DNA of 64,000 nucleotides. Source: an uncultured bacterium (GTDB taxonomy: Bacteria; Patescibacteriota; Minisyncoccia; Moranbacterales; UBA2206). Within the stretch, counting starts at the first letter, position 1, and the number at the start of each line of letters is the position of its first letter. The position numbers and the translations under genes are program-made. The notes beneath the pieces are model-generated. The model did no database searches, had not been told where the DNA came from, and worked only from the letters and a program-made list of their open reading frames with translations. The stretch lies in the NCBI GenBank assembly GCA_903937035.1, contig CAIZXS010000012.1, positions 18,314-82,313 of the forward strand, in the 5' to 3' direction. Positions 1 through 64,000 of this stretch are shown one piece after another.

Positions 1-28
1 AAATTAATAAATAATAAATTTTAAACTA

Positions 29-1108
29 ATGGAAACAGAAAAAAAAGAGCCCACGGAGGCTGAGTGCTGTGAGAAGGGGACATGTGGTTGCGAAAAGTAT
101 AAGAAATTTATGCCAAAGATAATTGCGATTGCGCTTTTGGTTATTGCGGCAGGAGGATTTAGTTATTACAAATTAGTTTGGCAAAAACGCAATTTAAGCC
201 AAGCACAAGCAAAAACAAAGGTTGAGGATTTCATCAATAAGAATTTGATGCAGGGAGGAATGAAGGCTAATATAACTTCAGTTGCCAAAGAGAACGGAAT
301 GTTTAAAGTGATGGTAGAAATTGGTGAAGGTGCACAAAAGCAAGAAATAACTTCTTATCTATCAACCGATGGGTCCAAATTTTTTCCTAGCGTGATGGAT
401 ATTGCGGAAACGGAAAAGAAAATGGCTGATCAAAAACCAGCCGAAACTAAGCCTGCTGCAGAAATTCCTAAGACTGATAAGCCAACGGTAGAGCTTTTCG
501 TGATGAGCTATTGTCCATATGGAACTCAGATCGAAAAAGGTATCTTGCCAGTAGTGGATGCGCTTGGAGCGAAGATTGATTACACAATGAAATTTGTTAG
601 CTATGCAATGCATGAAAAGAAGGAAATTGACGAGAATTTGAAGCAATATTGTATCCAGAAGAACGAGCCTAAAAAGTTAAGCGCCTATCTTAAATGCTTT
701 TTAAAGGATGATACTAAGGCGGCTGACTGTCTAAAAACTACTCTGATTAATCCAACAACGCTTAGTAGCTGTATTGCTGCTACGGATAAGCAGTTTAAGA
801 TTACGGAAAGTTATAATGACAAAGCATCTTGGAGTAACGGAAGCTTCCCTCCTTTCAATGTTGATAAGGACGCTAATGATAAATATGGCGTAAAGGGTTC
901 CCCGACACTTGTGATCAATGGTGTTGAGGCTTCTGCTGCCGGACGAGACGCTGCTAGCCTTTTGAAAACTATCTGTTCTGGATTCAAGACTGCACCAAAG
1001 GAATGTTCAGTAACACTTTCAGCTACAGCTCCTGCACCAGGTTTTGGTGAGGGCGCTGCTCCTGCCGGAGGCGCTGCTCCTGCTGCTGGCGCTGCTTGCG
1101 GAAACTAG
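29..1108 (+). CDS. Membrane-anchored thioredoxin-fold (DsbA-like) protein with N-terminal Cys-rich segment and C-terminal Gly/Ala/Pro low-complexity tail
   Basis: ORF track. N-terminal CC..C.C cluster then one TM helix. Thioredoxin/DsbA-like stretch 'VELFVMSYCPYGTQIEKGILPVVDALG' with degenerate CxxC (CPYG). C-terminal APAPGFGEGAAPAGGAAPAAGAACGN low complexity. Confidence 0.4.
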   Translation: METEKKEPTEAECCEKGTCGCEKYKKFMPKIIAIALLVIAAGGFSYYKLVWQKRNLSQAQAKTKVEDFINKNLMQGGMKANITSVAKENGMFKVMVEIGEGAQKQEITSYLSTDGSKFFPSVMDIAETEKKMADQKPAETKPAAEIPKTDKPTVELFVMSYCPYGTQIEKGILPVVDALGAKIDYTMKFVSYAMHEKKEIDENLKQYCIQKNEPKKLSAYLKCFLKDDTKAADCLKTTLINPTTLSSCIAATDKQFKITESYNDKASWSNGSFPPFNVDKDANDKYGVKGSPTLVINGVEASAAGRDAASLLKTICSGFKTAPKECSVTLSATAPAPGFGEGAAPAGGAAPAAGAACGN

Positions 1109-1132
1109 ATTTGAAAGCTTAGTTTTAAGAAA

Positions 1133-1166
1133 GAAAAGTCCCGATTAGTCGGGACTTTTCTTGTTT
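1133..1166 (+). terminator. Rho-independent terminator after first gene (aaagtcccgattagtcgggacttttcttg)
   Basis: Perfect 9-bp stem GTCCCGA..TCGGGAC with 4-nt loop followed by a T-run. Confidence 0.7.
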
Positions 1167-1178
1167 GTTTAGAGATAC

Positions 1179-1216
1179 TTGACAGTGTTAATGTATCAAT
1201 GATAAAATAACACTGT
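1179..1216 (+). promoter_or_regulatory. Sigma70-type promoter (TTGACA ~18 nt TAAAAT) overlapped by inverted repeat ACAGTGTT-N19-AACACTGT; candidate LexA operator
   Basis: ttgaca at 1179-1184 and taaaat at 1204-1209. acagtgtt at 1182-1189 and aacactgt at 1209-1216 straddle the -35/-10, directly upstream of lexA. Confidence 0.4.
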
Positions 1217-1229
1217 AATTATTAAATTC

Positions 1230-1352
1230 ATCCCCCACCACTTTTTTACTCGCATTTACAATGCGGATAGGGGCTAGGTTTCAGGAATATTTATCACATG
1301 CACCGATTGTAATTGTGAATTAAAGTCCAAAAGTAAAAAAGTGGTGGGGGAT
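1230..1352 (+). promoter_or_regulatory. Long-range perfect 21-nt inverted repeat in the lexA 5' leader; right arm contains the SD (GGGGGA)
   Basis: atcccccaccacttttttact (1230-1250) and agtaaaaaagtggtgggggat (1332-1352) are exact reverse complements about 80 nt apart. The ATG is at 1360. Confidence 0.6.
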
Positions 1353-1359
1353 AAAAAAT

Positions 1360-2019
1360 ATGATTCTAACTGCAAAACAACAAAACATTCTCGAATCCAT
1401 CCGGGAATTAATCAGTCAGGGCAAAGAAAACCCAACTAGTTATCGTTTGCAAAAATTTCTGGAATCCCAAGGTGTGAAAGATAGTTTGAAATCAGTTATG
1501 CAGGTGATTGAGTCATTGGAAAAAAAGGATCTCATCAAGCGAGATAAGAACAAAAAAATTTATCTGATTGAAAACGAGAACTACACGAACTTCAAAAATA
1601 TTTTTTCTGTTCCAGTATACGGCCTGGCTTCTTGTGGAGAAGCTTTGGCTTATGCGCAGGATAATGTGGATGGCTTCTTGCAGATTTCTAAAGCACTTTT
1701 TCGCGATAAGGACGAATCGCTTTTGTTTGCAGTAAAGGCGCTTGGTGACTCGATGGATAAAGAAAAAATCAATGACGGAGACTATGTTATTTTTGAAAAA
1801 TATGAACATCAAGAAGAATTGGAAGGCAAAATTGTTGTTGCGGTGGTCAACGGCATGGCAACGATTAAGCGTTACAAGAAAGTCAGTGAGGATGTGATTG
1901 GACTTTTCCCAAAATCGACCAATCCGATTCATCAGCCGATTTTCATCCACAAATCCGATTCTTTCATTTTTGCGGGAATTTTCAGAAAAGTTTTGCCGGT
2001 GAAGTATGTCAGCCTATAA
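1360..2019 (+). CDS. lexA: LexA repressor (wHTH + S24 peptidase domain)
   Basis: N-terminus 'LTAKQQNILESIRELISQGKENPT' resembles E. coli LexA 'LTARQQEVFDLIRDHISQTG'. C-terminal S24 motifs 'ALGDSM' (Ser) and 'TIKRYKK' (Lys) with 'VVAVVNG'. Confidence 0.85.
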   Translation: MILTAKQQNILESIRELISQGKENPTSYRLQKFLESQGVKDSLKSVMQVIESLEKKDLIKRDKNKKIYLIENENYTNFKNIFSVPVYGLASCGEALAYAQDNVDGFLQISKALFRDKDESLLFAVKALGDSMDKEKINDGDYVIFEKYEHQEELEGKIVVAVVNGMATIKRYKKVSEDVIGLFPKSTNPIHQPIFIHKSDSFIFAGIFRKVLPVKYVSL

Positions 2020-2103
2020 ATTATAGGCTTGACAAAATGGCTTTTTTGACGCTATGGTTTAGCTAGATGGGTTTTTTAACATTTTTTCACAGGAGGTGGG
2101 AAT

Positions 2104-2355
2104 ATGGGATTTGCAAGTTTTAAAGTTGTGGTGTCGAGCTCTAAGAATTTATTTGAGCTTCTGGAAAGAGTCAAAAAAAATGATTTTGAGTTAGGGGGAA
2201 AAATTTCCTCCGCAAAAGTTGGGAAGCACATTAATATTAAGGAGCTTTCAAATGAAGAGACTATGAAAAAAGTCATTCTCATTGCCGGAGAGACTGTCAT
2301 TTTTTATTCTTCAATGCAAGAATTCTCAGTCGATGTTTTTCCTGACATGGTGTGA
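2104..2355 (+). CDS. Small hypothetical protein (83 aa), paralog of the next ORF
   Basis: Strong SD (aggaggtgggaatATG). Shares pattern VG..I.I..L......V.L..GE.VIFY....F..D with the downstream ORF. Confidence 0.55.
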   Translation: MGFASFKVVVSSSKNLFELLERVKKNDFELGGKISSAKVGKHINIKELSNEETMKKVILIAGETVIFYSSMQEFSVDVFPDMV

Positions 2356-2382
2356 AGCTTTAATATTTGAAAAGGAGGGTGC

Positions 2383-2622
2383 ATGGCGGATAGAATTGAA
2401 GGAGCGGTTCGTAATTCAAGGACCGCAAGTGCAGTCCTAGAAAATCTCAAAAAGACTAATCCTCTCGATCATGCAAGAGTTGGATCGATGGAGATTGGTT
2501 TTGGGAAGAACATTGATCTAAGATATCTTCCTGCCAGTGATTTTATTTTTGAGGGTGAGCGAGTAGTTTTTTACCCCAAGCCAGGCGAGTCTTTTATCGC
2601 AAGTTTCTTTATTGACAGATAA
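2383..2622 (+). CDS. Small hypothetical protein (79 aa), paralog of the previous ORF
   Basis: Strong SD (aaaggagggtgcATG). Motif similarity to ORF 2104-2355 ('GKNIDLRYL...EGERVVFYPKPGESFIASFFID'). Confidence 0.55.
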   Translation: MADRIEGAVRNSRTASAVLENLKKTNPLDHARVGSMEIGFGKNIDLRYLPASDFIFEGERVVFYPKPGESFIASFFIDR

Positions 2623-2640
2623 ATTCGGAAGACTCAATCA

Positions 2641-2699
2641 AAAGCCAATTTTGTTTTTAGTGTTATTTTAGCTAAAGCAAAATTGGCTTAATTTTTTTT
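2641..2699 (+). terminator. Rho-independent terminator (aaagccaattttg ... caaaattggctt + T-run)
   Basis: 12-bp stem with large loop followed by aattttttttg. Confidence 0.55.
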
Positions 2700-2761
2700 G
2701 ATTTGGCTTGCAGTGAAAGTCAAAAAGTTATAAACTGAAATATGCTAAAATATTTAAATTT

Positions 2762-5755
2762 ATGCAGGAAGAATTGATTATTCGCGGAGCGCGCGAACAC
2801 AATCTGAAAAATATTAACCTCAATTTACCAAGAGGTAAATTTGTTGTGTTTACTGGAATATCTGGTTCAGGGAAAAGTACGCTGGCTTTTGATACGATTT
2901 TTGCCGAGGGACAAAGACGCTATTTGGAAAGTCTTTCTAGCTATGCGCGGCAGTTTTTGGGTCAAATGGGAAAACCGGAAGTGGATTCGATTGAGGGCCT
3001 CAGTCCTGCGATTTCGATTGACCAAAAAGCCGCTTCACACAATCCGCGCTCAACTGTGGGCACAGTGACGGAAATTCATGACTATTTGCGCTTGCTTTAT
3101 GCGAAAATTGGCACCGCGCATTGTCCGATTTGCAACCGGGAAATCGTGAAACTTTCCACAGATGAGATTGTGGACAGAATTTTGAATATTTGTACGGAGG
3201 AGGGCAAGAAATCGGCCAAGGATAATTGTGCAATTGAAATTTTTTCTCCAATTGTGCGAGAGCGCAAAGGTGAATATTCCACGCTTTTGGAGGAGATGTT
3301 TCGGCGTGGTTTTTCCACTGCGTTTGTGAATGGAAAAAAGCATGTCCTGGATGAAAAGATTGGGACGCGGGTAAAATTGGAACGCTACAAAAAACATAAT
3401 ATTGACATTTTGGTCGACAAAGTGGAAATAAATTCAGAGAATATTTCACGGATTTTTGAAGGCGTCGAGCAGGCACTGAAACTTTCCAAGGGTATTGTCA
3501 GAATAAAATTTCAAAATCCTAATTTCCAATTTCAAACCAAATCCAAAGTTCAAAATTCTAATGACAAAAAAGATAAAGAAATAAAAAAAGTTAAGGATGG
3601 AGAAAAAGATAAAATCAGCGAGATGATTTTTAATCAGAATTTTTCTTGCCCGGTGCATGAGGTGGATTTTCCCGAGCTCGAGCCGCGTTTGTTTTCTTTC
3701 AATAGCCCGTTTGGGGCTTGTCCATCTTGCGAAGGCTTGGGCGTGAAAAAGGAAATTGATCCCGATTTGGTTGTACCGGATATGAATAAAACCATCGCCG
3801 AAGGTGGAATCATGCCATGGAGTTACAAAAAAAATAACTGGCAGGGGACGATTTTGCGGGCTGTTACTAACTTCTATCACATCCGCGACAACGTGCGTTT
3901 GCGTGATTTATCGGAAGATGATTTTAATACTTTGCTCTATGGTGGACCTGACGCTGAGGATATGATTTCCGAAGACGCGGCCGATGAAATCCCCGTGACT
4001 CTGCGCAGCAAAACCGGATCAAGTTGGAAGTATAATATGCGTTGGCGGGGAGTGGTTGGTTATCTGCAGGAGCGTTATCTCAAAACGGATTCGGAAGGCG
4101 TGCGCACTGACATTGAAAAATACATGTCGCAAAATCCTTGTTCGACTTGTCTCGGGTCACGCTATAAAAAAGAAGTCTTGCTTGTGACCGTGGGAAATAA
4201 AAATATCCAAGAAGTTTCCATGATCAGCGTGCGGGAGACTTTAGATTTTTTTCAGAAAATAAAGTTTAGTAAACGCGAAGAACTGATTGCGAGCAGAATT
4301 CTCAAGGAAATTCAAAATCGCTTGGGTTTTTTACAAGATGTTGGTCTCGGGTATCTCTCGCTTGGTCGCGCGGCGAACACCCTGGCCGGTGGAGAGTCGC
4401 AACGCATTCGATTGGCTTCGCAAATCGGCTCACAGCTCGTTGGCGTGCTCTATATCCTCGATGAGCCATCGATTGGTCTTCATGCTCGTGACAACGCCAA
4501 GTTGCTCGCTACGCTCTTGCAATTACGCGATGTGGGAAATACTTTGATTGTGGTGGAGCACGACGAAGAAACAATGCGCGCGGCGGATTATCTAGTGGAC
4601 ATTGGACCGGGAGCGGGAAAACATGGCGGAGAAATTGTAGCGGAAGGCTCACCCGAAGAAGTGTTGAAAAGTGAAAAATCCTTGACGGCTAAATATTTAC
4701 GCGGTGATTTGCAGATCGAAATTCCTAATTTTCGGCGACCTTTGAAAAACAAAAAAACACTCGTAGTGCGGGGAGCACGCGAGCATAATTTGCAAAATAT
4801 CACTGTGTCATTTCCATTGAAAGTTTTGACTTGTGTGACGGGCGTGTCTGGGTCAGGAAAATCTACGCTTGTGGAAGATATTCTCTATAAAGCCCTGTCG
4901 GCCAAAATTATGCGTTCCTTGGAGCGACCAGGTAAACATAGTGAAATTGTCGGCGATCATTATCTCAACAAAGTGATTATGATTGATCAGTCGCCGATTG
5001 GTCGCACGCCCAGATCGAATCCGGCGACCTACACGGGTCTGTTTACTGCCATTCGCGAACTATTCGCCGAAACGCGCGACGCCAAAGCGAAAGGTTATTT
5101 GCCGGGAAGATTTTCCTTTAATGTTAAAGGTGGACGTTGCGATAATTGTCAGGGTGATGGGTATAACAAAATTGAAATGCAGTTTATGCCGGATGTCTAT
5201 CTTCCCTGTGATGTTTGTGCTGGAAAAAGATATAATAGCGAAACGCTCAAAGTGAAGTATCGTGATAAAAATATTGCCGATGTACTAGCCCTGACCATTT
5301 CCGAAGCCCGCGAATTTTTTGCTAATTTTCACGACATCGCGGACAAACTGAAAGTTCTCGAAGATGTCGGCTTGGGCTACATTCAACTCGGCCAATCCGC
5401 CACGACACTTTCCGGGGGAGAGGCCCAACGCATCAAGCTTTCCACCGAACTTTCTAGGCGAGCGACAGGGGATACACTCTACATTTTAGACGAACCGACA
5501 ACTGGCTTGCATTTTGATGACATTAAAAAACTACTAGGCATTCTCAATCGCTTGGTTGATGCAGGAAATACGGTTATTGTTATTGAACATAATTTAGACG
5601 TAATCAAAACCGCCGATTGGATTATTGATCTGGGACCGGAAGGTGGTAAAGAAGGTGGAAAGGTAATTGTCAGTGGTACGCCGGAAGAGGTGGCGAAGTG
5701 GCATAAGGAGAGTTGGACGGGGAAATATTTGAAGGAAGTTTTGAATAAAAAATAA
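2762..5755 (+). CDS. uvrA: Excinuclease ABC subunit A (UvrA), full-length two-ABC-module form with a low-complexity insertion
   Basis: '[53 protein letters not shown]' with two Walker A motifs ([18 protein letters not shown]). Zn-finger Cys pairs and ABC signatures [16 protein letters not shown]. Lys/Asn/Gln-rich insert around residues 255-285. Confidence 0.95.
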   Translation: MQEELIIRGAREHNLKNINLNLPRGKFVVFTGISGSGKSTLAFDTIFAEGQRRYLESLSSYARQFLGQMGKPEVDSIEGLSPAISIDQKAASHNPRSTVGTVTEIHDYLRLLYAKIGTAHCPICNREIVKLSTDEIVDRILNICTEEGKKSAKDNCAIEIFSPIVRERKGEYSTLLEEMFRRGFSTAFVNGKKHVLDEKIGTRVKLERYKKHNIDILVDKVEINSENISRIFEGVEQALKLSKGIVRIKFQNPNFQFQTKSKVQNSNDKKDKEIKKVKDGEKDKISEMIFNQNFSCPVHEVDFPELEPRLFSFNSPFGACPSCEGLGVKKEIDPDLVVPDMNKTIAEGGIMPWSYKKNNWQGTILRAVTNFYHIRDNVRLRDLSEDDFNTLLYGGPDAEDMISEDAADEIPVTLRSKTGSSWKYNMRWRGVVGYLQERYLKTDSEGVRTDIEKYMSQNPCSTCLGSRYKKEVLLVTVGNKNIQEVSMISVRETLDFFQKIKFSKREELIASRILKEIQNRLGFLQDVGLGYLSLGRAANTLAGGESQRIRLASQIGSQLVGVLYILDEPSIGLHARDNAKLLATLLQLRDVGNTLIVVEHDEETMRAADYLVDIGPGAGKHGGEIVAEGSPEEVLKSEKSLTAKYLRGDLQIEIPNFRRPLKNKKTLVVRGAREHNLQNITVSFPLKVLTCVTGVSGSGKSTLVEDILYKALSAKIMRSLERPGKHSEIVGDHYLNKVIMIDQSPIGRTPRSNPATYTGLFTAIRELFAETRDAKAKGYLPGRFSFNVKGGRCDNCQGDGYNKIEMQFMPDVYLPCDVCAGKRYNSETLKVKYRDKNIADVLALTISEAREFFANFHDIADKLKVLEDVGLGYIQLGQSATTLSGGEAQRIKLSTELSRRATGDTLYILDEPTTGLHFDDIKKLLGILNRLVDAGNTVIVIEHNLDVIKTADWIIDLGPEGGKEGGKVIVSGTPEEVAKWHKESWTGKYLKEVLNKK

Positions 5756-5765
5756 CACAATAAAG

Positions 5766-5955
5766 TGTCATCCCTGCGACCGCGTGCCGCCTTAGCTTTA
5801 GCGGTGGAGCAAGGCGGGGATCCAGGCACCTCGGGTCATAAGAAAAGAAAAACGAGATTTACTGGTTAAAAAATAAAAGTTAGAAGATTTATAATTCGAT
5901 TTTCCAGGGCTTAAAACTAGTGGAACCTAGATTCCCGCCTCCGCGGGAATGACAG
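5766..5955. repeat. MITE-like palindromic element (~190 bp) with terminal inverted repeats TGTCATCCCTGCG / CGCGGGAATGACA
   Basis: Ends are near reverse complements. Internal mini-palindrome attcccgcctccgcgggaat (5932-5950) is the reverse complement of the copy at 48722-48741. GC-rich relative to surroundings. Confidence 0.6.
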
Positions 5956-6041
5956 AGATGAGGGTTTTCAGGGAAAAAATAAAAGGCAGAAGTTTCATGA
6001 CAATGTCATAAAATTTCTGCCTTCACAAGGGACTTTTTGAC

Positions 6042-6260
6042 TTAACATCGATGGCCATAAAACAAAAATGACCATAGTGACAGTATTATCCATGGCAGGT
6101 TAATTATAATAAATATGAACAGAGCAATCTTCCTTGTCTTGTTGCTATATTCACTATCATTAAACTGTTCGGCTAAAATTCCTACGTAGAGTCCATAGGG
6201 AAATCCAATTATCCATAGAAAGAAATAAGTTAGGACAAAAGTATTCAATAACGTGTTCAT
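6042..6260 (-). CDS. Small two-TM membrane protein (72 aa), hypothetical
   Basis: Strong SD on minus strand (gaaaggaggtaaaaaaacgcATG). Hydrophobic throughout. Confidence 0.5.
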   Translation of the reverse strand: MNTLLNTFVLTYFFLWIIGFPYGLYVGILAEQFNDSEYSNKTRKIALFIFIIINLPWIILSLWSFLFYGHRC

Positions 6261-6362
6261 GCGTTTTTTTACCTCCTTTCGTGGCTATATTTTTTCGTTT
6301 TTTCTAGCTTTTCTCATGTTGTTGTCAAAGAGGATATTGTAATGTAGCTTGTATCTATACAA

Positions 6363-7610
6363 ATGTCAACTACTAAAATTGCTAAAAAACTAAAAAGTCT
6401 GCCAACTTCTCCTGGTGTCTACATCTTCAAAAATGATGCGGAGGTTATTTTATATGTGGGAAAAGCGACGTCGCTAAAAGACAGGGTTTCGTCATATTTT
6501 CAAAGTCGCAGTGGCTATGCTCGGCCAATCGAGATGTTTATGGACCAAGTCGCGGATATTGAAGTTCGGAAAACAGAAACAGTCCTCGAGGCATATATTT
6601 TGGAGCAGGAACTGATCAAGAATTGGCAGCCGAAGTTTAATGTGGATGGAAAAGATGATAAATCATTTTCTTATGTTGCAATTACAAAAGAAGATTTTCC
6701 ACGCATATTATTTTTACGAAAAAGAGAGATAGATCAAGATAGCGAAATAAAATCAAAATTTAGCAAAATCTATGGGCCATATATCTCAAAGAAAAATATT
6801 GAAATCGCACTGAAGATTCTCAGAAAAATTTTTCCTTATCATTCCAAAGTGCAAAAAACAGAGAAGGGTTGTTTGGATTTTCAGATTGGACTTTGTCCTG
6901 GGCCGTATGCTGGGGCGATTTCGAAAGATGATTATGCGAAAAATATTAGGGGAATCAAGATGATTTTAGCGGGGAAGAAAAAAGGTCTTATTGCCAAGAT
7001 GAAAAAGGAAATGTCGGATCTGAGTGAGAAACAAGAATTTGAAAAGGCTGGGAAGGTGAGAAATGCGATTTTTGCGTTGCAGTATATTCGCGATATTGCA
7101 CTCGTGTCATATAGTATGAAACATGAAACATATAACAAAAATGCAAATACAAAATCATTTCGCATCGAGGGTTATGATATTTCGAATATTTCTGGACGGT
7201 CCAGTGTTGGGTCTATGGTTGTTTTTGATAATTCTCAAGGGGAAATGGTAGCGAACAAAAGTCAGTATCGCAAATTTAAAATTAAAACGGTGGAAGGTGC
7301 GAATGACACGGCTTCAATGGCGGAAATTTTGGGGCGCAGATTTGGGAATAATTGGCCGCGGCCAGATCTCATAATTTTAGACGGTGGACAAGGGCATCTC
7401 ACTGCTGTGAGGCGTGTGCTCAAGAATTTTCATCTGGAAATTCCACTGCTCGCTGTCGCCAAGGGACCAAAGCGCAAAAAACTAGACCGCTATGCTTTCG
7501 GCAGTGTGCCGGAAATTTCGGACGAAATCATCGAACGCGTCAGGGATGAGGCGCATCGGTTTGCGATTACGTATCATAAAAAATTGCGGGGGAAGAGTTT
7601 TATGGAATAG
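6363..7610 (+). CDS. uvrC: Short UvrC (GIY-YIG + UVR + RNase H-like endonuclease domains; no C-terminal (HhH)2 domain)
   Basis: 'PTSPGVYIFKNDAEVILYVGKATSLKDRVSSYF' is GIY-YIG. 'EFEKAGKVRNAIFALQYI' is the UVR motif. 'RIEGYDISNISGRSSVGSMVVF...YRKFKIK...DDTASMAEILGRRF' is the second nuclease domain. Ends right after the 'RFAITYHKKLR' motif. Confidence 0.8.
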   Translation: MSTTKIAKKLKSLPTSPGVYIFKNDAEVILYVGKATSLKDRVSSYFQSRSGYARPIEMFMDQVADIEVRKTETVLEAYILEQELIKNWQPKFNVDGKDDKSFSYVAITKEDFPRILFLRKREIDQDSEIKSKFSKIYGPYISKKNIEIALKILRKIFPYHSKVQKTEKGCLDFQIGLCPGPYAGAISKDDYAKNIRGIKMILAGKKKGLIAKMKKEMSDLSEKQEFEKAGKVRNAIFALQYIRDIALVSYSMKHETYNKNANTKSFRIEGYDISNISGRSSVGSMVVFDNSQGEMVANKSQYRKFKIKTVEGANDTASMAEILGRRFGNNWPRPDLIILDGGQGHLTAVRRVLKNFHLEIPLLAVAKGPKRKKLDRYAFGSVPEISDEIIERVRDEAHRFAITYHKKLRGKSFME

Positions 7611-7721
7611 TTCCAGAACTTACGCCTTTGTTGAAAAGTTTTCAGCTATAGAATCAGCTTTTACTTGTTGGCGAAAATATGGTATTATTTTAGTATGCTT
7701 TCGGTTTAAAATGACTATATT

Positions 7722-10700
7722 TTGCGGATGAGAAAAATAAAAAAAACAAGAAAAATAGCTCTTAGGTTGAGAAGAATATTTTTCAAAATCAGGCAATTTA
7801 AGCTCAGACTTTTTTGGGTTGTTTTTTCGGCGGGCGCGAAGAGTTTGCCAGGGCGTTTTTGTGCGGGAATGAAAAAAATTCCCGGGACGATGGCAAATTT
7901 ACCAAGAAATATAAGAAATTTAAAATGGGTAAATATTAAGACTTTTTCTCGCAGAAATTATCCCTTGCTCTTGGCGATTGTGTTTTTGACCCCGGCTTTT
8001 ATTTTACTTTTCCTTTTTGTTAATTCTCGCATTCACAAGCAAACGACTCAAGCGGCGCCGTTTACAGGCGCAGTGAGAGTTTCCAAAGAGAACACCACTC
8101 TTTCGACCGCGGGAGGATGGCTCAAATCAATGGCTTTCTCCGGAGATGGAATCAATGGGGATGGTGATTATTTTCAGCCCATCCATCCTGGAGCCAGAGC
8201 GACCACTGAAGGCGCAGCAGGAACGTTGGCCGTGGGAGAGGTGGTGATGCCAACGATCACAGCTAATGCTTATGATGCGGCTGGGGCGGTGTTTATTCCT
8301 TGGAAGCCAAATACTAATGGAAATTTTTATGGCGTGACCTTGGCAGTGGCGAATCTCAATACTACTGCGGCTAACTTAAATGTAGTGGTGGAACTTTTGC
8401 GTTTTCCAACAGCATCCTATACTGGCACCCCTCCGACTGTTGTCTGGTCTAACTACGTTGCTTGCTCGGCAGTGAATACTTGTGTTTATGCCGCCGATAC
8501 AGTGATTGAAAGAACACAAGTGATGCGTTTTGATCAAAGCATATCCGGCGAAGCGGCCTATCCGGGGCAATACGGAATCCACTATATGGACTTTCGTTTT
8601 GATCCTTTAGCGGTCACGACAACTACGCATTATGGTTTTCGAGTTTATTATAACTCTTTAACGACAGCATCTACTTGGCCCAGGAACGGAGCGTCAAAAC
8701 CAACAGTAAATGCTGCGAATTTTGGTTTAGGAATTACTGATGTGGACACAGCCAACGCCTTGACAGTAACAGTTCCTTTGGCCAATACGACCCAATCGAG
8801 CTATGCAGTGGCAATCAATTCTGCCCCGGCTGTCGGTCAAGCCGCGGCTGCGCGTACTCAAAATGAGCATTGGAGTGGCACTTATTCTGACTCAAGTGGT
8901 AACTGGACGATTGCCGGTTCTGTTTCCGGGGTGCAAACAGCAAAATTGACTTCATCTACCGATGGAGGAACTGGGGTGGCGTGGGTTAATGATGGCGTGA
9001 CAAAGACAACATTGTCAGCTGACGCGACTGCCACTACAAAACTTTGCGTCAGTTCCATTGCTGGTTTTGCAGTCAATCAATATATTGACATCTGGGATGC
9101 GGACACAACTTCAATTCAAAGAATTATTGCTTCCGTGAGTTCTGCTGATGTCGGCTGTTCCAATGGTCCGTCAATTAATGTTACTGCAACTTTGGCAGCG
9201 ACCGATAAATTTACCCTTTCCAAAAATGCGACTGTGGCGCGAGCAATATGGAAATTGAGAATTATCCAAGGAGCGGAAGAAGCCTTCACGGAAAATATGC
9301 CGACAACGACAAAACTTTGCGTGGCCGATGCTTCACGCTTTTCTGTCGAGGCAACTGCCGGATCAAGCAATATTAACATTTGGGACGATAACTCGATCAT
9401 CGCCGCCAGAAGAATCACCACAATTTCATTTGCCGATGCTTCTTGCGCGAGTTTGAATAGTATCACGATTGACACCGCTATTACGGCCGGAACATATACA
9501 ATTGATAAAAACGCCAGAGTGGCGGAAATATCCGCTAATTTTTCTAACAATGGAACCCCGACTGATGGAAATATTTTTCGCTTCACGACTCTTAATATGG
9601 GACAAAATCCCGCCAAAATTGGAAATGGAAACAGTTTTGTTTTGCTGTATGGAAAAACCGCTGCTCCGGCCACTAGTGCGGTTAATTATCCCTGGATTGC
9701 TAACCAGCGGCATGCTTTTTTTGTGGCCTATGGTGATGCGGATACGACGGCGCCAGCTGATGGTGATATGGCGATTATCGGCGGTGGTGCGGCTGATCCT
9801 GACTCAGGTGATTCAGTCAATCTTTCCAATGATTTGGTTTTGGGAAATATTTCTCCACATACGGTTATGGTGGATAAAAATTTCGACATGCCAATGGCCT
9901 ATACAGGAGCGACCGGGGGAGGCGTGGGAAGTGGATTGACTACGCCAGCCACCGCTTCCTATGGTGGATCCGGTTTTGTTTCGATGCTAATCTCGACCAG
10001 GGCCAAGCTGGCTGTTTCCGATGCTATCAATCAGCGCTATCGACTTACTGCACCAGGAAGGATATTGCTATCTTCCGGTGCGTCTTTAGAATTGGGTTCG
10101 TCCGTCGATCCTTTGCTAAAAACAACAACAGTAGACTTATATCAGGATTCTGTCGGTCCATTAGTATCAACTGTGTTAACTTCTGACTCAACAACCAACA
10201 CCTATATTGACATGGCTTCCACTGCCGGGTTCTATATTGGAGATGTAGTAATGATTAAAGATAACAACAGTGTTCCGACAACAAGAATCATTGCGGCAGT
10301 CACTTCTTCCACTCGATTGACTTTCACGGCGGCGATGGTGGCCGGATACACCGTTGCTCAAGGTGCGACGGTTTCTCGCGGACCAAACACTGATGTGCCA
10401 ACCGGAGCAGACAGAAGAAGTTTCATCTATAGTGCCAGGGCTCAAGCAGCTCGAGTGAATATGTACTCTCAAGGGGCAGATGATTATCGGACGCCGCGGG
10501 CTGACTTAGCAGTGGATATCGATGGGAACATTGATACGGGCTATCTTGGAGCGCAACAAACGGCAGCCGGGAATGTTTGGATGGACGCCGCGGGGAGTTT
10601 GGCAGGCGATTGGTCGGCACTTGATCCACTTTCCGTCGCGCAAGGAAATTCCTATGCGGTCAATGATAATGATTCATCAATCGGCATGGGAGCCAATGAT

Positions 10701-13700
10701 GACGCTAGTGTTTTTCCGACTTGGACGGGAGTAGGAAGTCTTGGGACTAATGCTGATGCCGTCTACAATCCGGAGCAAAGTGAAATTGGAACGATTCCGC
10801 TGACCGATATCTATAACTATGACAATACGGGAGGTGTCTTTTCAGTGAACTACCAATCCGCATCTTCGTGGACAATTTTTGGTGATGGAGCAAATACGGA
10901 AAATAACGATGCGGTCTATTTCGGTGATCAGGGAAACACGCCAATCTATGCCTTGGAGTTTAATATTGGAACGGCTATTGGCGCGACTGCTAGTCGAATT
11001 TGGGAATATTGGAATGGATCGGCTTGGACTGAATTTGTTCCAAAATTTGGTTGGAAATATGTCCCGCGCGGAACGAATAATTATGGAGTGGGGGAATATT
11101 GTATCCCGTTTAATGCTGATCCGATATATCCCACAGCCACTGTTCAAATGACGGACACAAACACGCTTTTTGCTCCAGGGCAATACGTGAAAATTAAAGA
11201 CAATGATTCGGCGACCATAATTAGGCGCATTTCCACGGTGACAGCCGGAGCTCCGGCCAATGTAGTTTTCACTGAAATTATTCCGAGTGGCTACACAATT
11301 GCTCAGTCGGCCAAAGTTTGCATTTCAAACGGCGGTCAATGGCTGCCGATGGCGGCAAGTGATTTATTTTCTCAAACCGGGCGTACGATGATTTCTTGGA
11401 ATGCTTGGGATATGCCAAGCGCGGCAAAAACGACAGTCAACAGCACGAATGCTTATTGGGTGAGAAATCGTATTTCTGATTTCACATCTTGGACAACCGC
11501 GCCAATAAATCAGACAACTTCAGTCAGCATGCAAGGAGTGGAAAATGTGAACTCAGAAAATCTGACTGTTTCCAGTTCGGTTAGCGAAGCGAAGATAAGT
11601 CAGCTTTCCAACGGAGTTTCTTTTGATCCCAATGAAACCTGGACCCTTCGATATGATGATAATTCTACAGCTGTTTCAACTCTAAAAACTACTCGCTGGT
11701 ATGAATCGCAACTTGCTTCCTGGGGAACGGCGCATCGTTGGCTCAGTCCCAATCCGGATGGGGAAACTTCTGCTTACTATGAAAAAAATTCACAGGAAGC
11801 CAACTGGCATAGTCTCAACGGTGATTTTTCTTGGACTGATCAAAGTGTCTACGCTAAAGTCTATATGAATCAGCCAGTAGACGCGACAGTGGGAAGGCGC
11901 GTGGGAATATTTTTGCGTCAAGATGGTGATGATTATGGCTATGCTGCTTACATAACTAAATCAACCACCGTTTCTACCTTGGGTTGGTATTCAACTGCGC
12001 TCGGAGCAGAAACGGCAATTGGTACGGCAACTAACATCACCTTTAATGCTAATCAGTGGTATTGTTTGCGCGCTGAAGCAAATGGCACAACTCTTCAGGC
12101 CAAATTTTGGTCACCAGTTTCAGAAGACGCCGATTGTAATGGTGATATCAATGAACCAGGGACTTGGACAGAATCAGAAATAAATCAAACCGCTTTTATT
12201 GCCGGACGATTCGGTTTGGCGGCGGACATAATGCTGGCGCGTTTTGATGATGTAACAGTGAAAAACACAGCTGGCACAGAAACCTGGTTTAATGATAATT
12301 TCAATGATACCGGTTGCTGGAAGGTAATTGGTTCCATTCATGGAAGTCAAGGATGTGCCTATAATTCAGTCCCATTCACTTCTAGCTATCTTAATTTTAC
12401 GCTAAAACATCGAGGGGGGGTGCAATCCGGAGAAACTGGAATCAACGCGATAATCGGCCCATTGAATGCTCCGGAAGAAGGCGATGAAATTTATCTTTCT
12501 CCCTTTGAGCGGGGATCAAGTATCGGACTTGATGAGGCCGTGGGCATCACCACTTCTGACGCAAAAACTAAATATGAAAATTGGGATTTTGTCTATAACT
12601 CAACTTCCGGAAAATATGATGTGACCGGTTCGCAATATGGAGCAGCTGGGACGGCTACACCCGGAGCGACCTATACCTCTCCGGATAGCGAGGTGACCTT
12701 GAGAATAAAAGCGGGAACACCGGTTGGGCCAAAGTTTGGCAATCGAGCAGCTTATTTTCAAAACAGTTTTCAAAGAGGGGTGGGAAATTTTACCGGACTC
12801 AATAATCAATCTTCGGCCATTATCATTCAACCAACCTGGGTAGTAGCTGGTTCAGCCACTGGGTATAATGTTGAAGGAATTGGCGGGGTAGCAACACAAA
12901 AAGGCACAATGGATTTTTGGTTTAAGCCGAATTTTTCCGGCAGTCCTGACTACATACAGTATCTGTTTGATTATGCTCCCAATGGAAATACGGATAGGAT
13001 TTTTGCGCGAATTATGCCCAATGGCGTAATTGAAACTGTGGTTGCCCCGACTTTTGGAGTTGGAGCGACAGGAAAATTGGTCAAATCTTTTTCTGCAACC
13101 GCTGGTCAATGGTATCATTTCCGTTTAGCCTGGGAAGATTCTGATGCTGGACAGCTTAATATTAAAAAGGCCTGGATTGATGGCGCGGCTTTTACGAGTG
13201 CCAGTCAAGGGACAGCCTTGGGAGCGAGAGCGGCTAATGCGGGTTATTTGCGGCTTGGTAATTCTTGGCAGTACAATGCCGGCTTTGATGGCGCGATGGA
13301 TGAGTTCGCTATTTTTGACGATGCTGTCGATACTTCTAGCAGTTGTGACTGGGCATCTTCAGTGGCATTTACTGTTCCCACTACTCCTTGGACCAATGGG
13401 CAAACGGCGGGATGTACCACTGGGGGCGGAGAAGTGAGAACGGGGAATATCATATTTTTGACTCATTTTGACAATGCTTTTGAAAAACAAAAAGGGACAA
13501 TGATGCCGGATTATTTTATTGGACATCCGGCGATGGTTTTCACTAATGGCGCGGAGACACTGACTGGAGACCGGCTTCGTGTGGTGACGTATCCCAAGAG
13601 AACCAGGATTTGGATGGACAATACCGGATCGCAATATACCCCCGCGGCCAGAATCAAATATTCCGAAGGCTATAATATTGGAACCGCTCCCGGAACGGAA

Positions 13701-16700
13701 ATTGGCTGGGGGACAACTTTTCAATATCATCATAGAGCTGCTTCCGATAGCACTAGTCAGCCGATAACTTCACCGATTCTCAACCTAAGAAAACAGATAA
13801 GAATTTGGTCAGACGAAGATGTGAATGTGGCCAATTCTACTGCGCCGATTAATCAGGGATATGGATCACTGCTGTATTGGCCGAAAGCCATTGATGTTAA
13901 TCATATGGAACTTTCCCAATTGTATTATGGTTTTTATCTCTCCGGGAATCCTTTTACGACCAGCTTGCCATACCCCACTCAATATATTCGAAAAAGTGCT
14001 TTTAATAATGTGCAATACTATAATATTTACACTCTTTCCAAAACATTAGGCACTCAGGTGATTGATGATAATAATTTTTCCGCCCAAAGTGCCAATTATT
14101 ATCCTTTTCGAGAAGATACTTCAGCCAACATCACTTTTTCCAATAACTATGTCACGGGTTATTCTTCCGGCTATTTTAACTATTTAAATGGAGGAAGAAT
14201 CTTTAATATTTCTGGAAATAAATTTCTCAATGCTTATTACCCAGTCAGTCTTTTGGCAGGAACGGCCAAGGTTACCATTGCTAATAATGAATTTTGGCGC
14301 TTTCGGCGAGGCATTACGCTTAATGGAAACTCATTCATTCCGATGTCGGGGAATTCCTTTGATGGCGGAACTTCCTCGGAAACCAGCAATGGCTATTACG
14401 GAACAGGCATCTATGTGGCGCCAAGCTCTAGTAATGTAGAGGTGACTGATTCCAATTCAACCTTTGGAAAATCAATTTGGAATGAAGCCGATGTTTCCTT
14501 AGTTCCTGATACCACCTCTTGGCTCGCTGGTTCACTCTTGCGCTATACCGGAGAAAATTCTTCTTTCAATAGTAACTTCCACTATCTAGGCAACTCTACG
14601 CAAGATAAATTCGGTGGTGAATATTTGGCTACCGCTATTCCGGGAGTGGATGTTCGCATGGGGACAGGAAAGGATATTGTTAATTATACTAACTATGGGC
14701 TGATGAGAACGACTGGCCCAAATCTTATCGACACGACAGTTAGAACGTCTGGCGGGTATGCCTGGAGAATGGAATCAACTTCCAAAACTGATGCCTTGGA
14801 ATATACGGCCAAGGTGGTGGGTGTGGCGGGAAAGCCCCTCGCTATCACGGGGTATATCAGGATGAATGCAAATTACGGCACAGCTAATTTGCCAACAGTG
14901 ACTGTTTCCGGGCTGGGGATGACAGGCGCAAATCTTTCGTGGACAGCGAGTGCTACCGCTGACAGTTGGCAACAGTTTGTTATTTCTGGTACCCCAACAG
15001 AATCAGCTCTTGCTACGGTAGCTTTGTCAGTCAAGTCTGAGCCAACTGTGGCCGATTCAGGAACAGCTGAAAATGTTGATGACGGGCAAGGAATAAATGT
15101 GCCGACTCTAATTGAAGATGCAGATAAGAATTGGACTTGGAATCAGTGGACAGGTTACAAAATGCGAGATGACCAGGGCTTCATTTTTGACATTATTGGT
15201 AATACCGCAACCAGATTATTACTAAAAGGTACGCGGATTCCTTTCAGCAACACCTTGCCTACTCAGCCGTATGGTGGAATTTATGAAATATATTCTCCGC
15301 CCTATGTGTATCTGGATGATATTTCCGTTCTTTCTGGGACAGTGGATACGGGAACACTGGATTTCTATTCTCAGGGACAGCCGGTTTCTCCTTGGCTCTC
15401 GACCGGCCTAACAGCGGAAAATATTTGGGGAGCTCAATATTCCACTTTTGCTGATATCACCGGATCATTTGGTCAGTTGCTCAATGATTCCCTTGTTGCA
15501 AAATATTCTCGTGTGTCAGATCTGTCTCCAACTTTGACTGAATTCGACACCGACCTGGATTCCGCGACTGATGATTTCTATAATAATGGAGTAATAATTT
15601 TCACTGAAGGATTAAATGAGGGTGTGATGAGAAGAATTTCTGATTATGCGGGAGCTTCAAAAACAATCACAGTTGATCCGGCTCTGCCACTTATTCCATC
15701 TGACAATAATCGGTTTGCGATTATTGCCGCGACAGCTTCGGCCAGTGGTTCCGGCGGTGGGGCGACTGCTGCTGAGATTTGGAGTTATGTCTCGAGAACT
15801 CTGACGGATGCAACTTTGAATTCCGGAAGCTTGGCTACTGCGGCTGATGTGGCGAATATCCGTGCGGACATTACCAGTGTCCTGACTGAGCTTGGCACAG
15901 GTAATATTTCTGCCATTAAAACTAAAACCGATAGCATTGATTGGTCAGATGTGACCGGATTAGTCACTACGGCGGGCGAAATAAAAGCTAAAACGGACTC
16001 GATCAATTGGTCTGACGTGACGGGAATTGTGACAACTGCCGGGCAAATTAAATCCAAAACTGATACGATCGATTGGGATGCCGTGACTGCCATTAAAACT
16101 AGCACTGATACAATTGCTTGGAGCGATGTAACCGGCATTATTACCAGTAGTGGTCTCATTCAAGCTAAAACTGATACGATTAACTGGAGTGATGTGACGG
16201 GCATTAAAACTGCGACGGATAATATTGATTGGTTGGATATTTCTGCCATCAAAACCAAAACCGATACAATCGCATGGAGTGATGTGACCGGTATTAAATT
16301 AAACACAGACACGATTTCCTGGGGTGACATTACTACAATTAAAGCCAATGTAGCGACCTTGATTGCGGAAATTGGCACTGGCAATATTTCTGCCATTAAA
16401 ACAAGAACTGACAGCATTAATTGGTCTGATGTCACCGGCATCATAACTTCTGCTGGCGAAATTAAAGCCAAAACAGATACAATCGATTGGGCAAATGTCA
16501 CAGGTATCAAAACTAAAACAGATACAATTGATTGGGATAATGTTACAGGCATCAAAACAAAAACCGATACAATAGCTTGGGGTGATATTGCTGTTATCCA
16601 GTCATCAATTGATGCGTTAAATGACATTTCTGCGGCTGACATTTGGACCTATGCCACGCGAACAATTACGGGTGATGTTGCGCTCACGGCTGATTCTCGA

Positions 16701-19700
16701 AAGGCGATTTGGGACACGGCTTGCACAATTCTCAACACTTCCGGAAGTATTGGAAAGCAGGTGTGTGAAAATCTGGACATTAAAGTTTCCGAAGCGGGGG
16801 GGGCAGGTGGTACTACGCTTACGGCGGCTGATGTTTGGAATTATACCACTAGAACGATAACTGGCCTGACTGATCCGGCACTTTCTGCTTTGGCCAGCAG
16901 TGTTTGGGATAATGCTACACGGACGCTTTCATCCTATGGTAATGATATAACTGCGCAGGAAGTTTGGGACACATTGACCTCAAGCCTCACGACAATTGAT
17001 TCAGTCGGAAAACTGCTTGTGACAAATGTTGATGAAACGATTTCTTCTCGCGCAACTCAGGCGAGCGTGGACGCAATGGCTTCTAATTTGGCGACGGTGC
17101 TTTCAGAAATCGGGACTGGCAATATTTCCGCGATAAAAACAAAAACGGACACAATCAATTGGAGCAATGTGACAGGACTTGTGACTACTGCTGGTGAAGT
17201 TAAGTTGAAGACTGACACAATCAACTGGAGCGATATTGGAGCGATCAAAACAAGCACTGACACGATTGATTGGGATGACATTACCACAATCAGGCTCAAA
17301 ACCAATACTATCGAGTGGGGCGATATTGCGGATATCAAATCCAATGTCGCGATCCTTATTTCGGAAATTGGAACGGGCAATATTTCCGCCATCAAAGCGG
17401 GAACGGACACAATTAGTTGGTCTGATATTACCGGACTCATAACCACAAGTGGAGCAATAAAATTGAAAACCGACACGATTGACTGGAACAAAGTTGATGC
17501 GATAAAAACTAAAACGGACACAATCAGTTGGGATGATGTTACAGGTATTAAATTGAAAACGGATACGATTAATTGGACAAACATTGATACGCTTAACTCG
17601 CGAGTGGATACCACCATTTCTTCGCGTGCCTCGCAGGCCAGTTTGGACGCGCATGAATCAGCCGATGCTACCTTTAGAACGAATACTACGGAAAGTCTGG
17701 GTGAAATTTCAACTGACGTGACCAATTTAGTTTTGAATGTGGGAGAGATCCGCACGAGTCTTTCAGCGATTGAAACTAAGATTGATACGATTGGAGCTAA
17801 TCTGAATTCAGTCGATGATAAAATTGACATCCTTGATACTAATGTGGATAGTATTAAAAATACTGCCGAAGACACGAATATTAAGGTTTCTGCTATCCAG
17901 ACAGTCGTGAACAATATTTTAAATAAGTGGGGCTCTTATTCCGCCGCTGATATTATTGGTTATGTTGACGCGCTGGAAGGTTATGTCGGGCAACCGGATG
18001 ATGATTCTTTGCAGGAAACATTATTTGGTCGCCTAAAAAAACTGGACGGATCAGCTGGTGGTGGCGGTACGCTTGATTTGGTCTATGCGCAAGTGCAAGC
18101 TACGCACAATAAACTGTTGTCCGTGGAGAGCGATCTTGGCTTTGAAGGTAAGACGACTAGTGCGTATGATGAGATTGCTGCGATTAAAAATTATGTGGAT
18201 ACGGTTGAAAGCGGGATAAATAATTTGGATAGTCGCACTTCCAGCATTGCCTCTTCTGTCTCAACTGTTTCAAATGACCTCAAAGATGTAACTGGTCAAA
18301 TCGGCAAGGTGGATGTTGGCTCTTTTGATTCCATATTTGAAGTGCAAAAAACTGACATTGAGTCTTTGAAAAACAAGGTATTGGAACTAAAAGCGCTGGC
18401 AGATATTAATCGACAACTGCTGGAACGCACCGTAGATGAGCCCACGGTCAAGGTGATGATGGAATGGGGCTCGGTGATTATTAAATTTATTATTGTTAAT
18501 CCGTCTGACTCGAAAGAACAAAAGGTGCCATTTAAGGCCTATCTTCCAAAGGAAGTCCGCCAGGAATACGTCATGGATCTGGGCGGTATGGAGCTTAATT
18601 ATGACACAACGACGGAACAGTATTATGTAACGGCGGATATTTTTCTGAAATCCGGTCAAGCAATTACTCGCGCAGTTGAGATTAAGGATATTTGGGTGTT
18701 TTCTGACGAAGAGATCGCGTCTATCAGAAAGCAAGCTGATGAGTTGAGTGCTGGACTAACGGACAACTCCTATAAAACTCAAGCCATTACACTTAAGACC
18801 GATATCAATACTCGTCTCGATAGGATTGTCAGGAAGCAAAAGGACAATAACGCTACTCCGCAAGATCATATTTTAGCCTATCGGGAAAATCAAGAAGAAA
18901 TGAAAGCGGTAACAGAAAACACTAAAGCGCTGAAAGATTTATTGCTTAACTCTGGTGTTGGCAAAAATTTTCTGGCTTCAATCGGTGGAATTCAAACTTT
19001 TGCCACCTGGGGGATTGTCTTGGCTTTGATTTTTGGTATGGGCGCTCTGGGATTTTTCTATTATGCTCTCTGGAGAAAAAAAATTATTAATGCTAATAAA
19101 CCCGATCCTAAGGAAGATGAGACTATCAAGACCGACAAAGAGTCTGATCAAGAATTAGAAACACAAATCATTGAGCTTCCGACGCCATCGCCGGCACGCC
19201 TAGTCGGGGTTTCTCTTTCTTGGCAAAAAAAGATTTTCACCGGCTTAGTTGTTTTAGCGAAAGACTTAGTGAGATTTATTGGATATATTTTGAAAAAAAT
19301 AATTTCTCTTTCGATAAAAATTTGGGTGACAGCTCTCATATTAGCGGTGCTGTTTGTAGGGGTTTCTACTCTTTGGCACTATCGAGAAAATGAAAAATTG
19401 AACGTGCAAAAAGAAAAACAATCGATTAGCTTGCCAGAAAACCAAGCAAAGGAAGATATTGAAAATTTAAATGAAAGGGGCAGAAAAGTAACTAAGATGG
19501 TAGATGAAATAAATAAAAAAGCAGAAGAAAAAACCAATACAAATCAAAAAATCGATGCTTTATTAGAAGATCAGGAGCCAGCGATGGATGAGTCAGGAAA
19601 GGCAGAAAAAGAAAATAAATTGGTGATAAAGAATACTCCAACTAATTTTCTCAATGTTCGCAAGGATTCATCAGTAGAGAGTGAGATTGTTGGCAAGGTT

Positions 19701-20543
19701 TATCCGAAAGAAAGTTATGTCTATTCAGCTGAAAAAAGTGGTTGGTATGAAATTATTCTTAAAGATAGTCAGAAGGGTTGGGTTAAGGGGCAGTACGTGG
19801 AGCTATCTGCTAGGGGAGCTGTTCAATCTGATGGGCTTGCTGCCCAGGATACTCCGGAAAATCAACTGGTGGTCAAAAATACGCCCACAGGATATCTTAA
19901 TGTGAGAGACGCGGCCTCTGCCGGTGGCGCTCTTTTGGGAAAAGTTTACCCAGGAGAAAAATATATTTTTAGTGAGAAAAAAGATGGTTGGTATAAAATT
20001 AAAATTAAGGATGATGAAGAGGGTTGGGTTATTGGTGAATATGTTGATGCTAAGGGTCCATTGGCGCTTGATGATTTGGACAGAGCGGATAAAAAAGAAG
20101 TTTTAGGCGCTAGCGTCAGCACGGATAGGTTCATTGTTATTAGGCAAACATCTTTAAATTTTGTGAATGTCTATGAAAAGCCAAGCTACACGGAGAGAAT
20201 TATTTCAAAGGCGTATCCTGGTGAGGATTATGCTTTTTTGGAAGTTCAAAGCGGGTGGTACCGGGTAGTGCTTGGCGATAAGCGAGAAGGCTGGATTTTA
20301 GGTGAATTTTTGAAAGTGGAAGACAATGGAAAAACTCAGGATGATGATCAATGGATAGATGTGCAGCCAAGTGATGGGTCGTATGTCAATATTCGCAAAG
20401 ACGCCACGGATTCATCGGCGATTGTGGAGAAGATTTATCTTTCCAGTCATTTTTTGAAATTAGAGGAAAAAAATGATTGGGTAAAAATAAAATTGTTGGA
20501 TGGGAATGTCGGTTGGGTTTTAGGAAAATTTGTGAATAAATAA
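7722..20543 (+). CDS. Giant (~4270 aa) membrane-anchored surface protein: N-terminal TM, LamG/ConA-like lectin domains, parallel beta-helix repeats, two blocks of 15-aa tandem repeats, coiled-coil, two TM helices, four C-terminal SH3b domains
   Basis: Single uninterrupted ORF. LamG-like 'GTMDFWFKPNF...WYHFRLAW...LNIKKAWIDG...MDEFAIFDDAV'. Beta-helix 'NISGNKFLNAYYPV...IANNEFW..ITLNGNSFIPMSGNSFDG'. Repeats 'IKTKTDTIDWSDVTG'. TM 'FATWGIVLALIFGMGALGFFYYALW'. Four SH3b repeats of 'LVVKNTPTGYLNVR...GKVYPGE.Y....K..GWYKIKL.D...GWV.G.YV'. Exact start codon uncertain (7722, ~7869 or ~7890). Confidence 0.85.
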   Translation: MRMRKIKKTRKIALRLRRIFFKIRQFKLRLFWVVFSAGAKSLPGRFCAGMKKIPGTMANLPRNIRNLKWVNIKTFSRRNYPLLLAIVFLTPAFILLFLFVNSRIHKQTTQAAPFTGAVRVSKENTTLSTAGGWLKSMAFSGDGINGDGDYFQPIHPGARATTEGAAGTLAVGEVVMPTITANAYDAAGAVFIPWKPNTNGNFYGVTLAVANLNTTAANLNVVVELLRFPTASYTGTPPTVVWSNYVACSAVNTCVYAADTVIERTQVMRFDQSISGEAAYPGQYGIHYMDFRFDPLAVTTTTHYGFRVYYNSLTTASTWPRNGASKPTVNAANFGLGITDVDTANALTVTVPLANTTQSSYAVAINSAPAVGQAAAARTQNEHWSGTYSDSSGNWTIAGSVSGVQTAKLTSSTDGGTGVAWVNDGVTKTTLSADATATTKLCVSSIAGFAVNQYIDIWDADTTSIQRIIASVSSADVGCSNGPSINVTATLAATDKFTLSKNATVARAIWKLRIIQGAEEAFTENMPTTTKLCVADASRFSVEATAGSSNINIWDDNSIIAARRITTISFADASCASLNSITIDTAITAGTYTIDKNARVAEISANFSNNGTPTDGNIFRFTTLNMGQNPAKIGNGNSFVLLYGKTAAPATSAVNYPWIANQRHAFFVAYGDADTTAPADGDMAIIGGGAADPDSGDSVNLSNDLVLGNISPHTVMVDKNFDMPMAYTGATGGGVGSGLTTPATASYGGSGFVSMLISTRAKLAVSDAINQRYRLTAPGRILLSSGASLELGSSVDPLLKTTTVDLYQDSVGPLVSTVLTSDSTTNTYIDMASTAGFYIGDVVMIKDNNSVPTTRIIAAVTSSTRLTFTAAMVAGYTVAQGATVSRGPNTDVPTGADRRSFIYSARAQAARVNMYSQGADDYRTPRADLAVDIDGNIDTGYLGAQQTAAGNVWMDAAGSLAGDWSALDPLSVAQGNSYAVNDNDSSIGMGANDDASVFPTWTGVGSLGTNADAVYNPEQSEIGTIPLTDIYNYDNTGGVFSVNYQSASSWTIFGDGANTENNDAVYFGDQGNTPIYALEFNIGTAIGATASRIWEYWNGSAWTEFVPKFGWKYVPRGTNNYGVGEYCIPFNADPIYPTATVQMTDTNTLFAPGQYVKIKDNDSATIIRRISTVTAGAPANVVFTEIIPSGYTIAQSAKVCISNGGQWLPMAASDLFSQTGRTMISWNAWDMPSAAKTTVNSTNAYWVRNRISDFTSWTTAPINQTTSVSMQGVENVNSENLTVSSSVSEAKISQLSNGVSFDPNETWTLRYDDNSTAVSTLKTTRWYESQLASWGTAHRWLSPNPDGETSAYYEKNSQEANWHSLNGDFSWTDQSVYAKVYMNQPVDATVGRRVGIFLRQDGDDYGYAAYITKSTTVSTLGWYSTALGAETAIGTATNITFNANQWYCLRAEANGTTLQAKFWSPVSEDADCNGDINEPGTWTESEINQTAFIAGRFGLAADIMLARFDDVTVKNTAGTETWFNDNFNDTGCWKVIGSIHGSQGCAYNSVPFTSSYLNFTLKHRGGVQSGETGINAIIGPLNAPEEGDEIYLSPFERGSSIGLDEAVGITTSDAKTKYENWDFVYNSTSGKYDVTGSQYGAAGTATPGATYTSPDSEVTLRIKAGTPVGPKFGNRAAYFQNSFQRGVGNFTGLNNQSSAIIIQPTWVVAGSATGYNVEGIGGVATQKGTMDFWFKPNFSGSPDYIQYLFDYAPNGNTDRIFARIMPNGVIETVVAPTFGVGATGKLVKSFSATAGQWYHFRLAWEDSDAGQLNIKKAWIDGAAFTSASQGTALGARAANAGYLRLGNSWQYNAGFDGAMDEFAIFDDAVDTSSSCDWASSVAFTVPTTPWTNGQTAGCTTGGGEVRTGNIIFLTHFDNAFEKQKGTMMPDYFIGHPAMVFTNGAETLTGDRLRVVTYPKRTRIWMDNTGSQYTPAARIKYSEGYNIGTAPGTEIGWGTTFQYHHRAASDSTSQPITSPILNLRKQIRIWSDEDVNVANSTAPINQGYGSLLYWPKAIDVNHMELSQLYYGFYLSGNPFTTSLPYPTQYIRKSAFNNVQYYNIYTLSKTLGTQVIDDNNFSAQSANYYPFREDTSANITFSNNYVTGYSSGYFNYLNGGRIFNISGNKFLNAYYPVSLLAGTAKVTIANNEFWRFRRGITLNGNSFIPMSGNSFDGGTSSETSNGYYGTGIYVAPSSSNVEVTDSNSTFGKSIWNEADVSLVPDTTSWLAGSLLRYTGENSSFNSNFHYLGNSTQDKFGGEYLATAIPGVDVRMGTGKDIVNYTNYGLMRTTGPNLIDTTVRTSGGYAWRMESTSKTDALEYTAKVVGVAGKPLAITGYIRMNANYGTANLPTVTVSGLGMTGANLSWTASATADSWQQFVISGTPTESALATVALSVKSEPTVADSGTAENVDDGQGINVPTLIEDADKNWTWNQWTGYKMRDDQGFIFDIIGNTATRLLLKGTRIPFSNTLPTQPYGGIYEIYSPPYVYLDDISVLSGTVDTGTLDFYSQGQPVSPWLSTGLTAENIWGAQYSTFADITGSFGQLLNDSLVAKYSRVSDLSPTLTEFDTDLDSATDDFYNNGVIIFTEGLNEGVMRRISDYAGASKTITVDPALPLIPSDNNRFAIIAATASASGSGGGATAAEIWSYVSRTLTDATLNSGSLATAADVANIRADITSVLTELGTGNISAIKTKTDSIDWSDVTGLVTTAGEIKAKTDSINWSDVTGIVTTAGQIKSKTDTIDWDAVTAIKTSTDTIAWSDVTGIITSSGLIQAKTDTINWSDVTGIKTATDNIDWLDISAIKTKTDTIAWSDVTGIKLNTDTISWGDITTIKANVATLIAEIGTGNISAIKTRTDSINWSDVTGIITSAGEIKAKTDTIDWANVTGIKTKTDTIDWDNVTGIKTKTDTIAWGDIAVIQSSIDALNDISAADIWTYATRTITGDVALTADSRKAIWDTACTILNTSGSIGKQVCENLDIKVSEAGGAGGTTLTAADVWNYTTRTITGLTDPALSALASSVWDNATRTLSSYGNDITAQEVWDTLTSSLTTIDSVGKLLVTNVDETISSRATQASVDAMASNLATVLSEIGTGNISAIKTKTDTINWSNVTGLVTTAGEVKLKTDTINWSDIGAIKTSTDTIDWDDITTIRLKTNTIEWGDIADIKSNVAILISEIGTGNISAIKAGTDTISWSDITGLITTSGAIKLKTDTIDWNKVDAIKTKTDTISWDDVTGIKLKTDTINWTNIDTLNSRVDTTISSRASQASLDAHESADATFRTNTTESLGEISTDVTNLVLNVGEIRTSLSAIETKIDTIGANLNSVDDKIDILDTNVDSIKNTAEDTNIKVSAIQTVVNNILNKWGSYSAADIIGYVDALEGYVGQPDDDSLQETLFGRLKKLDGSAGGGGTLDLVYAQVQATHNKLLSVESDLGFEGKTTSAYDEIAAIKNYVDTVESGINNLDSRTSSIASSVSTVSNDLKDVTGQIGKVDVGSFDSIFEVQKTDIESLKNKVLELKALADINRQLLERTVDEPTVKVMMEWGSVIIKFIIVNPSDSKEQKVPFKAYLPKEVRQEYVMDLGGMELNYDTTTEQYYVTADIFLKSGQAITRAVEIKDIWVFSDEEIASIRKQADELSAGLTDNSYKTQAITLKTDINTRLDRIVRKQKDNNATPQDHILAYRENQEEMKAVTENTKALKDLLLNSGVGKNFLASIGGIQTFATWGIVLALIFGMGALGFFYYALWRKKIINANKPDPKEDETIKTDKESDQELETQIIELPTPSPARLVGVSLSWQKKIFTGLVVLAKDLVRFIGYILKKIISLSIKIWVTALILAVLFVGVSTLWHYRENEKLNVQKEKQSISLPENQAKEDIENLNERGRKVTKMVDEINKKAEEKTNTNQKIDALLEDQEPAMDESGKAEKENKLVIKNTPTNFLNVRKDSSVESEIVGKVYPKESYVYSAEKSGWYEIILKDSQKGWVKGQYVELSARGAVQSDGLAAQDTPENQLVVKNTPTGYLNVRDAASAGGALLGKVYPGEKYIFSEKKDGWYKIKIKDDEEGWVIGEYVDAKGPLALDDLDRADKKEVLGASVSTDRFIVIRQTSLNFVNVYEKPSYTERIISKAYPGEDYAFLEVQSGWYRVVLGDKREGWILGEFLKVEDNGKTQDDDQWIDVQPSDGSYVNIRKDATDSSAIVEKIYLSSHFLKLEEKNDWVKIKLLDGNVGWVLGKFVNK
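15910..16600 (+). repeat. Tandem 45-bp (15-aa) coding repeats, block 1, inside giant gene
   Basis: Repeated units aaaacngatacnattgattggagtgatgtgaccggnatt encoding (I)KTKTDTIDWSDVTG with occasional 7-aa inserts. The higher-order unit EIGTGNISAIK recurs. Confidence 0.9.
17110..17600 (+). repeat. Tandem 45-bp (15-aa) coding repeats, block 2, inside giant gene
   Basis: Same KTDTI(D/N)W(S/D)DVTGI unit as block 1. EIGTGNISAIK occurs at four positions across the two blocks. Confidence 0.9.
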
Positions 20544-20566
20544 GGCTTATCAAGGCAAGAAATAAT

Positions 20567-20700
20567 GAATTATGCGTTTGTCTGGAAAAAGTCCGCACGT
20601 ACATTTCATCTAGCATTTCAAGGTATTTGGTAAAACAAAGAGGGAAAACTAAAAAGAGGAAATTATGCTTTTAAGATTTTTTTCGGGAAAATGCGTAATT
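20567..20700. repeat. ~135-bp repeat, copy 1 of a direct-repeat pair bracketing the 20708-22112 cassette
   Basis: gcgtttgtctggaaaaagtccgcacgta...ttcaagg...ttttttcgggaaaatgcgtaa aligns at ~75-80% identity with 22130-22266. Terminal segments ccggaaaaagt / acttttttcgg are complementary. Confidence 0.65.
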
Positions 20701-20707
20701 CCTAAAA

Positions 20708-21175
20708 CTAATAAAGTAAGCTGGCGATAGTTCGATTGTAGGTGTAGTGGATGAGTATCGCTAAGGATAGTGCAAAAGGAAAGATCCAGCGATACTTTTG
20801 GGAAAAGAAGAGCATTAGTAGTATAGTAAAAACATGTAGTGTAGAGGTCAAGAGGAGTCTTTCTATGAAAATAAGCGGTGAGGCGTAGAGATTAGAGTTG
20901 GAAAGATAAAAGATATTTTCCGAAAAAGCGAAAAATAATCCAATCAAAATAGACAATTGCAATTGGAAAGTTCTCTTTCCTGGGATAGTTAGAATGAGCA
21001 GAACAAAAACAGCTTTTATGCCTTCTTCAATGATATAGGGATAGGGAAGAATCTTTTCAATTGGTAGCAAGATAAGCGAGCTCAGCAGTGCGGCAAGTGG
21101 TAGGGCGATTGCCAAGTAGAGAGATTCGGCTGATTTTTTTTCACCTTTTTCATTTTTTGTTTGAAATGAAGTCAT
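20708..21175 (-). CDS. PrsW-like/CPBP-like intramembrane metalloprotease family protein (155 aa)
   Basis: Polytopic membrane protein with motifs 'IIEEGIKAV' (EExxK), 'FAFSENIFY' (FxxxE) and 'HYTYN' (HxxxN). Confidence 0.45.
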   Translation of the reverse strand: MTSFQTKNEKGEKKSAESLYLAIALPLAALLSSLILLPIEKILPYPYIIEEGIKAVFVLLILTIPGKRTFQLQLSILIGLFFAFSENIFYLSNSNLYASPLIFIERLLLTSTLHVFTILLMLFFSQKYRWIFPFALSLAILIHYTYNRTIASLLY

Positions 21176-22112
21176 AAGTAATTTTTGATAAATTAGAAAT
21201 CAGTTCTTTTGATTTTGACAACTCTAAATCTTTAGTCATGATGCAAAGATAGTAGGGACTACTATTCTCGTAGACAATTCCGCAATCAGAAATGCCATCC
21301 GGGCGCTCACCGTACTTATGCGCAACCTGAATTTCCGGTGGAACTCCGGCAGAAATAAGGCTTTCCACTTGAGTGTCTGTGGTAATGCTGAGGGCTTTTT
21401 CTGAAAGTTCCGGGGAGACATAGGTTGCGAAATAGAGAGCCTTAAAAAGGCGAGTATATCCGCGCGGAGTGACAGTTGGTTCGCTTTTTTCCTGATACGG
21501 ATTAGGGATGCCCACATGAGCAAAAATAGCATTTAGTTCAGAGGGGGAGAGCTGTCGACGCAAGACATTTTTTGCCGTATTATCTGAAGCAAGGATCATT
21601 TCTTCTAGTAGATTCCAAAAAGATATTTCATAACCAGCACCTTTTTTGTATAATTTACCAGAATTGCTATCGAGATCTTCCGGAAGAATTTTCATGCTAT
21701 CTTTGAGAGAAATTTCTTCTAGCGTAACTTTTTTCAGGATGCCAAGCATTATGGGAATTTTTAAAAGGCTGGCTGGCGTAAATCCTGTTTTCTCATTGAT
21801 GCCAAGCCAAGCTCCTGTGGTTGAATCTTGAAGAAAAAAACCAATATTTTGCTCCGCTCCAAAATGGGAGATTTCTTTTTCGATTGCCGGCTTTAAATCA
21901 TTGAATTGGATAATAAGCGAATCGGTTTGGACATTAGAGTCTATCGGTACTTGGCTTTTTTGGTTGACAAGCTGGTAGTGTTTTTCTGGCTGACTAGTCA
22001 AGATGCTATTGGTATGTTTTGACTTTGTGTATAAGAATATATTCAAGATTAGTGAAAGAAAAAACAAAAACAAGACCAGCGCAGTTGCTCTATTTTTAAA
22101 AAATAAATTCAT
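21150..22112 (-). CDS. Class A beta-lactamase-like / PBP-family serine hydrolase with N-terminal TM anchor
   Basis: SxxK 'ASLLK', SDN 'LASDNTAKN', plus N-terminal hydrophobic helix. Overlaps the downstream PrsW-like gene by 26 bp (operon). Confidence 0.6.
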   Translation of the reverse strand: MNLFFKNRATALVLFLFFLSLILNIFLYTKSKHTNSILTSQPEKHYQLVNQKSQVPIDSNVQTDSLIIQFNDLKPAIEKEISHFGAEQNIGFFLQDSTTGAWLGINEKTGFTPASLLKIPIMLGILKKVTLEEISLKDSMKILPEDLDSNSGKLYKKGAGYEISFWNLLEEMILASDNTAKNVLRRQLSPSELNAIFAHVGIPNPYQEKSEPTVTPRGYTRLFKALYFATYVSPELSEKALSITTDTQVESLISAGVPPEIQVAHKYGERPDGISDCGIVYENSSPYYLCIMTKDLELSKSKELISNLSKITYDFISNKK

Positions 22113-22129
22113 GGTCGATTTTTTGGTTA

Positions 22130-22266
22130 ATATGCAATTTTACAACTTACGCGTTTGTCCGGAAAAAGTTCGCACGCATGTCTTTCTCGGCACTTCAAGG
22201 CTTTTAGTAAAGCACGGAAAGAAAGCCAAAATGAGGAAACCGCGCTTTTAAACTTTTTTCGGGTAA
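22130..22266. repeat. ~135-bp repeat, copy 2 of the direct-repeat pair
   Basis: acgcgtttgtccggaaaaagttcgcacgcatg...ttcaagg...ttttttcgggtaaatgtgtaag; see copy 1. Confidence 0.65.
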
Positions 22267-22395
22267 ATGTGTAAGTGCCAAGTTTATGAAATTATTATAG
22301 CAGGCCATACGAAGAAAATCCAGGATTTTCACACTTTGACTTATCTTGAAAAAAAAGCTAAAGTCGGGGTTGAGATCAGAAGAACGAAATACTTT

Positions 22396-23070
22396 ATGTC
22401 AAAAATCCCAATCTCAAAAATCATCCGTTCCAAGAGAAAAAACATCGCGCTTGTGATTTCACACGACGCGACCTTGATTGTGCGTGCTCCAATGCGCACC
22501 CCACTACACTATATCGAAAAACTGGTCGAAGAAAAATTTGACTGGATTGAAAGAAAGATGCGAGAATTTGAGAAGCGTCCTAAGGCCGACAAGAAAACTT
22601 TCTCGGAAGGCGAAGAGTTTCTTTATTTTGGGAAAAAATACAAATTAGCGCTGACCAATGGACTCAGGATTGAAGCTACTGAGGATTTTGAATTACTTTT
22701 CCCCAGAGTTTTTCTTTGGCGGGCGCATCATCGAATGCACGATTGGTATAAGAAGCAGGCGCATAAAGAAATTTCCGAGCGCACAAAAATAATCGCTGAT
22801 AAATTAAACCTCAAATATTCATCGCTCAAAATTTCCAATGCCAAAACTAACTGGGGATCATGCGGTCCGAAAAATAGTTTGAATTTCAATTGGCGGCTCA
22901 TTATGGCGCCTGAGGGTGTCATTGATTATGTCATCATCCATGAACTGATGCACATTCTTGAAAAAAATCATTCGGCAAAATTTTGGAACAAAGTCGCGGC
23001 TATGATGCCGGATTATAAAACCGCCAGAAAGTGGCTGAGGGAAAATAGTAAGGTTTTGACGTTGGAATGA
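22396..23070 (+). CDS. YgjP/DUF45-family metal-dependent hydrolase (WLM/SprT-like HExxH)
   Basis: 'WGSCGPKNSLNFNWRLIMAPEGVIDYVIIHELMHILEKNHSAKFW' with HELMH. The ORF-track start at 22267 lies inside the upstream repeat and is probably spurious; 22396 (MSKIPIS...) is preferred. Confidence 0.7.
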   Translation: MSKIPISKIIRSKRKNIALVISHDATLIVRAPMRTPLHYIEKLVEEKFDWIERKMREFEKRPKADKKTFSEGEEFLYFGKKYKLALTNGLRIEATEDFELLFPRVFLWRAHHRMHDWYKKQAHKEISERTKIIADKLNLKYSSLKISNAKTNWGSCGPKNSLNFNWRLIMAPEGVIDYVIIHELMHILEKNHSAKFWNKVAAMMPDYKTARKWLRENSKVLTLE

Positions 23071-23164
23071 TTAACAGCTTGCCAAAACCCAAAAGCTAGT
23101 GTAAAATTTGTTCCTAGTAATGCTATTGACGTCTTTTTTAAAAAAATATAACTCTTTTTTGTCT

Positions 23165-25972
23165 ATGTCAAAAAACAAACCCAAGGATCGTAGTCAAATT
23201 ATCGTTCGCGGAGCACGTGTGAATAATTTAAAAAATGTCGACGTGGAAATTCCGCGTGACAAGCTAGTTGTCATTACGGGACTTTCTGGCAGCGGAAAAT
23301 CTTCCTTGGCTTTTGATGCAATTTATGCCGAAGGTAATCGTAGATACTTGGAGGGCATGTCGAGTTATGCGACACAGTTTTTAGATGTATCAGCGAAACC
23401 GGATGTGGACAAGATTGAAAATCTTACCCCGACAATTTCTATTGATCAAAAAAGCATCGCACGCAGTCCGCGCTCAACTGTTGGAACGTTGACAGAAATT
23501 TATGATTATCTGCGCGTGCTTTATGCTAAGACTGGAATGCCGCATTGCCCGCATTGCAAAACACCTCTAGAGAAAATTACTAATTCAGAGGTCTTGGAAG
23601 ATATTCTTAATTCTCCTGATAAAACAAATATCGCGATTCTCGCGAAACTTAATGGCAAGGAGCGAAATTTGAAAGAGACCTTAAAAAGTATTAGCCAGCT
23701 TGGCTATGCACGACTTCGATTTAAGGGGAAAATAATGTCACTTACTGAGGCATTGGCGCTAAATAATGTTGACGCGGATGAGACTTGCAACGCTGAGATT
23801 GTGATTGATCGATTGGTCTTGAATAAAAAAAATCCTGATCGAGAAAGGATTTTGGATTCAATCGAGACTGCTTTCAAGTTGGGCAAAGGTATGGCTGTGG
23901 TAATCAAGGATAACGAAGCCGAGAAGATATATAATCGTGATTTCGTGTGCAAGAAATGTTTTTTTGAAGTAGCCGATATTACCCCGAAACATTTTTCTTT
24001 TAATAGTCCTGAGGGTGCTTGTCAACATTGTTCTGGGCTTGGTATAATCAAGGAAATTGATGAAGATCTCTTGATTCCAAATAAAGACCTAACGCTCGCT
24101 GAGGGGGCAATTTTGTCGTGGAATAAATCAGGCGGGAGATCAAGTGTGCTCGCGAGTGGAAATAATATCTTGAAAATGCTGGGAGACAAGTATGGATTTT
24201 CTGTCGATATTCCGGTGAGAAAAATTAGTCGTGAACATCTGAATATTGTGCTTTATGGTTCGAATGATCCCAAGATAATCTTTGAAGGAGTCATTCCGAC
24301 AATGAAAAAGAAATATGAAGAATTGAATTCCAACTATCTGCGGAGTGAGATTGAAAAATACATGATTGAAAAGGTTTGTCCGCTTTGTTCAGGCAAGCGA
24401 TTAAAAGGTGAATATCTCTCAGTTCTTGTAGCTGGGAAATCGATTGATCAAACAGTGGATTTATCTCTTGTGGATTTTTCTATTTTCCTGGAAACACTAG
24501 AAAAAACAAATATTAGTTCGGCCAAGAAAAATATTATTTTACCGTTAGTCAAAGAAATGAAAGCGCGTAGTGCCGCACTTCAGAATGTGGGCTTGGGCTA
24601 TCTTTCGCTTTCGCGCTCGGCTAATTCTATTTCCGGCGGAGAAGGGCAGCGTATCCGTCTTGCAACTCAGATCGGTTCGGAACTTTCTGGCATCACTTAT
24701 GTTTTGGACGAGCCTTCTATTGGCCTGCATAATCGTGACACGGAAAAGCTGATTGCGACAATGGAAGAATTGCGTGAAGCGGGGAATTCATTGATTACTG
24801 TGGAGCATGATGAGCAAATAATTCGCAAAGCGGATTGGATTATCGATATGGGGCCTGGTGCTGGTGAGGAAGGTGGAGAAGTGATTTTTTCCGGCGACCT
24901 TGTTAAACTTTTAAAATCAAAAACTTTGACGGCGCAATACTTGAATGGAAAAAGACACGTTGGCGATAAAAAAAAGGCGCGCAAGGGTTCTGGAAAATTT
25001 ATTAAAATTCAGGGAGCGACGGAGCACAACTTGAAAAATATCGATGCGAATCTTCCCTTGGGAAAATTTATCTCGCTTACCGGTGTTTCTGGTTCAGGTA
25101 AATCAACATTGGTAACTGATATTCTGTCGAAAGCCTTGGCGAAACATTTTTTCAACACAAAAGAAACTCCTGGTAAACATAAGAAAATTAGTGGGATGGA
25201 AAGTATTGATAAGGTGATTAGTATCAATCAATCTCCAATCGGTCGTACGCCAAGATCAAATGCCGCAACGTATACTGGTGTATTTTCACTTATCCGTGAA
25301 CTGTTTGCACAGACGGAAGAATCACGTACTCGAGGATATGATGCTAGTCGGTTCAGTTTTAATATGAAAGGCGGGCGTTGTGAGGATTGTCAGGGCGAAG
25401 GAAAAAAGAAAATTGAGATGCATCTTCTGCCGGATGTTTATGTTGCCTGCGAAACATGTAATGGCGCAAAGTACAATCAAAGAACGCTAGAAATTGAATA
25501 TCGCGGCGTGAGTATTGCTGCGGTACTTGATATGAGTGTGAGTTACGCGTTGGCCTTTTTTAAAAATTCTAAATTAGTGACAGAGAAATTAGCCACACTG
25601 GAAAAAGTTGGTCTGGGCTACCTTAAATTGGGGCAAAGTGCAGTAGATCTTTCTGGTGGAGAGGCGCAACGGATTAAGCTGGCGACAGAGCTTTCTCGTC
25701 GTGCGACTGGTAAGACGCTCTATATTTTAGATGAACCAACGATTGGTCTTCATTTTGAAGATATTCGAAAGCTGTTAGGCGTGCTTGACGCGCTTGTGGA
25801 CAAAGGCAATACTGTGCTCGTTGTTGAGCATAACGTGGACGTGATTCGTAATTCTGATTGGGTGATCGATCTTGGTCCAGAAGGCGGATCGGGCGGAGGA
25901 GAAATTGTTTTTGAGGGGTCACCGGCGGAACTGAAAAAATGCTCAAAGAGTTGGACGGGGAAATACCTCTAG
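23165..25972 (+). CDS. Second excinuclease ABC subunit A paralog (UvrA-like), full length
   Basis: '[55 protein letters not shown]'. Two Walker A motifs, Zn-finger Cys pairs and [16 protein letters not shown]. Start taken at MSKNKPK (23165). Confidence 0.9.
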
Positions 25973-26012
25973 GAAATGGAAAATGTAAATCTCAAAAATC
26001 AAAATTATTTTC

Positions 26013-26152
26013 TGTCATCCTGAGCGTAGTCGAAGGATCTGCTTGGGATAACTGCAAGCTTTACCATAAATCATAAAGCCTGTGATAATGGAAGGCAGAT
26101 CCTTCGACTTCATAAATTTTCTATTGAAAATTTATTCCGCTCAGGATGACAA
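26013..26152. repeat. MITE-like palindromic element (140 bp) with TIRs TGTCATCCTGAGCG / CGCTCAGGATGACA and internal inverted repeat tcgaaggatctgc / gcagatccttcga
   Basis: Perfect 14-bp terminal inverted repeats and a nested 13-bp inverted repeat. It overlaps the ORF-track start codon of the next gene. Confidence 0.7.
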
Positions 26153-26172
26153 GTTTTTTCATACTACTTTCT

Positions 26173-27144
26173 ATGCACAGCTCGCTTTCCCAAAACATTC
26201 TTGCTACTATTGCATACTACGATGTCCTGGATTATCCCTTGACGGTTTTTGAATTGTGGAAATATTTGATTAGTAATCAGCAAGCAGTAGGTGGTGACGA
26301 GGAAAAAGACAAGGTAGTACTTATAGATATAATCAATGAAATAGAAAACGAAGAGCTGAAAAAGCAAATCGAAACTTTCCGTGGGTATTATTTTTTGCCA
26401 GGGCGCATTAATTTGGTGGCGCAAAGAATTGAGCGCAATAAGATATCTGAAGAAAAGTATGAGATAGTCCAGTGGGTCGTGCAGTTTTTGCGTTTTGTGC
26501 CATATGTGAGAATGATTTTGGTGACTGGTCGGGTGGCAATGAAAAATGCTGACAAAAAAAGTGATCTTGATCTCTTAATTTGTCTGGAAAAAGGAAGAAT
26601 TTTTACTGGTAGAACTTTAGTTACGCTAGCGATTCATCTTTTGGGAAAAAGGCGTTACGGAAAAAAAATTACAAATAGAATTTGTCTTAATTATTTTATT
26701 ACTACTGGATCTTTGGAGATTGAAATGCAAGATCTTTTCGCATCCTCGGAGTATTTTTTTGCTCTTCCCGTGTTTGGTTTTAATGTTTTTGGAGAATTTC
26801 AAAAAGCCAATGGCTGGATTTCTAAATATCATGAAAATTTTAGCTCCACGGAAATTCCAAATCTAAAATTGAAATCTGACAACTATTTTTCAAAGTTAAT
26901 TCGATCTGTTGGTGAGAAATTACTTGGCTTTGATTATCTTGAGCAAAAATTAAAAGTCTGGCAAACTAAAAGAATTGCCTTGGATCCACGTACGAATATG
27001 CCCGGAAGCATGATTGTTGCTGATGACAATTCTTTGGTTTTTTTGCCTGAGCCGCAGGGGCCGAAAGTTTTTGAAGCATTTAAGCTGAGAATGGAAAAAC
27101 TAGAAGAAAAACAGCAGAGATGCCCCGTTAGGACGTCTGCTTGA
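26173..27144 (+). CDS. Nucleotidyltransferase-fold (Pol beta-like minimal NTase) domain protein, hypothetical
   Basis: 'LVTGRVAMKNADKKSDLDLLI' matches the G[SG]-x(9-13)-D[LI]D NTase motif. Start moved to 26173 (MHSSLSQ) to avoid the MITE. Confidence 0.45.
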   Translation: MHSSLSQNILATIAYYDVLDYPLTVFELWKYLISNQQAVGGDEEKDKVVLIDIINEIENEELKKQIETFRGYYFLPGRINLVAQRIERNKISEEKYEIVQWVVQFLRFVPYVRMILVTGRVAMKNADKKSDLDLLICLEKGRIFTGRTLVTLAIHLLGKRRYGKKITNRICLNYFITTGSLEIEMQDLFASSEYFFALPVFGFNVFGEFQKANGWISKYHENFSSTEIPNLKLKSDNYFSKLIRSVGEKLLGFDYLEQKLKVWQTKRIALDPRTNMPGSMIVADDNSLVFLPEPQGPKVFEAFKLRMEKLEEKQQRCPVRTSA

Positions 27145-27177
27145 CTAAGTCTTTCGTTTTTGTCAAAATAGAAGATA

Positions 27178-27204
27178 TTAGCACTCTAGCCTTATGATTG
27201 CTAA
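27178..27204 (+). promoter_or_regulatory. CIRCE element (HrcA operator) TTAGCACTC-N9-GATTGCTAA
   Basis: Left arm identical to consensus TTAGCACTC. Right arm GATTGCTAA has one mismatch to GAGTGCTAA. About 215 bp upstream of groEL. Confidence 0.75.
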
Positions 27205-27207
27205 AAC

Positions 27208-27363
27208 GATATCCTCCTCGCCCTTAGGGAGAGGATGTCACGAGCACGTGACAGGTGAGGGTTCTTGCTAATACGGGGAAGCTGTTGGTTATATTGAAAG
27301 CTTTGGTGTTATTGATAGCACCCTCATCCGCCCTTCGGGCACCTTCTCCCGGAGGGAGAAGAG
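27208..27363. repeat. ~155-nt multi-hairpin repeat element, copy 1 (inverted relative to copy at 48800-48953); candidate structured RNA or MITE
   Basis: Hairpins atcctc..gaggat, gtcacgagcacgtgac, gtgagggt..accctcat, gcccttcgggc and cttctcccggagggagaag. Copy 2 reverse complement aligns with compensatory changes. Confidence 0.6.
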
Positions 27364-27400
27364 AAATTAAATGACAATTTGTTTAATTTATAGAAAATAA

Positions 27401-29098
<1,698 letters not shown>

Positions 29099-29287
29099 AA
29101 ACTAAAAAAGGTAATGGAAAACAATATCAAAACGAGGGGGTATGATTCATTTCATGCCCTTTGTTTTTTGGCTGAAAAAAGTTATCCACAGTTGCTTTCT
29201 TTCCCCCTTCTTGTTTCCCATAAGACATTTAATCGGATTTGTGGTATAATTTAGTTATAAAATACAAAAAAGATAAAAATAAAAAAT

Positions 29288-30250
29288 ATGTGGCTTGTCA
29301 ATGATTTAAATTTGAAAAAGCAGGCGCGTGATTTAGGGGTTAAGCTTTGGCAAACTCCTGGCTTTTTGTTTATCATACTCGGCGTTTTGTCAGTGGTCGT
29401 CATGACCGCTACGTTTTACATTTCCAAAAATTATGATAGTCCGGAGATGCTTGTTGTGGCAGAATGCATCGTTGTCATTGTCATTTTGAGTATCGGAAAT
29501 TTTGTGATAAGTCTTATTGAACAGATGATAAAATTGAATCGGATGAAGAGTGAATTTGTTTCAGTAGCCTCTCATCAACTCCGAACCCCCTTGTCAGCTA
29601 TTAGATGGGAAACAGAGCTGTTACTTTCGAAGTTTAGAAAGGAATCAGTCAGCACGAAGCAACGTCAAAGCATCGAAAATATTAATGCTCTGAGCGGAAA
29701 AATGACTAAATTGGTCAATGATCTTTTGGATGTGGCCAGAATCGATCAGGGAAGGTTGATTATAAAAAAAGTGCCCGTGGACATCGTGGAAATCATCGAG
29801 GAGGCTGTGTCTGGTGCAAATGCCATTATTAGGATTAGAAATATTGAAGTGGTTTTTCGAGATAAGAAAAAAATTCCTTTGGTTTTTGGTGATCCAGAAA
29901 AATTGAGAATGGTTGTTGAAAATCTATTAAATAATTCCATTAAATATACGACTAGTCATGGTAAGATTGAGATAAAATTGCTCAAGAAGGGCGATTTTGT
30001 ATTTTTTAGTGTTAAAGATAACGGTGTGGGCATTCCTCTCGAGCAACATGGTCGTGTTTTTGATAAGTTTTTTCGTAGCGATAACGTTGTTAAATATCAG
30101 ACAGAAGGGACGGGACTTGGGCTATATATCGCCAAAAATATCATTGAGCAATTAAATGGCAAGATTTGGTTTGATTCAGTGGAAAATTTGGGATCAATTT
30201 TTAGTTTCTCTGTTCCTGTGAGTAGGAAAGGTAAGAATTTAATTAAATAA
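29288..30250 (+). CDS. Sensor histidine kinase (two TM helices, HisKA + HATPase_c)
   Basis: H-box 'SHQLRTPLSAIRWETELL'. N/G boxes 'NLLNNSIKYT', 'DNGVGIP' and 'GTGLGLYIAKNIIEQLNGKIW'. Confidence 0.85.
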   Translation: MWLVNDLNLKKQARDLGVKLWQTPGFLFIILGVLSVVVMTATFYISKNYDSPEMLVVAECIVVIVILSIGNFVISLIEQMIKLNRMKSEFVSVASHQLRTPLSAIRWETELLLSKFRKESVSTKQRQSIENINALSGKMTKLVNDLLDVARIDQGRLIIKKVPVDIVEIIEEAVSGANAIIRIRNIEVVFRDKKKIPLVFGDPEKLRMVVENLLNNSIKYTTSHGKIEIKLLKKGDFVFFSVKDNGVGIPLEQHGRVFDKFFRSDNVVKYQTEGTGLGLYIAKNIIEQLNGKIWFDSVENLGSIFSFSVPVSRKGKNLIK

Positions 30251-30317
30251 AAGAGCTCATGTATTTTCTGAAATAAATTTTTTTCAAAGATTTATGATGG
30301 TGAATATGCAAGCTTAA

Positions 30318-30704
30318 ATGAATAAATATATGACAAAAATATTAATTGCAGAGGATGAGCCAACATTACATAGAGCCTTGGCGGAGTTTTTGACTGAAGA
30401 AGGTTTTGAGACTATAAGTGCATTTGATGGTGAGGAGGCTGTTACTTTGGCTAAATCGAAAAAACCAGATCTAATTCTTTTGGACATTATTCTTCCCAAA
30501 AAGGATGGATATGAGGTTTTAGATGAACTCAAAAGTGATGAAAAAATACAAAAAGTGCCGATTGTGTTACTGACCAATCTTGAAAGCGCTGAGAATATTC
30601 AAAAAGCCTTCGATAAAGGCGCAACTACATATTTAGTTAAATCAAATTACAAACTGGAGGATGTTGTTAAAAAAATAAAAGAAGTTTTGGAAAATAATAA
30701 ATAG
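30318..30704 (+). CDS. Stand-alone CheY-like response-regulator receiver domain protein
   Basis: 'KILIAEDEPTL...PDLILLDIILPKKDGYEVL...PIVLLTNL...KAFDKGATTYLVK'. No output domain. Confidence 0.85.
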   Translation: MNKYMTKILIAEDEPTLHRALAEFLTEEGFETISAFDGEEAVTLAKSKKPDLILLDIILPKKDGYEVLDELKSDEKIQKVPIVLLTNLESAENIQKAFDKGATTYLVKSNYKLEDVVKKIKEVLENNK

Positions 30705-30711
30705 AAATTGC

Positions 30712-32457
30712 ATGCGGATAGGAAATGAACAACTAAAAAACTTCATTAAAGATTCGGAAATGATTTCCGATGAGAATCTTAAGCTTGCCTTCGAAGAGGC
30801 TGAGGAAAATAAAAAGGCACTAGGGGACGTGCTACTTGCAAAGAAATTTATTGATGAAGAAAAATTGCGCAAATTATATGCCTATATCTTAGGCATTCCT
30901 TTTGTAGACTTGCAGAAGGAAACAATCGCCACGGAAATTCTCCAGATGATTCCTGAGCCGATTGCCAAGAAATATAAGATTGTGGCGTTCGAGAAAAATG
31001 GTGCAGAACTTAAGATTGCAATGCTTAATCCGGAAGATATTCAAACCGTTGATTTCATTAGAAAAAAAACCGGACTGCGAATCGTCACTTGCATTACTTC
31101 GCAAGAGAGTATTGAAGCAATTTTAAAACAGTATGGAAAGAGTTTGCGCGCAGAATTTGGCGATATGATTGATAAAAATTCTGCTGAAGTGCCAAATGGT
31201 GAGACGACAGATGATCTCGAAGAGATCGCGCAGGGATTGCCGATTATTCGTATCGTTGATACCTTGGTAAAACATGCCATCCTTCAGGGCGCATCAGATA
31301 TCCATATTGAGCCCGATGAGAAGGAGGTGCGAGTGAGGTATCGGATTGATGGAATGCTTCATGAAGCGATGACCCTGCCTAAGCAAGTGCGCGATGGGAT
31401 TATTGCTAGAATTAAAGTGCTATCTAATTTGAAGTTGGATGAGCATCGCATTCCTCAGGACGGTCGATTTAAGATTGAAAGGGATGAGGTGAAGATGTCT
31501 TTTCGCGTTAGTGTGCTACCAATTTTTGACGGAGAAAAAATTGTAATGCGACTTCTTGATGAATCCTCAAAAGGATTAACACTGGAAATGATGGGTCTTA
31601 CTGGCAAGGCACTTGAAGCGATTCATACGGAAATAAAAAAACCAAATGGAATGATTTTGGTAACCGGACCAACAGGTAGCGGAAAAACGACGACACTCTA
31701 TACCATCATGGATATTCTCAATACGGTTGACGTTAACATTAGTACAGTGGAAGACCCAGTGGAGTATCGAATGCCTCGAGTGAACCAAACGCAAATTCAT
31801 CCCAAAGTGGGGCTGACTTTTGCGGCCGGCCTGAGAGCTCTTCTTCGTCAAGATCCAGACATTATAATGGTGGGGGAGATTCGTGATAACGAAACAATGG
31901 AAATGGCTATTCATGCTGCTATGACAGGGCATTTAGTACTTTCAACTTTACACACGAATAGTGCTGCTGGGACACTCCCACGCTTACTCGACATGGGAGC
32001 GGAACCCTTCTTAGTTGCTTCCACTGCAAATGTGATTATTGCCCAGCGTTTGGTGCGAAAAGTTTGCCATGATTGTTGCGTGGAATACAAGTTAAATGAT
32101 AAGGAGATGGATGTTTTGTCGAATAATTATGAAATGGAAAAAATACTGGAGGTCATAAAGAGAAGTGATATTTTGGGCGGTACCTTGAAAGCAAAAGATA
32201 AATGGAAGGATGTAAAACTATTCAAAGCCAAGGGATGCGAACAGTGTATGGGAGGCTATAGAGGGCGTAATGGAATCTATGAGGTCTTGGAGATAGATGA
32301 GGAAATTCGAAAGATGATTTCGCAGCGGGCATCCTCTCACGATATTGAAACTAAGGCGCGAGAAAAGGGAATGTTAACGATGATTGAAGATGGTTTTGCG
32401 AAATGCATTCAAGGATTGACAACCGTAGAGGAAATATTAAGAGTAACAAAAGAATAG
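30712..32457 (+). CDS. pilB: Type IV pilus assembly ATPase PilB/GspE family
   Basis: Walker A 'GPTGSGKTTTLYT', 'DPVEYRM', 'LRQDPDIIMVGEIRD', 'TGHLVLSTLHTN', plus N-terminal GspE_N-like domain. Confidence 0.92.
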   Translation: MRIGNEQLKNFIKDSEMISDENLKLAFEEAEENKKALGDVLLAKKFIDEEKLRKLYAYILGIPFVDLQKETIATEILQMIPEPIAKKYKIVAFEKNGAELKIAMLNPEDIQTVDFIRKKTGLRIVTCITSQESIEAILKQYGKSLRAEFGDMIDKNSAEVPNGETTDDLEEIAQGLPIIRIVDTLVKHAILQGASDIHIEPDEKEVRVRYRIDGMLHEAMTLPKQVRDGIIARIKVLSNLKLDEHRIPQDGRFKIERDEVKMSFRVSVLPIFDGEKIVMRLLDESSKGLTLEMMGLTGKALEAIHTEIKKPNGMILVTGPTGSGKTTTLYTIMDILNTVDVNISTVEDPVEYRMPRVNQTQIHPKVGLTFAAGLRALLRQDPDIIMVGEIRDNETMEMAIHAAMTGHLVLSTLHTNSAAGTLPRLLDMGAEPFLVASTANVIIAQRLVRKVCHDCCVEYKLNDKEMDVLSNNYEMEKILEVIKRSDILGGTLKAKDKWKDVKLFKAKGCEQCMGGYRGRNGIYEVLEIDEEIRKMISQRASSHDIETKAREKGMLTMIEDGFAKCIQGLTTVEEILRVTKE

Positions 32458-32461
32458 TCTT

Positions 32462-33682
32462 ATGAAAGTTTTCTATAGCGCTAAAAATTATTCCGGCGAG
32501 ACCAAGGCGGAAGAAATAGACGTGAAAAATGAAAGAGATTTGGCCAATCAGCTTCGGGCTGATGGTTATATTTTGACGTCTTTCAAGGAGCTCAAAGAAG
32601 AAAAGAAAAATGATGTTAGTGTAAAGTTTATGGATCGTTTTTTTAGTATTTCGCTGAAAGATAAATTGATGTTCACTCGTAATTTGAGCGTGATGATATC
32701 CTCCGGACTACCAATTTCCAAATCGGTTAGTAATATTTCCGTGCAGACGAAAAATAAGAAGTTTCAGCAAATTTTAGTTAGTATTTTTGATGACATTCAA
32801 TCAGGCACGACTTTTGCTGACGGGTTAGCTCATTATCCTGGTGTTTTTGGTGATCTATTTGTGAACATGGTCAGAGTCGGGGAATCAAGTGGAAATTTGG
32901 AGGAAATCTTAGAAATTCTTTCTATTCAGCTTGAAAAAGAGCATGACCTAACAAGCAAGATCAAAGGTGCGATGACTTATCCCGCGGTGATTATTGTGGC
33001 CATGATTGGTATCGCGGTTTTAATGTTAACCTATATTTTACCGAAAATGATGGGGGTTTTTGCTGATATGAAAGTTGATTTGCCAGCATCGACGCAGTTT
33101 ATTATTAGTTTGAGCAATGCTCTGAGAGATCATTATATCATAGTGGCCATTGGGTTCGCCTCGTTCATTTTAGCGATTAGATATCTATTGACGATGGAAA
33201 GTGGGAAAAGAATATTGGGTTTTATCTTGATCAATATTCCTGTAATCAAAAATATGGTAATAAAAGTAAACTGCGCCAGATTTGCGAGAATTTATAGCTC
33301 ACTTCTTCGTAGCGGAGTTCCGGTTGTGCAGGCATTGACAATCATCTCTAACACGCTGACAAATTATTATTACAAAAAAGCCGCTATGGATGGCATCGAA
33401 GATGTGCAAAAAGGAGTTAGTCTTAGCAAAGTGATTGAAAAAAATCCGAAAGTATTTCCCGTTCTCATGGCTCAAATGGCGCAGGTTGGCGAGGAGACTG
33501 GAAAAACAGAGACAGTCCTTTTGAAGTTGGCCGAGTTCTATGAAGATGAAGTAGATCAGATTTCTAAGAATATGTCTTCCATTATTGAGCCGGTGCTTAT
33601 GATTTTTATTGGCGGAGCGGTGGGATTTTTTGCCATTTCGATGCTTCAGCCGATGTATAGTCTTATGGATAACATAAAATAA
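32462..33682 (+). CDS. pilC: Type IV pilus inner-membrane platform protein PilC/GspF family
   Basis: Two GspF repeats ('MISSGLPISKSV...', 'LLRSGVPVVQALTIISNT') and three TM segments. Confidence 0.88.
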   Translation: MKVFYSAKNYSGETKAEEIDVKNERDLANQLRADGYILTSFKELKEEKKNDVSVKFMDRFFSISLKDKLMFTRNLSVMISSGLPISKSVSNISVQTKNKKFQQILVSIFDDIQSGTTFADGLAHYPGVFGDLFVNMVRVGESSGNLEEILEILSIQLEKEHDLTSKIKGAMTYPAVIIVAMIGIAVLMLTYILPKMMGVFADMKVDLPASTQFIISLSNALRDHYIIVAIGFASFILAIRYLLTMESGKRILGFILINIPVIKNMVIKVNCARFARIYSSLLRSGVPVVQALTIISNTLTNYYYKKAAMDGIEDVQKGVSLSKVIEKNPKVFPVLMAQMAQVGEETGKTETVLLKLAEFYEDEVDQISKNMSSIIEPVLMIFIGGAVGFFAISMLQPMYSLMDNIK

Positions 33683-33731
33683 GGGTGATTTTTTTGATAG
33701 ATTTGGAGTGGGAATAGCTATGTCGTGAAGT

Positions 33732-35126
33732 ATGAAAAAACAAATACAAAAATATTGCCTTAATGGGCAGACAAAAAAAGGATTCTTGCTAATTGAGGGC
33801 TTGACGGTGCTTTTTATTTTTGCCTTGGTTACCGTAACATTCTATTCCGTTTTTAGTATTGGAATCCGCTATATTCAAGATGCAAAGAATCGGCTTGGTG
33901 CTCTTGCGATTGCCAATGAGAAGATTGAAATTATTCGCAATCTTCAATATGACAGTATCGGTACGGATGAGGGAGCCATAGAGGGTGACATTCCACAAGA
34001 TCAAGATGTCCTGGAAAATACGCGTCAGTATCATATTCATACCGATGTGTCATATATTGATGATCCTTACGATGGGTTGGCCTATTCTGACACTGCTTGG
34101 TTCGAGGACTATAAGAGGGTGACTATCACCGTTTCTTGGATTAATGGAGGAGGAATGGAAGAAGTTGAGCTGATATCTCGGTTTGTTCCACCAGGGAAAG
34201 AGGTGCCTCATATCGGAGATGGAATCCTTTCGATAAATATTTTTAGTGATCAGCCTGGTGGCGTTGGCATCCCTAGCTCCAGGGTGGATATTTATAACCC
34301 AGATACTGGAATCGATACGTTTGGTACGACGGATAGTACGGGAAATGTGACTTTTATGGGCAGTCGCGTGTCTGACTCAATCCAAAAATATCAACTTACT
34401 GTAACGAAAAATGGCTATGAAACCGTTCACACGATGTCGCCCTATCCTACGACAGCCTATGAGCCGATTGATGTGCATGCTTCAGTGGTGACCGGATCAA
34501 TGAATGTGAAAAATCTTGTGCAAAATGAATTGGCAAGTATTAAGATTTCTTCCGTCAATCATTTAGATGAGCCTATTGCTGGTGTGTCTTTTGACCTTGT
34601 TGGCGGAAGAAGATTGGGCACAGATATAACAACTTTGCCCGTTACCCCGATTTACAATTTTAATGAAAATGGCACAACTGATTCCGCGGGAGAAAAATTA
34701 TACAGCTCGATTAGTCCTGGGGAGTATACTTTTGCTTTAACTGGTTCAGCGCTCAGTGATTATGAGATAATTAGCATGAATCCACCAACTCCATTTTCTT
34801 TACTATCGTCTGATGGAACGTTGAATGTTAGTTTGAAACTAGCGGATAAAGACGTTACTTCATTTCTTATCACCGTTCTGGATGTGAGTAATGATGCTCC
34901 TATCGCCGGAGCCAAGGTGAAATTAACGAACTCTAGTTTGAATTATGAAAAGGAATTAGATGCTGCGGGTGATGGAAGAGTTTTTTTCCCAGATTCTTCC
35001 GACCCTCTTTTGCCGGAAACATATCATGTCAAAATTACGGCAAGCGAATTTTCTGATAGTGAATTTGATATTACAATCAATGCCAATGAATTGAAATTGG
35101 AAACTAAAAAATTAACCGCTTCATAA
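33732..35126 (+). CDS. Large prepilin-type protein (class III signal 'KKGFLLIEGL') with three transthyretin/carboxypeptidase-regulatory-like beta-sandwich domains; putative pilus tip adhesin
   Basis: 'G|FLLIEGLTVLFIFALV' prepilin cleavage motif. Repeated 'V.I.N.DTG....G.TDS.GNVTF...' CarbopepD_reg-like segments. Confidence 0.7.
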   Translation: MKKQIQKYCLNGQTKKGFLLIEGLTVLFIFALVTVTFYSVFSIGIRYIQDAKNRLGALAIANEKIEIIRNLQYDSIGTDEGAIEGDIPQDQDVLENTRQYHIHTDVSYIDDPYDGLAYSDTAWFEDYKRVTITVSWINGGGMEEVELISRFVPPGKEVPHIGDGILSINIFSDQPGGVGIPSSRVDIYNPDTGIDTFGTTDSTGNVTFMGSRVSDSIQKYQLTVTKNGYETVHTMSPYPTTAYEPIDVHASVVTGSMNVKNLVQNELASIKISSVNHLDEPIAGVSFDLVGGRRLGTDITTLPVTPIYNFNENGTTDSAGEKLYSSISPGEYTFALTGSALSDYEIISMNPPTPFSLLSSDGTLNVSLKLADKDVTSFLITVLDVSNDAPIAGAKVKLTNSSLNYEKELDAAGDGRVFFPDSSDPLLPETYHVKITASEFSDSEFDITINANELKLETKKLTAS

Positions 35127-35822
35127 ATGAACTCTGAAAATACATTATTAAAAAAGCAAGAAAGCCTATCTTTTTCTGAGAATATCGCTCCACGCGTATC
35201 TGTTGGACGCCGAGGCTTAACTTTAATTGAAACGCTTATGGCGATTGCTATTTTTGCTGTTGGAATTGAAGGTTTTAGTTTGCTTTTTATGCGTGCCTGG
35301 AAGAATAACTCCTACACATTAGAAATGGGACAATCTTCCATGGCTGTTTCACGGGGAGTAAATACTCTCGTGGGCTATTTAAGGAGTGCTAGGCAATCAG
35401 ATAATGGATCATATCCAATTATATCGGCAAATGATAATGATTTAGTTATTTATTCTGACTACAATCGCGATGGAATAACGGAACGACTGCATATTTATAA
35501 GAGTAATCAAAATATTTTAATGGGCGTGACAAATCCAACGACATCCATGCCCAAGACCTATCCTACGGCTGATCAAGAAGTAAAAACTATTGCTGTCCGA
35601 ATTGTTAATACAAATTCCGAGCCGATTTTTTATTACTACGATAAAGATTATGCCGGGGGAACAACTCAGCTTCCGCTTGAAACACCGGCTGCTGTTGCTG
35701 ATATACGTCTTTTAAAAATTCATCTCAAAATAAATATTGATCCAAATCGTGCTCCCGATAATATCGAAATGCAAACATACGTGGAACTGCGGAATTTAAA
35801 TGATTATGACAGAATCCACTAA
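35127..35822 (+). CDS. Prepilin-type N-terminal cleavage/methylation domain protein (pilin/pseudopilin)
   Basis: 'RRGLTLIETLMAIAIFAVGI' canonical G|LTLIE + hydrophobic helix. Confidence 0.75.
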   Translation: MNSENTLLKKQESLSFSENIAPRVSVGRRGLTLIETLMAIAIFAVGIEGFSLLFMRAWKNNSYTLEMGQSSMAVSRGVNTLVGYLRSARQSDNGSYPIISANDNDLVIYSDYNRDGITERLHIYKSNQNILMGVTNPTTSMPKTYPTADQEVKTIAVRIVNTNSEPIFYYYDKDYAGGTTQLPLETPAAVADIRLLKIHLKINIDPNRAPDNIEMQTYVELRNLNDYDRIH

Positions 35823-35844
35823 TTGAATAATAAAGCTATATTAA

Positions 35845-37389
35845 ATGAAGCAATATAAACTTATTACGATTAATAAAAAAAATAGTGGCTCTGTTTTGGC
35901 ATATGCGCTGGTTATTATGTCAATTGTCACGATGATCTTGGTTTCCATGTTGGGTTATATTTCATCTCAGCTTAAATTTAGTTTCAATCGTGTTGAGAAA
36001 GAAAGATCTTTTCAGATTGCAGAAGCGGGAATTTACTATTATCGATGGTATCTTGCGCATGAGACTTCCGGAAAGACTGCCCTGGAGATTAACACTTTTT
36101 TGCAAACTGGAGGACCAATGGGTTTTGCTCCTTCTCCAGTGGAGTATGAAGACAGTGGACAATATCAGATCGTAGTTACTCCACCAGTCGCTGGATCGAC
36201 AATAATTAATGTTGAGTCGACTGGTTGGTCTGACAAGGTGCCTGATATGAAAAGAACAGTAAGGGTGAGATTCCGGCGTCCATCATGGAGTGAGTATATT
36301 TTTTTGTCTAATAGTTTCATGAACTTTGGAGATCAGGCAGTAGTATATGGGAAAGTTCACTCGAATAATGGAATCCGTTTTGATGGTGTAGCGTATAATA
36401 CTGTCAGCTCTTTACTTCCTCGATTTGACGATCCGACCTATGGAGGCAATAGAATGGAATTTGGCGTGCATACCACAACGAATCCTGCTGATCCTAGTGC
36501 TCCTACTTACCCTTGGGCTAGCGGAACTGTTCCTGATCGGTCAGATGTTTTCAAGGGCGGACGGGCATTTCCTGTTTCTGAAGTTAGTTTCACAGGCGTT
36601 ACAACTGATTTAGCGAATATGCGGACAAAAGCCCAGGCAGGGCAGGGTAGGTATTTTGATAATGCCGGCGGAGGTAGAAGATTAAATCTTAAAACTGATG
36701 GAACCTATGACATTTGTACTATCAATTCATACAATAACAATACAAAGGCGATTAGCGACTATCTAGGAGTAATTACGGGAGCTACAGGGACTTATAGCGG
36801 AACCAATGGAAATAGTTGCACAGTTTCATCGTGCTGCTTAGGGAGTTCATGTCCATATATTCAAGCAAGTAGAACTAGCAGGGGAAGATGTGTTAGTCTT
36901 TCTAATTATAGTATTATCAATGACGGGGTAATTTTTGTGGAAAATACCGTTTGGATTGAAGGGGCTATTAACAATAATCGGGTGACGGTTGTCGCTGCAA
37001 ATCTTTCTGGCTCGGGTAGTCAGCGCGATATTTATATAGGGATTAGCAATAATAATTTGCGTTATGCAGCCTATAATTGTGCTAATATGCTTGGACTTGT
37101 AGCGCAAAGAGATGTTCTCGTACTTAATGATTGCCCATCTAACTTTATTGTTGATGCGGCGCTTTTGGCGCAAGGAGGTATGGTGGGAATTAACGACAAT
37201 GGTTTTAGCGGAAAAGATTCCCTGACCTTTAATGGTGCAATCGCATCCTATTTGCAGCCATATTTTCAACATGGAAATAGTGGTTTTGCAGATCGTGTCT
37301 ATAATTTTGATAATAATTTGCTTTATTGCCCACCACCATATTTCCCAACCGGCACGGAATACGCGATTGATCTTTGGGAGGAGTTATGA
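35845..37389 (+). CDS. PilX-N-like minor pilin/pilus-associated protein (514 aa)
   Basis: N-terminal 'NSGSVLAYALVIMSIVTMILVSMLGY' resembles PilX_N hydrophobic segment. Large Gly/Ser/Asn-rich beta-rich body. Located inside the pil cluster. Confidence 0.5.
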   Translation: MKQYKLITINKKNSGSVLAYALVIMSIVTMILVSMLGYISSQLKFSFNRVEKERSFQIAEAGIYYYRWYLAHETSGKTALEINTFLQTGGPMGFAPSPVEYEDSGQYQIVVTPPVAGSTIINVESTGWSDKVPDMKRTVRVRFRRPSWSEYIFLSNSFMNFGDQAVVYGKVHSNNGIRFDGVAYNTVSSLLPRFDDPTYGGNRMEFGVHTTTNPADPSAPTYPWASGTVPDRSDVFKGGRAFPVSEVSFTGVTTDLANMRTKAQAGQGRYFDNAGGGRRLNLKTDGTYDICTINSYNNNTKAISDYLGVITGATGTYSGTNGNSCTVSSCCLGSSCPYIQASRTSRGRCVSLSNYSIINDGVIFVENTVWIEGAINNNRVTVVAANLSGSGSQRDIYIGISNNNLRYAAYNCANMLGLVAQRDVLVLNDCPSNFIVDAALLAQGGMVGINDNGFSGKDSLTFNGAIASYLQPYFQHGNSGFADRVYNFDNNLLYCPPPYFPTGTEYAIDLWEEL

Positions 37390-37417
37390 GATAGAAAAAG
37401 TATGCTATAATTAAATT

Positions 37418-38485
37418 ATGAATTTTCTGAAAAAAAATATATTTACTTTCGAGGATGCATATTTTGGCATTGATTTGGGCGATCTTTTTGTCAAAGTTTT
37501 GCAGTTGGAGAAAAGGGGTTCCGATGATTTTGTGCGTTCTTTTTCTATCGCTCCGATTCCTGGTGGTTGCATCGAAGATGGCCGGATAATTGATAAGAAA
37601 AAAGTTTCTCAAGTAATAAAGACGGCAATCGCGACAGCTCGACCAAAAAAAATAAATTCAAAAAAAGTCATCTGTTCCTTGCCTGAATCAAAAGTTTTTT
37701 TGCGAGTGCTTTCTATTCCTAAAATGGATAAATCAGAAATTGGCGAAGCCATAAAATGGGAAATAGAAGCGAGCATTCCGCTTTCAGTTGATCAGGTCTA
37801 TTATGACTGGCAATTGATTAGTGAAATAGCGGACAAACAAAGCATCTTGACCGTCGCTGTTTCAAGGGAGATTGTTGATGATATTCTGGAAGTTCTCGAG
37901 GGGGCCGATTTGGAGGTGTATGGCCTTGAAGCTGAGTCAATGGCTACAGCACGGAGTCTTATTAATGACTCTGGCGAAGATAAAGGAGTCTCTTTGGTTG
38001 TCGATTTGGGATCAAAGCGGACTAATTTTGTTATTGCGGAAGGTAATTTACCTTTCTTTACCTCCAGTATCCCGTTTTCCTCTAACGGTGTGACGGATGC
38101 TATTGCAAAGACATTAGGGGTAAATAGTGAAGAAGCAGAGAAAATAAAGATTTCCCAGGGCGTTGGTTGTTGTCATGACGATGATTCAGTTTTTAATTCA
38201 ATTCGTTCTTATCTTGAAGGGCTTTCTGTGGAAATAGAGAAAACAATCGATTTTTATCAAAATATAAGTAATGAATCAGGCAAGGTCGATAAAATTATTA
38301 TTTGCGGAGGAGCTAACTTGAAGGGGCTTGTTCCATATCTTGCGAAAAGACTAAAAAACAAGATTTTTATTGGCGACCCTTGGGTGAATTTGGATTTTGG
38401 TGGAAGCTTGCCCGTAATTAGCAAGGAAAAATCTATCCAATTTACAAACGCCATTGGTCTTGCAATGAAAAATAAAATAGTATGA
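37418..38485 (+). CDS. pilM: Type IV pilus assembly protein PilM (actin-like ATPase fold)
   Basis: 'FGIDLGDLFVKVLQL', 'LVVDLGSKRTNFVIAEG', 'IIICGGANLKGL'. Confidence 0.8.
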   Translation: MNFLKKNIFTFEDAYFGIDLGDLFVKVLQLEKRGSDDFVRSFSIAPIPGGCIEDGRIIDKKKVSQVIKTAIATARPKKINSKKVICSLPESKVFLRVLSIPKMDKSEIGEAIKWEIEASIPLSVDQVYYDWQLISEIADKQSILTVAVSREIVDDILEVLEGADLEVYGLEAESMATARSLINDSGEDKGVSLVVDLGSKRTNFVIAEGNLPFFTSSIPFSSNGVTDAIAKTLGVNSEEAEKIKISQGVGCCHDDDSVFNSIRSYLEGLSVEIEKTIDFYQNISNESGKVDKIIICGGANLKGLVPYLAKRLKNKIFIGDPWVNLDFGGSLPVISKEKSIQFTNAIGLAMKNKIV

Positions 38486-39039
38486 AAATAGGAATTAACT
38501 TACTTCCACCCAATAAAAAAGAGGACATTTGCAACGCAGAGCGATTTCGTTCTGTGTTGGGCTGGGAGGCGGTCATTTTTTTCCTAGCCATTCTGTTTTT
38601 CGGATTCATTTTTGGCGTTAATTATCTGCTTGATTTCAATCTTCGAGTAATAGCTGACAATAAGGTCAGTGACTCACGTGGATCAAAGCAATACGAAACA
38701 ATAAAAAACTACGAGAATAAATTTTCCGAAATTAATTCAAGGATAACTAAGATTTCCAATATCACTAGCGGCCAGATTTATTGGTCAACGTTATTTTCAA
38801 AATTAGGCAAGATAATTCCAGATAACGTTGAGATTAGCGGAATATCCACGAAAAATTTTTCAATTTTCTTTGCAGGAAAAGCTAAAAATCGGGAGGATTT
38901 ATTATTGTTTAAAAATAATTTAATTCAAGAGTCGTGTTTTGAAAATGTTAATTTGCCTCTTTCTAATTTGGTTTCAAAAGAAGATATTGTTTTTCAAATA
39001 GATTTGGAAATAAAAGAAGAATGTATTAAAAATAAATGA
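38482..39039 (+). CDS. pilN: PilN-like bitopic pilus alignment protein
   Basis: Single N-terminal TM 'VIFFLAILFFGFIFGVNYLL'. Position after pilM with 4-bp overlap. Confidence 0.55.
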   Translation: MKIGINLLPPNKKEDICNAERFRSVLGWEAVIFFLAILFFGFIFGVNYLLDFNLRVIADNKVSDSRGSKQYETIKNYENKFSEINSRITKISNITSGQIYWSTLFSKLGKIIPDNVEISGISTKNFSIFFAGKAKNREDLLLFKNNLIQESCFENVNLPLSNLVSKEDIVFQIDLEIKEECIKNK

Positions 39040-39746
39040 AAAATTTTTGGAAAAAACATAGAATAGTTCTTGTTATCAGCGCTTTTTTGCTGATTATCTT
39101 GCCTCTTTTTTGCTGGGCAGCTTCATTCATGGTAGCAAGGGTGAGAGCTAAGGCGGATCTGATTCAGGAGAAAGTGATTGATAACAATTTAGAAAAAACT
39201 AAGATTGAAAAAATACCCAAGATGGAGGAGGTAAGTGCTGAGTTTGAAAAAAATAAGGATGCTACAGGGATAATTCTCAATGCTAACAACAAAGTTGATT
39301 TTATTGAATACATTGAGTCCCTAGCAGCTGAGACAAAAAACGATGTAGAAATAAAGGTTTTGAATGATGATCAGAATAATGCGGTAGTTAAGGAAGCAAA
39401 AGCAAAAACTGTCAAAAAAGATAATGCTGGAGAAATCAAAAAAAGTATTGAGGAACGGCTGCTATATAAGCAGTATATTTCCATGCAAGTTGATTTAGTT
39501 GGGGATTATGCGGGGTTTTTGAATTTTGTGCATAAATTAGAAAATAATAAATATTATGTAAATATAGTTTCTTTTAATTTACAAAAGGAGCTTATTAATA
39601 AGGCCGACTCGTCAAAAAAACAAAATTCTTCATCTAATGGCATATTTCTCTCGCCCCCTGGTCAGGGTGACGCTGGCGCTGAAGCTGAAAATGATGGCGA
39701 GTTGATGCTTAAGAGTTCTTTGAGTATAATTGTCTATATCGAATAA
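39036..39746 (+). CDS. pilO: PilO-like bitopic pilus alignment protein
   Basis: N-terminal TM 'IVLVISAFLLIILPLFCWAASF', coiled-coil then conserved C-terminal domain. Overlaps pilN by 4 bp. Confidence 0.5.
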   Translation: MKNFWKKHRIVLVISAFLLIILPLFCWAASFMVARVRAKADLIQEKVIDNNLEKTKIEKIPKMEEVSAEFEKNKDATGIILNANNKVDFIEYIESLAAETKNDVEIKVLNDDQNNAVVKEAKAKTVKKDNAGEIKKSIEERLLYKQYISMQVDLVGDYAGFLNFVHKLENNKYYVNIVSFNLQKELINKADSSKKQNSSSNGIFLSPPGQGDAGAEAENDGELMLKSSLSIIVYIE

Positions 39747-40070
39747 ATGTTAAATTTAAAAAACATAAAAAAAGATATTGCCTCCGGAACCTTATGGGGG
39801 CAGGTGGGTAAGTTTTTTAGCGGCAATGTTAAATCGTTTGTTTTCATTTTATTTTTTATATTGTCTGGTTATTGCATATATGTCTGGTATTCATGTGTCT
39901 ATGATTATAGATGGAGCGAAGATAAGAAATCGGAATACTTAAAAACAAAGGACAAGGAGGTCACGTTTAATCGAAAAAAGTTCCAGGAGATTGTGGAAAA
40001 AGAGCAAAAAAGAGAAGAGGAGTATGACAAAAAAATAACAGTAGAGAGGGATATTTTTGGAATAAAATAG
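39747..40070 (+). CDS. Small bitopic membrane protein with Lys/Glu-rich tail, hypothetical (pilus cluster member)
   Basis: TM 'FVFILFFILSGYCIYVWY'; charged C-terminus. Confidence 0.45.
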   Translation: MLNLKNIKKDIASGTLWGQVGKFFSGNVKSFVFILFFILSGYCIYVWYSCVYDYRWSEDKKSEYLKTKDKEVTFNRKKFQEIVEKEQKREEEYDKKITVERDIFGIK

Positions 40071-40080
40071 TTTTTCAATA

Positions 40081-40110
40081 AAAAAATGACCGTGAGTGGT
40101 CATTTTTTTG
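40081..40110. terminator. Bidirectional rho-independent terminator (aaaaaatgaccgtgagtggtcattttttt)
   Basis: 7-bp stem ATGACC..GGTCAT flanked by A-run and T-run. Sits between the + pil operon and the minus tRNA operon. Confidence 0.7.
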
Positions 40111-40262
40111 TGCGCCGGACAGGAACTGAGCTTTAATTTTAAAAGCCTAATATCAAATTTCCAATCAAATCCAAAATTCAAAGTCCAAAGCATTTTTGAC
40201 ATTTGGATTTCGAGTTTTGCTTGACATTGGAAATTTGAGCTTTGAAGTTATTCATTTCTACG

Positions 40263-40336
40263 TGCGCCCTGAGGGACTCGAACCCCCGACCCTCTGGTCC
40301 GAAGCCAGATGCTCTAATCCGCTGAGCTAAGGGCGC
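40263..40336 (-). tRNA. tRNA-Arg (anticodon TCG as read)
   Basis: Minus-strand cloverleaf: GCGCCCT/AGGGCGC acceptor, D-arm GCTC..GAGC, anticodon stem TCTGG/CCAGA with loop CTTCGGA, T-arm GGGGG TTCGAGT CCCTC. Confidence 0.8.
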
Positions 40337-40365
40337 ATAGACACTTTCTTATTTCGTTTCTAAAA

Positions 40366-40437
40366 TTTTCAGGGGGGTGGCTAGAGAGAATCGAACTCTC
40401 GACGCAGGTACCACAAACCCGAGTTTTACCACTAAAC
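40366..40437 (-). tRNA. tRNA-His (GTG) with encoded G-1
   Basis: Acceptor GTGGCTA/TAGCCAC with extra 5' G opposite discriminator C. Anticodon stem CGGGT/ACCTG, loop TTGTGGT. T-arm GAGAG TTCGATT CTCTC. Confidence 0.8.
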
Positions 40438-40462
40438 TATAGCCACCACTCTGAAAACTTTA

Positions 40463-40535
40463 ATTTTTCCTGTGCCCTCACCAAGATTCGAACTTGGGAC
40501 CATCTCCTTAAGAGGGAGCTGCTCTACCAACTGAG
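40463..40535 (-). tRNA. tRNA-Lys (CTT)
   Basis: Acceptor GCCCTTA/TGAGGGC, D-arm GCTC AGTTGGTA GAGC, anticodon loop CTCTTAA, T-arm CCAAG TTCGAAT CTTGG. Confidence 0.8.
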
Positions 40536-40544
40536 CTATAAGGG

Positions 40545-40640
40545 CGAAACCATGAAACATGTAGCATAAAACATGTAACAGGATAAATTATACATCAAAT
40601 CATGCTTTTGTTACATGCTGCATGTTTTATGTTTCATGAG
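40545..40640. repeat. Imperfect ~30-bp-arm palindrome in tRNA operon spacer (catgaaacatgtagcataaaacatgtaaca ... tgttacatgctgcatgttttatgtttcatg)
   Basis: Arms are near reverse complements with permuted inner 7-mers. Shares the atgaaacatgtaaca motif with two coding regions (7117, 62739). Confidence 0.6.
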
Positions 40641-40644
40641 AAAG

Positions 40645-40717
40645 TGCGCCGGGCAGGAATCGAACCTGCGACCAATAGCTTAGAAGGCTACTGCTCTATC
40701 CACTGAGCTACCGGCGC
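40645..40717 (-). tRNA. tRNA-Arg (TCT)
   Basis: Acceptor GCGCCGG/CCGGCGC, anticodon stem GTAGC/GCTAT with loop CTTCTAA, T-arm GCAGG TTCGATT CCTGC. Confidence 0.8.
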
Positions 40718-40824
40718 AGATAACACTGAGAACTATTCGAGATAAAAAATTGCCCATTGGCAATGGTATTAGCTTATCAAAGATAGGCAACTAAGTCAAT
40801 CCTTGGATAATTATACCGTATAGC

Positions 40825-42132
40825 TTAATTTATCCCATGCTCTTTTTTGTAGACTTTCCATTCCCGGTCAGACCAATTTTTTGGTTTTTTAGTGAGTAGG
40901 CCAGAGGTTTCTCCTGGATGGGGAAACTTAGATGGTGATTCGTAGTTGCTCTTGAAAACATCTTCGCGGATCAAGTTGCCATCTTTGTCATTGATTTGTT
41001 GTGTGAAGGTGGTCTTCATTGAGCCATCCGGATTTTTTTCTAAGATTGTTGGACCAATGACGGTCGTTTTTCTTCCATCAGAGGTGCCATAAAACTGAAA
41101 GGTTAATTCTGTGCCGACAATTTTCGTCTGAATTAGGATGTAATTAGGCGTGTCATTTTTAAAGCGCAGATCTGGTTTGGGGATATAGACGGTTGAATCC
41201 ATCCCTTGAGGATTGTAATACCCTACAGGATAGGCGTGGTTCCTCCTCGCAGTGATTTCTAGTCCGGAGTAAATTGCCGCGCGAAAAGCGGTTGTTGAAA
41301 CTTGGCAGATTCCTCCGCCGAATTCTGGTTCAGTTTTATCATGCTTGATAACTAGTTCTGGTAGATAGCCATGTTCACCGTCAACTTCACCTAAGACTTT
41401 CACAAATGAAAATTCCTCTCCGGGTTTAATAAGAAGACCGTTGAAGCGATCGGTGGCAACGTTGATATTGAAAATTCGATTTTTTGGTGAGCCTCTGAAG
41501 TTCGAACGACCTTCACCAATCAGCGTGTCTATTCCCATATTATCGACCGAATCAATAGCGACAATAGGGTTGATATCCTGGTATGGCAGGTCTATCTTAG
41601 TATTAGTTGATTTGTTTTTTAAGGCAGCTAATATCAATTCAAGACTTTTTGTCTTATCAAGTTTGAAGCCTTTTTCGCTCAATAAGAAAAGTGAAACCTT
41701 TCCTTCTTCAACTTTAAATTTAGAATCAGCTGGCTCTTTATTCATTTTGGTGGCAAGGCTAGTAATGGATTTCCTTATCATTTCCATATCCAACGTCACA
41801 AAGATGTTTTGCTTAAAGCCACTTTCCTTGCGATAGCTGAAGTCTATCTTACAAAGAAGCGATTTTTTATATGCACAAAAGTTGCCATTTTCTATCTCAG
41901 CTTTATAGCTTTTTGTGTAGCTGAGTGAGGGCTTGATTTTGAGCCAGTTAGCTATCTCTGACGCTGGAATAGAGATGTCTTGGTCTTTTACTTTTAGGAC
42001 TAAATCAGTTTCAAAATTCGCGCTAAATTCTTGTATCGTTAAAAAACCCAAATCAGCCCCTTCGGCCAAACAGCTAGGCGAGAGGAAAAATAGGAAAAAT
42101 AAAAAAACAGCGAAATAATAGATGAGTTTCAT
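40825..42132 (-). CDS. VanW-family protein with N-terminal signal/TM
   Basis: 'LIKPGEEFSFVKVLGEVDGEHGY...GGGICQVSTTAFRAAIYSGL' is the VanW domain signature. Confidence 0.75.
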   Translation of the reverse strand: MKLIYYFAVFLFFLFFLSPSCLAEGADLGFLTIQEFSANFETDLVLKVKDQDISIPASEIANWLKIKPSLSYTKSYKAEIENGNFCAYKKSLLCKIDFSYRKESGFKQNIFVTLDMEMIRKSITSLATKMNKEPADSKFKVEEGKVSLFLLSEKGFKLDKTKSLELILAALKNKSTNTKIDLPYQDINPIVAIDSVDNMGIDTLIGEGRSNFRGSPKNRIFNINVATDRFNGLLIKPGEEFSFVKVLGEVDGEHGYLPELVIKHDKTEPEFGGGICQVSTTAFRAAIYSGLEITARRNHAYPVGYYNPQGMDSTVYIPKPDLRFKNDTPNYILIQTKIVGTELTFQFYGTSDGRKTTVIGPTILEKNPDGSMKTTFTQQINDKDGNLIREDVFKSNYESPSKFPHPGETSGLLTKKPKNWSDREWKVYKKEHGIN

Positions 42133-42244
42133 ATTATTAAGAATACATCAAGGATAAGCTAAAATCAAGGCGGATGCCCATGTCTATAAAAAACAAAACC
42201 TCGCAGTAATAGCGAGGTTAAAAAGACGTAGATATGTTGACTAA

Positions 42245-42802
42245 TTAGAATCCTCGAACTTGAATTTTTTTCGACTTATTGCTGTCAGCTTTGGGCATTC
42301 TTACTGTCAAAATTCCATTTTTCATGGAAGCCTCAATCTTGTCGGCAACAACATCAATTGGTAAAATTACAGAACGCGAAAACGAACCCCAATAGCACTC
42401 CTGGTAGTAGTAATTTTCTTCCATGACCTGCTCATCATTTTTTCTTTCTCCACGAATTGTGAGCATGTCGTTGTTGATGCTAACATCAAGATCTTCTGGT
42501 TTTACTCCTGCGATGGTTGATTTGATGACAATGTCATTATCTGTCTGGTAAACATCAATAGTTAATTGGCCTTCGTTATTTTCCAAATCATTAGGCTGAC
42601 TTTCTTCCCTTGCTTCTCTGGAAAAGTGACTGGGCGTTGAATGTGTTGCAATTTCTCTTTCCATTTCAATCTCCTCGTCTTCTCCATACATACTCACACT
42701 TGGTGAAATCGTTCGCTCGGAGATGTATGTATCTTCTTCTATCGTTCTTGCTCCAGTTAGTCTTTCGAGAAAAGATTTTTTTATTTTGGTCATAAGTTTC
42801 AA
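42245..42802 (-). CDS. Hsp20/alpha-crystallin family small heat-shock protein
   Basis: 'LTIDVYQTDNDIVIKSTIAGVKPEDLDVSINNDMLTIRGERK...GSFSRSVILP...ASMKNGILTVRMPK'. Confidence 0.85.
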   Translation of the reverse strand: MKLMTKIKKSFLERLTGARTIEEDTYISERTISPSVSMYGEDEEIEMEREIATHSTPSHFSREAREESQPNDLENNEGQLTIDVYQTDNDIVIKSTIAGVKPEDLDVSINNDMLTIRGERKNDEQVMEENYYYQECYWGSFSRSVILPIDVVADKIEASMKNGILTVRMPKADSNKSKKIQVRGF

Positions 42803-42873
42803 AAAATTATTTATTACTCTATGTTTAAATTATAGCTGACTATCAGTATTTGGCAAGTTAATTGTATATTCGT

Positions 42874-43320
42874 TTAATTCAGGCGTAAAATGAGAAGATT
42901 ATAGAGAAAATGCACTAAAATATTTAGACCAAGAAAGAAAATACTTAGGCTTATTTGGGTGGTAGTATTTTTTCGGAAAAATAATCCCAAAAGTGAAGCT
43001 GTGAGAATGTGAACGAGAAAAACTCCAATAATCGGAAATAGAAGGTTCTTCTCATAGGATAATTGTTTTAGAAATATGTCGATAGATGCAAAGCCCAGTC
43101 CGATAAGAAATGCTCCAGAAAGGATTTTTTCTTTCACTTTTAATTTTGCATAGTGATTGTAAATGAAGATGAATTTTATCGTCTCTTCAATTGTGGCAGT
43201 GAACAGAAGGAATATCAAAGAGGTTTCGGACAGGGTCAACCCAAAAATTGGTGGACTTAGCTCCAAAATTAATGCTCCAAGAGCGGCGATTATTCCTTCA
43301 AAGAAAGCTTGAATAGGCAT
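42874..43320 (-). CDS. Second PrsW-like/CPBP-like intramembrane protease family protein (148 aa)
   Basis: 'IEETIKF' (EExxK), 'FASIDIF', 'HFLYN' (HxxxN). Polytopic; paralogous pattern to 20708-21175. Confidence 0.45.
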   Translation of the reverse strand: MPIQAFFEGIIAALGALILELSPPIFGLTLSETSLIFLLFTATIEETIKFIFIYNHYAKLKVKEKILSGAFLIGLGFASIDIFLKQLSYEKNLLFPIIGVFLVHILTASLLGLFFRKNTTTQISLSIFFLGLNILVHFLYNLLILRLN

Positions 43321-43396
43321 GGTTGGTTTTTGTTTTGAAAAATATTATTAAATTTATTCCTGACGAAAAACTTCCGAAAAAATATCTTACCCACTT

Positions 43397-43605
43397 TGTC
43401 ATTCCCGCACCCATTTCACGAGCATGAGTTCCGGCGGCCTGCCTGCCGGTAGACAGGGAATCCAGTTTCTGGTCTATATTAAAATACGAAATCGTTCTGG
43501 TTAGAATCTTTTGCTTATCAAGACGCGAAGATGGTTGTGCTTTATTGAGTTTTCCTACTAGATTCCCGCCGGAGTTTATGCTCGTGAAACGGGTGCGGGA
43601 ATGAC
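43397..43605. repeat. MITE-like palindromic element (~209 bp) with TIRs TGTCATTCCCGCACCC / GGGTGCGGGAATGACA and ~45-bp imperfect palindromic arms
   Basis: Terminal 16-mers are exact reverse complements. Subterminal catttcacgagcatgagttccggcgg / ccgccggagtttatgctcgtgaaacg are complementary. Abuts the tsaD stop codon. Confidence 0.7.
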
Positions 43606-43607
43606 AC

Positions 43608-44660
43608 TTATAATTTCAAACTCGCGCTTGTCTCCATATTTTTCCAAGTATCCTCCATGCCTTTTTTATTTTTTAAATTTTTCCAGCGATAATATCCTGC
43701 TATGGCAATCATAGCGGAATTGTCCATGCTGTAAGTTAGCTCTGGTATGAGACAGGTTGTATTTTTCAAGTTTTCTTTTACGCTTAGTTCTAGTTTTTTT
43801 CGCAAAGCCATATTTGCGCTAACCCCGCCGGCCAAGAGAATCGTTTTTGGCGTATGTTTTTTGGCGGCGCGAATAGTTTTGGCAATCAAAACATCTGTGA
43901 CGGCAGTCTGAAATTCTTGGCACATTTCAGATATATAGTTATGATCCTTTAGATTTTCTGGATTTTTTTTTGTGGCATAAAGTACGGCAGTCTTTAGGCC
44001 AGAAAAAGAAAAGTTAAAATTAGCAGACTTGAGCATCGGACGGGGGAGTGTGATTTGGAATTTTTTCTCTCCAGAAAATGCATCTGCAAATTTCGCCACG
44101 GCCGGACCACCAGGATAGCCCAAACTCAAAATGCGCGCGACCTTATCAAACGCTTCGCCAACTGCATCATCGACTGTTTCTCCGATAATTTCATAGCTCA
44201 GATGTTTTTGCATTAAAATTAGTTGAGTGTGGCCGCCGGAAACAATCAGACCAAGGATGGGAAATTTTAGCTTATCGATTTTGTTAGAAATAAAGTTGGC
44301 GTAAATATGACCCTCGATGTGATGGATTCCGATGAGTGGTACGCGCCAGAGATAGGACAATGTTTTTGCGGTGGTCGTGCCGACAAGTAGCGCAGGAATA
44401 AGTCCTGGCCCATTTGTGACAGCAATTAAATCTAAATTTTCTGGTTTTTTCCCAGCTTTTTTGAGCGCAGTTTCAATGACGGGTAGGATATTCTTTAAAT
44501 GTTCTCTGGCTGCTAGATTTGGCACAACACCACCCCACTTGGCATGGAGCGTAATTTGAGAGGAGACGATATTGGAAAGTACCATGACTTGGTCATTTTC
44601 CACCTCCAAAACGGAAGCCGCCGTTTCATCGCAAGATGTTTCTAATCCTAAAATTAGCAT
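43608..44660 (-). CDS. tsaD: tRNA N6-threonylcarbamoyladenosine synthase TsaD (Kae1/Gcp family)
   Basis: 'MLILGLETSCDETAASVLE', 'GIHHIEGHIYANF', 'VSGGHTQLIL', 'LLAGGVSANMALR'. Confidence 0.9.
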   Translation of the reverse strand: MLILGLETSCDETAASVLEVENDQVMVLSNIVSSQITLHAKWGGVVPNLAAREHLKNILPVIETALKKAGKKPENLDLIAVTNGPGLIPALLVGTTTAKTLSYLWRVPLIGIHHIEGHIYANFISNKIDKLKFPILGLIVSGGHTQLILMQKHLSYEIIGETVDDAVGEAFDKVARILSLGYPGGPAVAKFADAFSGEKKFQITLPRPMLKSANFNFSFSGLKTAVLYATKKNPENLKDHNYISEMCQEFQTAVTDVLIAKTIRAAKKHTPKTILLAGGVSANMALRKKLELSVKENLKNTTCLIPELTYSMDNSAMIAIAGYYRWKNLKNKKGMEDTWKNMETSASLKL

Positions 44661-44827
44661 AAGATTTCACAGTTTATCCTTTTATCTTAGTTGAAATAGG
44701 GGATAATTGCAATTTTTATTGACTTTCCAGGAGGAATCGAGTAAACTATTAAGTCAAATAGCTCATTGTCAATCAATCTTGAATCATAAAAATGATTCGA
44801 AAACATATAGAAAGGAGAAAATCAGTT

Positions 44828-45634
44828 ATGGAGAAATTAATCTTAACCTTGTTGATGATTATTATTGTAGTCTCAATTGCGGAGACTACCTTTTCTGGAG
44901 ATATTAATCCGCATATAAGAATGGCCTGTGAATGGCGTCAAAGCGTTATCGACATTGCAACGGAATTGGGAAGTCAGGAGGTAAATGAGCTTATTAGTCA
45001 GGTCGAGGAAAGGCTTATAGTAGGGAAAGCTCTTATTGGGGTAATTGAGCTTATGGAGCAAAAAAATGCCTCAGATTGGGTTCTTATTATTCCAATATTG
45101 GAGGAAAAAGAATTGTGGGAAAATTGGAAAAATCTTTTCCTATTTTCTCCAGTTCAATTTGTGTCCGTTACTCGTTCTATAATGATCGATGGGAGCGCAA
45201 ATTTCAGCCATATAGGAATGGCGCTGACTACCCTTCGGGAATATTATCGGGCAGCTCATTCTAGTGAGGAAGGATGTGAATGGCGTGCTCAGGCTTTTTT
45301 GAATAAGTGTATGTCTTTCCTCGGAGGGAAGGCTTACAATAAATTGGTGTATGCCCAGGCCAGAAGAATGACTAACGAGATAGCGAGGCAGAGTTATTGC
45401 GATCTAGGCTATTTTATTCCAAAGCCGGTTAAGCATGGTAAAAAATTAGAGAGGATTTTTGGAAAACCATTCTCCAAAGAAGAGGACTATTTTTTCCAGA
45501 TGAATCTTTGGATCCATGCTCTATTTATTATGATTGATAGCGATCCAGAAGTCGGAGATGCGAGTGACCAAAAATCCAAGCTCATAGAAATTCTCAAATA
45601 CTATGAGCGCGGAGGTTCGGTTGGTTGGCATTAG
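44828..45634 (+). CDS. Secreted hypothetical protein (signal peptide MEKLILTLLMIIIVVSIAETTFSG)
   Basis: SD aggagaaaa before ATG at 44828. No recognisable domain. Confidence 0.5.
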   Translation: MEKLILTLLMIIIVVSIAETTFSGDINPHIRMACEWRQSVIDIATELGSQEVNELISQVEERLIVGKALIGVIELMEQKNASDWVLIIPILEEKELWENWKNLFLFSPVQFVSVTRSIMIDGSANFSHIGMALTTLREYYRAAHSSEEGCEWRAQAFLNKCMSFLGGKAYNKLVYAQARRMTNEIARQSYCDLGYFIPKPVKHGKKLERIFGKPFSKEEDYFFQMNLWIHALFIMIDSDPEVGDASDQKSKLIEILKYYERGGSVGWH

Positions 45635-45663
45635 TTGTTCTTTTTTATATGTATTTTCATAAA

Positions 45664-45713
45664 CACTTTGGGTGGCTGTATATTTTTACAGCCATTCCAA
45701 GGTGTTTTTTGTT
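45664..45713 (+). terminator. Rho-independent terminator (long hairpin tgggtggctgta...acagccattcca + T-run)
   Basis: Stem-loop followed by ggtgtttttt. Confidence 0.5.
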
Positions 45714-45807
45714 TGTTGCCTAAGTACTGGATTTATTTTTTAGGATGTGCTATTATCTTTTCTAGGTAAATAAATTGGAAAAAGCAGGTATGCTTTGTTT
45801 TGATTTT

Positions 45808-45838
45808 GGCCCCATCGTCTATCGGTTAGGACATCAGG
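45808..45838 (+). pseudogene. 5' half of a tRNA-Glu copy (acceptor + D-arm + 5' anticodon stem), truncated
   Basis: ggccccatcgtctatcggttaggacatcagg is identical to the first 31 nt of the complete tRNA-Glu at 45864. Followed by tttttttaccccacaccaattttaat. Confidence 0.7.
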
Positions 45839-45863
45839 TTTTTTTACCCCACACCAATTTTAA

Positions 45864-45935
45864 TGGCCCCATCGTCTATCGGTTAGGACATCAGGTTTTC
45901 ATCCTGAAAAGAGGGGTCCGACTCCCCTTGGGGCT
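45864..45935 (+). tRNA. tRNA-Glu (TTC), complete; T-loop TCCGACT (C at position 54)
   Basis: Acceptor GGCCCCA/TGGGGCT, D-arm GTCT ATCGGTTA GGAC, anticodon stem TCAGG/CCTGA with loop TTTTCAT, T-arm AGGGG TCCGACT CCCCT. Confidence 0.8.
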
Positions 45936-45961
45936 ACAGGCCCAAAATTGGTGTGGGGCAA

Positions 45962-45996
45962 GTCCTGAAAAGAGGGGTTCGACTCCCCTTGGGGCT
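45962..45996 (+). pseudogene. 3' half of a tRNA-Glu copy (3' anticodon stem, variable loop, canonical T-arm TTCGACT, acceptor 3' strand)
   Basis: tcctgaaaagaggggttcgactccccttggggcta matches the tRNA-Glu 3' half except T-loop TTCGA vs TCCGA. Preceded by caggcccaaaattggtgtggggcaag, the inverse of the upstream CCCCACACCAA motif. Confidence 0.7.
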
Positions 45997-46000
45997 ACAT

Positions 46001-46606
46001 ATGGAACAGCTTGGTCAAAACATCTTTCAATTTTTGCATCAGTATGGCTATTGGTTGATGGTACCACTGATGATTATTGAGGGTCCGGTGGTAACAGTAA
46101 TTGCCGCGATGCTGGCATCCCTTGGCGCTTTTAATGTTTTTTTAGTTTTACTTTTTTCAATTCTCGGAGACATTATTGGAGATATCGCGCTCTATGGTTT
46201 GGGCTATCGATTTGGCATGGGGTTTGTCCGGCATGTTGGGAAGTATATGGGCATCACGGAGAAACTGGTATTGCGGATGCAGAAATATTTCAAAAAGCAT
46301 GGAGGAAAAACAATTTTTGCCGTTAAATCGACAACGGGACTTTGTTGGGCTACTTTCACGGCCGCCGGAATCGTCAAAATGGATTTCAAAAAATTTCTGA
46401 AAAATTCTTTCTATGGTGGTATTGTTTGGAGTGGATTTTTGGTTGCAATGGGTTATTTTTATGGCTACCTTTGGCGCGAAATAAAACAATACATCCAGTG
46501 GATTGGCTGGGCAATTTTTGCTGTGGCAGCTGCCTCTATCGTCGTAGTTACGCTTTATAAGAATCTCCAGGCAAAGAAGCTTCTACGGGAAGGACATGAA
46601 AAATAA
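46001..46606 (+). CDS. DedA/TVP38 family membrane protein
   Basis: 'YGYWLMVPLMIIEGPVVTVIAAML...' with multiple TM segments. The ORF-track start at 45953 overlaps the tRNA fragment; MEQLGQ (46001) is preferred. Confidence 0.7.
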   Translation: MEQLGQNIFQFLHQYGYWLMVPLMIIEGPVVTVIAAMLASLGAFNVFLVLLFSILGDIIGDIALYGLGYRFGMGFVRHVGKYMGITEKLVLRMQKYFKKHGGKTIFAVKSTTGLCWATFTAAGIVKMDFKKFLKNSFYGGIVWSGFLVAMGYFYGYLWREIKQYIQWIGWAIFAVAAASIVVVTLYKNLQAKKLLREGHEK

Positions 46607-46644
46607 GCCCTTTTGTTTTCATAGGTCATCAAGCAAAATCTTGC

Positions 46645-47520
46645 TTGGCTTTTTGTGCTTGGTTGGCTAAATTAGATAAAGGTAGTAGGATATTAAGTAT
46701 GGTCAAGCGATTGTATGAAAAAGTGAAATCAGTCATTTTTGCTGATCCGAAGTTACTCTACAAAGAAGAGATTGCCTTCACTAATAAGCCCTTCTACTTT
46801 GCTGGTGTTAATAATCGGGCGGTTTTGCTTGTGCATGGCTGGACCTCAACTTCCTATGAAGTTCGTCGCCTTGGTCGTTATCTCAATGAGAGTGGTTATA
46901 CCGTTTCTGCACCGATGCTTCGCGGACACGGAACAGTGCCAAAAAGCTTGGAAGATGTTAGCTTTTTGGATTGGCTATCGGACCTGGAAGGGGAATGTCA
47001 AGCGCTTAAAAAAGAGCATACGCAGGTCTATATTGCTGGTACTTCAATTGGCGCTAACTTGGCAATGATGTTGGCCAAGAAAGACCAGTCTATTTCCGGA
47101 TTAGTTTTGATGGCCACGCCATACAAAATTAAGTTAGAAAAAATTACAGTGGGGTTCGCCAAATTGCTAGGTTTTTTCAAGGCATATAATAAGAAATTCT
47201 ATCCACCAACCTTTGGACTTTCTTCCACGATTACGCGTTTGATTTCCTATCAAACCTATCCAATCAAGAGCGCCTTGGAAACATTTGAGCTGATAAGGGA
47301 ATCACGCAAAAACTTGGAAAAAATTATTCAGCCGTGTTTTATTATTCAATCACAGAGCGATCATGTTGTGGCGAAAAAAAGCTTGGAGAGGATTTTTGAA
47401 AAAATCGGTTCGAAAATTAAGAAAAAAAAATACATTAAACGAGCCTATCATACTTTCATATCAGATATTAAAAATGAAAAGATCTTTGAGGAGATTTTGC
47501 AATTTTTAGATGAAAACTAG
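46645..47520 (+). CDS. Alpha/beta-hydrolase fold esterase/lipase
   Basis: 'VLLVHGWTSTSYE' (oxyanion HG), nucleophile elbow 'GTSIGAN' (GxSxG), C-terminal His region. Start could be 46699 (MVKRLYEK). Confidence 0.7.
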   Translation: MAFCAWLAKLDKGSRILSMVKRLYEKVKSVIFADPKLLYKEEIAFTNKPFYFAGVNNRAVLLVHGWTSTSYEVRRLGRYLNESGYTVSAPMLRGHGTVPKSLEDVSFLDWLSDLEGECQALKKEHTQVYIAGTSIGANLAMMLAKKDQSISGLVLMATPYKIKLEKITVGFAKLLGFFKAYNKKFYPPTFGLSSTITRLISYQTYPIKSALETFELIRESRKNLEKIIQPCFIIQSQSDHVVAKKSLERIFEKIGSKIKKKKYIKRAYHTFISDIKNEKIFEEILQFLDEN

Positions 47521-47525
47521 GAGTT

Positions 47526-48707
47526 ATGAATATTGCCATCTTCACTAACAACTATTTGCCTAACCCCTACGGCGTGACCGTTTCCGTGGAAACATTTCGC
47601 GCGGAATTGGAAAAGCGGGGACACACTGTCTATATTTTTGCACCCAAATGGAAGGGGTATCTAGATGAAAATCCGAACGTTTTTCGCTATCCTTCAATTG
47701 ATATTGAATTTAAGTTTCGTTTTCCGTTGCCCTTGCCTTTTTCTTGGCGGATGCACAAGGTTCTAAAAAAGCTCAAGATTGACATTGTCCATGCTCAGCA
47801 TCCCAATCTTCTGGGAGCAGTCGCCAGAAATTGGGCGAAAAAAAAGAAGATTCCCTTGGTGTTCACTTGGCACACGCTTTACGATCAATATACTAATTTC
47901 ATCCCACTGGTACCCAAAAAATGGGCAGCGAATTATATTATCAAAAAAGCGACGGACTATGCCAATGGTGCGAATGCGGTCATTGCTCCAACGGCTTCGA
48001 TTATTCCAATCCTCCGAAAGTGGGGAGTAAAAAAAGAAATTATCCCGATTGCCACTGGAATCAAGGCGGGGGAATTTGAAAATACTGATCGAGAAATTGT
48101 GAGAAAAAAGCTTAATATCGCCAAGGATGAGATTGTGCTTTTTCTGGTTTCCCGATTAACGGGAGAAAAAAATATCGAATTTGTTTTTCGCGCCCTGAGA
48201 AATATTCTAGCGGACAGTCCGCTGGAAAGCGGACTGTCCGCGCGAAAAGTGAAATTTTTGGTAGCAGGGGATGGCTATCTTTTGCCTGAGCTAAAAAAAT
48301 ATTGTGAAAAAGCGGAGATTTCTAACTCAGTGATTTTTGCGGGGCTTATTCCTCATGAAGAAGTGAAAAATTATTTTGCGGCAACGGATATTTTTGTCTA
48401 TGGTTCACAATCAGAAACTCAAGGCATTATCCCGCTTGAAGCGATGTATATGGGTCTCCCAATTGTAGCAGTCAATTCCACTGGAATCAGCAGTCTGATG
48501 CTCAATAAGGCCAATGGTTTTTTGGTGCGCGAAGATGAAAGAGAATTTTCTGATGCCGTTTTAAAACTAATTAATGACCCTGAACTGCGCAAGCGTTTTG
48601 GGGAAGCATCAGGAAAAATTGCGCGAGAGAATTTTACGAGCGAGGTTTGTACGGATAAATTATTGAAAGTGTATGATGAGGCGATCAATAATAAAAATGG
48701 CAAATAA
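47526..48707 (+). CDS. GT4-family glycosyltransferase (GT-B fold)
   Basis: 'FLVSRLTGEKNIEFVFRAL', 'VAGDGYLLPELKK', 'FVYGSQSETQGIIPLEAMYMGLPIVAVNSTG' (E-x7-E motif). Confidence 0.85.
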   Translation: MNIAIFTNNYLPNPYGVTVSVETFRAELEKRGHTVYIFAPKWKGYLDENPNVFRYPSIDIEFKFRFPLPLPFSWRMHKVLKKLKIDIVHAQHPNLLGAVARNWAKKKKIPLVFTWHTLYDQYTNFIPLVPKKWAANYIIKKATDYANGANAVIAPTASIIPILRKWGVKKEIIPIATGIKAGEFENTDREIVRKKLNIAKDEIVLFLVSRLTGEKNIEFVFRALRNILADSPLESGLSARKVKFLVAGDGYLLPELKKYCEKAEISNSVIFAGLIPHEEVKNYFAATDIFVYGSQSETQGIIPLEAMYMGLPIVAVNSTGISSLMLNKANGFLVREDEREFSDAVLKLINDPELRKRFGEASGKIARENFTSEVCTDKLLKVYDEAINNKNGK

Positions 48708-48718
48708 CTAATGTGTGT

Positions 48719-48746
48719 CATTCCCGCGGAGGCGGGAATCCAGTGG
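48719..48746. repeat. Mini-palindrome TGTCATTCCCGCGGAGGCGGGAATCCAG (solo fused ends of the GTCATTCCCGC element family)
   Basis: attcccgcggaggcgggaat is a perfect 20-bp palindrome and the reverse complement of 5932-5950. Confidence 0.7.
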
Positions 48747-48799
48747 ATAAACTTAATGAAAAGTCATTGGTATAATATCTAGATAGTTAATTGAAAAAG

Positions 48800-48953
48800 C
48801 CTCTTCTCCCCTCGGGAGAAGGTGGCCGGAGGCCGGATGAGGGTGCTCACAGAAACAATAAAAAACTTTAATTTAGTTGGTGGTTTTCTATGTGTTGGTG
48901 AAAACCCTCACCTGTCCTTCGGACATCCTCTCCCGGAGGGCGAGGAGGATATT
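48800..48953. repeat. ~155-nt multi-hairpin repeat element, copy 2 (inverted relative to 27208-27363)
   Basis: cttctcccctcgggagaag, ggccggaggccgg, gatgagggtgct..aaccctcacc, tgtccttcggaca, tcctctcccggagggcgaggagga. Aligns to reverse complement of copy 1 with hairpin-preserving substitutions. Confidence 0.6.
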
Positions 48954-49041
48954 TTGCAAGAATGAATAAAGCAAAACACCCTCGACATAATTCATGCCAA
49001 GGTGCGTGACCGTTCAATTTATAGGACGATAAACTTTTTGA

Positions 49042-49344
49042 CTATTTTTTTCTAAAAACAACCCAATATCCAGAAGGGTCGGAGTGCGCGGTTATCGGAA
49101 ATGCGGTTGCGAGGCAATAGCCCGCGTCCTCTTGTTGCTTAAGGAGGGTTGAAAACGTTTTTCCGAAATCATCTGACTTTGTTGTGTTGTATGGTGAATA
49201 GATATAAAATAAATCATTTCCATAATCAACAATGAAGCATCTTCCAGCTTCTGTTTTTGGTTGGTCGGTTATGTCAGCCATAGTTGGCGTAACAGGAACG
49301 AGTAGAATGATCGCCATTGCAAAAACTATTGCACACTTTTTCAT
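49042..49344 (-). CDS. Small secreted hypothetical protein (100 aa)
   Basis: SD aaaaggagaatcgaaaATG on minus strand. Signal peptide MKKCAIVFAMAIILLVPVTPTMA. Confidence 0.5.
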   Translation of the reverse strand: MKKCAIVFAMAIILLVPVTPTMADITDQPKTEAGRCFIVDYGNDLFYIYSPYNTTKSDDFGKTFSTLLKQQEDAGYCLATAFPITAHSDPSGYWVVFRKK

Positions 49345-49438
49345 TTTCGATTCTCCTTTTCTGGATTGTTAAGAAATATTTATTTGCGAGTCTTTGCTCG
49401 ATAATCGACAGTAGCGCAAAAAGCATAAAAAGTCAAGC

Positions 49439-51532
49439 TCACTCTAAATGTACATCCTTCGCGAATTTTTCCAAGGCTTTTGCGATAAGTGGGTGTTTTT
49501 TTAGTTTTGAGTCTGTCTTGAAAATATTCTGGGCTTCCGCGCGAGCGAGTTTAATTAATTTTAAATTGTTGAGATTTTCCATAGCAATATCAGAAAATCC
49601 CGATTGGGATTTTCCGAGCAGTTGTCCCGGGCCGCGCAGTTTCAAATCAATTTCGGAAAGTTCAAATCCGTCATTGCTTTTTTCCATTGCGCGCATGCGT
49701 TCTAGCGCGGTTTTGGTAGCTGAGTCAGTGAAAAGAAAGCAATATGACTGGTGCTCTCCACGACCGACGCGGCCACGGAATTGGTGGAGTTGGGAAAGAC
49801 CAAAGCGGTCGGAATTTTCGATGAGCATGATTGTGGCATTGGGGATGTCGATGCCAACTTCGACGACCGAAGTGGAAACCAGAATTTGACTTTTTTTATC
49901 CTTGAAATCTTGCATTACTGTTTCTTTTTCTTTAGATTTGAGTCGGCCATGCAGTAGTCCCAAGTGATATTCAGGAAAAATTTCAGAAAGTTTTTTGTGC
50001 TCTTCGGTGACTGCTTTGACTTCTGTGAGCACTTTGGATTCTTCGACTAGTGGCAAAATAACGAAGACTTGGCGGCCGGCATCAATTTCTTTGCGCATAA
50101 AAGCATAAATCTGATCTCTTTGCGCAGGGAGGACAATTCTGGTGATGATTGGTTTTCTATTTTTAGGCATCTCGTCCAAAATGGATAAATCGAGACTGCC
50201 AAAAAAAGCAATTGCCAAGGTGCGCGGAATTGGCGTCGCGGTCATAGTGAGGAGGTGGGGGATGGTTTTCTTTTTTCCATCTTTGAGTTGCATGGTTTCT
50301 TTTTGCAACTCGGATCTTTGGGCGACGCCAAAGCGATGCTGCTCGTCAATAATTACTAGCGCAAGATTTTTGAAATTAACATCTTTTTGGATAATGGCGT
50401 GTGTACCGATGACTAGGTTTATTTCTCCATTTTCAATTTGCCCTAGCATTTGATCGCGCGTAATCTTTTGCGCCTTTGGTTCCCAACTTTGAAAAATTAA
50501 TTTATAGGAACTGGTGAGTAGCGCAATTTTGAAATCATATGCGGAAAATAGTTTGCAAAAACTTTCAAAGTGTTGGAGTGCGAGCACTTCAGTGGGAGCA
50601 AGGATGGCGACTTGATGTTTTTGGGAAAGCACACTAAGCGTGGAAATAGCTGCTACAACTGTCTTTCCTGCGCCCACATCGCCGTTCAAAAGGCGATTCA
50701 TCGGACTCGTTTTTTCTAGGTCTCTTAGGATTTCAAAAGAAGATTTATGTTGAGCTCCAGTTAGTTTGAAGGGAAGATTTTCAATGAATTTATTGATCAG
50801 TTTCTCGTCAAGCAAAAGATTGGTCGCGCTTTGCGCTTCCCAGGTATTTTTCACTCGCAGTGTTTTTATCTGCATCAAAAACATTTCGCGAAAAGCAAAA
50901 GTTTTTTGGGCGATAAGGAGCTTTTCTTGATTTTCTGGAAAATGGATCTGCCCGAGTGCAGAAATTAAAGAGTAGAGATGAAATTTTTTGCGAAGTTCTT
51001 CTGGCACAAAATCTTCCAACTGAGTGATATTTGCAAAAAACGTTTTCATCTGCCAACGGATCCACTTGGAGGTGAGACCAGGAGTTTCGCTGTAGATTGG
51101 CACAAGTTGTCCTGTGTTAGTTTTTTCGCGCGAGGCCCTTTCCCAAGCAGGATTGGAAAGTGTGAAATATTTTCCCATGCGACTGAGTTTTCCTGATAGA
51201 CGAACTTCGCTGCCAATCGGCAGAGATTCGAGCATGAAAGGTTGGTTGAACCAAACCGCTTTCAGGGGGGTTTGATTTTCATCTTCTAGATAAACTTCCG
51301 CAATGGTCATTTTGCGACGAAAAATACGATTTAGCTTTGTTTTCATGACGACAGCTGAGACAGTGACTACTGAATTTAGATGTTCATCGGAAAGCGCGAC
51401 CGTTTGGGAAAAGTCGTCATAACGAAAGGGTAGGTAGAACAAAAAATCTTGCACGGTAAAAAGCCCCAGCTTCTCCAGGATTTTAATATACTTCGGAGTG
51501 ATTTTGGGAATATTTTTGAGAAGAGTGTTCAT
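49439..51532 (-). CDS. recG: ATP-dependent DNA helicase RecG
   Basis: Wedge/N-terminal 'MNTLLKNIPKITPKYIKILEKLGLFTVQDFLFYLPFRYDD', Walker A 'LLNGDVGAGKTVVA', DEQH 'VIIDEQHRFG', 'QFRGRVGRGE'. Start set at 51532 (MNTLL) so it does not run through the tRNA. Confidence 0.9.
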   Translation of the reverse strand: MNTLLKNIPKITPKYIKILEKLGLFTVQDFLFYLPFRYDDFSQTVALSDEHLNSVVTVSAVVMKTKLNRIFRRKMTIAEVYLEDENQTPLKAVWFNQPFMLESLPIGSEVRLSGKLSRMGKYFTLSNPAWERASREKTNTGQLVPIYSETPGLTSKWIRWQMKTFFANITQLEDFVPEELRKKFHLYSLISALGQIHFPENQEKLLIAQKTFAFREMFLMQIKTLRVKNTWEAQSATNLLLDEKLINKFIENLPFKLTGAQHKSSFEILRDLEKTSPMNRLLNGDVGAGKTVVAAISTLSVLSQKHQVAILAPTEVLALQHFESFCKLFSAYDFKIALLTSSYKLIFQSWEPKAQKITRDQMLGQIENGEINLVIGTHAIIQKDVNFKNLALVIIDEQHRFGVAQRSELQKETMQLKDGKKKTIPHLLTMTATPIPRTLAIAFFGSLDLSILDEMPKNRKPIITRIVLPAQRDQIYAFMRKEIDAGRQVFVILPLVEESKVLTEVKAVTEEHKKLSEIFPEYHLGLLHGRLKSKEKETVMQDFKDKKSQILVSTSVVEVGIDIPNATIMLIENSDRFGLSQLHQFRGRVGRGEHQSYCFLFTDSATKTALERMRAMEKSNDGFELSEIDLKLRGPGQLLGKSQSGFSDIAMENLNNLKLIKLARAEAQNIFKTDSKLKKHPLIAKALEKFAKDVHLE

Positions 51533-51536
51533 TTGT

Positions 51537-51551
51537 GCGCTTAGCAGGAAT
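51537..51551. repeat. 15-nt partial duplicate of the tRNA-Arg 3' acceptor/T-arm region (gcgcttagcaggaat), separated from the tRNA by ttcaccccacaccaaattgtatgg
   Basis: Matches cttagcaggaat of the adjacent tRNA at 51588-51599 (as read on + strand). Confidence 0.55.
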
Positions 51552-51583
51552 TTCACCCCACACCAAATTGTATGGGATATTTG

Positions 51584-51656
51584 TGTCCTTAGCAGGAATC
51601 GAACCTGCGACCTTCTGGACCGCAACCAGACGCTCTATCCACTGAGCTATAAGGAC
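51584..51656 (-). tRNA. tRNA-Arg (anticodon GCG as read)
   Basis: Acceptor GTCCTTA/TAAGGAC, D-arm GCTC AGTGGATA GAGC, anticodon stem TCTGG/CCAGA with loop TTGCGGT, T-arm GCAGG TTCGATT CCTGC. Confidence 0.75.
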
Positions 51657-51718
51657 GTACGATAAAAAAGCGACAACCTATGCTTTTTAACACATAAAAA
51701 AGAAAAAAGCAATATTTT

Positions 51719-52309
51719 TTATATTCCCAAAAATCTTTCCAATAGCTCCGCTGCGTTATGTTCTTGTTTTATTTCCGGGATGTATTCGAGTAATATTCGA
51801 CGGATCTCAACAGGATCCTCCTTGTTGATTGGAATATGTACAAAAGGCGTTAGGTAACTTTTTATGTGCAAACTGATTACTTTTTTATATTCCGGATCAT
51901 AAAAAATCCAAAAAGAACGAATATTTTCAAATTCGTATATTTCCTTGCCGGCTAGTATCCCCTCGGGTACGATTTGAAAATTGAGAATGCGCGGCTCTTT
52001 ATTGAGGTGCATGTAAGCAACAATCCCGATGAGAACAAAAACGATAGCCATTATGGGGTTATTGGTAAATGTGGCATAGATAATAATTGCGAGAAGGACG
52101 AGTGCAGCGTAAGAAAGGCGTTTTTTATTTTGTTCAACCATATCAAATTCTGGTGCACTCCAAGATAAATGTGAGTCCTGGGAGTGTTGCTCCAAGAGTT
52201 CTGTGTTATGGGGGGGAGGAAGCATTTCCGGTTCTTCCCAGTTTTTTTCTAGAAGTAATTCTTCCTCGGCGTTATTCTTGGGATGTTGTTTGTGATTTTC
52301 GATATACAT
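51719..52309 (-). CDS. Hypothetical two-TM membrane protein
   Basis: ORF with acidic N-terminus and hydrophobic helices 'LSYAALVLLAIIIYATF' and 'IMAIVFVLIGIVAYM'. Start codon uncertain. Confidence 0.4.
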   Translation of the reverse strand: MYIENHKQHPKNNAEEELLLEKNWEEPEMLPPPHNTELLEQHSQDSHLSWSAPEFDMVEQNKKRLSYAALVLLAIIIYATFTNNPIMAIVFVLIGIVAYMHLNKEPRILNFQIVPEGILAGKEIYEFENIRSFWIFYDPEYKKVISLHIKSYLTPFVHIPINKEDPVEIRRILLEYIPEIKQEHNAAELLERFLGI

Positions 52310-52524
52310 TATTTTTTTGGGTAAATTTCTAACTCTAACTTACTCCATATTAGCATATTGAACTTGAAAGGACAAAAGTTTGTAAGATTGTAGGGAGGAG
52401 AGAATTATAATAGAATTTGAATTTCTCTCTACATATTAGTAAAAAGAAAAAATAGAGTGTTCTTTGATAGGGTTTACAAATACTGGTCCAGCTGGTAGTA
52501 TTTAAAAGTTAGGTTTAGGATATT

Positions 52525-52616
<92 letters not shown>

Positions 52617-52792
52617 AACGAAGTGAATAAGGAGAGGAGCAAGCCAACTGCTTGGCTTGCGTGAGGGATTTGAAAGACGGAGCGCGGCGGCGCGTTGAAA
52701 AGTAATAATATTACTTTTCAAGGGTCGAGCAAATTTTTAGCAAAAAATTATGCGTGACCAAATCTTCATTTTGTTCTCAATCTTAGTATACT

Positions 52793-52880
52793 GGAGAGAT
52801 GGCCGAGTGGTTTAAGGCAACAGTCTTGAAAACTGTCGTACTGTTAAAGGTACCGTGAGTTCGAATCTCACTCTCTCCGC
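52793..52880 (+). tRNA. tRNA-Ser (TGA), long variable arm
   Basis: GGAGAGA acceptor, anticodon stem ACAGT/ACTGT with loop CTTGAAA, variable arm, T-arm GTGAGTTCGAATCTCAC. Confidence 0.8.
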
Positions 52881-52925
52881 CTTCGCTAAAGCTTCGACGG
52901 ATAAATCCGCAGTCTTAAATCTATT

Positions 52926-52999
52926 CGGGGTGTAGTATAGTGGTAGTACGCAAGGCTGGGGGTCTTGTAGTCGGAGTTCAATTCTCCGCACCCCGACCA
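52926..52999 (+). tRNA. tRNA-Pro (GGG), CCA encoded
   Basis: Acceptor CGGGGTG/CACCCCG, D-arm GTAT AGTGGTA GTAC, anticodon stem CAAGG/TCTTG with loop CTGGGGG, T-arm CGGAG TTCAATT CTCCG, ends ...ACCA. Confidence 0.75.
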
Positions 53000-53001
53000 G
53001 T

Positions 53002-53805
53002 CTAAATCTTTTGCCTGGCAATAATTGCACCAAAGACTTCTTTTGCTCCTGAATCTTTGAGGATTTTCGCGCATTCAAAAAGTGTTGCTCCGGTCGTAGC
53101 GATATCATCTATGAGTAGGATTCTTTTGCCCCTAAGAGCTTCTTTCGCTTGCGATGGAACGCTGAATGCGCCGTGAAGATTACTTAGTCTTTCTTGATAG
53201 GATTTGATTTTCATTTGCGTTTTAGTTTTTTTTCGGCGAAAAACTAAATCGGTACGAACCGATAGCGGGAGGCCTGGCGTCAAACTTTGGCCTATGAAAT
53301 TAGCAAGAATTTCTGCTTGATTGAAACCGCGCCATTTCAGCTTGTGTCTATGAATTGGAGTGGGGATTATGAGATCCGGCAGGGGGAGATCGTTTTTCTG
53401 CAAAGCTCTGGTGATGATTTTTCCCAGTGGCTGTCCGAGGTCGGAAACGAAATTGTATTTAAATAAATGAACAAATTTGGCAATTTTTTGGTAATCGGTG
53501 GCGCAAACTAGGGCGCTTAAAGATAATAAGGAATTTTTTTCAAATTGATGTTTGCGACATTTTTCACATACAACGCCAGCTTGCGTGATCTCTTTTTCAC
53601 AATAGGGGCAAAGTTGGAAGGAGAGAAGTGGAAAATTTTTCACACATCTCGAACAAAGCCAAGTATTTTTTTTCCGACAAATCAAACACGAGATGGGGAA
53701 AAGCGCATCAAGAAAGAAAGTATTTACTTTTTTTAAGAAGGATGATGGCTTTTGGATATTTTTGATTTTAGTTTTTTGACTTTTTATCCAGTTTATTTTT
53801 TTCAA
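53002..53805 (-). CDS. comFC: ComF/ComFC-family phosphoribosyltransferase-domain competence protein
   Basis: N-terminal Zn-ribbon Cys pairs (CLICRKK..CSRC, CPYCEK...CEKC) and PRTase motif 'KRILLIDDIATTGATL'. Confidence 0.75.
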   Translation of the reverse strand: MKKINWIKSQKTKIKNIQKPSSFLKKVNTFFLDALFPISCLICRKKNTWLCSRCVKNFPLLSFQLCPYCEKEITQAGVVCEKCRKHQFEKNSLLSLSALVCATDYQKIAKFVHLFKYNFVSDLGQPLGKIITRALQKNDLPLPDLIIPTPIHRHKLKWRGFNQAEILANFIGQSLTPGLPLSVRTDLVFRRKKTKTQMKIKSYQERLSNLHGAFSVPSQAKEALRGKRILLIDDIATTGATLFECAKILKDSGAKEVFGAIIARQKI

Positions 53806-53874
53806 TGTTAATTGTCAACAAAGCAGGTTTATGTTAAAATATTGGAGTATATATAATCTACTAATAAACAAAAA

Positions 53875-56163
53875 ATGAACAATAAAAAAACAAGGAACAA
53901 TAAAAAAACAATTAAGTTGATACTCGCTAGTATTCTAACAGTTTTTGGATTGGCTTTTTGCATTTCTCAATCCAAGGCTGCTAGTACTTCGCTACCGGCA
54001 CCAGTCAATTCGATTACGGTTGCCACCGTCAATATATATGATGCGAAGATGGTGTCACAGGAGAAAAATAGATTGAAGATATCCTTTGATCTTTCTAATC
54101 GGGAACTGGTACAGCCGGATGTGCATTATGCCGTTCAGCTTATGAAGAAGGATGTAAATACTTTGTCGGTAGTGGATGAAAAAATATATCCCGAAACGAT
54201 TAATCTTGGCAAAAATGAAACACTCAAGAAAGAAATCGAATATCTCGCCCCGCAATATCTAAATGGAAAGTTTCGACTTTGGCTTGTAGCAAAAAATGCA
54301 AGTGGTATGAATTTTTCTAGTGCTAATTTGGGAGAAATAACACTTGCAGGGGATAATCAATATGTGGGGATAGACACTGCTACCTGTTATCTTAAGGTGG
54401 TCGGAGAATCAGGGGATAAAAAATATAACCCAAGGCAGGGGGTAGATATTAGTAGCGAAGAAAAGTTAATTGCTACTTGTGATGCAATGAATTATTCCGA
54501 TACAAGTCTCACTCTTACCCCCCAGATTAAAACTTACTGGCGTTCTACTTTTGGAAAATTAGTTGAAGATAATAAGGAGCCTCAGACAGTCCTGTCCTTT
54601 GAAGCAAAAAAGCAAAAAACAATTTCCATTACATTACCAAAGGCTAGTCTCCCGCAAGCTTATGACGCGGTTTTGGAGTTGGTAGATAATCGAAAAAAAG
54701 TTCTTTCCACTCCTGTGGCTTTTCACTATGTCTTACAAGGAGCTAGCGCGACTATTCAGAGCTTTATTATGGACAAAGCTGCCTATCAAAAAGGGGAGAC
54801 AGCTAAGGCATCTTTCTTTTGGACTCCTTCCGCAGACATTTTTCCTGATTCTCGCGCTGGTCTTTACAGCGAGAAGATGGCTATGACGATGCAGATTGAA
54901 ATTAAAAATAGCAAAGGCGCAAATTGTATTAGCCCAACGAATGAGGCTCTGGACGCAACAAAAAATGCTCTGAATTTCAGCTATCCAATAATTACTGAAT
55001 GTAACGAACCAAAAATTGCAATCAGTATCAAGGATGCTAAAGGCAATATTTTAGACAAAAAGGAGTATTCATTGGAAGCTCAAGCTCAGAAAGCAGTTGT
55101 AGAAAAACTGGGAACTGCAAAAACGGAAAAAAGCTTATTGACCTACGTGATTATTCTAGTCGTGGTACTCTTGATTATTTCTTTCGGCCTGATTTATTTT
55201 AAAAAGAATAATGGTAATGGTGGGGATATAACAAAACTGACTATTTTTTTAATTCTATTGGCAGGGGGATTGTTTTTGTCTGCTAGTGGAGTGCGAGCGG
55301 ATACATGGACAGCTTATGTTGCTGGAACAGTCAAGGGTTCTGGTGAGCCAACAGATATACCGATTAATTTTGATGTGAGTTTGAATAAAGCTGTGTATGC
55401 GCCAAATGAGGAGATTAAAGTCAGTGGAACGGCAATGTCTTTTATTTGTGCTAATAGCTCTAATGTAAATATTGAGCTAACTGGAGAAACGAATGGTAGT
55501 GAAAAAACATTGATTCCAAGAAGTATGTATGGTTATTCTGGGACAGTCTATATTAACGGTGGCGATCCTGTTATTTTTCAAGCGCCATCTGTTCCAGGCA
55601 CATATAAAATGCACTATGCAGGCGAGGTTGGTTATCATTCGACGCCAACTGAGCATGATACCTATTATACTGTCGTCGATCCTTGCGTTCAATCATGTTC
55701 AGGCGATGCTAGTTGTAAAGCGACTCAACCTGGCTTCTCAACCGAAGTTACCACAGCAGGAACGAAATGTTGCACTACTGGTGAAAAATGCTACAACTGC
55801 ATAGCTCCACGGATCTGGGATTCGTTGAGTGGAACTTGCAAAGATCCATCTTGTGTTCAATCATGTTCAGGCGATGCTAGTTGTAAAGCGACTCAACCTG
55901 GCTTCTCAACCGAAGTTACCACAGCAGGAACGAAATGTTGCACTACTGGTGAAAAATGCTACAACTGTATAGCTCCAAAGGTTTGGGATTCGTTGAGCGG
56001 AGCCTGTAAGGACCCATGCACACCTGGTAATTGTACTGGCAGCTGTTCACTTCCATGCAGTCCTGGAATTTGTGGATATCAGACTCCAACGTGCTCCAAT
56101 TCTTGTCAGACATGTCCTCAAACATACTGTGGTTCTTGTAGCTCTGGTTGGCAAGAAAAATAG
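53875..56163 (+). CDS. Large secreted/membrane hypothetical protein with C-terminal Cys-rich tandem repeat modules
   Basis: Signal peptide 'KLILASILTVFGLAFCISQSKA'. TM helices near residues 425-445 and 465-485. Two ~55-aa near-identical Cys-rich repeats followed by a Cys-rich tail. Confidence 0.6.
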   Translation: MNNKKTRNNKKTIKLILASILTVFGLAFCISQSKAASTSLPAPVNSITVATVNIYDAKMVSQEKNRLKISFDLSNRELVQPDVHYAVQLMKKDVNTLSVVDEKIYPETINLGKNETLKKEIEYLAPQYLNGKFRLWLVAKNASGMNFSSANLGEITLAGDNQYVGIDTATCYLKVVGESGDKKYNPRQGVDISSEEKLIATCDAMNYSDTSLTLTPQIKTYWRSTFGKLVEDNKEPQTVLSFEAKKQKTISITLPKASLPQAYDAVLELVDNRKKVLSTPVAFHYVLQGASATIQSFIMDKAAYQKGETAKASFFWTPSADIFPDSRAGLYSEKMAMTMQIEIKNSKGANCISPTNEALDATKNALNFSYPIITECNEPKIAISIKDAKGNILDKKEYSLEAQAQKAVVEKLGTAKTEKSLLTYVIILVVVLLIISFGLIYFKKNNGNGGDITKLTIFLILLAGGLFLSASGVRADTWTAYVAGTVKGSGEPTDIPINFDVSLNKAVYAPNEEIKVSGTAMSFICANSSNVNIELTGETNGSEKTLIPRSMYGYSGTVYINGGDPVIFQAPSVPGTYKMHYAGEVGYHSTPTEHDTYYTVVDPCVQSCSGDASCKATQPGFSTEVTTAGTKCCTTGEKCYNCIAPRIWDSLSGTCKDPSCVQSCSGDASCKATQPGFSTEVTTAGTKCCTTGEKCYNCIAPKVWDSLSGACKDPCTPGNCTGSCSLPCSPGICGYQTPTCSNSCQTCPQTYCGSCSSGWQEK
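55678..56007 (+). repeat. Near-perfect tandem duplication (2 x ~165 bp) inside CDS 53875-56163
   Basis: gatcc(t/a)t(g/c)...caatcatgttcaggcgatgctagttgtaaagcgactcaacctggcttctcaaccgaagttaccacagcaggaacgaaatgttgcactactggtgaaaaatgctacaactg repeated at 55687 and 55852 with only a few mismatches. Confidence 0.85.
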
Positions 56164-56374
56164 CAACGTACCTTGTGGAAAAATCTCAGTTTCTGACTAG
56201 CTGCTTATTTCGATGAAATGAGAAATAGACAAGAAGCATCCGATTCTTTTGGATGTTTTTTGTTTGCGAAAAGCATTTGATAAACTTGGGTTAATGCTGT
56301 AAAATTAGGATAGAATTAAAATATTATTTATTCTTGCTAGCTGGCAATGTGCCAATTAGTAAAAAAAATGAATT

Positions 56375-58279
56375 ATGTCTCTTAATGAAATACAAAACGA
56401 ACTATATAAGAAGGAGCCAAGCAAGGAATTGCTGCAACATGAAAAAAGTGAATTTGATGCAAGCTCGATAGTCTTTTCTTCCCCTGAAAAAAGCGGACTG
56501 CCCAAAGATGAATGGTTGGAAAAAGAGGATGTGATTGAAAAGGAAGATAAAAAGATTGTAAAAAAGGGAGCGCTTATCGTGGGCGGATTGCTCTTAGTGA
56601 TTGCAGTTGTGGTGGGATTCTATAAGATAAAGCAATCTTTTTTCAACGCTGATCGGCTTTCTGTCTCCTTGGAAGGACCGGCAGAAGTTAAGAGTGGCAA
56701 TCTAGTTACCTATGAAATAAAATATAAAAATGACAACCGCGCTGATCTGAAAAATGTCACGCTGAAGATGACTTATCCCGAGGATTTTAAGCCTGAAGGG
56801 AATGCTGATTTCAAGAGCGAGGGCACAATGGTTAGTGTGCTGAAATTTGCCGACATCAAGGGGCAGAGCGAAGGAAAGATAGTTTTTAATGGACGAACCT
56901 ACAGTCCCAAGGGGAACTTGATTAAGATTAAAGCGGAAATTTCCTATATGCCGTCAACAGTCAGTACGACTTTTGTGGTGGGGGATCAATTGTCAATTGG
57001 TGTTATTTCAGCTCCAATAGCCCTTGAGGTAACGGCGCCACAAAATATTTCGGCTAATGACGAAGTAAATTATTTGATTAATTATAAGAATGAAGGCGTA
57101 GAGAATTTTGAAAATATCCGGGTTAAAATTGATTATCCTGAACAGTTCACGTTTACCAGCTCTGATCCTAAAGTGTTTGAAGGAAATAATATTTGGTATA
57201 TCGGTAGCCTGCCTGGTGGGCAAAGTGGAAAAATTGTAGTGGCCGGAAGAATGTCTGGCAATCGGGATGAGGTTAAGTTGGCCAAAGTAACAATCGGTGC
57301 GAATAATAATAGTGTATTTGTCAGCTATAACGAAGAGAGTGCTAGGACAAAAATAATATCCTCACCGCTAGTAATCAAGCAGACAGTCAATGGCTTGGAT
57401 AATCTAACTGCAAATGCTGGTGATAATTTGCGATTCAAGATAGATTATAAAAACGAAGGACCGTTGGGACTTCGTGATGTAATCGTGACCGAACATATCG
57501 ATAGTACGGTTTTAGATTATTCAACATTGGACACGGATGGAGGGGCATATGATGCTAACAGTAAAACAATCACTTGGAAGGCCTCGGATCATAAAGAATT
57601 AAAAAATCTTGCTTCGGGCCAGGGTGGTACAATATCATTCATAATAAATATCAAAGGGGTTATTCCTGTGGCAAGCGGTAATGATAAAAATTTTGTTATT
57701 TCCAGTTTGGCAAAAATTGATAGTCCTGACATTTCAACACCTATTAGCATGAATAAGGTTATCTCTGGGAATAAGATGGATACTAAGCTTAATTCCAAGT
57801 TAGTCTTGGATGTGAAGGGTTACTACAATGATGCCAAAATTCCCAATACTGGACCAGTCCCGCCTAAAGTCTCACAAGAATCAACCTATACCATGCATTT
57901 CATCGCATCGAACGTTTCCAATGATATTGAAGGCGCAAAGGTGGAAGCGGTTCTACCTACATCAGTCAGTGTGACGGGAAAATTTTTCCCTGAAGGATCT
58001 CCAATATTTTATAACGAAAGAACTAATTCTATTGTATGGAATATTGGCAATTTAGAGGCCGGTGCCGGAATAGTGTCTCCAGGGAAAGAAGTAGCCTTTC
58101 AGGTGAAAATCAAACCTTCTGTCGACCAGGTTGGGCAAGAAGCGCCACTACTCAATGAATCTGTTTTTTCCGCTAAGGATCTATTTACAGGAGAGAATAT
58201 ATCTGCTAAGGTTCCAGGTAAAAGCACGCGACTCTATGAGGATGATGGTTTAGTGGGAAGTTATAGGGTATCCAATTAA
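56375..58279 (+). CDS. Bitopic surface protein with repeated DUF11/CARDB-like beta-sandwich domains
   Basis: N-terminal TM 'GALIVGGLLLVIAVVVGFY'. Repeated units of type 'LSVSLEGPAEVKSGNLVTYEIKYKNDNRADLKNVTLKMTYPEDF' / 'LEVTAPQNISANDEVNYLINYKNEGVENFENIRVKIDYPEQF'. Confidence 0.55.
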   Translation: MSLNEIQNELYKKEPSKELLQHEKSEFDASSIVFSSPEKSGLPKDEWLEKEDVIEKEDKKIVKKGALIVGGLLLVIAVVVGFYKIKQSFFNADRLSVSLEGPAEVKSGNLVTYEIKYKNDNRADLKNVTLKMTYPEDFKPEGNADFKSEGTMVSVLKFADIKGQSEGKIVFNGRTYSPKGNLIKIKAEISYMPSTVSTTFVVGDQLSIGVISAPIALEVTAPQNISANDEVNYLINYKNEGVENFENIRVKIDYPEQFTFTSSDPKVFEGNNIWYIGSLPGGQSGKIVVAGRMSGNRDEVKLAKVTIGANNNSVFVSYNEESARTKIISSPLVIKQTVNGLDNLTANAGDNLRFKIDYKNEGPLGLRDVIVTEHIDSTVLDYSTLDTDGGAYDANSKTITWKASDHKELKNLASGQGGTISFIINIKGVIPVASGNDKNFVISSLAKIDSPDISTPISMNKVISGNKMDTKLNSKLVLDVKGYYNDAKIPNTGPVPPKVSQESTYTMHFIASNVSNDIEGAKVEAVLPTSVSVTGKFFPEGSPIFYNERTNSIVWNIGNLEAGAGIVSPGKEVAFQVKIKPSVDQVGQEAPLLNESVFSAKDLFTGENISAKVPGKSTRLYEDDGLVGSYRVSN

Positions 58280-59454
58280 TGTTCAGTCTAATAGCCAGAA
58301 AAAATACCGCGAGAAGCGGTCAAATTAAGACAAGAAACGGAGTAATTAATACCCCGTTTTTTATGCCTGACGCGACGCGTGGTTTTGTGAAATCGCTAGA
58401 TAGGGATGATTTGCTTGAAGCGGGCGTGGAACCGATGGTGGTGAATACCTATCATTTATACTTGCAACCCGGAACGGAACTTATTAAAAATGCCGGAGGC
58501 ATCCATCAATTCATGAATTGGCATGCGCCGCTTCTTTCTGACTCAGGCGGTTATCAAGTCTTTTCTTTGATTCATAAAAATCCCAAGATGGGAAAAATTA
58601 CTGATGAGGCTGTTATTTTCAAATCTCCCTTGGACGGATCAACGCATATAATTTCACCAGAAAAATCCATTCAAATTCAATTTGACCTGGGCGTTGACAT
58701 GATGGTGGTACTGGACGACGTGCCACCGAATAGTTACACAAAAGAAAAAATCAAAGACGCTGTCGAGCGGACTGTTCGTTGGGCAGCTCGTTGCAAGATT
58801 GAGTATAAAAAGCAATTAAAAAAGAGAAAAATATCAAAGGCAGATCGTCCATTAATTTTTGGTGTTATTCAAGGTGGAGGACATGCTGACCTGCGAAAAT
58901 ATTGCGCCGAAAAGCTTGTTGAGATTGGATTTGATGGATATGGCTTTGGCGCGCGGCACGTTGACACAGATGGAAATTTTATGGAAGACGTTGTGCGCGA
59001 GACCGCCAAGCTTATTCCGGAAAATTCTTTACGTTTTGCCTTGGGCGTTGGAACACCAGCTGATATTGTTAAGTTTACCAATTGTGGTTGGGATATGTTT
59101 GATTGTGTGATTCCAACAAGAGAGGGGAGACACGGACGGTTGTTTATAAGAAAGATTGCAGAGACGCAATTTATTGCGTCTAAAAAAACAAACAAAGACG
59201 CGATAAAGCGCGTCTCTACGATGGATGATGATTTCTATGAAACGATTAATATTAATAACGAAAAATTCAGAGAAGACTTTGGACCAGTGGACGCCGCTTG
59301 TGATTGCCAGCTTTGCAAGAATTATTCGCGAAGCTATCTTCGTCATCTCTTTGCCATGAAAGACCCAATCGCCATGCGACTCTCAGCAATTCATAATTTG
59401 AAATTCTATATGGATTTGATGGAAGACTTGCGGGCGGAGATTATAAATAAATGA
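58279..59454 (+). CDS. tgt: Queuine tRNA-ribosyltransferase (tRNA-guanine transglycosylase)
   Basis: 'TRNGVINTPFFMPDAT', 'NTYHLYLQPG', 'GVIQGGGHADLR', Zn site 'CDCQLCKNYSRSYLRHL'. Confidence 0.9.
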   Translation: MFSLIARKNTARSGQIKTRNGVINTPFFMPDATRGFVKSLDRDDLLEAGVEPMVVNTYHLYLQPGTELIKNAGGIHQFMNWHAPLLSDSGGYQVFSLIHKNPKMGKITDEAVIFKSPLDGSTHIISPEKSIQIQFDLGVDMMVVLDDVPPNSYTKEKIKDAVERTVRWAARCKIEYKKQLKKRKISKADRPLIFGVIQGGGHADLRKYCAEKLVEIGFDGYGFGARHVDTDGNFMEDVVRETAKLIPENSLRFALGVGTPADIVKFTNCGWDMFDCVIPTREGRHGRLFIRKIAETQFIASKKTNKDAIKRVSTMDDDFYETININNEKFREDFGPVDAACDCQLCKNYSRSYLRHLFAMKDPIAMRLSAIHNLKFYMDLMEDLRAEIINK

Positions 59455-59469
59455 CATTTTTAAATTTAG

Positions 59470-59790
59470 TGGGGGAGCTTTCCTGAAAGACACTCCCCCG
59501 ACGGAGTTTGATCGCGCTGAAGGTTTCCTTAACCAGCTGAACTTTCTCAGCTGATCACATCAGAACAGGCCCTGGTTTTTCACGGGTCTTACAAAGACTC
59601 GTCGAGGGACTTTGCCCTCGATCTGCTCCAAAATGCGTAGCTCATCGGCTAGCAAATAAGCGGTCAGAGACCCTAGCTCACAATCACACTCTATATTTAT
59701 ACAATCAGGTTTTCTACGTGTAGTCAAGTTGGACATTGCCCGGTTCTCTTGACTTTTTGCTTTAATTGTGCTATTATTAAAAATCGTACG
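59470..59790. ncRNA. GC-rich, ORF-free ~320-400-nt segment with multiple hairpins; candidate structured non-coding RNA (identity unknown)
   Basis: No ORF >=60 aa on either strand across 59455-59884. Local GC clearly above the AT-rich background. Hairpins gggggag...ctccccc, gagggactttgccctc, agctga..tcagct, ggtt..aacc. Confidence 0.35.
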
Positions 59791-59884
59791 TGGACAATTT
59801 ATTTGTTCGAATTGTCTCGCTAAATGGCCATTTTTTGCTACTTTTCGTAGCTTTATTTTTTAACAACTTTGGGAGAAAAGTTCA

Positions 59885-61132
59885 ATGAAAAGATTGATTC
59901 TGGTATGTTTTCTCGTGGCGACTATAGTTGTGTTTTACTCTTCTGGTGTTTTTGCAAAGAGTGAGATTGTCAGCAGTATTAATCTGGTCAATAAAATCCA
60001 AGATATTGCCGTGGACGGCAATGGCATTATTTATGCCACGACCGATTACAGCAGTAACGCCTGGGATGGAGATGTTTTTAAGCTCCAGCTCAGTGGGAAT
60101 CAGCTGCAAAAAATTTCCTCTTTGCGTGGAAATGGATTCCGTAATCGGGATGCTTTTTCTGAAATGTCCATTTTGAACGGGAGGGGCTATGTGCTCTCAA
60201 CCTACTCTGAATCTTGTGGAATTGTGGCGGATTTGAGTACCATGACAATCGCCGTGCCCATTGGTATGGAATGTCAAATAAAGGACTCAAAAATTATTAC
60301 CACTGATGGCGTTGATATTTATATTGGTGGTGGAATGTTGAGTGGTGGAAAGACTGTGCCCTATGTGCGGTCATATGTCCCACTTTCCAATGGAGAGCTG
60401 AATTATCAGAGCGCCGTTACTCCCGAAGGAATTCCTGAGAAAGTATTTTTTCAGCCAGAAAAGAAGTATCTCTTCCTGGCGATGGGAAATGCTGGGATCG
60501 GGGCTTGGGACACAACCGATCCAAGAGCTCTCTGGAAGTTGGGTCAGCCGCGAGACACTTTCTACACTGCGGATGGCTATGATTATTTCAAAAGAGCCAT
60601 CGATATGGTGTCGGAAAATCAATATGTCTATGCGCTGGCTGGGGATGATCAATGTTGGAGGGGTGTATTGGCGATCATTAGTTTGACCGAACCAAGCTAT
60701 GATGAGTATTGGTTTCGGTTCGCTAATCAGGTTGGTGGGCTGGATATTGATGACGGACCATTATTTTTGAAAAAAAGTGGTAATCGAATTTTTATCGCTA
60801 CAAAAACATCCAGCATTCTCGTTGTGGATGTTTCAGACGCGATGAAGCCAAAGCTTATCGAGACAATCTCAATCATGGCAACAGATTTTGAAGTGATTGA
60901 GGATAAGCTCATTGTGGCCAGTGACAACCTTTTACAAGTTGTGCAGTTGGCCGGTGAAAAAATCGTTGGCGACATCAATGATGATGGCAAGGTCGATCTG
61001 GCTGATGCAATTTTGGCATTACAAGTCACGAGCGGAAAAAGCGTGACTGTTAAGGTCGAAAATGGTGTCAATGGAAAAATCGGCCTCACGGAGGCTGTGT
61101 ATGCCTTGCAAAAAACTGTAGGGCTGCGTTAG
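59885..61132 (+). CDS. Secreted protein with C-terminal dockerin-like Ca-binding repeat pair
   Basis: Signal peptide 'MKRLILVCFLVATIVVFYSSGVFA'. C-terminus 'GDINDDGKVDLADAILALQVTSG ... NGVNGKIGLTEAVYALQKTVG' fits the dockerin D-x-N-x-DG-x-V-x-x-x-D repeat. Confidence 0.5.
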   Translation: MKRLILVCFLVATIVVFYSSGVFAKSEIVSSINLVNKIQDIAVDGNGIIYATTDYSSNAWDGDVFKLQLSGNQLQKISSLRGNGFRNRDAFSEMSILNGRGYVLSTYSESCGIVADLSTMTIAVPIGMECQIKDSKIITTDGVDIYIGGGMLSGGKTVPYVRSYVPLSNGELNYQSAVTPEGIPEKVFFQPEKKYLFLAMGNAGIGAWDTTDPRALWKLGQPRDTFYTADGYDYFKRAIDMVSENQYVYALAGDDQCWRGVLAIISLTEPSYDEYWFRFANQVGGLDIDDGPLFLKKSGNRIFIATKTSSILVVDVSDAMKPKLIETISIMATDFEVIEDKLIVASDNLLQVVQLAGEKIVGDINDDGKVDLADAILALQVTSGKSVTVKVENGVNGKIGLTEAVYALQKTVGLR

Positions 61133-61138
61133 AAAAAA

Positions 61139-61175
61139 GGACCATCCGGGAGATTTCCCGGATGGTCCTTTTCTT
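61139..61175. terminator. Bidirectional rho-independent terminator (ggaccatccgggagatttcccggatggtcc)
   Basis: 12-bp perfect stem, 6-nt loop, A-run upstream and T-run downstream. Sits between convergent genes. Confidence 0.85.
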
Positions 61176-61243
61176 ATACTTTAGAATTGTATGAGCAGTA
61201 GCTGTTAAGTTGGTGCTCATTTTTTTGTGCTTTTTGGCAGTAA

Positions 61244-61990
61244 TTATTCCTGCTTCCCATTTGCAAGAATGCGCAGACTTTCTTTGATGGTACACAGCTC
61301 TAGTTCTTTTTCTTTGAGTCTTTTTCGGAGATCATCAACGAGGGCATCTTTTAGCTTCAACTCGCTTTGACAGGTTGTTCTATCATCCATACAGTTGGCA
61401 AGATTTTTTCTCACTGGGCAGTCGTCGCATTTTTCTGCTTGCAACCGTTTGGCTTCAGCAGTAAAACGCACAAGGCAAGTGTGGATTGACCCAATCAATG
61501 ATGGATCTATCTTTTGGAATGGAGCTGGCAACTCCATGGTTGGCTGATCTGACGGGAGTGGCTGTTTTTCTGAAAGAGAATCGGCGATCGTTTTCTCAAT
61601 CTTTTCCTTGACATAAGTCTCCTGGATTATCTCCCAGGTTATGCCGTCATCCAGAAGTTGCTTCAAGGGCTTCGTATACCAGCTTTGCTTGATAGACACG
61701 AGATGTTGCATACGCGCCTTGGCCTTTTCGTCTCCTCGCAATACACCCCAGGTTAATTTATAAAGACTCAATGTGAACTTTATAATTCCCACAGATGATG
61801 CACATTCTGCGGCCTCTAATTCCAGCATTATTTCAGGGAATCTTGAGCGGTGAATTTTAAAGTCAGGCGTTGCCCAACTTATGATTATTTTTCTAGCTTT
61901 AAGCACTTTTGGATCCGTTTCTCTTCTGTATGATGGTGAAAAGCGAGAAATAAAATCCGCAGCCTTGTTTAGTCGTGCATTTGTTGTCAT
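61244..61990 (-). CDS. Hypothetical protein with C-terminal Cys cluster and coiled-coil tail
   Basis: ORF only. 'CDDCPVRKNLANCMDDRTTC' then K/E-rich heptads. Confidence 0.4.
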   Translation of the reverse strand: MTTNARLNKAADFISRFSPSYRRETDPKVLKARKIIISWATPDFKIHRSRFPEIMLELEAAECASSVGIIKFTLSLYKLTWGVLRGDEKAKARMQHLVSIKQSWYTKPLKQLLDDGITWEIIQETYVKEKIEKTIADSLSEKQPLPSDQPTMELPAPFQKIDPSLIGSIHTCLVRFTAEAKRLQAEKCDDCPVRKNLANCMDDRTTCQSELKLKDALVDDLRKRLKEKELELCTIKESLRILANGKQE

Positions 61991-62127
61991 AACTCTAGTC
62001 TCCCTAGTGTATTGTTAATATGCTTTATTTCTAGCGATAATTTAGTAATAGATATTAATAGCACAAAACAAAAGCTTTGTAAAGAGCGCGGTTTGCCTTT
62101 TTTGCTTATCTGGCTTAGATTATATAT

Positions 62128-63405
62128 ATGAAAAAAATTGAACTTTTAGCGCCGGCTGGCGACCTAAATAAACTAAAATACGCCCTAGCCTTTGGCGCGG
62201 ACGCCGTTTATTGCGGTGTGCCGGATTTTTCTTTGCGGGTGCGGATCAATCGGTTTTCGGATAATGATTTAACTAAAGCTGTGGAATACGTGCATGCGCG
62301 CAAAAAAAAGATTTATGTGACGCTGAATATCTATGCTCACAATCAGCATTTGGAAAAAATCAAAAAGCACATTCAATTCTTGAAAAAGTTGAAAGTTGAT
62401 GCGATTATCGCTAGTGACCCAGGGATAATTCTCCTTATCCAAAAATATTGGCCAAAGTGTGAAATTCATCTCTCTACCCAAGCCAATGTGACCAACTTTG
62501 CGGCGGTAGAGTTTTGGAAAAAGCAGAGTGTGAAAAGAATTATTCTCGCGCGAGAAGTTTCACTCTCGGAGATTAAGGAAATCAAGAAGCAAACGAAAAA
62601 TATTGAGCTGGAATATTTTGTTCATGGCGCGATGTGCATGAGTTATTCCGGGCGCTGTATTTTGTCCAAATGGATGACGGACCGCAGTGCCAATCTGGGT
62701 GATTGTTCGCAGCCGTGTCGGTGGGAATACCATGAAACATGTAACATGAAACATGAAACAAAAAATGCAGGGGGCGATAATTTCCTTAGTATGAGTGTGA
62801 TTGATGATCAAAAACGCTATGGGATGGATGTGGAGGAAGATGCACACGGGACATATTTTTTTAATAGTTATGACATGAATTTGCTTCCGCACCTTTCTGA
62901 TTTACGTGAGGCGGGCGTGGAGTCATTCAAGATTGAAGGACGAGCCAAAAGTGCCTATTATCTAGCAATTGTGACACGAGCCTATCGTGCCGTGCTTGAT
63001 GCCTTGGAAAATAATCTGCCAGTAAAAGAAACCAAAGCGATCATTAAAAAGCAAAAAATCGAACTGGATAACTTAGTACACCGTGGATATTCAACCGGCT
63101 TTCTTTTGGGGCGAGAGCCGGAGCATAATTTTGAAAATAAAAATAATCCGGCTAAATTTCAATTTGTGGGCGAGGTGAGGGGAGTGGAAGGAAATCTTAA
63201 TATTTTACGCGTGCACAATCACGTTGCTATTGGAGACAAATTGGAAGCAATAACACCGAAAGAAAACATCAAGCTTAAAATAAAAAGGATTTTAGATTAT
63301 AATAAAAATGAAGTGGCAGTGGCTGATGGCGGGCACAATAGGGAGTACTATTTTGAATTTGATAAAAAACTGGAAAGCGGAAGTTTGGTGCGGAAAGTGA
63401 TCTAA
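62128..63405 (+). CDS. Peptidase U32 family protein (RlhA/TrhP-like RNA-modification or collagenase-like)
   Basis: 'MKKIELLAPAGDLNKLKYALAFGADAVYCG' and U32 signature 'EYFVHGAMCMSYSGRCILS'. Confidence 0.85.
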   Translation: MKKIELLAPAGDLNKLKYALAFGADAVYCGVPDFSLRVRINRFSDNDLTKAVEYVHARKKKIYVTLNIYAHNQHLEKIKKHIQFLKKLKVDAIIASDPGIILLIQKYWPKCEIHLSTQANVTNFAAVEFWKKQSVKRIILAREVSLSEIKEIKKQTKNIELEYFVHGAMCMSYSGRCILSKWMTDRSANLGDCSQPCRWEYHETCNMKHETKNAGGDNFLSMSVIDDQKRYGMDVEEDAHGTYFFNSYDMNLLPHLSDLREAGVESFKIEGRAKSAYYLAIVTRAYRAVLDALENNLPVKETKAIIKKQKIELDNLVHRGYSTGFLLGREPEHNFENKNNPAKFQFVGEVRGVEGNLNILRVHNHVAIGDKLEAITPKENIKLKIKRILDYNKNEVAVADGGHNREYYFEFDKKLESGSLVRKVI

Positions 63406-63443
63406 AAAGTTTAAAGCGTAAACTTAAAAACTAATATAAAATT

Positions 63444-63893
63444 ATGCGAGAAGATAGGGTCTATAAAATTGAAGTGCATGTGGCGGGAATTTGTTTTTGG
63501 GGCGATAAGGTGCTGATTGTGAAAAGAAACTCCAAAAGGAGGCTCTATCCTAATCTTTGGGAGTGTGGTGGTGGACAAGTTAGAAATGGAGAAAACTTTG
63601 AGGAGGCCTTGATTCGTGGACAGAGAGAAGAATTGGGCGTCGAAATCAAGCCGTTGCGGATGCTCAAAAATTTAGGTACCTATGAGATTATTACCAATAA
63701 TCCCGAGCAATCAAAGATTCCGGGAGTTAAAATTTTTTGTGAAATCGTTGGCTTTGCACGTGGCAAAGAGCCAGAAATTACTGACGAGCATAGTGAGTGG
63801 AAATTTATTTCCAAAGCGGAAATTGGTGATTATGAATTTATTCCTGGGTTGAAAGATGAGATTAGAGAGGCGTATGGGATGATAGAAAAATAA
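63444..63893 (+). CDS. Nudix hydrolase
   Basis: Nudix box 'GGGQVRNGENFEEALIRGQREELGVEI' (Gx5Ex7REUxEExGU). Confidence 0.85.
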   Translation: MREDRVYKIEVHVAGICFWGDKVLIVKRNSKRRLYPNLWECGGGQVRNGENFEEALIRGQREELGVEIKPLRMLKNLGTYEIITNNPEQSKIPGVKIFCEIVGFARGKEPEITDEHSEWKFISKAEIGDYEFIPGLKDEIREAYGMIEK

Positions 63894-64000
63894 AGCCAGG
63901 GCGTTGACATTTGTGCTTGCTTATAATACATTAACCCAAAGTAGCTTGAAGCTACTTTTTTGTACCTAAGATATTAAATATTCCATTTAATGATAATTTT

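What the first reader, a model, noticed from the sequence alone, without database searches (positions are those of the whole stretch)
27208..27363. 155-nt multi-hairpin element present twice (27208-27363 and 48800-48953, inverted) with hairpin-preserving compensatory substitutions
Aligning copy 1 to the reverse complement of copy 2 shows conserved blocks (atatcctcctcgccc, gagaggatgtc, acaggtgagggtt, agcaccctcatcc, accttctccc, ggagaag) interrupted by a variable centre.

Where the copies differ, base pairing is maintained:
- gtcacg-agca-cgtgac vs tgtcc-ttcg-ggaca.
- gccc-ttcg-gggc vs ggcc-tcc-ggcc.
- ccc-ttag-ggg vs ccc-gga-ggg.

Structure-preserving change, including UUCG tetraloops, argues for selection on RNA (or ssDNA) secondary structure rather than a decaying selfish repeat. 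This makes it a candidate novel structured RNA or structure-dependent mobile element.

One copy lies in the groEL 5' leader just after CIRCE. The other follows the GTCATTCCCGC mini-palindrome.
Basis: seen in the sequence. Interest (0 to 1): 0.65.

Follow-up and report, generated by a model that had tools for sequence, protein, structure and literature searches.

The report
Paired BoxC triplex-motif repeat element
The two 155-base copies are real members of a repeat family long known from E. coli as BoxC or "potential intrastrand triplex" motifs, here in a new form in a tiny uncultured bacterium, and following them up showed that such repeats sit next to genes for a small DUF559 nuclease in many bacterial groups, which may at last explain how they spread.

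Summary
Two about 155-nt copies (27209-27364 +, 48800-48952 -) share near-identical arms, a diverged centre and compensated changes in two small GC hairpins.

It is not a new RNA class. Each arm is a BoxC / PIT / TMECO motif: pyrimidine strand, loop, purine strand GGGAGAGGA, then a mirror "third strand" AGGTGAGGG. The two arms face each other, as in the E. coli inverted BoxC pairs. The host is a Candidatus Moraniibacteriota (CPR) bacterium.

What is new in this variant:
- Loop 2 is an 11-18 nt hairpin, and this is where the covariation lies.
- The centre is about 55 nt.
- G-quadruplex potential is lost.
- Copies lie co-oriented just after stop codons (18 vs 2 between tandem genes).

Both window copies are absent from the same sites in close relatives.

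One CPR-type copy (L121) carries a DUF559 (Vsr-like) endonuclease gene between its arms. In independent samples, DUF559 genes are flanked by triplex-type arms in many phyla, including E. coli ycjD.

Best reading: a non-autonomous doublet of a DUF559-associated repeat system, analogous to REPIN/RAYT. Mobilisation by DUF559 is inferred, not shown.

The parts
27209..27364 (+). Copy 1, whole element (L arm, centre, R arm), in the groEL 5' leader
   Evidence: nhmmer E=1e-51; RNA fold -69.1 kcal/mol, z=-4.3
27215..27235 (+). Copy 1 L-arm hairpin. Pyrimidine strand TCCTCGCCC, loop TTA, purine strand GGGAGAGGA, with a G.A mismatch as in E. coli 'type A mm' BoxC
27236..27253 (+). Copy 1 loop-2 hairpin (GTCACG-AGCA-CGTGAC). 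This helix covaries across the family
   Evidence: pair 34/48: CG 20, AU 13, GC 1
27253..27261 (+). Copy 1 L-arm 'third strand' AGGTGAGGG, the mirror image of GGGAGAGGA. It also forms the 5' half of the central stem
27262..27320 (+). Copy 1 centre: homologous across the family but fast-evolving, with no conserved fold
27321..27329 (+). Copy 1 CCCTCATCC, the complement of the R-arm third strand GGATGAGGG and the 3' half of the central stem
27330..27340 (+). Copy 1 R-arm loop-2 hairpin GCCC-TTC-GGGC (covarying)
   Evidence: pairs 144/157 and 146/155
27342..27362 (+). Copy 1 R-arm hairpin CCTTCTCCC-GGA-GGGAGAAGA
48800..48952 (-). Copy 2, whole element, in the 731-nt spacer between the convergent genes RecG (-) and GT4 glycosyltransferase (+), 93 nt downstream of an orphan 100-aa ORF
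   Evidence: E=3e-50; RNA fold -71.2 kcal/mol, z=-6.9
48926..48946 (-). Copy 2 L-arm hairpin TCCTCGCCC-TCC-GGGAGAGGA
48913..48925 (-). Copy 2 loop-2 hairpin (GTCC-GAA-GGAC)
48905..48913 (-). Copy 2 L-arm third strand AGGTGAGGG
48844..48904 (-). Copy 2 centre
48824..48843 (-). Copy 2 CCCTCATCC plus the R-arm loop-2 hairpin GGCC-TCC-GGCC
48802..48822 (-). Copy 2 R-arm hairpin CCTTCTCCC-GAG-GGGAGAAGA. Only here is it followed by GGCTTTTTC, which scores as terminator-like
27141..27204 (+). Context of copy 1: promoter-like TTGACT-17-CAAAAT (27141-27169) and CIRCE-like TTAGCACTC-N9-GATTGCTAA (27178-27204). Both are conserved in relatives whether or not the element is present

Best explanation
Each copy is a non-autonomous, about 155-bp palindromic doublet of two BoxC / PIT-type 'intrastrand triplex' modules. 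It is a CPR (Moraniibacteriota) variant of the inverted BoxC pairs known from E. coli.

Anatomy (shown):
- An arm consists of a 9-bp pyrimidine/purine hairpin, a small GC hairpin in place of the usual 3-nt loop 2, and a G-rich strand that mirrors the purine strand.
- Two slightly different arms face each other across a drifting centre. The L arm has GGGAGAGGA|AGGTGAGGG and the R arm has GGGAGAAGG|GGATGAGGG.

Behaviour (shown):
- Multi-copy and intergenic.
- Present or absent at orthologous sites.
- Arms conserved while the centre is replaced.
- Only the spacer hairpins covary.
- Inserted mostly just after stop codons in the sense orientation, so the element is co-transcribed with the upstream gene.

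Mechanism (inferred):
- The doublets are the gene-less partners of units in which the same kind of arms flank a DUF559 (Vsr-like, PD-(D/E)XK) endonuclease gene. This parallels REPIN doublets and their RAYT gene.
- The arms act in a folded single-stranded or fold-back form that the nuclease recognises. The conserved G.A or G.T mismatch in the arm hairpin is a candidate recognition feature for a mismatch-type Vsr-like enzyme.
- Arm sequence is therefore fixed, while the spacer hairpin only has to stay a hairpin.
- As a secondary effect, the element adds a very stable hairpin (about -70 kcal/mol) to the groEL leader and to 3' ends of other mRNAs.
For: Identity:
- The arms match the TMECO/BoxC sequences of Table 1 in PMC4666352, including the G.A mismatch of the 'mm' type.
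- The E. coli pair after hrpB has the same head-to-head layout and starts 12 nt after a stop codon.
- The mirror rule holds in both arms and in rarer variants (342 mirror matches downstream vs 10 upstream among 766 overlapping 8-mer windows; these loci were fetched with patterns containing the third strands, so the count is not independent). One copy changed the purine strand and the third strand together (L142).

Family:
- Copies occur in Moraniibacteriota, Xanthomonadales and Armatimonadota, with the unconstrained R-arm sequence conserved.
- 120 or more further loci were found in metagenomes.
- There are 46 full CPR-type copies at 32 distinct loci.

Mobility:
- Copy 1's site is filled in the window and in L156 but not in L158, L159 or L160.
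- The RecG-GT4 spacer is 731 nt here, against 176, 92 and 82 nt in relatives that lack the element.
- Solo modules sit in-frame inside uvrC of L158.

Constraint:
- At the orthologous site the arms are 86-96% identical, the centre 42% and the flanks 67-79%.
- Covariation is found only in the loop-2 hairpins.

Orientation:
- 18 sense vs 2 antisense between tandem genes (p=4e-4). Nine of the 18 start 4-10 nt after the stop codon.
- GC skew stays positive across the window, so the two oppositely oriented copies lie on one replichore.

DUF559 link:
- The gene lies between the arms in L121 (CPR type) and L069, and beside arms in L017.
- In 39 DUF559 loci sampled without regard to repeats, module density within 200 nt of the gene is about 12 times that of the far flanks. 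Shuffled loci give none.
- L193, L190 and L169 show arm-gene-arm units. L193 and L190 also carry gene-less doublets of the same arm type on the same contig.
- In 7 of 10 named organisms a module lies within about 140 nt of the gene, and in an eighth (Neisseria gonorrhoeae) about 190 nt away. The 7 are Azospirillum, Synechocystis, Photobacterium, Deinococcus, Sinorhizobium, Methylobacterium and Klebsiella.
- E. coli ycjD lies 168 nt from TMECO 9.
- A DUF559 protein (Caulobacter VsrA) causes DNA damage in vivo (PMC12907096).
Against: - No target-site duplication or clean empty site was found, so classical cut-and-paste transposition is not shown.
- DUF559 is not a known transposase, and no DUF559 gene lies in this 64-kb window.
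- The geometry of arms around DUF559 genes varies. It is inward-facing in L193, L169, S. meliloti, L121 and L069. It is outward-facing or one-sided in Deinococcus, Synechocystis, Klebsiella and E. coli.
- 7 of 14 DUF559 clusters from viral contigs, and 2 of 10 named organisms, show no module with my detector.
- The strong sense-orientation bias and the modestly greater RNA stability of the sense strand also fit selection at the RNA level (25 of 35 copies, p=0.002, copies not independent).
- The same bias was not seen in the few Xanthomonadales copies and was not reported for E. coli.
- High arm conservation could come from gene conversion between copies rather than from recognition by a protein.
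Confidence: 0.62

Rival explanations
1. A cis-acting structured RNA. The element is kept because, once transcribed at the 3' end of the upstream gene (or in the groEL leader), its long hairpin does one of three things. It could protect the mRNA from 3' exonucleases, pause or stop transcription, or stall terminating ribosomes, as described for REP sequences close to stop codons.
For: - Sense orientation in 18 of 20 tandem-gene loci, with half of the copies starting 4-10 nt after the stop codon.
- Very stable folds, z=-4.3 and -6.9.
- Two invariant G.U pairs and several variable ones exist only on the sense strand. The sense RNA is on average 3 kcal/mol more stable.
- Compensatory changes in the two small hairpins.
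- Copy 2's last hairpin is followed by a T run.
Against: - No Rfam family matches.
- Covariation is confined to two 4-5 bp hairpins, and the centre has no conserved fold.
- No U tract follows most copies; their right flank is GGATATAAA.
- Close relatives lack the element at both sites. The same arms occur around a nuclease gene and inside coding sequence.
- E. coli PIT elements showed no promoter or terminator activity (PMC4666352).
- Short intergenic spacers alone would push insertions close to the stop codon.
Confidence: 0.2
2. A host DNA-structure element. The arms fold into intrastrand triplexes or H-DNA on single-stranded DNA and are kept because they modulate replication, repair or recombination. 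This is the 'genomic instability' idea of Holder et al.
For: - The mirror symmetry between purine strand and third strand is kept in both arms even though it costs a G.U wobble in the long hairpin (34 of 35 copies). It recurs with different sequences in other lineages.
- Both window copies sit in hypervariable spacers.
- TMECO oligonucleotides form stable triplexes in vitro (PMC4666352).
Against: - In E. coli, in vivo footprinting gave no sign of a triplex and double-stranded DNA stayed duplex.
- This idea explains neither the sense-orientation bias, nor the spread to new sites, nor the link with DUF559 genes.
- An 11-18 nt hairpin between the duplex and the third strand is not needed for a triplex.
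Confidence: 0.1
3. A G-quadruplex / hairpin / duplex switch, as proposed for the same E. coli sequences (HPGQ motifs).
For: E. coli and Xanthomonadales arms carry four G3 or longer tracts (GGGAGAGGGTTAGGGTGAGGG).
Against: The window's arms read GGGAGAGGA-[13-18 nt hairpin]-AGGTGAGGG. That leaves only two GGG tracts, separated by a long structured spacer, so a canonical intramolecular G4 is lost while the hairpin and mirror features are kept.
Confidence: 0.03

Closest known systems
BoxC / PIT elements / TMECO triplex motifs / HPGQ, especially the inverted type A + type B pairs of E. coli K-12 (Holder et al. 2015, PMC4666352; Kaplan et al. 2016, PMC5100583; Hoyne and Maher 2000/2002 as cited there)
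   Same: - Same module order: pyrimidine strand, loop, purine strand GGGAGAGG, loop, mirror strand GGTGAGGG.
- Same G.A mismatch variant (CTCGCCC/GGGAGAG).
- Two non-identical arms placed head to head.
- Intergenic and multi-copy.
- The E. coli pair after hrpB starts 12 nt past the stop codon.
   Different: - Loop 2 is an 11-18 nt GC hairpin instead of 3 nt. This is outside the 1-6 nt loops searched by ITxF.
- The centre is about 55 nt instead of 16-27 nt.
- Purine tracts are shortened, so G4 potential is lost.
- There is a strong sense-orientation bias, which was not reported for E. coli.
- The host is a CPR bacterium with 41% GC.
REPIN doublets and their RAYT (TnpA-REP) genes
   Same: - Two short inverted palindromic repeats form a long hairpin with a less conserved spacer.
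- They are dispersed in intergenic DNA.
- A small nuclease gene is flanked by the same repeats.
- Hairpins are kept by compensated changes.
   Different: - The flanked gene is a DUF559 / Vsr-like PD-(D/E)XK nuclease, not a Y1 HUH transposase.
- The arms carry a mirror third strand.
- No mobilisation has been shown for DUF559.
Bacterial MITEs that fold as RNA and also enter genes: Correia/NEMIS, ERIC, and RPE of Rickettsia (reviews PMC2229807, PMC3184786)
   Same: - Size of 100-170 bp with terminal inverted repeats and a stable long stem-loop.
- Co-transcription with neighbouring genes.
- In-frame occurrence inside coding genes, seen here for solo modules in uvrC of L158.
   Different: - No TA or other target duplication was found.
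- No IS-type transposase shares these ends.
- The arms are themselves hairpins with a mirror strand.

Membership tests
BoxC / PIT / TMECO intrastrand triplex motif | 8-10 nt pyrimidine strand, short loop, complementary purine strand (CCCTCTCCC / GGGAGAGGG-like) | tested here: met
   TCCTCGCCC-TTA-GGGAGAGGA and CCTTCTCCC-GGA-GGGAGAAGA in both copies. 92-96% of cells are paired across 35 copies.
BoxC / PIT / TMECO intrastrand triplex motif | Third G-rich strand that mirrors the purine strand (G on G, A or T on A) | tested here: met
   GGGAGAGGA|AGGTGAGGG and GGGAGAAGG|GGATGAGGG. The arm-specific G/A difference is mirrored, and one copy changed both strands together.
BoxC / PIT / TMECO intrastrand triplex motif | Short loop 2 (3 nt in E. 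coli; 1-6 nt in the ITxF definition) | tested here: not met
   Loop 2 is an 11-18 nt stem-loop in both arms. This is why I call it a variant.
BoxC / PIT / TMECO intrastrand triplex motif | Intergenic, multi-copy, often as inverted pairs of two arm types | tested here: met
   32 distinct intergenic loci of the CPR type, each with an L-type and an R-type arm.
BoxC / PIT / TMECO intrastrand triplex motif | The single strand actually folds into a triplex | not testable with these tools
   Needs CD, NMR or footprinting on the CPR arm.
MITE | Terminal inverted repeats, under 300 bp, no ORF, many copies | tested here: met
   Each copy matches its own reverse complement (E=1e-12 to 1e-19). The ends read ATATCC...GGATAT in most copies.
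MITE | Target-site duplication | tested here: inconclusive
   No consistent direct repeat flanks 38 copies. No clean empty site was available.
MITE | A longer relative with the same ends that encodes the mobilising enzyme | tested here: inconclusive
   L121 has the same arms around a DUF559 gene, but DUF559 is not an established transposase.
MITE | Presence/absence polymorphism at orthologous sites | tested here: met
REPIN / RAYT system | Inverted doublet of short palindromic repeats that forms one long hairpin | tested here: met
REPIN / RAYT system | Repeats flank a Y1 HUH (RAYT) transposase gene | tested here: not met
   The gene found between or beside the arms is DUF559 (PF04480). No RAYT came to light, although RAYT genes were not searched for systematically.
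Known structured RNA family (Rfam 15) | Match to a covariance model | tested here: not met
   Only tRNAs at the gathering threshold. Nothing better than E=0.68 around copy 1.
Intrinsic terminator | GC-rich hairpin followed by a U tract | tested here: inconclusive
   Copy 2's last hairpin plus CTTTTTC qualifies. Copy 1 and most family members are followed by A-rich sequence.
G-quadruplex motif (HPGQ) | Four G3 or longer tracts with short loops | tested here: not met
   Two GGG tracts per arm, separated by a 13-18 nt hairpin.

The most novel reading that the evidence does not exclude
BoxC / PIT triplex-motif repeats have been unexplained since the 1990s. The most novel reading is that they are the cis elements of a widespread system run by DUF559 (Vsr-like) endonucleases, comparable to REPIN/RAYT. 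The nuclease gene sits between or beside arms whose sequence co-varies with the lineage but always keeps three features: the hairpin, the spacer hairpin and the mirror strand. Gene-less doublets, such as the two in this window, would be its dispersed non-autonomous copies. The system would span CPR, Proteobacteria, Cyanobacteria, Deinococcota and others. In E. coli it would pair the orphan gene ycjD with the 23 BoxC motifs.
Probability: 0.45. Interest if true: 0.8.

Novelty: new variant of a known kind. Interest (0 to 1): 0.6.

Why it matters
The repeat itself is a known kind, so the element is not a new RNA class. Three points still matter.

1. It extends BoxC/PIT motifs to the reduced genomes of CPR bacteria, in a form that earlier triplex searches could not see because loop 2 is a hairpin. 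In that form the quadruplex option is lost while the hairpin and mirror features are kept, which narrows what is under constraint.

2. The family shows a strong transcription-sense bias and sits next to stop codons. This was not described for the E. coli motifs.

3. The repeated finding of DUF559 nuclease genes between or beside such arms gives an open question a direct test. It was seen in unrelated samples and named organisms, including E. coli ycjD. The questions are what BoxC motifs are and how they spread, and the test needs only a purifiable E. coli protein and defined DNA substrates.

I found no paper in the searchable library that links DUF559 with these repeats. That is absence of evidence in that library only.

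Tried and rejected
- Rfam at the gathering threshold and at permissive E-values gave nothing relevant.
- Synteny of the first 150 fetched loci with the window gave none at the two sites.
- The exact-protein look-up of the ORF upstream of copy 1 returned only the same strain.
- I spent one homology search on the 100-aa ORF next to copy 2. It has only two near-identical relatives, so it was useless for orthology. RecG was used instead.
- A search for a conserved fold in the centre found none.
- The target-site duplication search found no consistent repeat.
- Orientation in the Xanthomonadales-type copies had too few informative loci and showed no bias.
- I first assumed that the ORF upstream of copy 1 is HrcA. 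It has no Pfam match, and sources name it hypothetical or 'predicted nucleotidyltransferase'.
- Integron attC, DGR template/variable repeats, 6S RNA and IS200/IS605 ends were considered from memory and dropped, because none has the pyrimidine-purine-mirror arm.
- The Caulobacter CIR and E. coli RU-3 repeats may overlap with this family. I could not check their sequences.

Full report

Yes. Copy 1 (27209-27364, + strand) and copy 2 (48800-48952, - strand) align over their whole length. The flanks are almost identical and the centre is diverged.

A profile made from the two copies finds only these two places in the window, at E=1e-51 and 3e-50. The 22-nt R-arm pattern is never found in shuffled sequence. 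Both copies fold far better than shuffles: -69.1 kcal/mol (z=-4.3) and -71.2 kcal/mol (z=-6.9).

The element is therefore a large imperfect palindrome made of two similar arms that face each other.

**2. What are the arms?**

Each arm reads as follows: pyrimidine strand (TCCTCGCCC), 3-nt loop, purine strand (GGGAGAGGA), a small GC hairpin, then AGGTGAGGG. That last block is the purine strand written backwards, with T allowed for A. The other arm, read on the opposite strand, is CCTTCTCCC / GGGAGAAGG / hairpin / GGATGAGGG.

A literature search for these words led to Holder et al. 2015 (PMC4666352) and Kaplan et al. 2016 (PMC5100583). This is the BoxC motif of E. coli. It was later called PIT (potential intrastrand triplex) element, TMECO and HPGQ.

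E. coli K-12 has 23 such motifs, and ten of them form five inverted pairs, each made of two different types. The commonest E. coli type even has the same G.A mismatch (CCCTCGCCCC...GGGGAGAGGG) as the window copies. The pair after hrpB has the same head-to-head layout and starts 12 nt after the stop codon.

According to those papers the function is unknown. They report no promoter or terminator activity, a triplex in vitro but not in vivo, and an association with variable loci.

**3. The family around this window**

The neighbouring proteins place the window in Candidatus Moraniibacteriota.

A scan of species-representative genomes used only the two third-strand blocks as the pattern. It returned the complete architecture in Moraniibacteriota, many Xanthomonadales and an Armatimonadota MAG. 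The R-arm sequence, which the pattern did not constrain, is nearly the same in all of them.

The contigs range from 37% to 67% GC.

With a profile I collected 46 full CPR-type copies at 32 distinct loci.

**4. Structure and covariation**

On 35 distinct copies (alignment A2):
- The arm hairpins and the 8-bp central stem (GGTGAGGG with CCCTCATC) are almost invariant, so they say nothing either way.
- The two loop-2 hairpins carry the compensated changes. The counts of double changes are 14 (pair 34/48), 2 (32/50), 4 (144/157) and 9 (146/155).
- 0 of 500 shuffles reach the observed covariation score, and slid registers collapse.
- The centre is homologous among copies but has no conserved fold.

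The mirror rule between purine strand and third strand is kept in both arms, although this forces a G.U wobble in the long hairpin in 34 of 35 copies. In the one copy where the L-arm purine strand changed (GGGAGAAGA), the third strand changed with it (AGATGAGGG).

**5. Is it a fixture of groEL regulation?**

No. The promoter-like site and the CIRCE-like operator are conserved in four relatives. The element follows them only in the window and in L156, where the neighbouring protein is 87% identical. L158 (83%) and L159/L160 (77%) have unrelated AT-rich DNA there.

Between the window and L156:
- The arms are 86-96% identical.
- The flanks are 67-79% identical.
- The centre is unrelated (42%).
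- The R-arm spacer hairpin differs by a compensated GC to CG exchange.

Copy 2 lies in a 731-nt RecG-GT4 spacer. That spacer is 176, 92 and 82 nt long in relatives whose RecG is 93%, 89% and 83% identical, and it lacks the element there.

No clean empty site or target duplication could be defined.

**6. Orientation**

Between tandem genes, 18 distinct loci have the element in the sense orientation and 2 in the antisense orientation (binomial p=4e-4). In 9 of the 18 the element starts 4-10 nt after the upstream stop codon.

GC skew is positive across the whole window. The two oppositely oriented copies therefore lie on the same replichore, and each follows the local upstream ORF.

The sense RNA is on average 3 kcal/mol more stable than the antisense RNA (25 of 35 copies). 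With DNA parameters the two strands are essentially equally stable on average.

The few Xanthomonadales copies show no such orientation bias.

**7. The lead that changes the picture**

In L121 an otherwise typical CPR-type element has, in place of the right half of its centre, a 105-aa ORF in the sense orientation. The ORF is a DUF559 / Vsr-like endonuclease (PF04480, E=6e-37).

A tblastn search of all held loci found only two more DUF559 genes:
- In L069 the gene again lies between an L-type and an R-type arm. A gene-less doublet with the same sub-terminal sequence lies 200 nt away.
- In L017 the gene abuts an array of Xanthomonadales-type doublets.

In E. coli K-12 the only gene annotated as DUF559 in the region examined, ycjD, ends 168 nt from TMECO 9. 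A duplicated fragment of the gene's 3' end lies between them. With 18 TMECO loci in 4.6 Mb, the chance of that proximity is about 0.002 by my estimate.

To remove the selection bias I sampled DUF559 genes without regard to repeats.
- In 39 loci from viral contigs (14 protein clusters), 18 have a triplex-type module within 250 nt. Module density within 200 nt of the gene is about 12 times that of the far flanks, and shuffled loci give none.
- L193, L190 and L169 show the layout arm (hairpin, GC spacer hairpin, mirror strand), short inverted repeat, DUF559 ORF, inverted repeat, arm. L193 and L190 also carry gene-less doublets of the same arm type on the same contig.
- The arm sequence differs between lineages (for example CTTCCCCC / GGGGGAGGA / GGAGGGGG), yet the hairpin, the spacer hairpin and the mirror rule are kept.
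- Among ten named organisms from the plasmid collection, a module lies within about 140 nt of the DUF559 gene in seven: Azospirillum, Synechocystis, Photobacterium, Deinococcus, Sinorhizobium, Methylobacterium and Klebsiella. In Neisseria gonorrhoeae the nearest module is about 190 nt away. None was detected in Sphingobium or Picosynechococcus.
- The geometry is not uniform. It is inward-facing in some lineages and outward-facing or one-sided in others.

**8. Interpretation**

Shown:
- The element is a BoxC/PIT-type inverted doublet.
- It is multi-copy and variably present.
- It is constrained in its arms and in the pairing of its spacer hairpins.
- It is sense-oriented after genes.

Shown statistically: DUF559 genes are associated with such arms across phyla.

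Inferred: the doublets are non-autonomous partners of DUF559-carrying units, by analogy with REPIN doublets and RAYT genes. The arms would work in a folded single-stranded or fold-back form recognised by the nuclease.

Two further points fit this inference but remain speculation. DUF559 proteins are Vsr-like mismatch endonucleases, and one of them damages DNA in vivo (PMC12907096). The arm hairpin carries a conserved G.A or G.T mismatch.

An RNA-level role in 3' UTRs is not excluded and may coexist with this.

**9. Novelty**

The kind is known. New here are the CPR form (hairpin in loop 2, long centre, no G4) and its orientation bias.

I could not find the DUF559 association in the searchable literature. 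The library lacks most subscription papers, so prior description cannot be ruled out.

Noticed in passing
window 5931-5950 and 48720-48739; L158 4211-4245 and 4341-4390; L163 about 3060-3110: A second small repeat, (GTC)ATTCCCGC-NNNN-GCGGGAAT(GAC), occurs twice in the window, against 0.19 expected. It recurs in related Moraniibacteriota contigs, sometimes with a longer loop. It looks like a separate REP-like palindrome family.
   Followed up: partly
L158 5088-5106, 5349-5367, 5740-5758 (inside uvrC, 4945-6231): Three solo E. coli-type BoxC modules (CCCCTCTCC-TTACTAA-GGAGAGGG-TTRG-GGGTGAGG on the opposite strand) lie in-frame inside uvrC. They are translated as LTPALSLVRRG-like inserts in variable loops, where two relatives have other inserts or none. 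This resembles Rickettsia palindromic elements inside genes.
   Followed up: partly
L163 3138-3156: In the closest relative, the GT4 glycosyltransferase gene next to the copy-2 site ends inside a solo BoxC module. The repeat therefore supplies the C-terminus and the stop codon.
   Followed up: no
window 49042-49344 (-): The 100-aa ORF upstream of copy 2 has a signal-peptide-like start (MKKCAIVFAMAIILLVPVTPTMA). It has only two near-identical relatives among 5.8 billion proteins. It lies in the window-specific 600-nt extra DNA between RecG and GT4.
   Followed up: partly
L156 11066-11220; L075 11388-11539; L087 7472-7625; L164 17414-17550: A sub-family has a different centre closed by GGGCAAGGG...CCCTTGCCC. 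At the orthologous groEL site the window has the common centre and L156 has this one. This suggests replacement by recombination between copies, or a second insertion at the same spot.
   Followed up: partly
L006 2490-2683; L118 1609-1789; L015 4200-4373: Some copies are 25-45 nt longer because extra small GC palindromes (for example GCCTGCCTGCCGGTAGGCAGGG) are nested symmetrically in both arms.
   Followed up: no
L156 uvrC and L159 uvrC variable loops; L158 groEL leader (about 11300-11480): An AT-rich repeat of the type AATTTTCAATTTCCAATTTCAAA appears in intergenic DNA. Translated as NFQFPISNFQ, it also appears inside uvrC loops of relatives. It is another repeat that enters coding sequence.
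   Followed up: no
L168 1940-2130 (E. coli K-12, between ycjD and fabI): A duplicated fragment of the ycjD 3' end (METVLENIRQGLNR...) lies between ycjD and the BoxC motif. A perfect 17-bp palindrome built from third-strand-like words (CACCTCATTC...GAATGAGGTG) overlaps the ycjD start codon.
   Followed up: no
L003 1347-1578 and L017 3430-3880: Tandem arrays of doublets, two in an Armatimonadota MAG and four or more in a gammaproteobacterial MAG. They are reminiscent of BIME clusters.
   Followed up: no

What the first reader, a model, noticed from the sequence alone, without database searches (positions are those of the whole stretch)
45808..45996. tRNA-Glu nested inside a split second tRNA-Glu copy, bounded by a CCCCACACCAATTTT / AAAATTGGTGTGGGG inverted repeat
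The sequence reads, in order:
- 5' half of tRNA-Glu (31 nt, through the 5' anticodon stem);
- tttttttaccccacaccaattttaat;
- a complete tRNA-Glu;
- caggcccaaaattggtgtggggcaag;
- 3' half of tRNA-Glu (from the 3' anticodon stem to the acceptor end).

The outer halves break within the anticodon loop, and the inner gene is flanked by a 15-bp inverted repeat.

The outer 3' half carries the canonical T-loop TTCGA. The complete inner gene has TCCGA (C54).

This is not a clean intron: joining the halves does not recreate a 7-nt loop. It is the footprint expected if a unit [IR-tRNA-IR] inserted into, or recombined with, a resident tRNA-Glu at the anticodon loop, or of integrase-type site-specific recombination at a tRNA gene.
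Basis: seen in the sequence. Interest (0 to 1): 0.7.

Follow-up and report, generated by a model that had tools for sequence, protein, structure and literature searches.

The report
tRNA gene nested inside broken tRNA
In this Moranbacteria (CPR) genome the tRNA-Glu gene is split in its anticodon loop by a small palindromic mobile element that carries a complete replacement tRNA-Glu, and the same "tRNA inside a palindrome inside the same tRNA" design recurs for at least six tRNA types in related bacteria.

Summary
The 192-nt locus is identical in at least 6 independent assemblies. It consists of an outer 5' part (45808-45842, identical to the inner gene through U35), a 15-bp perfect inverted repeat, a complete inner tRNA-Glu(UUC) (45865-45936) and an outer 3' part (45963-45997).

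Relatives carry one uninterrupted tRNA-Glu between the same promoter/leader and dedA, so the outer halves are the old resident gene.

The inverted repeat is the pair of arms of a repeat family (here "PE") found in over 120 metagenome contigs, including Moranbacteria, Wolfebacteria and Parcubacteria. The family shows:
- conserved ends TWNAC|CCCCACACCAA...TTGGTGTGGGG|GTNWA;
- 5-7-nt flanking direct repeats;
- several copies per contig with shared interiors;
- in-frame insertions in ORFs.

Six of 122 PEs carry a tRNA. Each lies inside a remnant of a tRNA: demonstrably the same type for Glu, Thr and Pro, a decayed apparently Arg-like remnant for L138, and undetermined for the two Val cases. No empty PE lies in a tRNA.

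The window holds a second, decayed case at tRNA-Arg next to recG.

Best reading: a self-complementing insertion, with the inner gene functional and the outer a relic. It is not an intron or an integrase footprint. How the cognate tRNA reaches the palindrome apex is unresolved.

The parts
45726..45807 (+). Promoter-like block (ACTGGATTTATTTT ... TGCTATTATC) and leader hairpin (AAAAAGCAGGTATGCTTT) that drive the locus.
   Evidence: Conserved with L012, L014 and L018, where it directly precedes the tRNA. The function is inferred from conservation and an extended -10-like TGnTATTAT. The simple promoter scan did not call it.
45808..45842 (+). Outer tRNA-Glu 5' part, positions 1-35 (acceptor 5' strand, D arm, anticodon stem 5' strand, U32-U35).
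   Evidence: 35/35 identical to the inner gene. It lies at the position of the single tRNA in L014, L018 and L091.
45843..45846 (+). Left junction TTTA.
   Evidence: Variable between genomes: TTCA in L012, TA in L201.
45847..45861 (+). Left arm of the palindromic element (CCCCACACCAATTTT).
   Evidence: It is a family arm in over 120 contigs.
45862..45864 (+). Linker AAT (5' leader of the inner tRNA).
   Evidence: Differs in L012 (TTT).
45865..45936 (+). Inner complete tRNA-Glu(UUC), predicted to be the functional gene.
   Evidence: ARAGORN. Rfam RF00005, 55 bits. 72/72 identical in L012. L201 has a diverged version with compensatory stem changes.
45937..45943 (+). Linker CAGGCCC (3' trailer of the inner tRNA).
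   Evidence: Differs in L012 (C-GGTCA).
45944..45958 (+). Right arm of the palindromic element (AAAATTGGTGTGGGG).
45959..45962 (+). Right junction CAAG.
   Evidence: Same in L012, CGAG in L201. GCAAG is a common right flank of family members.
45963..45997 (+). Outer tRNA-Glu 3' part, positions 38-73. Its acceptor 3' strand (TTGGGGCT) lies 6 nt before the dedA ATG and resembles a Shine-Dalgarno site.
   Evidence: 34/35 identical to the inner gene. The same abutment to dedA occurs in relatives, with GAGG in the same place.
46001..46606 (+). dedA (VTT domain) gene, apparently co-transcribed, starting 3 nt after the outer discriminator base.
51583..51656 (-). tRNA-Arg(GCG): the second, decayed example of the same phenomenon in the window.
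51556..51582 (-). Trailer of tRNA-Arg containing the family arm TTGGTGTGGGG (51556-51566), with a degenerate partner CCCATAC.
51534..51551 (-). Remnant of an older tRNA-Arg 3' end (ATTCCTGCTAAGCGCACA, from the T loop to the discriminator). It directly precedes the recG ATG (51532-51530).
   Evidence: The junction GGGG-TGAA-ATTCC is the same as in the nested tRNA-Pro of L168.
1227..1355 (.). Related palindromic element with variant arms (ATCCCCCACCACTTTTTTAC / GTAAAAAAGTGGTGGGGGAT) and an 81-nt interior, upstream of a LexA-like gene.

Best explanation
The locus is a resident tRNA-Glu gene broken in its anticodon loop, after U35. The insert is a copy of a small palindromic repeat element ('PE') that is common in Patescibacteria, and this copy carries a complete tRNA-Glu at its centre.

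How it works (inferred, not shown): transcription starts at the old promoter and gives one precursor in which the two PE arms pair into a 15-bp stalk. RNase P and RNase Z, possibly helped by RNase III cutting the stalk, release the inner tRNA, which is the working tRNA-Glu(UUC). The outer halves cannot decode because C36 and A37 are gone and the loop is replaced by the stalk. They are a relic. They still supply the promoter-proximal 5' end and the sequence just upstream of dedA, where the acceptor 3' strand acts as a Shine-Dalgarno-like site.

PE insertions in tRNA genes are seen only when the PE carries a tRNA. Where the outer remnant can be typed (Glu, Thr, Pro, Arg) it is the same tRNA. This suggests that an insertion survives only when it complements the gene it destroys.

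Steps shown: the anatomy, the ancestral single-gene state, PE being a dispersed repeat family, and the recurrence of nesting.
Steps inferred: RNA processing, which copy functions, and how the tRNA came to sit at the PE apex.
For: 1. Ancestral state. L014, L018 and L091 have one tRNA-Glu with the same upstream leader and the dedA ATG 3 nt downstream.

2. Same nested module elsewhere. L012 (DedA 86% identical) carries it. L201 has the same arms and a related inner tRNA-Glu(CUC) inside a quite different outer tRNA-Glu.

3. PE is a repeat family.
- Conserved ends are TWNAC|...|GTNWA.
- Flanking direct repeats of 5 nt or more occur in 26/120 elements against 5.4 expected. In pilin genes the motif G-F-T-L is restored by removing the PE plus one GTTTAC.
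- Several copies per contig share their interiors, for example 81/81 in L190.

4. PEs are not spliced out. Eighteen lie in open frames and 15/18 have lengths divisible by 3 (p = 1.9e-5).

5. tRNA cargo. Six of 122 PEs carry a tRNA: Val-UAC, Val-CAC, Arg-CCG, Pro-GGG, Thr-CGU and Glu-CUC. Each is flanked by tRNA fragments. Deleting the PE in silico reconstitutes a tRNA only for PEs that carry a tRNA.

6. Second case in the window, at tRNA-Arg/recG.

7. The inner gene keeps tRNA structure through compensatory changes in L201. Several outer copies are decayed: L200 and L138, and also L168 and the window tRNA-Arg locus, where the outer 5' part is internally deleted or absent.

8. Hosts named: Moraniibacteriota, Wolfebacteria and Parcubacteria group.
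Against: - No target-site duplication is visible at this locus (TTTA versus CAAG).
- No autonomous element or transposase with these ends was found.
- The mechanism that places the cognate tRNA at the PE apex is unknown.
- Between the window and L012, neutral sites are near saturation (4-fold sites 44% identical). Yet the outer halves (70 nt; 72 nt counting the flanking bases) and the arms (30 nt) show no change, while about 18 linker positions show 5 substitutions and 1 indel. A plain relic should have decayed. This needs gene conversion from the inner copy, recent transfer of the whole module, or selection on the outer body.
- The outer T54 / inner C54 difference is kept in both genomes, which argues against free gene conversion.
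- No expression data are available.
Confidence: 0.65

Rival explanations
1. The whole nested structure is a selected RNA design. The outer tRNA body acts as a natural 'tRNA scaffold' or processing frame. Its acceptor and T arms recruit RNase P and RNase Z to trim the precursor and to free a nearly leaderless dedA mRNA. The PE stalk presents the inner tRNA. Under this reading the outer halves and arms are kept by purifying selection.
For: - Zero changes in the outer halves and arms against about 30% change in the linkers between the window and L012, while 4-fold sites are only 44% identical.
- The T54/C54 difference is retained in both genomes.
- The outer bodies are perfectly formed in the window, L012, L201 and L154. 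In L115 and L154 the PE stalk replaces the anticodon arm exactly, positions 27-43.
- A tRNA 3' piece is kept next to the dedA ATG in every rearranged relative.
Against: - Outer copies are decayed in L200, L138, L168 and at the window's tRNA-Arg.
- L012 has 31 extra nt between the conserved leader and the outer G1. This suggests the module moved as a unit, so it may be younger than the species split.
- Close relatives (L011 at 95%, L091) do without the module.
- The retention next to dedA is explained by the Shine-Dalgarno-like GAGG/GGGG alone.
Confidence: 0.2
2. It is the footprint of integrase-type site-specific recombination. A small element carrying a tRNA copy integrated at the anticodon loop, and the element body was later deleted.
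For: - The anticodon loop and the T loop are classic integration sublocations in tRNA genes (established knowledge, recalled from Williams 2002).
- 3' partial tRNA copies lie next to about 190-nt inserts in L011, L013, L094 and L096.
Against: - The 5' half is duplicated as well.
- Only 22-26 nt separate the copies.
- There is no integrase gene.
- The left and right junctions share no core sequence.
- The arms belong to a dispersed family found in ORFs and intergenic DNA with target-site-duplication-like repeats.
Confidence: 0.05
3. The 120-nt insert is an intron (archaeal-type BHB, group I at 35/36, or a new type). It is spliced out so that both an outer and an inner tRNA-Glu are made.
For: - The break is after U35, the site of group I introns in Patescibacteria tRNA-Asn and tRNA-Asp (PMC13011429).
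- The insert ends in G, and a C-A follows the right arm.
Against: - No group I core and no Rfam match. At 120 nt the insert is too short.
- The junction fold is 5 bp / 2x1 loop / 3 bp / 3x1 loop / 15 bp, not bulge-helix-bulge.
- The host is bacterial.
- Joining the halves gives a 9-13-nt loop or loses C36 and A37.
- PEs in ORFs are constrained to be in frame, so they are not removed from RNA.
- In L115 and L154 nothing is left of the outer anticodon arm.
Confidence: 0.03
4. The structure is an assembly or chimera artefact in a repeat-rich region.
For: Several short contigs end near the locus.
Against: - The 192-nt sequence is identical in at least 6 assemblies from different samples and assemblers.
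- It is present in a different species, L012, and in analogous form in L201.
Confidence: 0.01

Closest known systems
MITEs and other bacterial palindromic repeat elements, especially Rickettsia palindromic elements (RPE; PMC1779305)
   Same: Short (about 60-120 nt), non-coding and hairpin-forming, with conserved terminal inverted repeats. Dispersed in many copies. Found in intergenic DNA and, in frame, inside protein-coding genes.
   Different: The arms (TWNAC CCCCACACCAA) are unrelated to those of RPE. The hosts are Patescibacteria. Some copies carry a complete tRNA at the hairpin apex and sit inside tRNA genes. I know of no RPE, Correia element or MITE with this feature.
Integrative elements that target tRNA genes and restore the gene with their own tRNA segment (recalled from Williams 2002)
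   Same: The insertion is in the anticodon loop or T loop of a tRNA gene. The insert brings the sequence needed to keep a functional tRNA. A displaced tRNA fragment is left at the border.
   Different: There is no integrase. The insert is about 120 nt. It brings a whole tRNA rather than a 3' segment. Both halves of the old gene remain. The junctions lack a common core.
Group I introns at position 35/36 of Patescibacteria tRNA genes (PMC13011429)
   Same: Same phylum, and the same position in the anticodon loop (after nucleotide 35).
   Different: No ribozyme core and no Rfam match. The exons do not rejoin to a normal loop. The insert contains a tRNA.
Archaeal disrupted tRNA genes: BHB introns, split and permuted tRNAs, and the box C/D RNA inside the tRNA-Trp intron (recalled from memory)
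   Same: A functional RNA lies inside a tRNA gene, and a long helix forms at the break point.
   Different: The host is bacterial. There is no BHB motif, and the outer halves cannot form an anticodon loop. Here the inner RNA, not the outer, is the likely product.
REP / REPIN elements mobilised by RAYT (Y1 transposases; PMC8049555, PMC3733652)
   Same: Hairpin repeats of similar size. A RAYT-like gene flanked by CCCCAC-N7-GTGGGG hairpins lies 1.3 kb from a tRNA-carrying PE in L154.
   Different: There is no GTAG or CGTC tag. PE arms are not themselves palindromes. PEs have target-site-duplication-like direct repeats. RAYT-like ORFs occur in only 2 of 120 PE loci, and in L124 the gene has a different REP.
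Engineered 'tRNA scaffold' for RNA expression (recalled from Ponchon and Dardel 2007)
   Same: A cargo RNA on a stem replaces or extends the anticodon arm of an otherwise intact tRNA body. L115 and L154 show this exactly.
   Different: This is natural rather than engineered. The cargo is itself a tRNA, and no evidence shows that the scaffold is used.

Membership tests
MITE-like / palindromic repeat element | Terminal inverted repeats | tested here: met
   15-bp perfect arms at the locus. The family consensus is TWNAC CCCCACACCAA at both ends.
MITE-like / palindromic repeat element | Many dispersed copies, with related interiors within a genome | tested here: met
   At least 120 contigs. Up to 4 copies per contig. 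Interiors are shared within contigs: L190 81/81, and also L188, L159, L174 and L175.
MITE-like / palindromic repeat element | Target-site duplication | tested here: inconclusive
   Across the family, direct repeats of 5 nt or more occur in 26/120 elements against 5.4 expected, and the pilin GFTL motif is restored. At this locus no duplication is visible (TTTA / CAAG).
MITE-like / palindromic repeat element | A cognate autonomous element or transposase with the same ends | tested here: not met
   No arm pairs 0.13-4 kb apart flanking an ORF were found in 762 kb of PE loci. The whole collection could not be scanned for this.
RPE-like in-frame palindromic insertions | In-frame, stop-free insertions in protein-coding genes | tested here: met
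   18 PEs lie in open frames and 15/18 have lengths divisible by 3, p = 1.9e-5.
Group I intron in tRNA | Catalytic core (P3-P9) detectable by a covariance model | tested here: not met
   The only Rfam match at the locus is tRNA. The insert is 120 nt.
Group I intron in tRNA | Exons join to give a canonical anticodon loop | tested here: not met
   C36 and A37 are absent from the outer copy.
Archaeal BHB intron / split tRNA | Bulge-helix-bulge motif (3-nt bulge, 4-bp helix, 3-nt bulge) at the junctions | tested here: not met
   The predicted junction is 5 bp, 2x1 loop, 3 bp, 3x1 loop, 15 bp.
Archaeal BHB intron / split tRNA | Host encodes a splicing endonuclease (EndA) | not testable with these tools
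   Only 64 kb of the genome is held. The genes present are bacterial (TsaD, RecG).
Integrase-mediated tRNA-targeting island | Integrase gene within the insert | tested here: not met
   The insert is 120 nt and holds only the arms and a tRNA.
Integrase-mediated tRNA-targeting island | Identical core sequence at both junctions, with only the 3' tRNA segment duplicated | tested here: not met
   The junctions are TTTA and CAAG, and both the 5' and 3' halves are duplicated.
REP/REPIN-RAYT | Conserved GTAG/CGTC tag and an associated RAYT gene flanked by the repeat | tested here: inconclusive
   No tag was found. The RAYT-like ORF in L154 is flanked by CCCCAC-N7-GTGGGG hairpins that resemble only the outer PE stem. 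L124's RAYT has a different REP.
Functional tRNA (inner gene) | Cloverleaf with conserved elements, maintained by compensatory change | tested here: met
   ARAGORN and Rfam, 55 bits. The L201 homologue has paired changes in the anticodon and T stems.
Functional tRNA (inner gene) | Expression and aminoacylation | not testable with these tools
   No RNA data are available.

The most novel reading that the evidence does not exclude
PE is an undescribed kind of mobile element in Patescibacteria that inserts at the apex of DNA hairpins. The insertion points are just 3' of the central base of the 7-nt anticodon loop (35/36) or of the T loop (57/58).

Its tRNA-carrying forms would be self-complementing invaders of tRNA genes. 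They destroy a single-copy essential tRNA gene and replace it at the same time. The retained outer halves then act as homology arms that let the module move between species by recombination.

L201 fits this. It carries a Moranbacteria-like inner gene, and the outer sequence next to the insert looks like the donor's, inside an otherwise foreign tRNA-Glu.

One possible origin of the cognate cargo is repair of a break at the palindrome apex, by copying the intact sister allele through microhomology.
Probability: 0.3. Interest if true: 0.85.

Novelty: new variant of a known kind. Interest (0 to 1): 0.72.

Why it matters
Patescibacteria have tiny genomes, usually with one gene per tRNA, so a mobile element sitting in such a gene should be lethal.

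This locus and its relatives show a recurring way round that: the insert brings a working copy. If confirmed, three things follow.
- It adds a new class to the short list of disrupted tRNA gene architectures (introns, split, permuted), and the first that nests one tRNA in another.
- It defines a widespread repeat family in a phylum where mobile DNA is poorly known.
- It warns annotators that tRNA halves and 'missing' tRNAs in these genomes may be such modules.

It also offers natural examples of cargo RNA carried in a tRNA scaffold.

Tried and rejected
- Assembly artefact: rejected, because the locus is identical in at least 6 assemblies.
- Tandem tRNA-Glu array as precursor: none among about 55 orthologous dedA loci.
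- Group I or other known RNA family: the only Rfam match at the locus is tRNA. No family matched the PE or the about 190-nt neighbouring elements.
- BHB intron: the fold does not show it.
- PE interiors as decayed tRNAs: relaxed ARAGORN does no better than shuffled controls. Only 6 of 71 long elements hold a tRNA.
- PE interiors as filler copied from nearby DNA: BLAST of interiors against their own contigs finds mainly other PE copies, plus a few short matches of 15-27 nt that were not followed up.
- Outer tRNAs around empty PEs: none.
- Autonomous element with the same ends: none in the loci held. The window pair 51556/53355 is a chance match inside a gene.
- RAYT link: weak.
- Finding more modules through spurious ORFs translated across the module: only the same strain turned up.
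- Phage and plasmid collections: no PE.
- Literature: no paper holds the arm sequence in a relevant context or describes CPR MITEs or nested tRNAs.
A one-letter anchor (D) between two gaps solved this.

Full report
**What is there**

Window 45808-45997 reads as follows.

| Coordinates | Content |
|---|---|
| 45808-45842 | Outer tRNA-Glu positions 1-35, 35/35 identical to the inner gene |
| 45843-45846 | Junction TTTA |
| 45847-45861 | Left arm CCCCACACCAATTTT |
| 45862-45864 | Linker AAT |
| 45865-45936 | Complete tRNA-Glu(UUC) |
| 45937-45943 | Linker CAGGCCC |
| 45944-45958 | Right arm AAAATTGGTGTGGGG |
| 45959-45962 | Junction CAAG |
| 45963-45997 | Outer positions 38-73, 34/35 identical (T54 versus C54) |

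- ARAGORN and Rfam call only the inner gene.
- As RNA, the region folds into a cloverleaf carried on a 15-bp stalk inside a second cloverleaf (-81.9 kcal/mol, z = -4.4).
- The arm pair never occurs in shuffled sequence.
- The 192-nt string is identical in at least six assemblies from different samples and assemblers, so it is not an artefact.

**Organism and neighbourhood**

The flanking genes are tsaD, an HSP20 gene, dedA, hydrolase and glycosyltransferase genes and recG. DedA homologues are named Moranbacteria/Moraniibacteriota, which belong to Patescibacteria (CPR). dedA starts 3 nt after the outer discriminator base.

**Ancestral state**

I fetched about 55 orthologous dedA loci.

- L014, L018 and L091 have a single tRNA-Glu. 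It sits exactly where the outer halves lie, behind the same conserved promoter-like block and leader hairpin, and it abuts the dedA ATG.
- No tandem array was found.
- The outer halves are therefore the old resident gene, and the 120 nt between them are an insertion.
- L012, a different species (DedA 86% identical), has the same nested module.

**The inverted repeat is a mobile repeat family**

- The same arm follows tRNA-Arg(GCG) in the window.
- A 63-nt 'empty' copy lies at the start of a membrane-protein gene in L017.
It gave 122 elements of 59-119 nt.
- Both ends share the consensus TWNAC|CCCC...GGGG|GTNWA.
- Flanking direct repeats of 5 nt or more are five times more frequent than in shuffled flank pairs.
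- In two pilin genes, removing the element plus one GTTTAC restores the G-F-T-L motif.
- Contigs carry up to four copies, and copies within a contig share their interiors.
- Eighteen elements lie inside open frames, and 15 of those have lengths divisible by three (p = 1.9e-5).

The last point resembles Rickettsia palindromic elements (PMC1779305). It also shows that the elements are not removed from RNA.

Named hosts include Candidatus Wolfebacteria and a Parcubacteria-group bacterium. I found no paper describing these elements and no Rfam family for them.

**Nesting recurs**

Six of the 122 elements contain a tRNA, and all six lie inside remnants of another tRNA.

| Locus | Inner tRNA | Position in the outer tRNA |
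|---|---|---|
| L201 | Glu-CUC | After U35 of a different tRNA-Glu |
| L200 | Thr-CGU | After position 35 of a Thr-like gene |
| L115 | Val-UAC | Stalk replaces the anticodon arm (27-43) of an otherwise intact tRNA body |
| L154 | Val-CAC | Stalk replaces the anticodon arm (27-43) of an otherwise intact tRNA body |
| L168 | Pro-GGG | In the T loop |
| L138 | Arg-CCG | In a decayed remnant |

- The outer remnant is demonstrably the same tRNA type for Glu, Thr and Pro, and apparently Arg-like though heavily decayed in L138. For the two Val cases the outer anticodon is gone, so its type cannot be read.
- The window's tRNA-Arg has the same T-loop junction as L168 (GGGG-TGAA-ATTCC). It is followed by an 18-nt remnant of an older tRNA-Arg directly before the recG ATG.
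- L165 shows the same design with variant arms.
- Deleting the element in silico reconstitutes a tRNA only for elements that carry a tRNA. No empty element sits in a tRNA gene.

**Interpretation**

The simplest reading is a self-complementing insertion. The palindromic element destroys the resident gene, and the copy at its apex replaces it. Several observations fit this.

- The inner gene keeps its structure through compensatory changes in L201.
- Several outer copies are decayed (L200 and L138; also L168 and the window's tRNA-Arg, where the outer 5' part is internally deleted or absent).
- The in-frame constraint argues against RNA-level removal.

Processing by RNase P and RNase Z, with the stalk as a possible RNase III site, is inferred from general knowledge and was not tested.

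**What does not fit neatly**

- Between the window and L012, 4-fold sites in dedA are only 44% identical. Yet the outer halves, the arms and the inner gene show no change, while about 18 linker positions carry 5 substitutions and 1 indel. A neutral relic should have decayed.
- Three explanations are possible:
  - gene conversion from the inner copy, although the T54/C54 difference persists in both genomes;
  - movement of the whole module between lineages;
  - selection on the outer body.
- Movement between lineages has some support. L012 has 31 extra nt between the conserved leader and the outer G1. The closest relative, L011 (95%), lacks the module. The L201 outer anticodon stem looks donor-like.
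- Selection on the outer body could act through processing, or through dedA expression. The acceptor 3' strand supplies a GAGG/GGGG 6-7 nt before the ATG in all relatives.
- No target-site duplication is seen at this locus, and no transposase was found. A RAYT-like gene near one module is only a lead.
- How the cognate tRNA comes to lie at the apex is unknown.

**Rejected readings**

Assembly artefact, group I intron, BHB intron, integrase footprint and tandem-array deletion. The evidence for each is in the report's separate section on rival explanations.

**Verdict**

This is a real, conserved and unusual architecture. It is explained in outline as a palindromic-element insertion that carries its own replacement tRNA. 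It is part of a wider and apparently undescribed phenomenon in Patescibacteria.

Noticed in passing
window 51534-51656 (- strand): tRNA-Arg(GCG) is followed by a trailer with the same arm (TTGGTGTGGGG, 51556-51566). Next comes an 18-nt copy of a tRNA-Arg 3' end with a different acceptor strand (AAGCGCA versus AAGGACA), directly before the recG ATG. This is a second, decayed case of the same phenomenon, in the T loop.
   Followed up: partly
window 1227-1355: A palindromic element with related but distinct arms (ATCCCCCACCACTTTTTTAC; 24 nt, 96% complementary, 81 nt between the arms), just upstream of a LexA-like gene (1360-2019).
   Followed up: partly
L011 2604-2998, L013 2813-2998, L094 2292-2492, L096 2208-2410, L092 about 1830-2010 (inverted): A conserved element of about 190 nt follows tRNA-Glu. 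It contains GAGTCGGACGGGTATTT ... AAAACCCAGGCTCTGAGG and ends in a copy of the tRNA from the T loop to the 3' end (CGACTCCCCTTGAGGCTAC). L011 has two in tandem. There is no Rfam match. It could be a miniature integrative element or an unknown small RNA.
   Followed up: partly
L034 2670-2812; L033, L037, L050 (- strand, next to tRNA-Glu): A different element of about 170 nt downstream of tRNA-Glu. It begins with the reverse complement of the T arm (GGGGAATCGAACC) and ends with the T-arm 3' strand plus the acceptor 3' strand. It shares motifs (GGCAGNAGYGAG ... CAAGGAGTTTTYAGCAGAAAACGACGCG) across genomes.
   Followed up: no
L025 2482-2885; L049 2462-2880 (- strand): A truncated tRNA-Glu 5' part carries two mini-palindromes (TCAGCCAAAGGCTGA, CCACCCTTTGGGTGG) inserted exactly at 35/36. 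It is followed by an ORF of about 85 aa that looks like a GIY-YIG nuclease by eye (not scanned against Pfam), and then by an intact tRNA-Glu. This is a larger nested arrangement at the same gene.
   Followed up: no
window 45990-46003 and the same place in L014, L018, L091, L011, L013, L094, L096: dedA starts 3 nt after the tRNA discriminator base. The tRNA acceptor 3' strand (TTGAGGCT or TTGGGGCT) supplies a Shine-Dalgarno-like GAGG/GGGG 6-7 nt before the ATG. A piece of tRNA 3' end is kept there after every rearrangement.
   Followed up: partly
L016-L062: tRNA-Glu lies next to dedA in many Moranbacteria, but on either strand and at varying distance. Several genomes have a tmRNA gene there instead. 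The locus is a rearrangement hot spot.
   Followed up: partly
L154 148-837 (- strand), flanks 101-134 and 836-870: A RAYT-like Y1 transposase ORF (Pfam PF01797) is flanked on both sides by the same hairpin, TTTTCA CCCCAC GTCGCAA GTGGGG T. It lies 1.3 kb from the PE that carries tRNA-Val. The hairpin resembles the outer part of the PE stem.
   Followed up: partly
L165 about 7720-7860 (- strand): tRNA-Thr(UGU) is flanked by variant arms CCCCCCCACCTTT / AAAGGTGGGGGGG and followed by a tRNA 3' remnant. This is the same nesting design with a different arm family.
   Followed up: no
L207 3444-3562; L209 8063-8175: 'Solo' perfect palindromes of about 27 nt (CCCCACACCAAAAATTTTGGTGTGGGG) occur as direct pairs. 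The minimal unit of the family may be a bare hairpin.
   Followed up: no
L102, L107, L123, L144, L179, L190, L194, L208, L212: A PE subfamily is embedded in longer conserved flanks (GCGAATTNAC ... GTNAATTCGC, with CTTATG...CATAAG hairpins further out). This suggests a larger structured element. There is no Rfam match.
   Followed up: no
window 26013-26151: A nested inverted repeat: TGTCATCCTGAGCG ... CGCTCAGGATGACA enclosing AGTCGAAGGATCTGC ... GCAGATCCTTCGACT. This is another hairpin element, of a different sequence family.
   Followed up: no
window 40551-40638: A 30-nt imperfect inverted repeat (CATGAAACATGTAGCATAAAACATGTAACA) lies in the spacer between tRNA-Arg(UCU) and tRNA-Lys in the four-tRNA cluster.
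   Followed up: no
L033 501-630 (- strand): Rfam match to LOOT RNA (RF03000, 75 bits) in a Moranbacteria contig.
   Followed up: no
P0122: A called protein fuses the translation of a tRNA-Glu gene to an IS200-like Y1 transposase fragment. An IS200/IS605 element therefore sits directly after a tRNA-Glu in some unnamed organism.
   Followed up: no

What the first reader, a model, noticed from the sequence alone, without database searches (positions are those of the whole stretch)
51537..51656. Same CCCCACACCAA motif plus 3'-end duplication recurs downstream of tRNA-Arg(GCG)
The sequence immediately 3' of the minus-strand tRNA-Arg reads (tRNA sense) ...acaaatatcccatacaatttggtgtggggtgaa, followed by attcctgctaagcgc. 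This is a 13/15 copy of the tRNA's own 3' acceptor/T-arm.

This mirrors the tRNA-Glu locus, which has aaaattggtgtgggg followed by a 3'-half duplicate.

Two independent tRNAs showing the same arrangement points to a common mechanism. A tRNA 3' end followed by a short conserved motif and a partial direct repeat is reminiscent of attL/attR generated by tyrosine-integrase elements, but with almost no cargo. These may be excision scars or a miniature tRNA-targeting element.

The RecG ORF as given in the track runs through the tRNA and should start at 51532.
Basis: seen in the sequence. Interest (0 to 1): 0.6.

Follow-up and report, generated by a model that had tools for sequence, protein, structure and literature searches.

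The report
Hairpin cassette that replaces tRNA genes
The repeat beside tRNA-Arg is the leftover right end of a tiny hairpin-bounded DNA cassette that brought in a foreign copy of the same tRNA and split the resident gene. The same cassette type sits intact in the nearby tRNA-Glu gene and in 16 kinds of tRNA genes in environmental microbes, and its arms also flank a small GIY-YIG nuclease gene.

Summary
GGTGTGGGG occurs exactly three times in the window, each time beside tRNA-Arg(GCG) or tRNA-Glu(UUC). The Arg copy is followed by a 12-nt exact (19/21 extended) copy of the tRNA 3' end.

It is not an integrase att scar. Relatives (Candidatus Moraniibacteriota MAGs) show the full structure: native tRNA 5' part | CCCCACACCAA arm | complete, differently compensated tRNA-Arg | TTGGTGTGGGG arm | native 3' part, inserted in the T-loop. 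Other relatives have the empty site, or a scar-free replacement. The window's Arg locus has lost the left half. Its Glu locus is intact, with the insertion in the anticodon loop.

A metagenome scan found at least 120 arm pairs. Twenty-four distinct ones carry a tRNA, and each lies co-oriented inside a loop of a tRNA gene fragment; the outer anticodon, readable in 9, always matches the cargo. None of the other 100 has a tRNA remnant. Longer copies carry an 84-90 aa GIY-YIG nuclease gene with 4-nt target duplications. This resembles the Ssn/NTS hairpin-nuclease systems described in 2025.

Best reading: a hairpin-bounded, promoterless tRNA cassette that replaces resident tRNA genes. The enzyme and insertion chemistry are inferred, not shown.

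The parts
51583..51656 (-). Complete tRNA-Arg(GCG), acceptor GTCCTTA/TAAGGAC: the imported cargo tRNA, now the working gene at this locus
   Evidence: ARAGORN; Rfam 73 bits. Identical in L008, L009, L044 and distant L031, while sister lineages carry GCGC-type
51568..51582 (-). Spacer between cargo tRNA and right arm (AAATATCCCATACAA); contains CCCATAC, a degenerate left-arm-like copy
   Evidence: Same spacer in L009, shorter in L044. Local hairpin not significant as ssDNA (z -0.6)
51556..51567 (-). Right hairpin arm TTTGGTGTGGGG (tRNA sense)
   Evidence: Pairs with CCCCACACCAAAT left arm in L009/L044
51552..51555 (-). Four-nucleotide outer flank TGAA of the right arm
   Evidence: Same TGAA in L009, L044, L031. 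GTGAA is the commonest right flank of tRNA-bearing copies
51536..51551 (-). Remnant 3' end (ATTCCTGCTAAGCGCA) of the original GCGC-type tRNA-Arg, from T-loop position 58 to the discriminator
   Evidence: Equals the 3' end of the uninterrupted native gene in L010-L014
49439..51532 (-). recG coding sequence, true start ATG at 51532, 3 nt after the remnant
   Evidence: Translation; identical 697-aa gene called on public contigs, Pfam RecG_wedge/DEAD/Helicase_C
45808..45842 (+). 5' half of the interrupted (outer) tRNA-Glu, positions 1-35
   Evidence: Direct repeat D2, 100%; alignment to inner tRNA 35/35
45847..45861 (+). Left hairpin arm CCCCACACCAATTTT (preceded by junction T-TTA, 45843-45846)
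   Evidence: Inverted repeat I1
45865..45937 (+). Complete inner tRNA-Glu(UUC), T-loop TCCGACT: cargo
   Evidence: 55 bits
45944..45958 (+). Right hairpin arm AAAATTGGTGTGGGG, followed by flank CAAG (45959-45962)
45963..45999 (+). 3' half of the interrupted (outer) tRNA-Glu, positions 38-73, T-loop TTCGACT
   Evidence: Direct repeat D1, 97%. Empty orthologous site in L012
46001..46606 (+). DedA/VTT-domain gene whose ATG follows the outer 3' half by 1 nt; context marker for the orthologous empty site
   Evidence: 201-aa gene with PF09335 on public contigs; same junction in L012 and L044

Best explanation
The segment 51536-51582 is the surviving right end of a hairpin-bounded tRNA cassette. The cassette has three parts: left arm (CCCCACACCAA..), a complete promoterless tRNA gene, and right arm (..TTGGTGTGGGG). 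It entered the T-loop of the resident tRNA-Arg(GCG) gene and split it.

The imported tRNA is read from the resident gene's promoter and cut out of the transcript by the ordinary tRNA-processing enzymes (inferred). It therefore takes over, and the split resident gene decays. Later deletions removed the left remnant and left arm in this genome. In one relative (L008) they removed everything, leaving a scar-free replacement.

The neighbouring tRNA-Glu locus is the same thing still intact, inserted in the anticodon loop.

The arms belong to a widespread family of hairpin repeats. That family includes bare hairpin copies and roughly 300-bp copies that carry an 84-90 aa single-domain GIY-YIG nuclease gene, both with 4-nt target duplications. 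This resembles the Ssn/NTS hairpin plus single-strand-DNA nuclease systems.

I infer that such a nuclease mobilises the family through folded single-stranded DNA. That would explain why insertions in tRNA genes always fall in loops of the cloverleaf.

Shown: the anatomy, presence/absence at orthologous sites, foreign origin of the cargo, loop-only and same-isoacceptor nesting, and the nuclease-gene association. Inferred: the enzyme's role, the single-strand route, cargo expression, and how a tRNA came to lie at the hairpin apex.
For: Full structure at the same locus in L009 and L044: outer GCGC-type 5' part, cacg, left arm, GTCC-type complete tRNA, right arm, tgaa, outer 3' part.

Empty sites: L012 (native tRNA followed directly by CAAATG recG), L013, and L008 (cargo-type tRNA, no scars). 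For Glu, L012 has the same upstream block and DedA start with an uninterrupted tRNA.

The cargo is identical in L031, whose RecG is only 59% identical. There it lies between compensated, different arms (CCCCGTCACTTAT/ATAAGTGACGGGG) inside a decayed tRNA-Arg.

The metagenome scan gave at least 120 stretches and 124 distinct arm pairs. Twenty-four carry a tRNA, covering 16 isoacceptors. All are co-oriented between fragments of a tRNA, and the 9 of 9 outer genes with a readable anticodon match the cargo. Breakpoints lie in the D-loop, anticodon loop or T-loop. Among the other 100 interiors, 0 show tRNA remnants, against 24/24 positive controls.

The stem continues inward 3.5 bp with its own partner versus 0.8 bp with shuffled partners.

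Exact 4-nt direct repeats flank 29/105 copies (shuffle mean 7, maximum 15). They also flank GIY-YIG-bearing and hairpin-only copies.

The GIY-YIG gene lies between or next to the arms in all 12 close homologues within the scan loci. It also does so in 5 of 5 contexts fetched by protein alone, from four named phyla.

The published Ssn family has the same hairpin-gene-hairpin layout, cuts only single-stranded DNA beside the hairpin, and accepts split hairpin halves (PMC11893778).

The Glu composite folds as a tRNA inside a tRNA as single-stranded DNA, z = -4.55.
Against: No GIY-YIG gene is present in the window (tblastn), so the local copies may be inert relics.

GIY-YIG enzymes hydrolyse DNA and are not known to join it, so they cannot be a complete transposase on their own (own knowledge).

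Most tRNA-bearing copies lack a simple 4-nt target duplication. They read CTTGC..GTGAA, CACG..TGAA or TTCA..CAAG, and 2-4 nt of the native loop are missing.

How a whole tRNA reached the hairpin apex is unexplained.

The outer Glu halves show no change between the window and L044 while the spacers diverged. Simple decay does not predict this.

Membership of the nuclease in the Ssn clade (cd10448) could not be tested. Its nearest solved relatives are UPF0213 proteins.
Confidence: 0.65

Rival explanations
1. attL/attR footprints of a tyrosine-integrase element that integrated in the tRNA and later lost its cargo.
For: Partial 3' tRNA copies downstream of a complete tRNA are the classic integrase signature. 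Anticodon loop and T-loop are the known integrase sublocations (own knowledge). The Arg locus alone looks like this.
Against: Intact copies also have a 5' remnant and a complete internal tRNA with its own compensated acceptor stem, not a host-5'/element-3' hybrid. The bounds are inverted repeats. D-loop insertions occur. No integrase domain appears among genes called within 10 kb either side of recG, which covers both loci. The arms go with a GIY-YIG gene.
Confidence: 0.03
2. An RNA-level feature: the insertion is an intron (or split-tRNA linker) in the outer tRNA. The arms form the splicing or processing helix, and the outer tRNA is functional after removal of the insert.
For: Insertions lie only in loops. 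The Glu composite folds as a nested cloverleaf. In three cases the arm helix sits exactly where the anticodon arm should be (L096, L117, L186). The outer Glu halves are unchanged between the window and L044.
Against: Removing the insert does not restore a normal loop, because TTCG, TG or CA are missing. Outer genes decay or lose parts (L031, L106, the window Arg locus). There is no bulge-helix-bulge geometry and no Rfam intron hit. The arms also bound a protein gene and bare hairpins with target duplications.
Confidence: 0.05
3. Local, non-mobile rearrangement: a palindrome beside the tRNA provoked replication slippage or template switching that duplicated parts of the resident tRNA.
For: Inner and outer Glu differ at only 1 of 71 positions. 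Palindromes are known to provoke template switching (own knowledge).
Against: Arg inner and outer differ by two compensated acceptor pairs. The inner type recurs unchanged in a genome with 59% RecG identity. Other nested pairs are only 75-93% identical with compensated stems. The same arms occur at at least 120 unrelated sites.
Confidence: 0.07
4. Rescue rather than targeted invasion. A bare hairpin copy landed in a tRNA loop. The hairpin apex then broke and was patched with captured DNA, and only patches that contained a working copy of the lost tRNA survived. The composite itself need not be mobile.
For: Interiors of the 124 arm pairs are almost all unrelated, forming 95 clusters, as expected for captured filler. 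tRNA cargo is seen only where a tRNA was destroyed: 24/24 against 0/100. Bare hairpins with target duplications exist. The tRNA sits exactly at the A/T-rich apex.
Against: It needs survival of a cell with a broken single-copy tRNA gene until rescue. The same constant outer flanks (CTTGC..GTGAA) occur in many different tRNA species, which suggests one cassette subfamily. Identical cargo in distant genomes fits transfer of a ready-made cassette better.
Confidence: 0.15

Closest known systems
Ssn/NTS (SRM) systems: single-domain GIY-YIG single-strand-DNA nucleases and their hairpin repeats (Chenal et al. 2025, PMC11893778)
   Same: A dispersed hairpin repeat flanks a gene of about 85-95 aa consisting only of a GIY-YIG domain, in an IS-like repeat-gene-repeat layout. 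Split hairpin halves are tolerated in vitro, which matches arms held apart by cargo. A canonical NTS-flanked homologue occurs in a relative (L011) and is 37% identical to the nuclease found here.
   Different: The arm sequence differs (CCCCACACCAA/TTGGTGTGGGG, not ATTCCC..GGGAAT). The gene or cargo lies inside one hairpin rather than between two hairpins. Clear 4-nt target duplications are present. tRNA cargo nested in tRNA genes is not mentioned in that paper. Clade membership (cd10448) and enzymatic activity are untested here.
REP/BIME-RAYT and IS200/IS605 with their miniature derivatives (PATEs)
   Same: Hairpin-defined elements that move or act through single-stranded DNA. Many short non-autonomous copies exist, and flanking tetranucleotides matter (own knowledge; also discussed in PMC11893778).
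   Different: Those use a Y1 HUH transposase and have a separate hairpin at each end. Here the associated gene is GIY-YIG and the two ends pair with each other.
Integrative elements that target tRNA genes (tyrosine integrases)
   Same: Insertion occurs in the anticodon loop or T-loop. The element supplies sequence that keeps a working tRNA, and a partial tRNA copy is left behind.
   Different: Integrases replace only the 3' part and leave direct repeats. Here a whole independent tRNA is supplied, both halves of the old gene remain, the D-loop is also used, and there is no integrase.
Archaeal tRNA introns and split tRNA genes (bulge-helix-bulge)
   Same: tRNA genes are interrupted in the D-loop, anticodon loop and T-loop, with complementary sequences flanking the interruption.
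   Different: There is no bulge-helix-bulge motif. The exons do not rejoin to a normal tRNA, the outer gene decays, and the insert itself is a tRNA gene.
Phage T4 SegB, a GIY-YIG homing endonuclease in the tRNA gene cluster (own knowledge, not checked here)
   Same: A GIY-YIG nuclease linked to preferential inheritance of a set of tRNA genes.
   Different: SegB is a multi-domain double-strand homing enzyme in a phage. It has no hairpin arms and no nesting of tRNA in tRNA.

Membership tests
Ssn/SRM hairpin-nuclease system | Dispersed hairpin-forming repeat of 20-50 nt present in many copies | tested here: met
   At least 120 metagenome stretches. Bare hairpin copies such as CCCCACACCAAAAGTTTTGGTGTGGGG. 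Only 3 arms in the window itself.
Ssn/SRM hairpin-nuclease system | Repeats flank the gene of a single-domain GIY-YIG protein of about 90 aa | tested here: met
   Met in related loci, not in the window. L185 and L115 have the gene between the arms. 12/12 close homologues have arms within 120 nt. 5/5 contexts fetched by protein do too. Pfam finds PF01541 only.
Ssn/SRM hairpin-nuclease system | Protein belongs to the cd10448 clade | tested here: inconclusive
   No CDD search is available. It is 37% identical to an NTS-flanked homologue. The nearest solved proteins are UPF0213 BH0048 and EF2693.
Ssn/SRM hairpin-nuclease system | Repeat matches the SRM/NTS consensus (ATTCCC..GGGAAT core) | tested here: not met
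   The arms are CCCCACACCAA/TTGGTGTGGGG. NTS-like repeats exist separately in relatives L010, L011 and L021.
Ssn/SRM hairpin-nuclease system | Nuclease binds the hairpin and cuts only single-stranded DNA beside it | not testable with these tools
   Needs purified protein and oligonucleotides.
Tyrosine-integrase attL/attR at a tRNA gene | Integrase gene in or beside the element | tested here: not met
   The Pfam lists for genes called within 10 kb either side of recG on the same contig (the stretch includes both tRNA loci) show no integrase. The element interior is only the tRNA.
Tyrosine-integrase attL/attR at a tRNA gene | Working tRNA is a hybrid of host 5' part and element 3' part, bounded by direct repeats only | tested here: not met
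   The inner tRNA has its own 5' and 3' acceptor strands (GTCC/GGAC) that differ from the outer GCGC/GCGC. A 5' remnant is also present, and the bounds are inverted repeats.
MITE derived from a DDE transposon | Terminal inverted repeats plus fixed-length target duplication | tested here: inconclusive
   Inverted ends are present. Exact 4-nt duplication occurs in 29/105 copies against 7 expected, but not at the two window loci nor at most tRNA-bearing copies.
MITE derived from a DDE transposon | Longer autonomous copies with the same ends encode a DDE transposase, and interiors are related | tested here: not met
   Longer copies encode GIY-YIG. Interiors fall into 95 clusters among 124 copies.
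IS200/IS605-type or REP-RAYT single-strand elements | Y1 HUH transposase associated with the hairpins | not tested
   None was seen next to the arms in the loci examined, but no systematic search was made.
tRNA intron (archaeal BHB or bacterial group I) | Recognisable intron structure, and exons that rejoin to a normal tRNA | tested here: not met
   Rfam reports only the nine tRNAs in the window. The flanks form no 3-nt bulge / 4-bp helix / 3-nt bulge (read). Joined outer halves lack TTCG, TG or CA.

The most novel reading that the evidence does not exclude
A selfish tRNA-replacement system. Promoterless tRNA cassettes are held in the loop of a hairpin recognised by a small GIY-YIG single-strand-DNA nuclease. 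They invade the single-stranded loops of the cognate tRNA gene, destroy it, and make the host depend on the imported copy. This drives horizontal turnover of tRNA genes across several uncultivated phyla. The intact outer halves may serve as homology arms for spread by natural transformation.
Probability: 0.35. Interest if true: 0.85.

Novelty: new variant of a known kind. Interest (0 to 1): 0.75.

Why it matters
Hairpin repeats tied to small GIY-YIG nucleases were described only in 2025, and their biological role outside Neisseria is open. These loci suggest one concrete outcome: whole tRNA genes are carried inside such hairpins and replace the resident gene, with every stage preserved among close relatives (empty site, full insertion, half scar, clean replacement).

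That offers a mechanism for horizontal exchange of tRNA genes in tiny genomes that keep one gene per tRNA. It also warns annotators that tRNA fragments and over-long neighbouring ORFs, such as the recG call running through the tRNA, mark these events.

It gives a natural substrate set for testing what this nuclease clade cuts: the arms, their 4-nt flanks, and the tRNA loops.

Tried and rejected
- **Chance:** rejected by motif counts and repeat length.

- **Assembly artefact:** rejected. The same structures occur in independent assemblies: JGI, ENA and Logan contigs, NCBI MAGs and many metagenomes.

- **Terminator or promoter role:** consensus scans found nothing in or beside the elements.

- **Local hairpin in the Arg remnant (CCCATAC/GTGTGGG):** not more stable than shuffles.

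- **Phage vector:** 0 cargo-sized arm pairs and only 2 bare hairpins in 2.9 million viral contigs.

- **Decayed tRNAs hidden in the non-tRNA interiors:** none found by an nhmmer profile, with 24/24 positive controls.

- **T-loop variants (TCCGA) as immunity of cargo tRNAs:** only weak enrichment, 5/21 against 12/154, and they also occur in non-nested genes. Not pursued.

- **Empty sites for non-tRNA copies:** none among the fetched loci.

- **Literature searches for nested or interrupted bacterial tRNA genes with palindromes or GIY-YIG:** these found only the Ssn paper, and it does not mention tRNA.

Full report
**1. The observation**

ARAGORN and Rfam place tRNA-Arg(GCG) at 51583-51656 on the minus strand. 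Read in tRNA sense, the gene is followed by CAAATATCCCATACAATTTGGTGTGGGG, then TGAA, then ATTCCTGCTAAGCGCA, then CAA and the ATG of recG.

ATTCCTGCTAAG is an exact copy of the tRNA's own T-arm/acceptor. With the trailer the repeat is 19 of 21.

The exact 9-mer GGTGTGGGG occurs three times in the 64 kb, once here and twice around tRNA-Glu. About 0.5 would be expected by chance (my arithmetic). No other tRNA in the window has a nearby same-strand (direct) partial copy of itself; tRNA-Ser(GCT) has an inverted one.

- 5' half (45808-45842)
- arm CCCCACACCAATTTT (45847-45861)
- complete tRNA-Glu (45865-45937)
- complementary arm AAAATTGGTGTGGGG (45944-45958)
- CAAG
- 3' half (45963-45999)

The recG start at 51532 matches the 697-aa gene called on public contigs that carry the identical protein.

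**2. What the Arg locus is**

RecG relatives identify the organism as a Candidatus Moraniibacteriota (Patescibacteria) MAG and give the comparative series.

- **L012** has the native tRNA-Arg, acceptor GCGCTTA/TAAGCGC, followed directly by CAAATG of recG. This is the empty site.
- **L009 (RecG 92%) and L044 (88%)** have the full structure. It reads GCGC-type 5' part up to the T-stem, cacg, CCCCACACCAAAT, a spacer, a complete tRNA-Arg with acceptor GTCCTTA/TAAGGAC, a spacer, ATTTGGTGTGGGG, tgaa, ATTCCTGCTAAGCGCA. The TTCG of the outer T-loop is missing.
- **The window** has the native upstream block, which it shares with L008, L010 and L011. This is followed directly by the GTCC-type tRNA, the right arm and the GCGC-type 3' remnant. 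The left half has therefore been deleted.
- **L008 (93%)** has the GTCC-type tRNA with no arms and no remnant, a completed replacement.

The GTCC-TTA tRNA is identical in the window, L008, L009, L044 and L031. L031's RecG is only 59% identical. Lineages at 76-83% carry the GCGC type.

In L031 the same cargo sits between different but compensated arms (CCCCGTCACTTAT / ATAAGTGACGGGG). The cacg and tgaa flanks are the same, and the surrounding tRNA-Arg has a broken anticodon stem. The same contig has a tRNA-Pro(CGG) nested in the same way in an anticodon loop.

The complete tRNA is therefore imported cargo, and the partial copy is what is left of the resident gene.

**3. The Glu locus**

L012 has the orthologous site, with the same upstream block and the same DedA start, and an uninterrupted tRNA-Glu. 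L044 shares the nested structure.

Relative to the empty site, the insert lies in the anticodon loop and CA (positions 36-37) is missing. As single-stranded DNA the 195-nt composite folds as a cloverleaf within a cloverleaf, z = -4.55.

**4. The family**

This gave 124 distinct arm pairs.

Twenty-four carry a tRNA, covering 16 isoacceptors. Every one is co-oriented between recognisable fragments of a tRNA. The outer anticodon is readable in nine, and in all nine it equals the cargo's.

Breakpoints (with reading):
- D-loop: 6 cases, TG missing
- Anticodon loop: about 9 cases
- T-loop: 4 cases, TTCG missing
- Whole outer anticodon arm replaced by the arm helix: 3 cases

Inner and outer copies are 75-100% identical, with compensated stem differences.

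The other 100 interiors hold no tRNA remnant, against 24/24 positive controls. Across all 124 arm pairs the interiors are almost all unrelated, 95 clusters in all.

The helix continues inward with variable but complementary sequence, 3.5 bp against 0.8 bp for shuffled partners.

Most copies end C-CCCC...GGGG-G. Of 105 such copies, 29 have an exact 4-nt direct repeat outside, against 7 expected and a shuffle maximum of 15. Bare hairpin copies show the same duplications.

**5. The associated gene**

Copies with 185-284 nt between the arms encode a GIY-YIG protein of about 85 aa. They show target duplications TGGA and CTAC. Pfam finds only PF01541.

All 12 close homologues in the scan loci have arms within 120 nt. 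The window has no homologue.

To remove the selection bias I searched by protein instead. The clade is 75-89% identical across MAGs named Margulisbacteria, WOR-1, Omnitrophota, Cloacimonetes and a Bathyarchaeia bin.

In 5 of 5 contexts fetched by protein the arms lie beside the gene. One copy has compensated arm variants CCCCCGCACCAATTG / CAATTGGTGCGGGGG and duplication TGAA inside a phosphate-transporter operon.

**6. Comparison with what is known**

The 2025 Ssn paper describes single-domain GIY-YIG nucleases of about 94 aa. Their genes are flanked by hairpin repeats. The enzymes bind the hairpin, cut only single-stranded DNA just upstream of it, accept split hairpin halves, and have an IS-like layout. 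The paper does not mention tRNA.

A canonical NTS-flanked homologue is present in relative L011. It is 37% identical to the nuclease found here. The nearest solved structures are UPF0213 proteins. Clade membership therefore stays open, and the arm sequence is not the published consensus.

I found no report of tRNA genes nested in tRNA genes in bacteria.

**7. Mechanism, and what is not explained**

Shown:
- the anatomy
- presence/absence at orthologous sites
- foreign origin of the cargo
- strict loop, orientation and identity rules
- the nuclease-gene association

Inferred:
- The nuclease mobilises the hairpins through folded single-stranded DNA.
- The cargo is transcribed from the interrupted gene's promoter. 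The spacers of 2-25 nt leave no room for a promoter.
- The cargo is released by the normal tRNA-processing enzymes.

Unexplained:
- Most tRNA-bearing copies have constant flanks (CTTGC..GTGAA, CACG..TGAA, TTCA..CAAG) instead of a target duplication.
- It is unknown how a tRNA reached the hairpin apex.
- The three exact anticodon-arm replacements have no explanation.
- Between the window and L044, the outer Glu halves show no differences while the spacers diverged.
- tRNA cargo is found only in cognate tRNA genes (24/24 against 0/100). This fits selection, because only such insertions are both tolerated and expressed. It also fits homology-guided spread using the outer halves as arms. I cannot separate the two.

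**8. Verdict**

The finding is real and it is the visible tip of something larger. It is a new variant of the recently described hairpin plus GIY-YIG kind, with an unreported outcome: replacement of tRNA genes.

Noticed in passing
window 52634-52676: Downstream of tRNA-Ser(GCT) (52525-52614) lies a reverse-complement pseudo-copy of that tRNA's 3' end (GGAGAGGAG ... GAGGGATTTGAA). It is split by a different hairpin, CAAGCCAActgcTTGGCTTG. This may be another hairpin-in-tRNA relic.
   Followed up: no
L010 about 4492-4600; L011 about 5927-6000 and 9083-9373: At the same recG-upstream tRNA-Arg locus, NTS/dRS3-like palindromes (ATTCCCTGCCTGCCGGCAGGCAGG..) lie between a complete tRNA-Arg and a second copy of its 3' end. 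L011 also encodes a 97-aa GIY-YIG flanked by ATTCCCGCGAAGGCGGGAAT hairpins, the canonical Ssn/NTS layout.
   Followed up: partly
L008 about 6060-6330; L011; L022: An insert of about 200 nt sits directly after tRNA-Glu and is followed by a duplicate of the tRNA's last 12-20 nt. This is a third kind of insertion at tRNA 3' ends in this clade.
   Followed up: no
window 45915-45921 and many loci: Non-canonical T-loops TCCGA or TGCAA (C or G at position 55) occur in 17 of 175 distinct tRNAs. These include the working tRNA-Glu of the window and of L008, L010, L011 and L012. The rate is 5/21 in nested tRNAs and 12/154 in others.
   Followed up: partly
L120 1035-1316; L199 3121-3399: A GIY-YIG gene between the arms is itself interrupted in frame by a hairpin copy, read through as ..FPPPMYWCGDKS...
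   Followed up: no
L118 2600-2850: One outer tRNA-Gly(CCC) carries both an NTS-like palindrome and the CCCCACACC cassette. Two hairpin families have therefore hit the same gene.
   Followed up: no
window 51530-51540 and 45999-46003; L008, L012: Protein genes start 2-5 nt after a tRNA 3' end: recG after tRNA-Arg, and DedA after tRNA-Glu. This implies co-transcription and nearly leaderless messages after tRNA processing.
   Followed up: no
L001-L051 and window: A tRNA-Arg with anticodon GCG was found in 41 of the recG-related loci; the nine window tRNAs include no ACG version.
   Followed up: no
P0001-P0120: The 84-aa GIY-YIG clade is 75-89% identical across MAGs assigned to very different phyla, including one archaeal bin. 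This points to recent horizontal spread of the element.
   Followed up: partly
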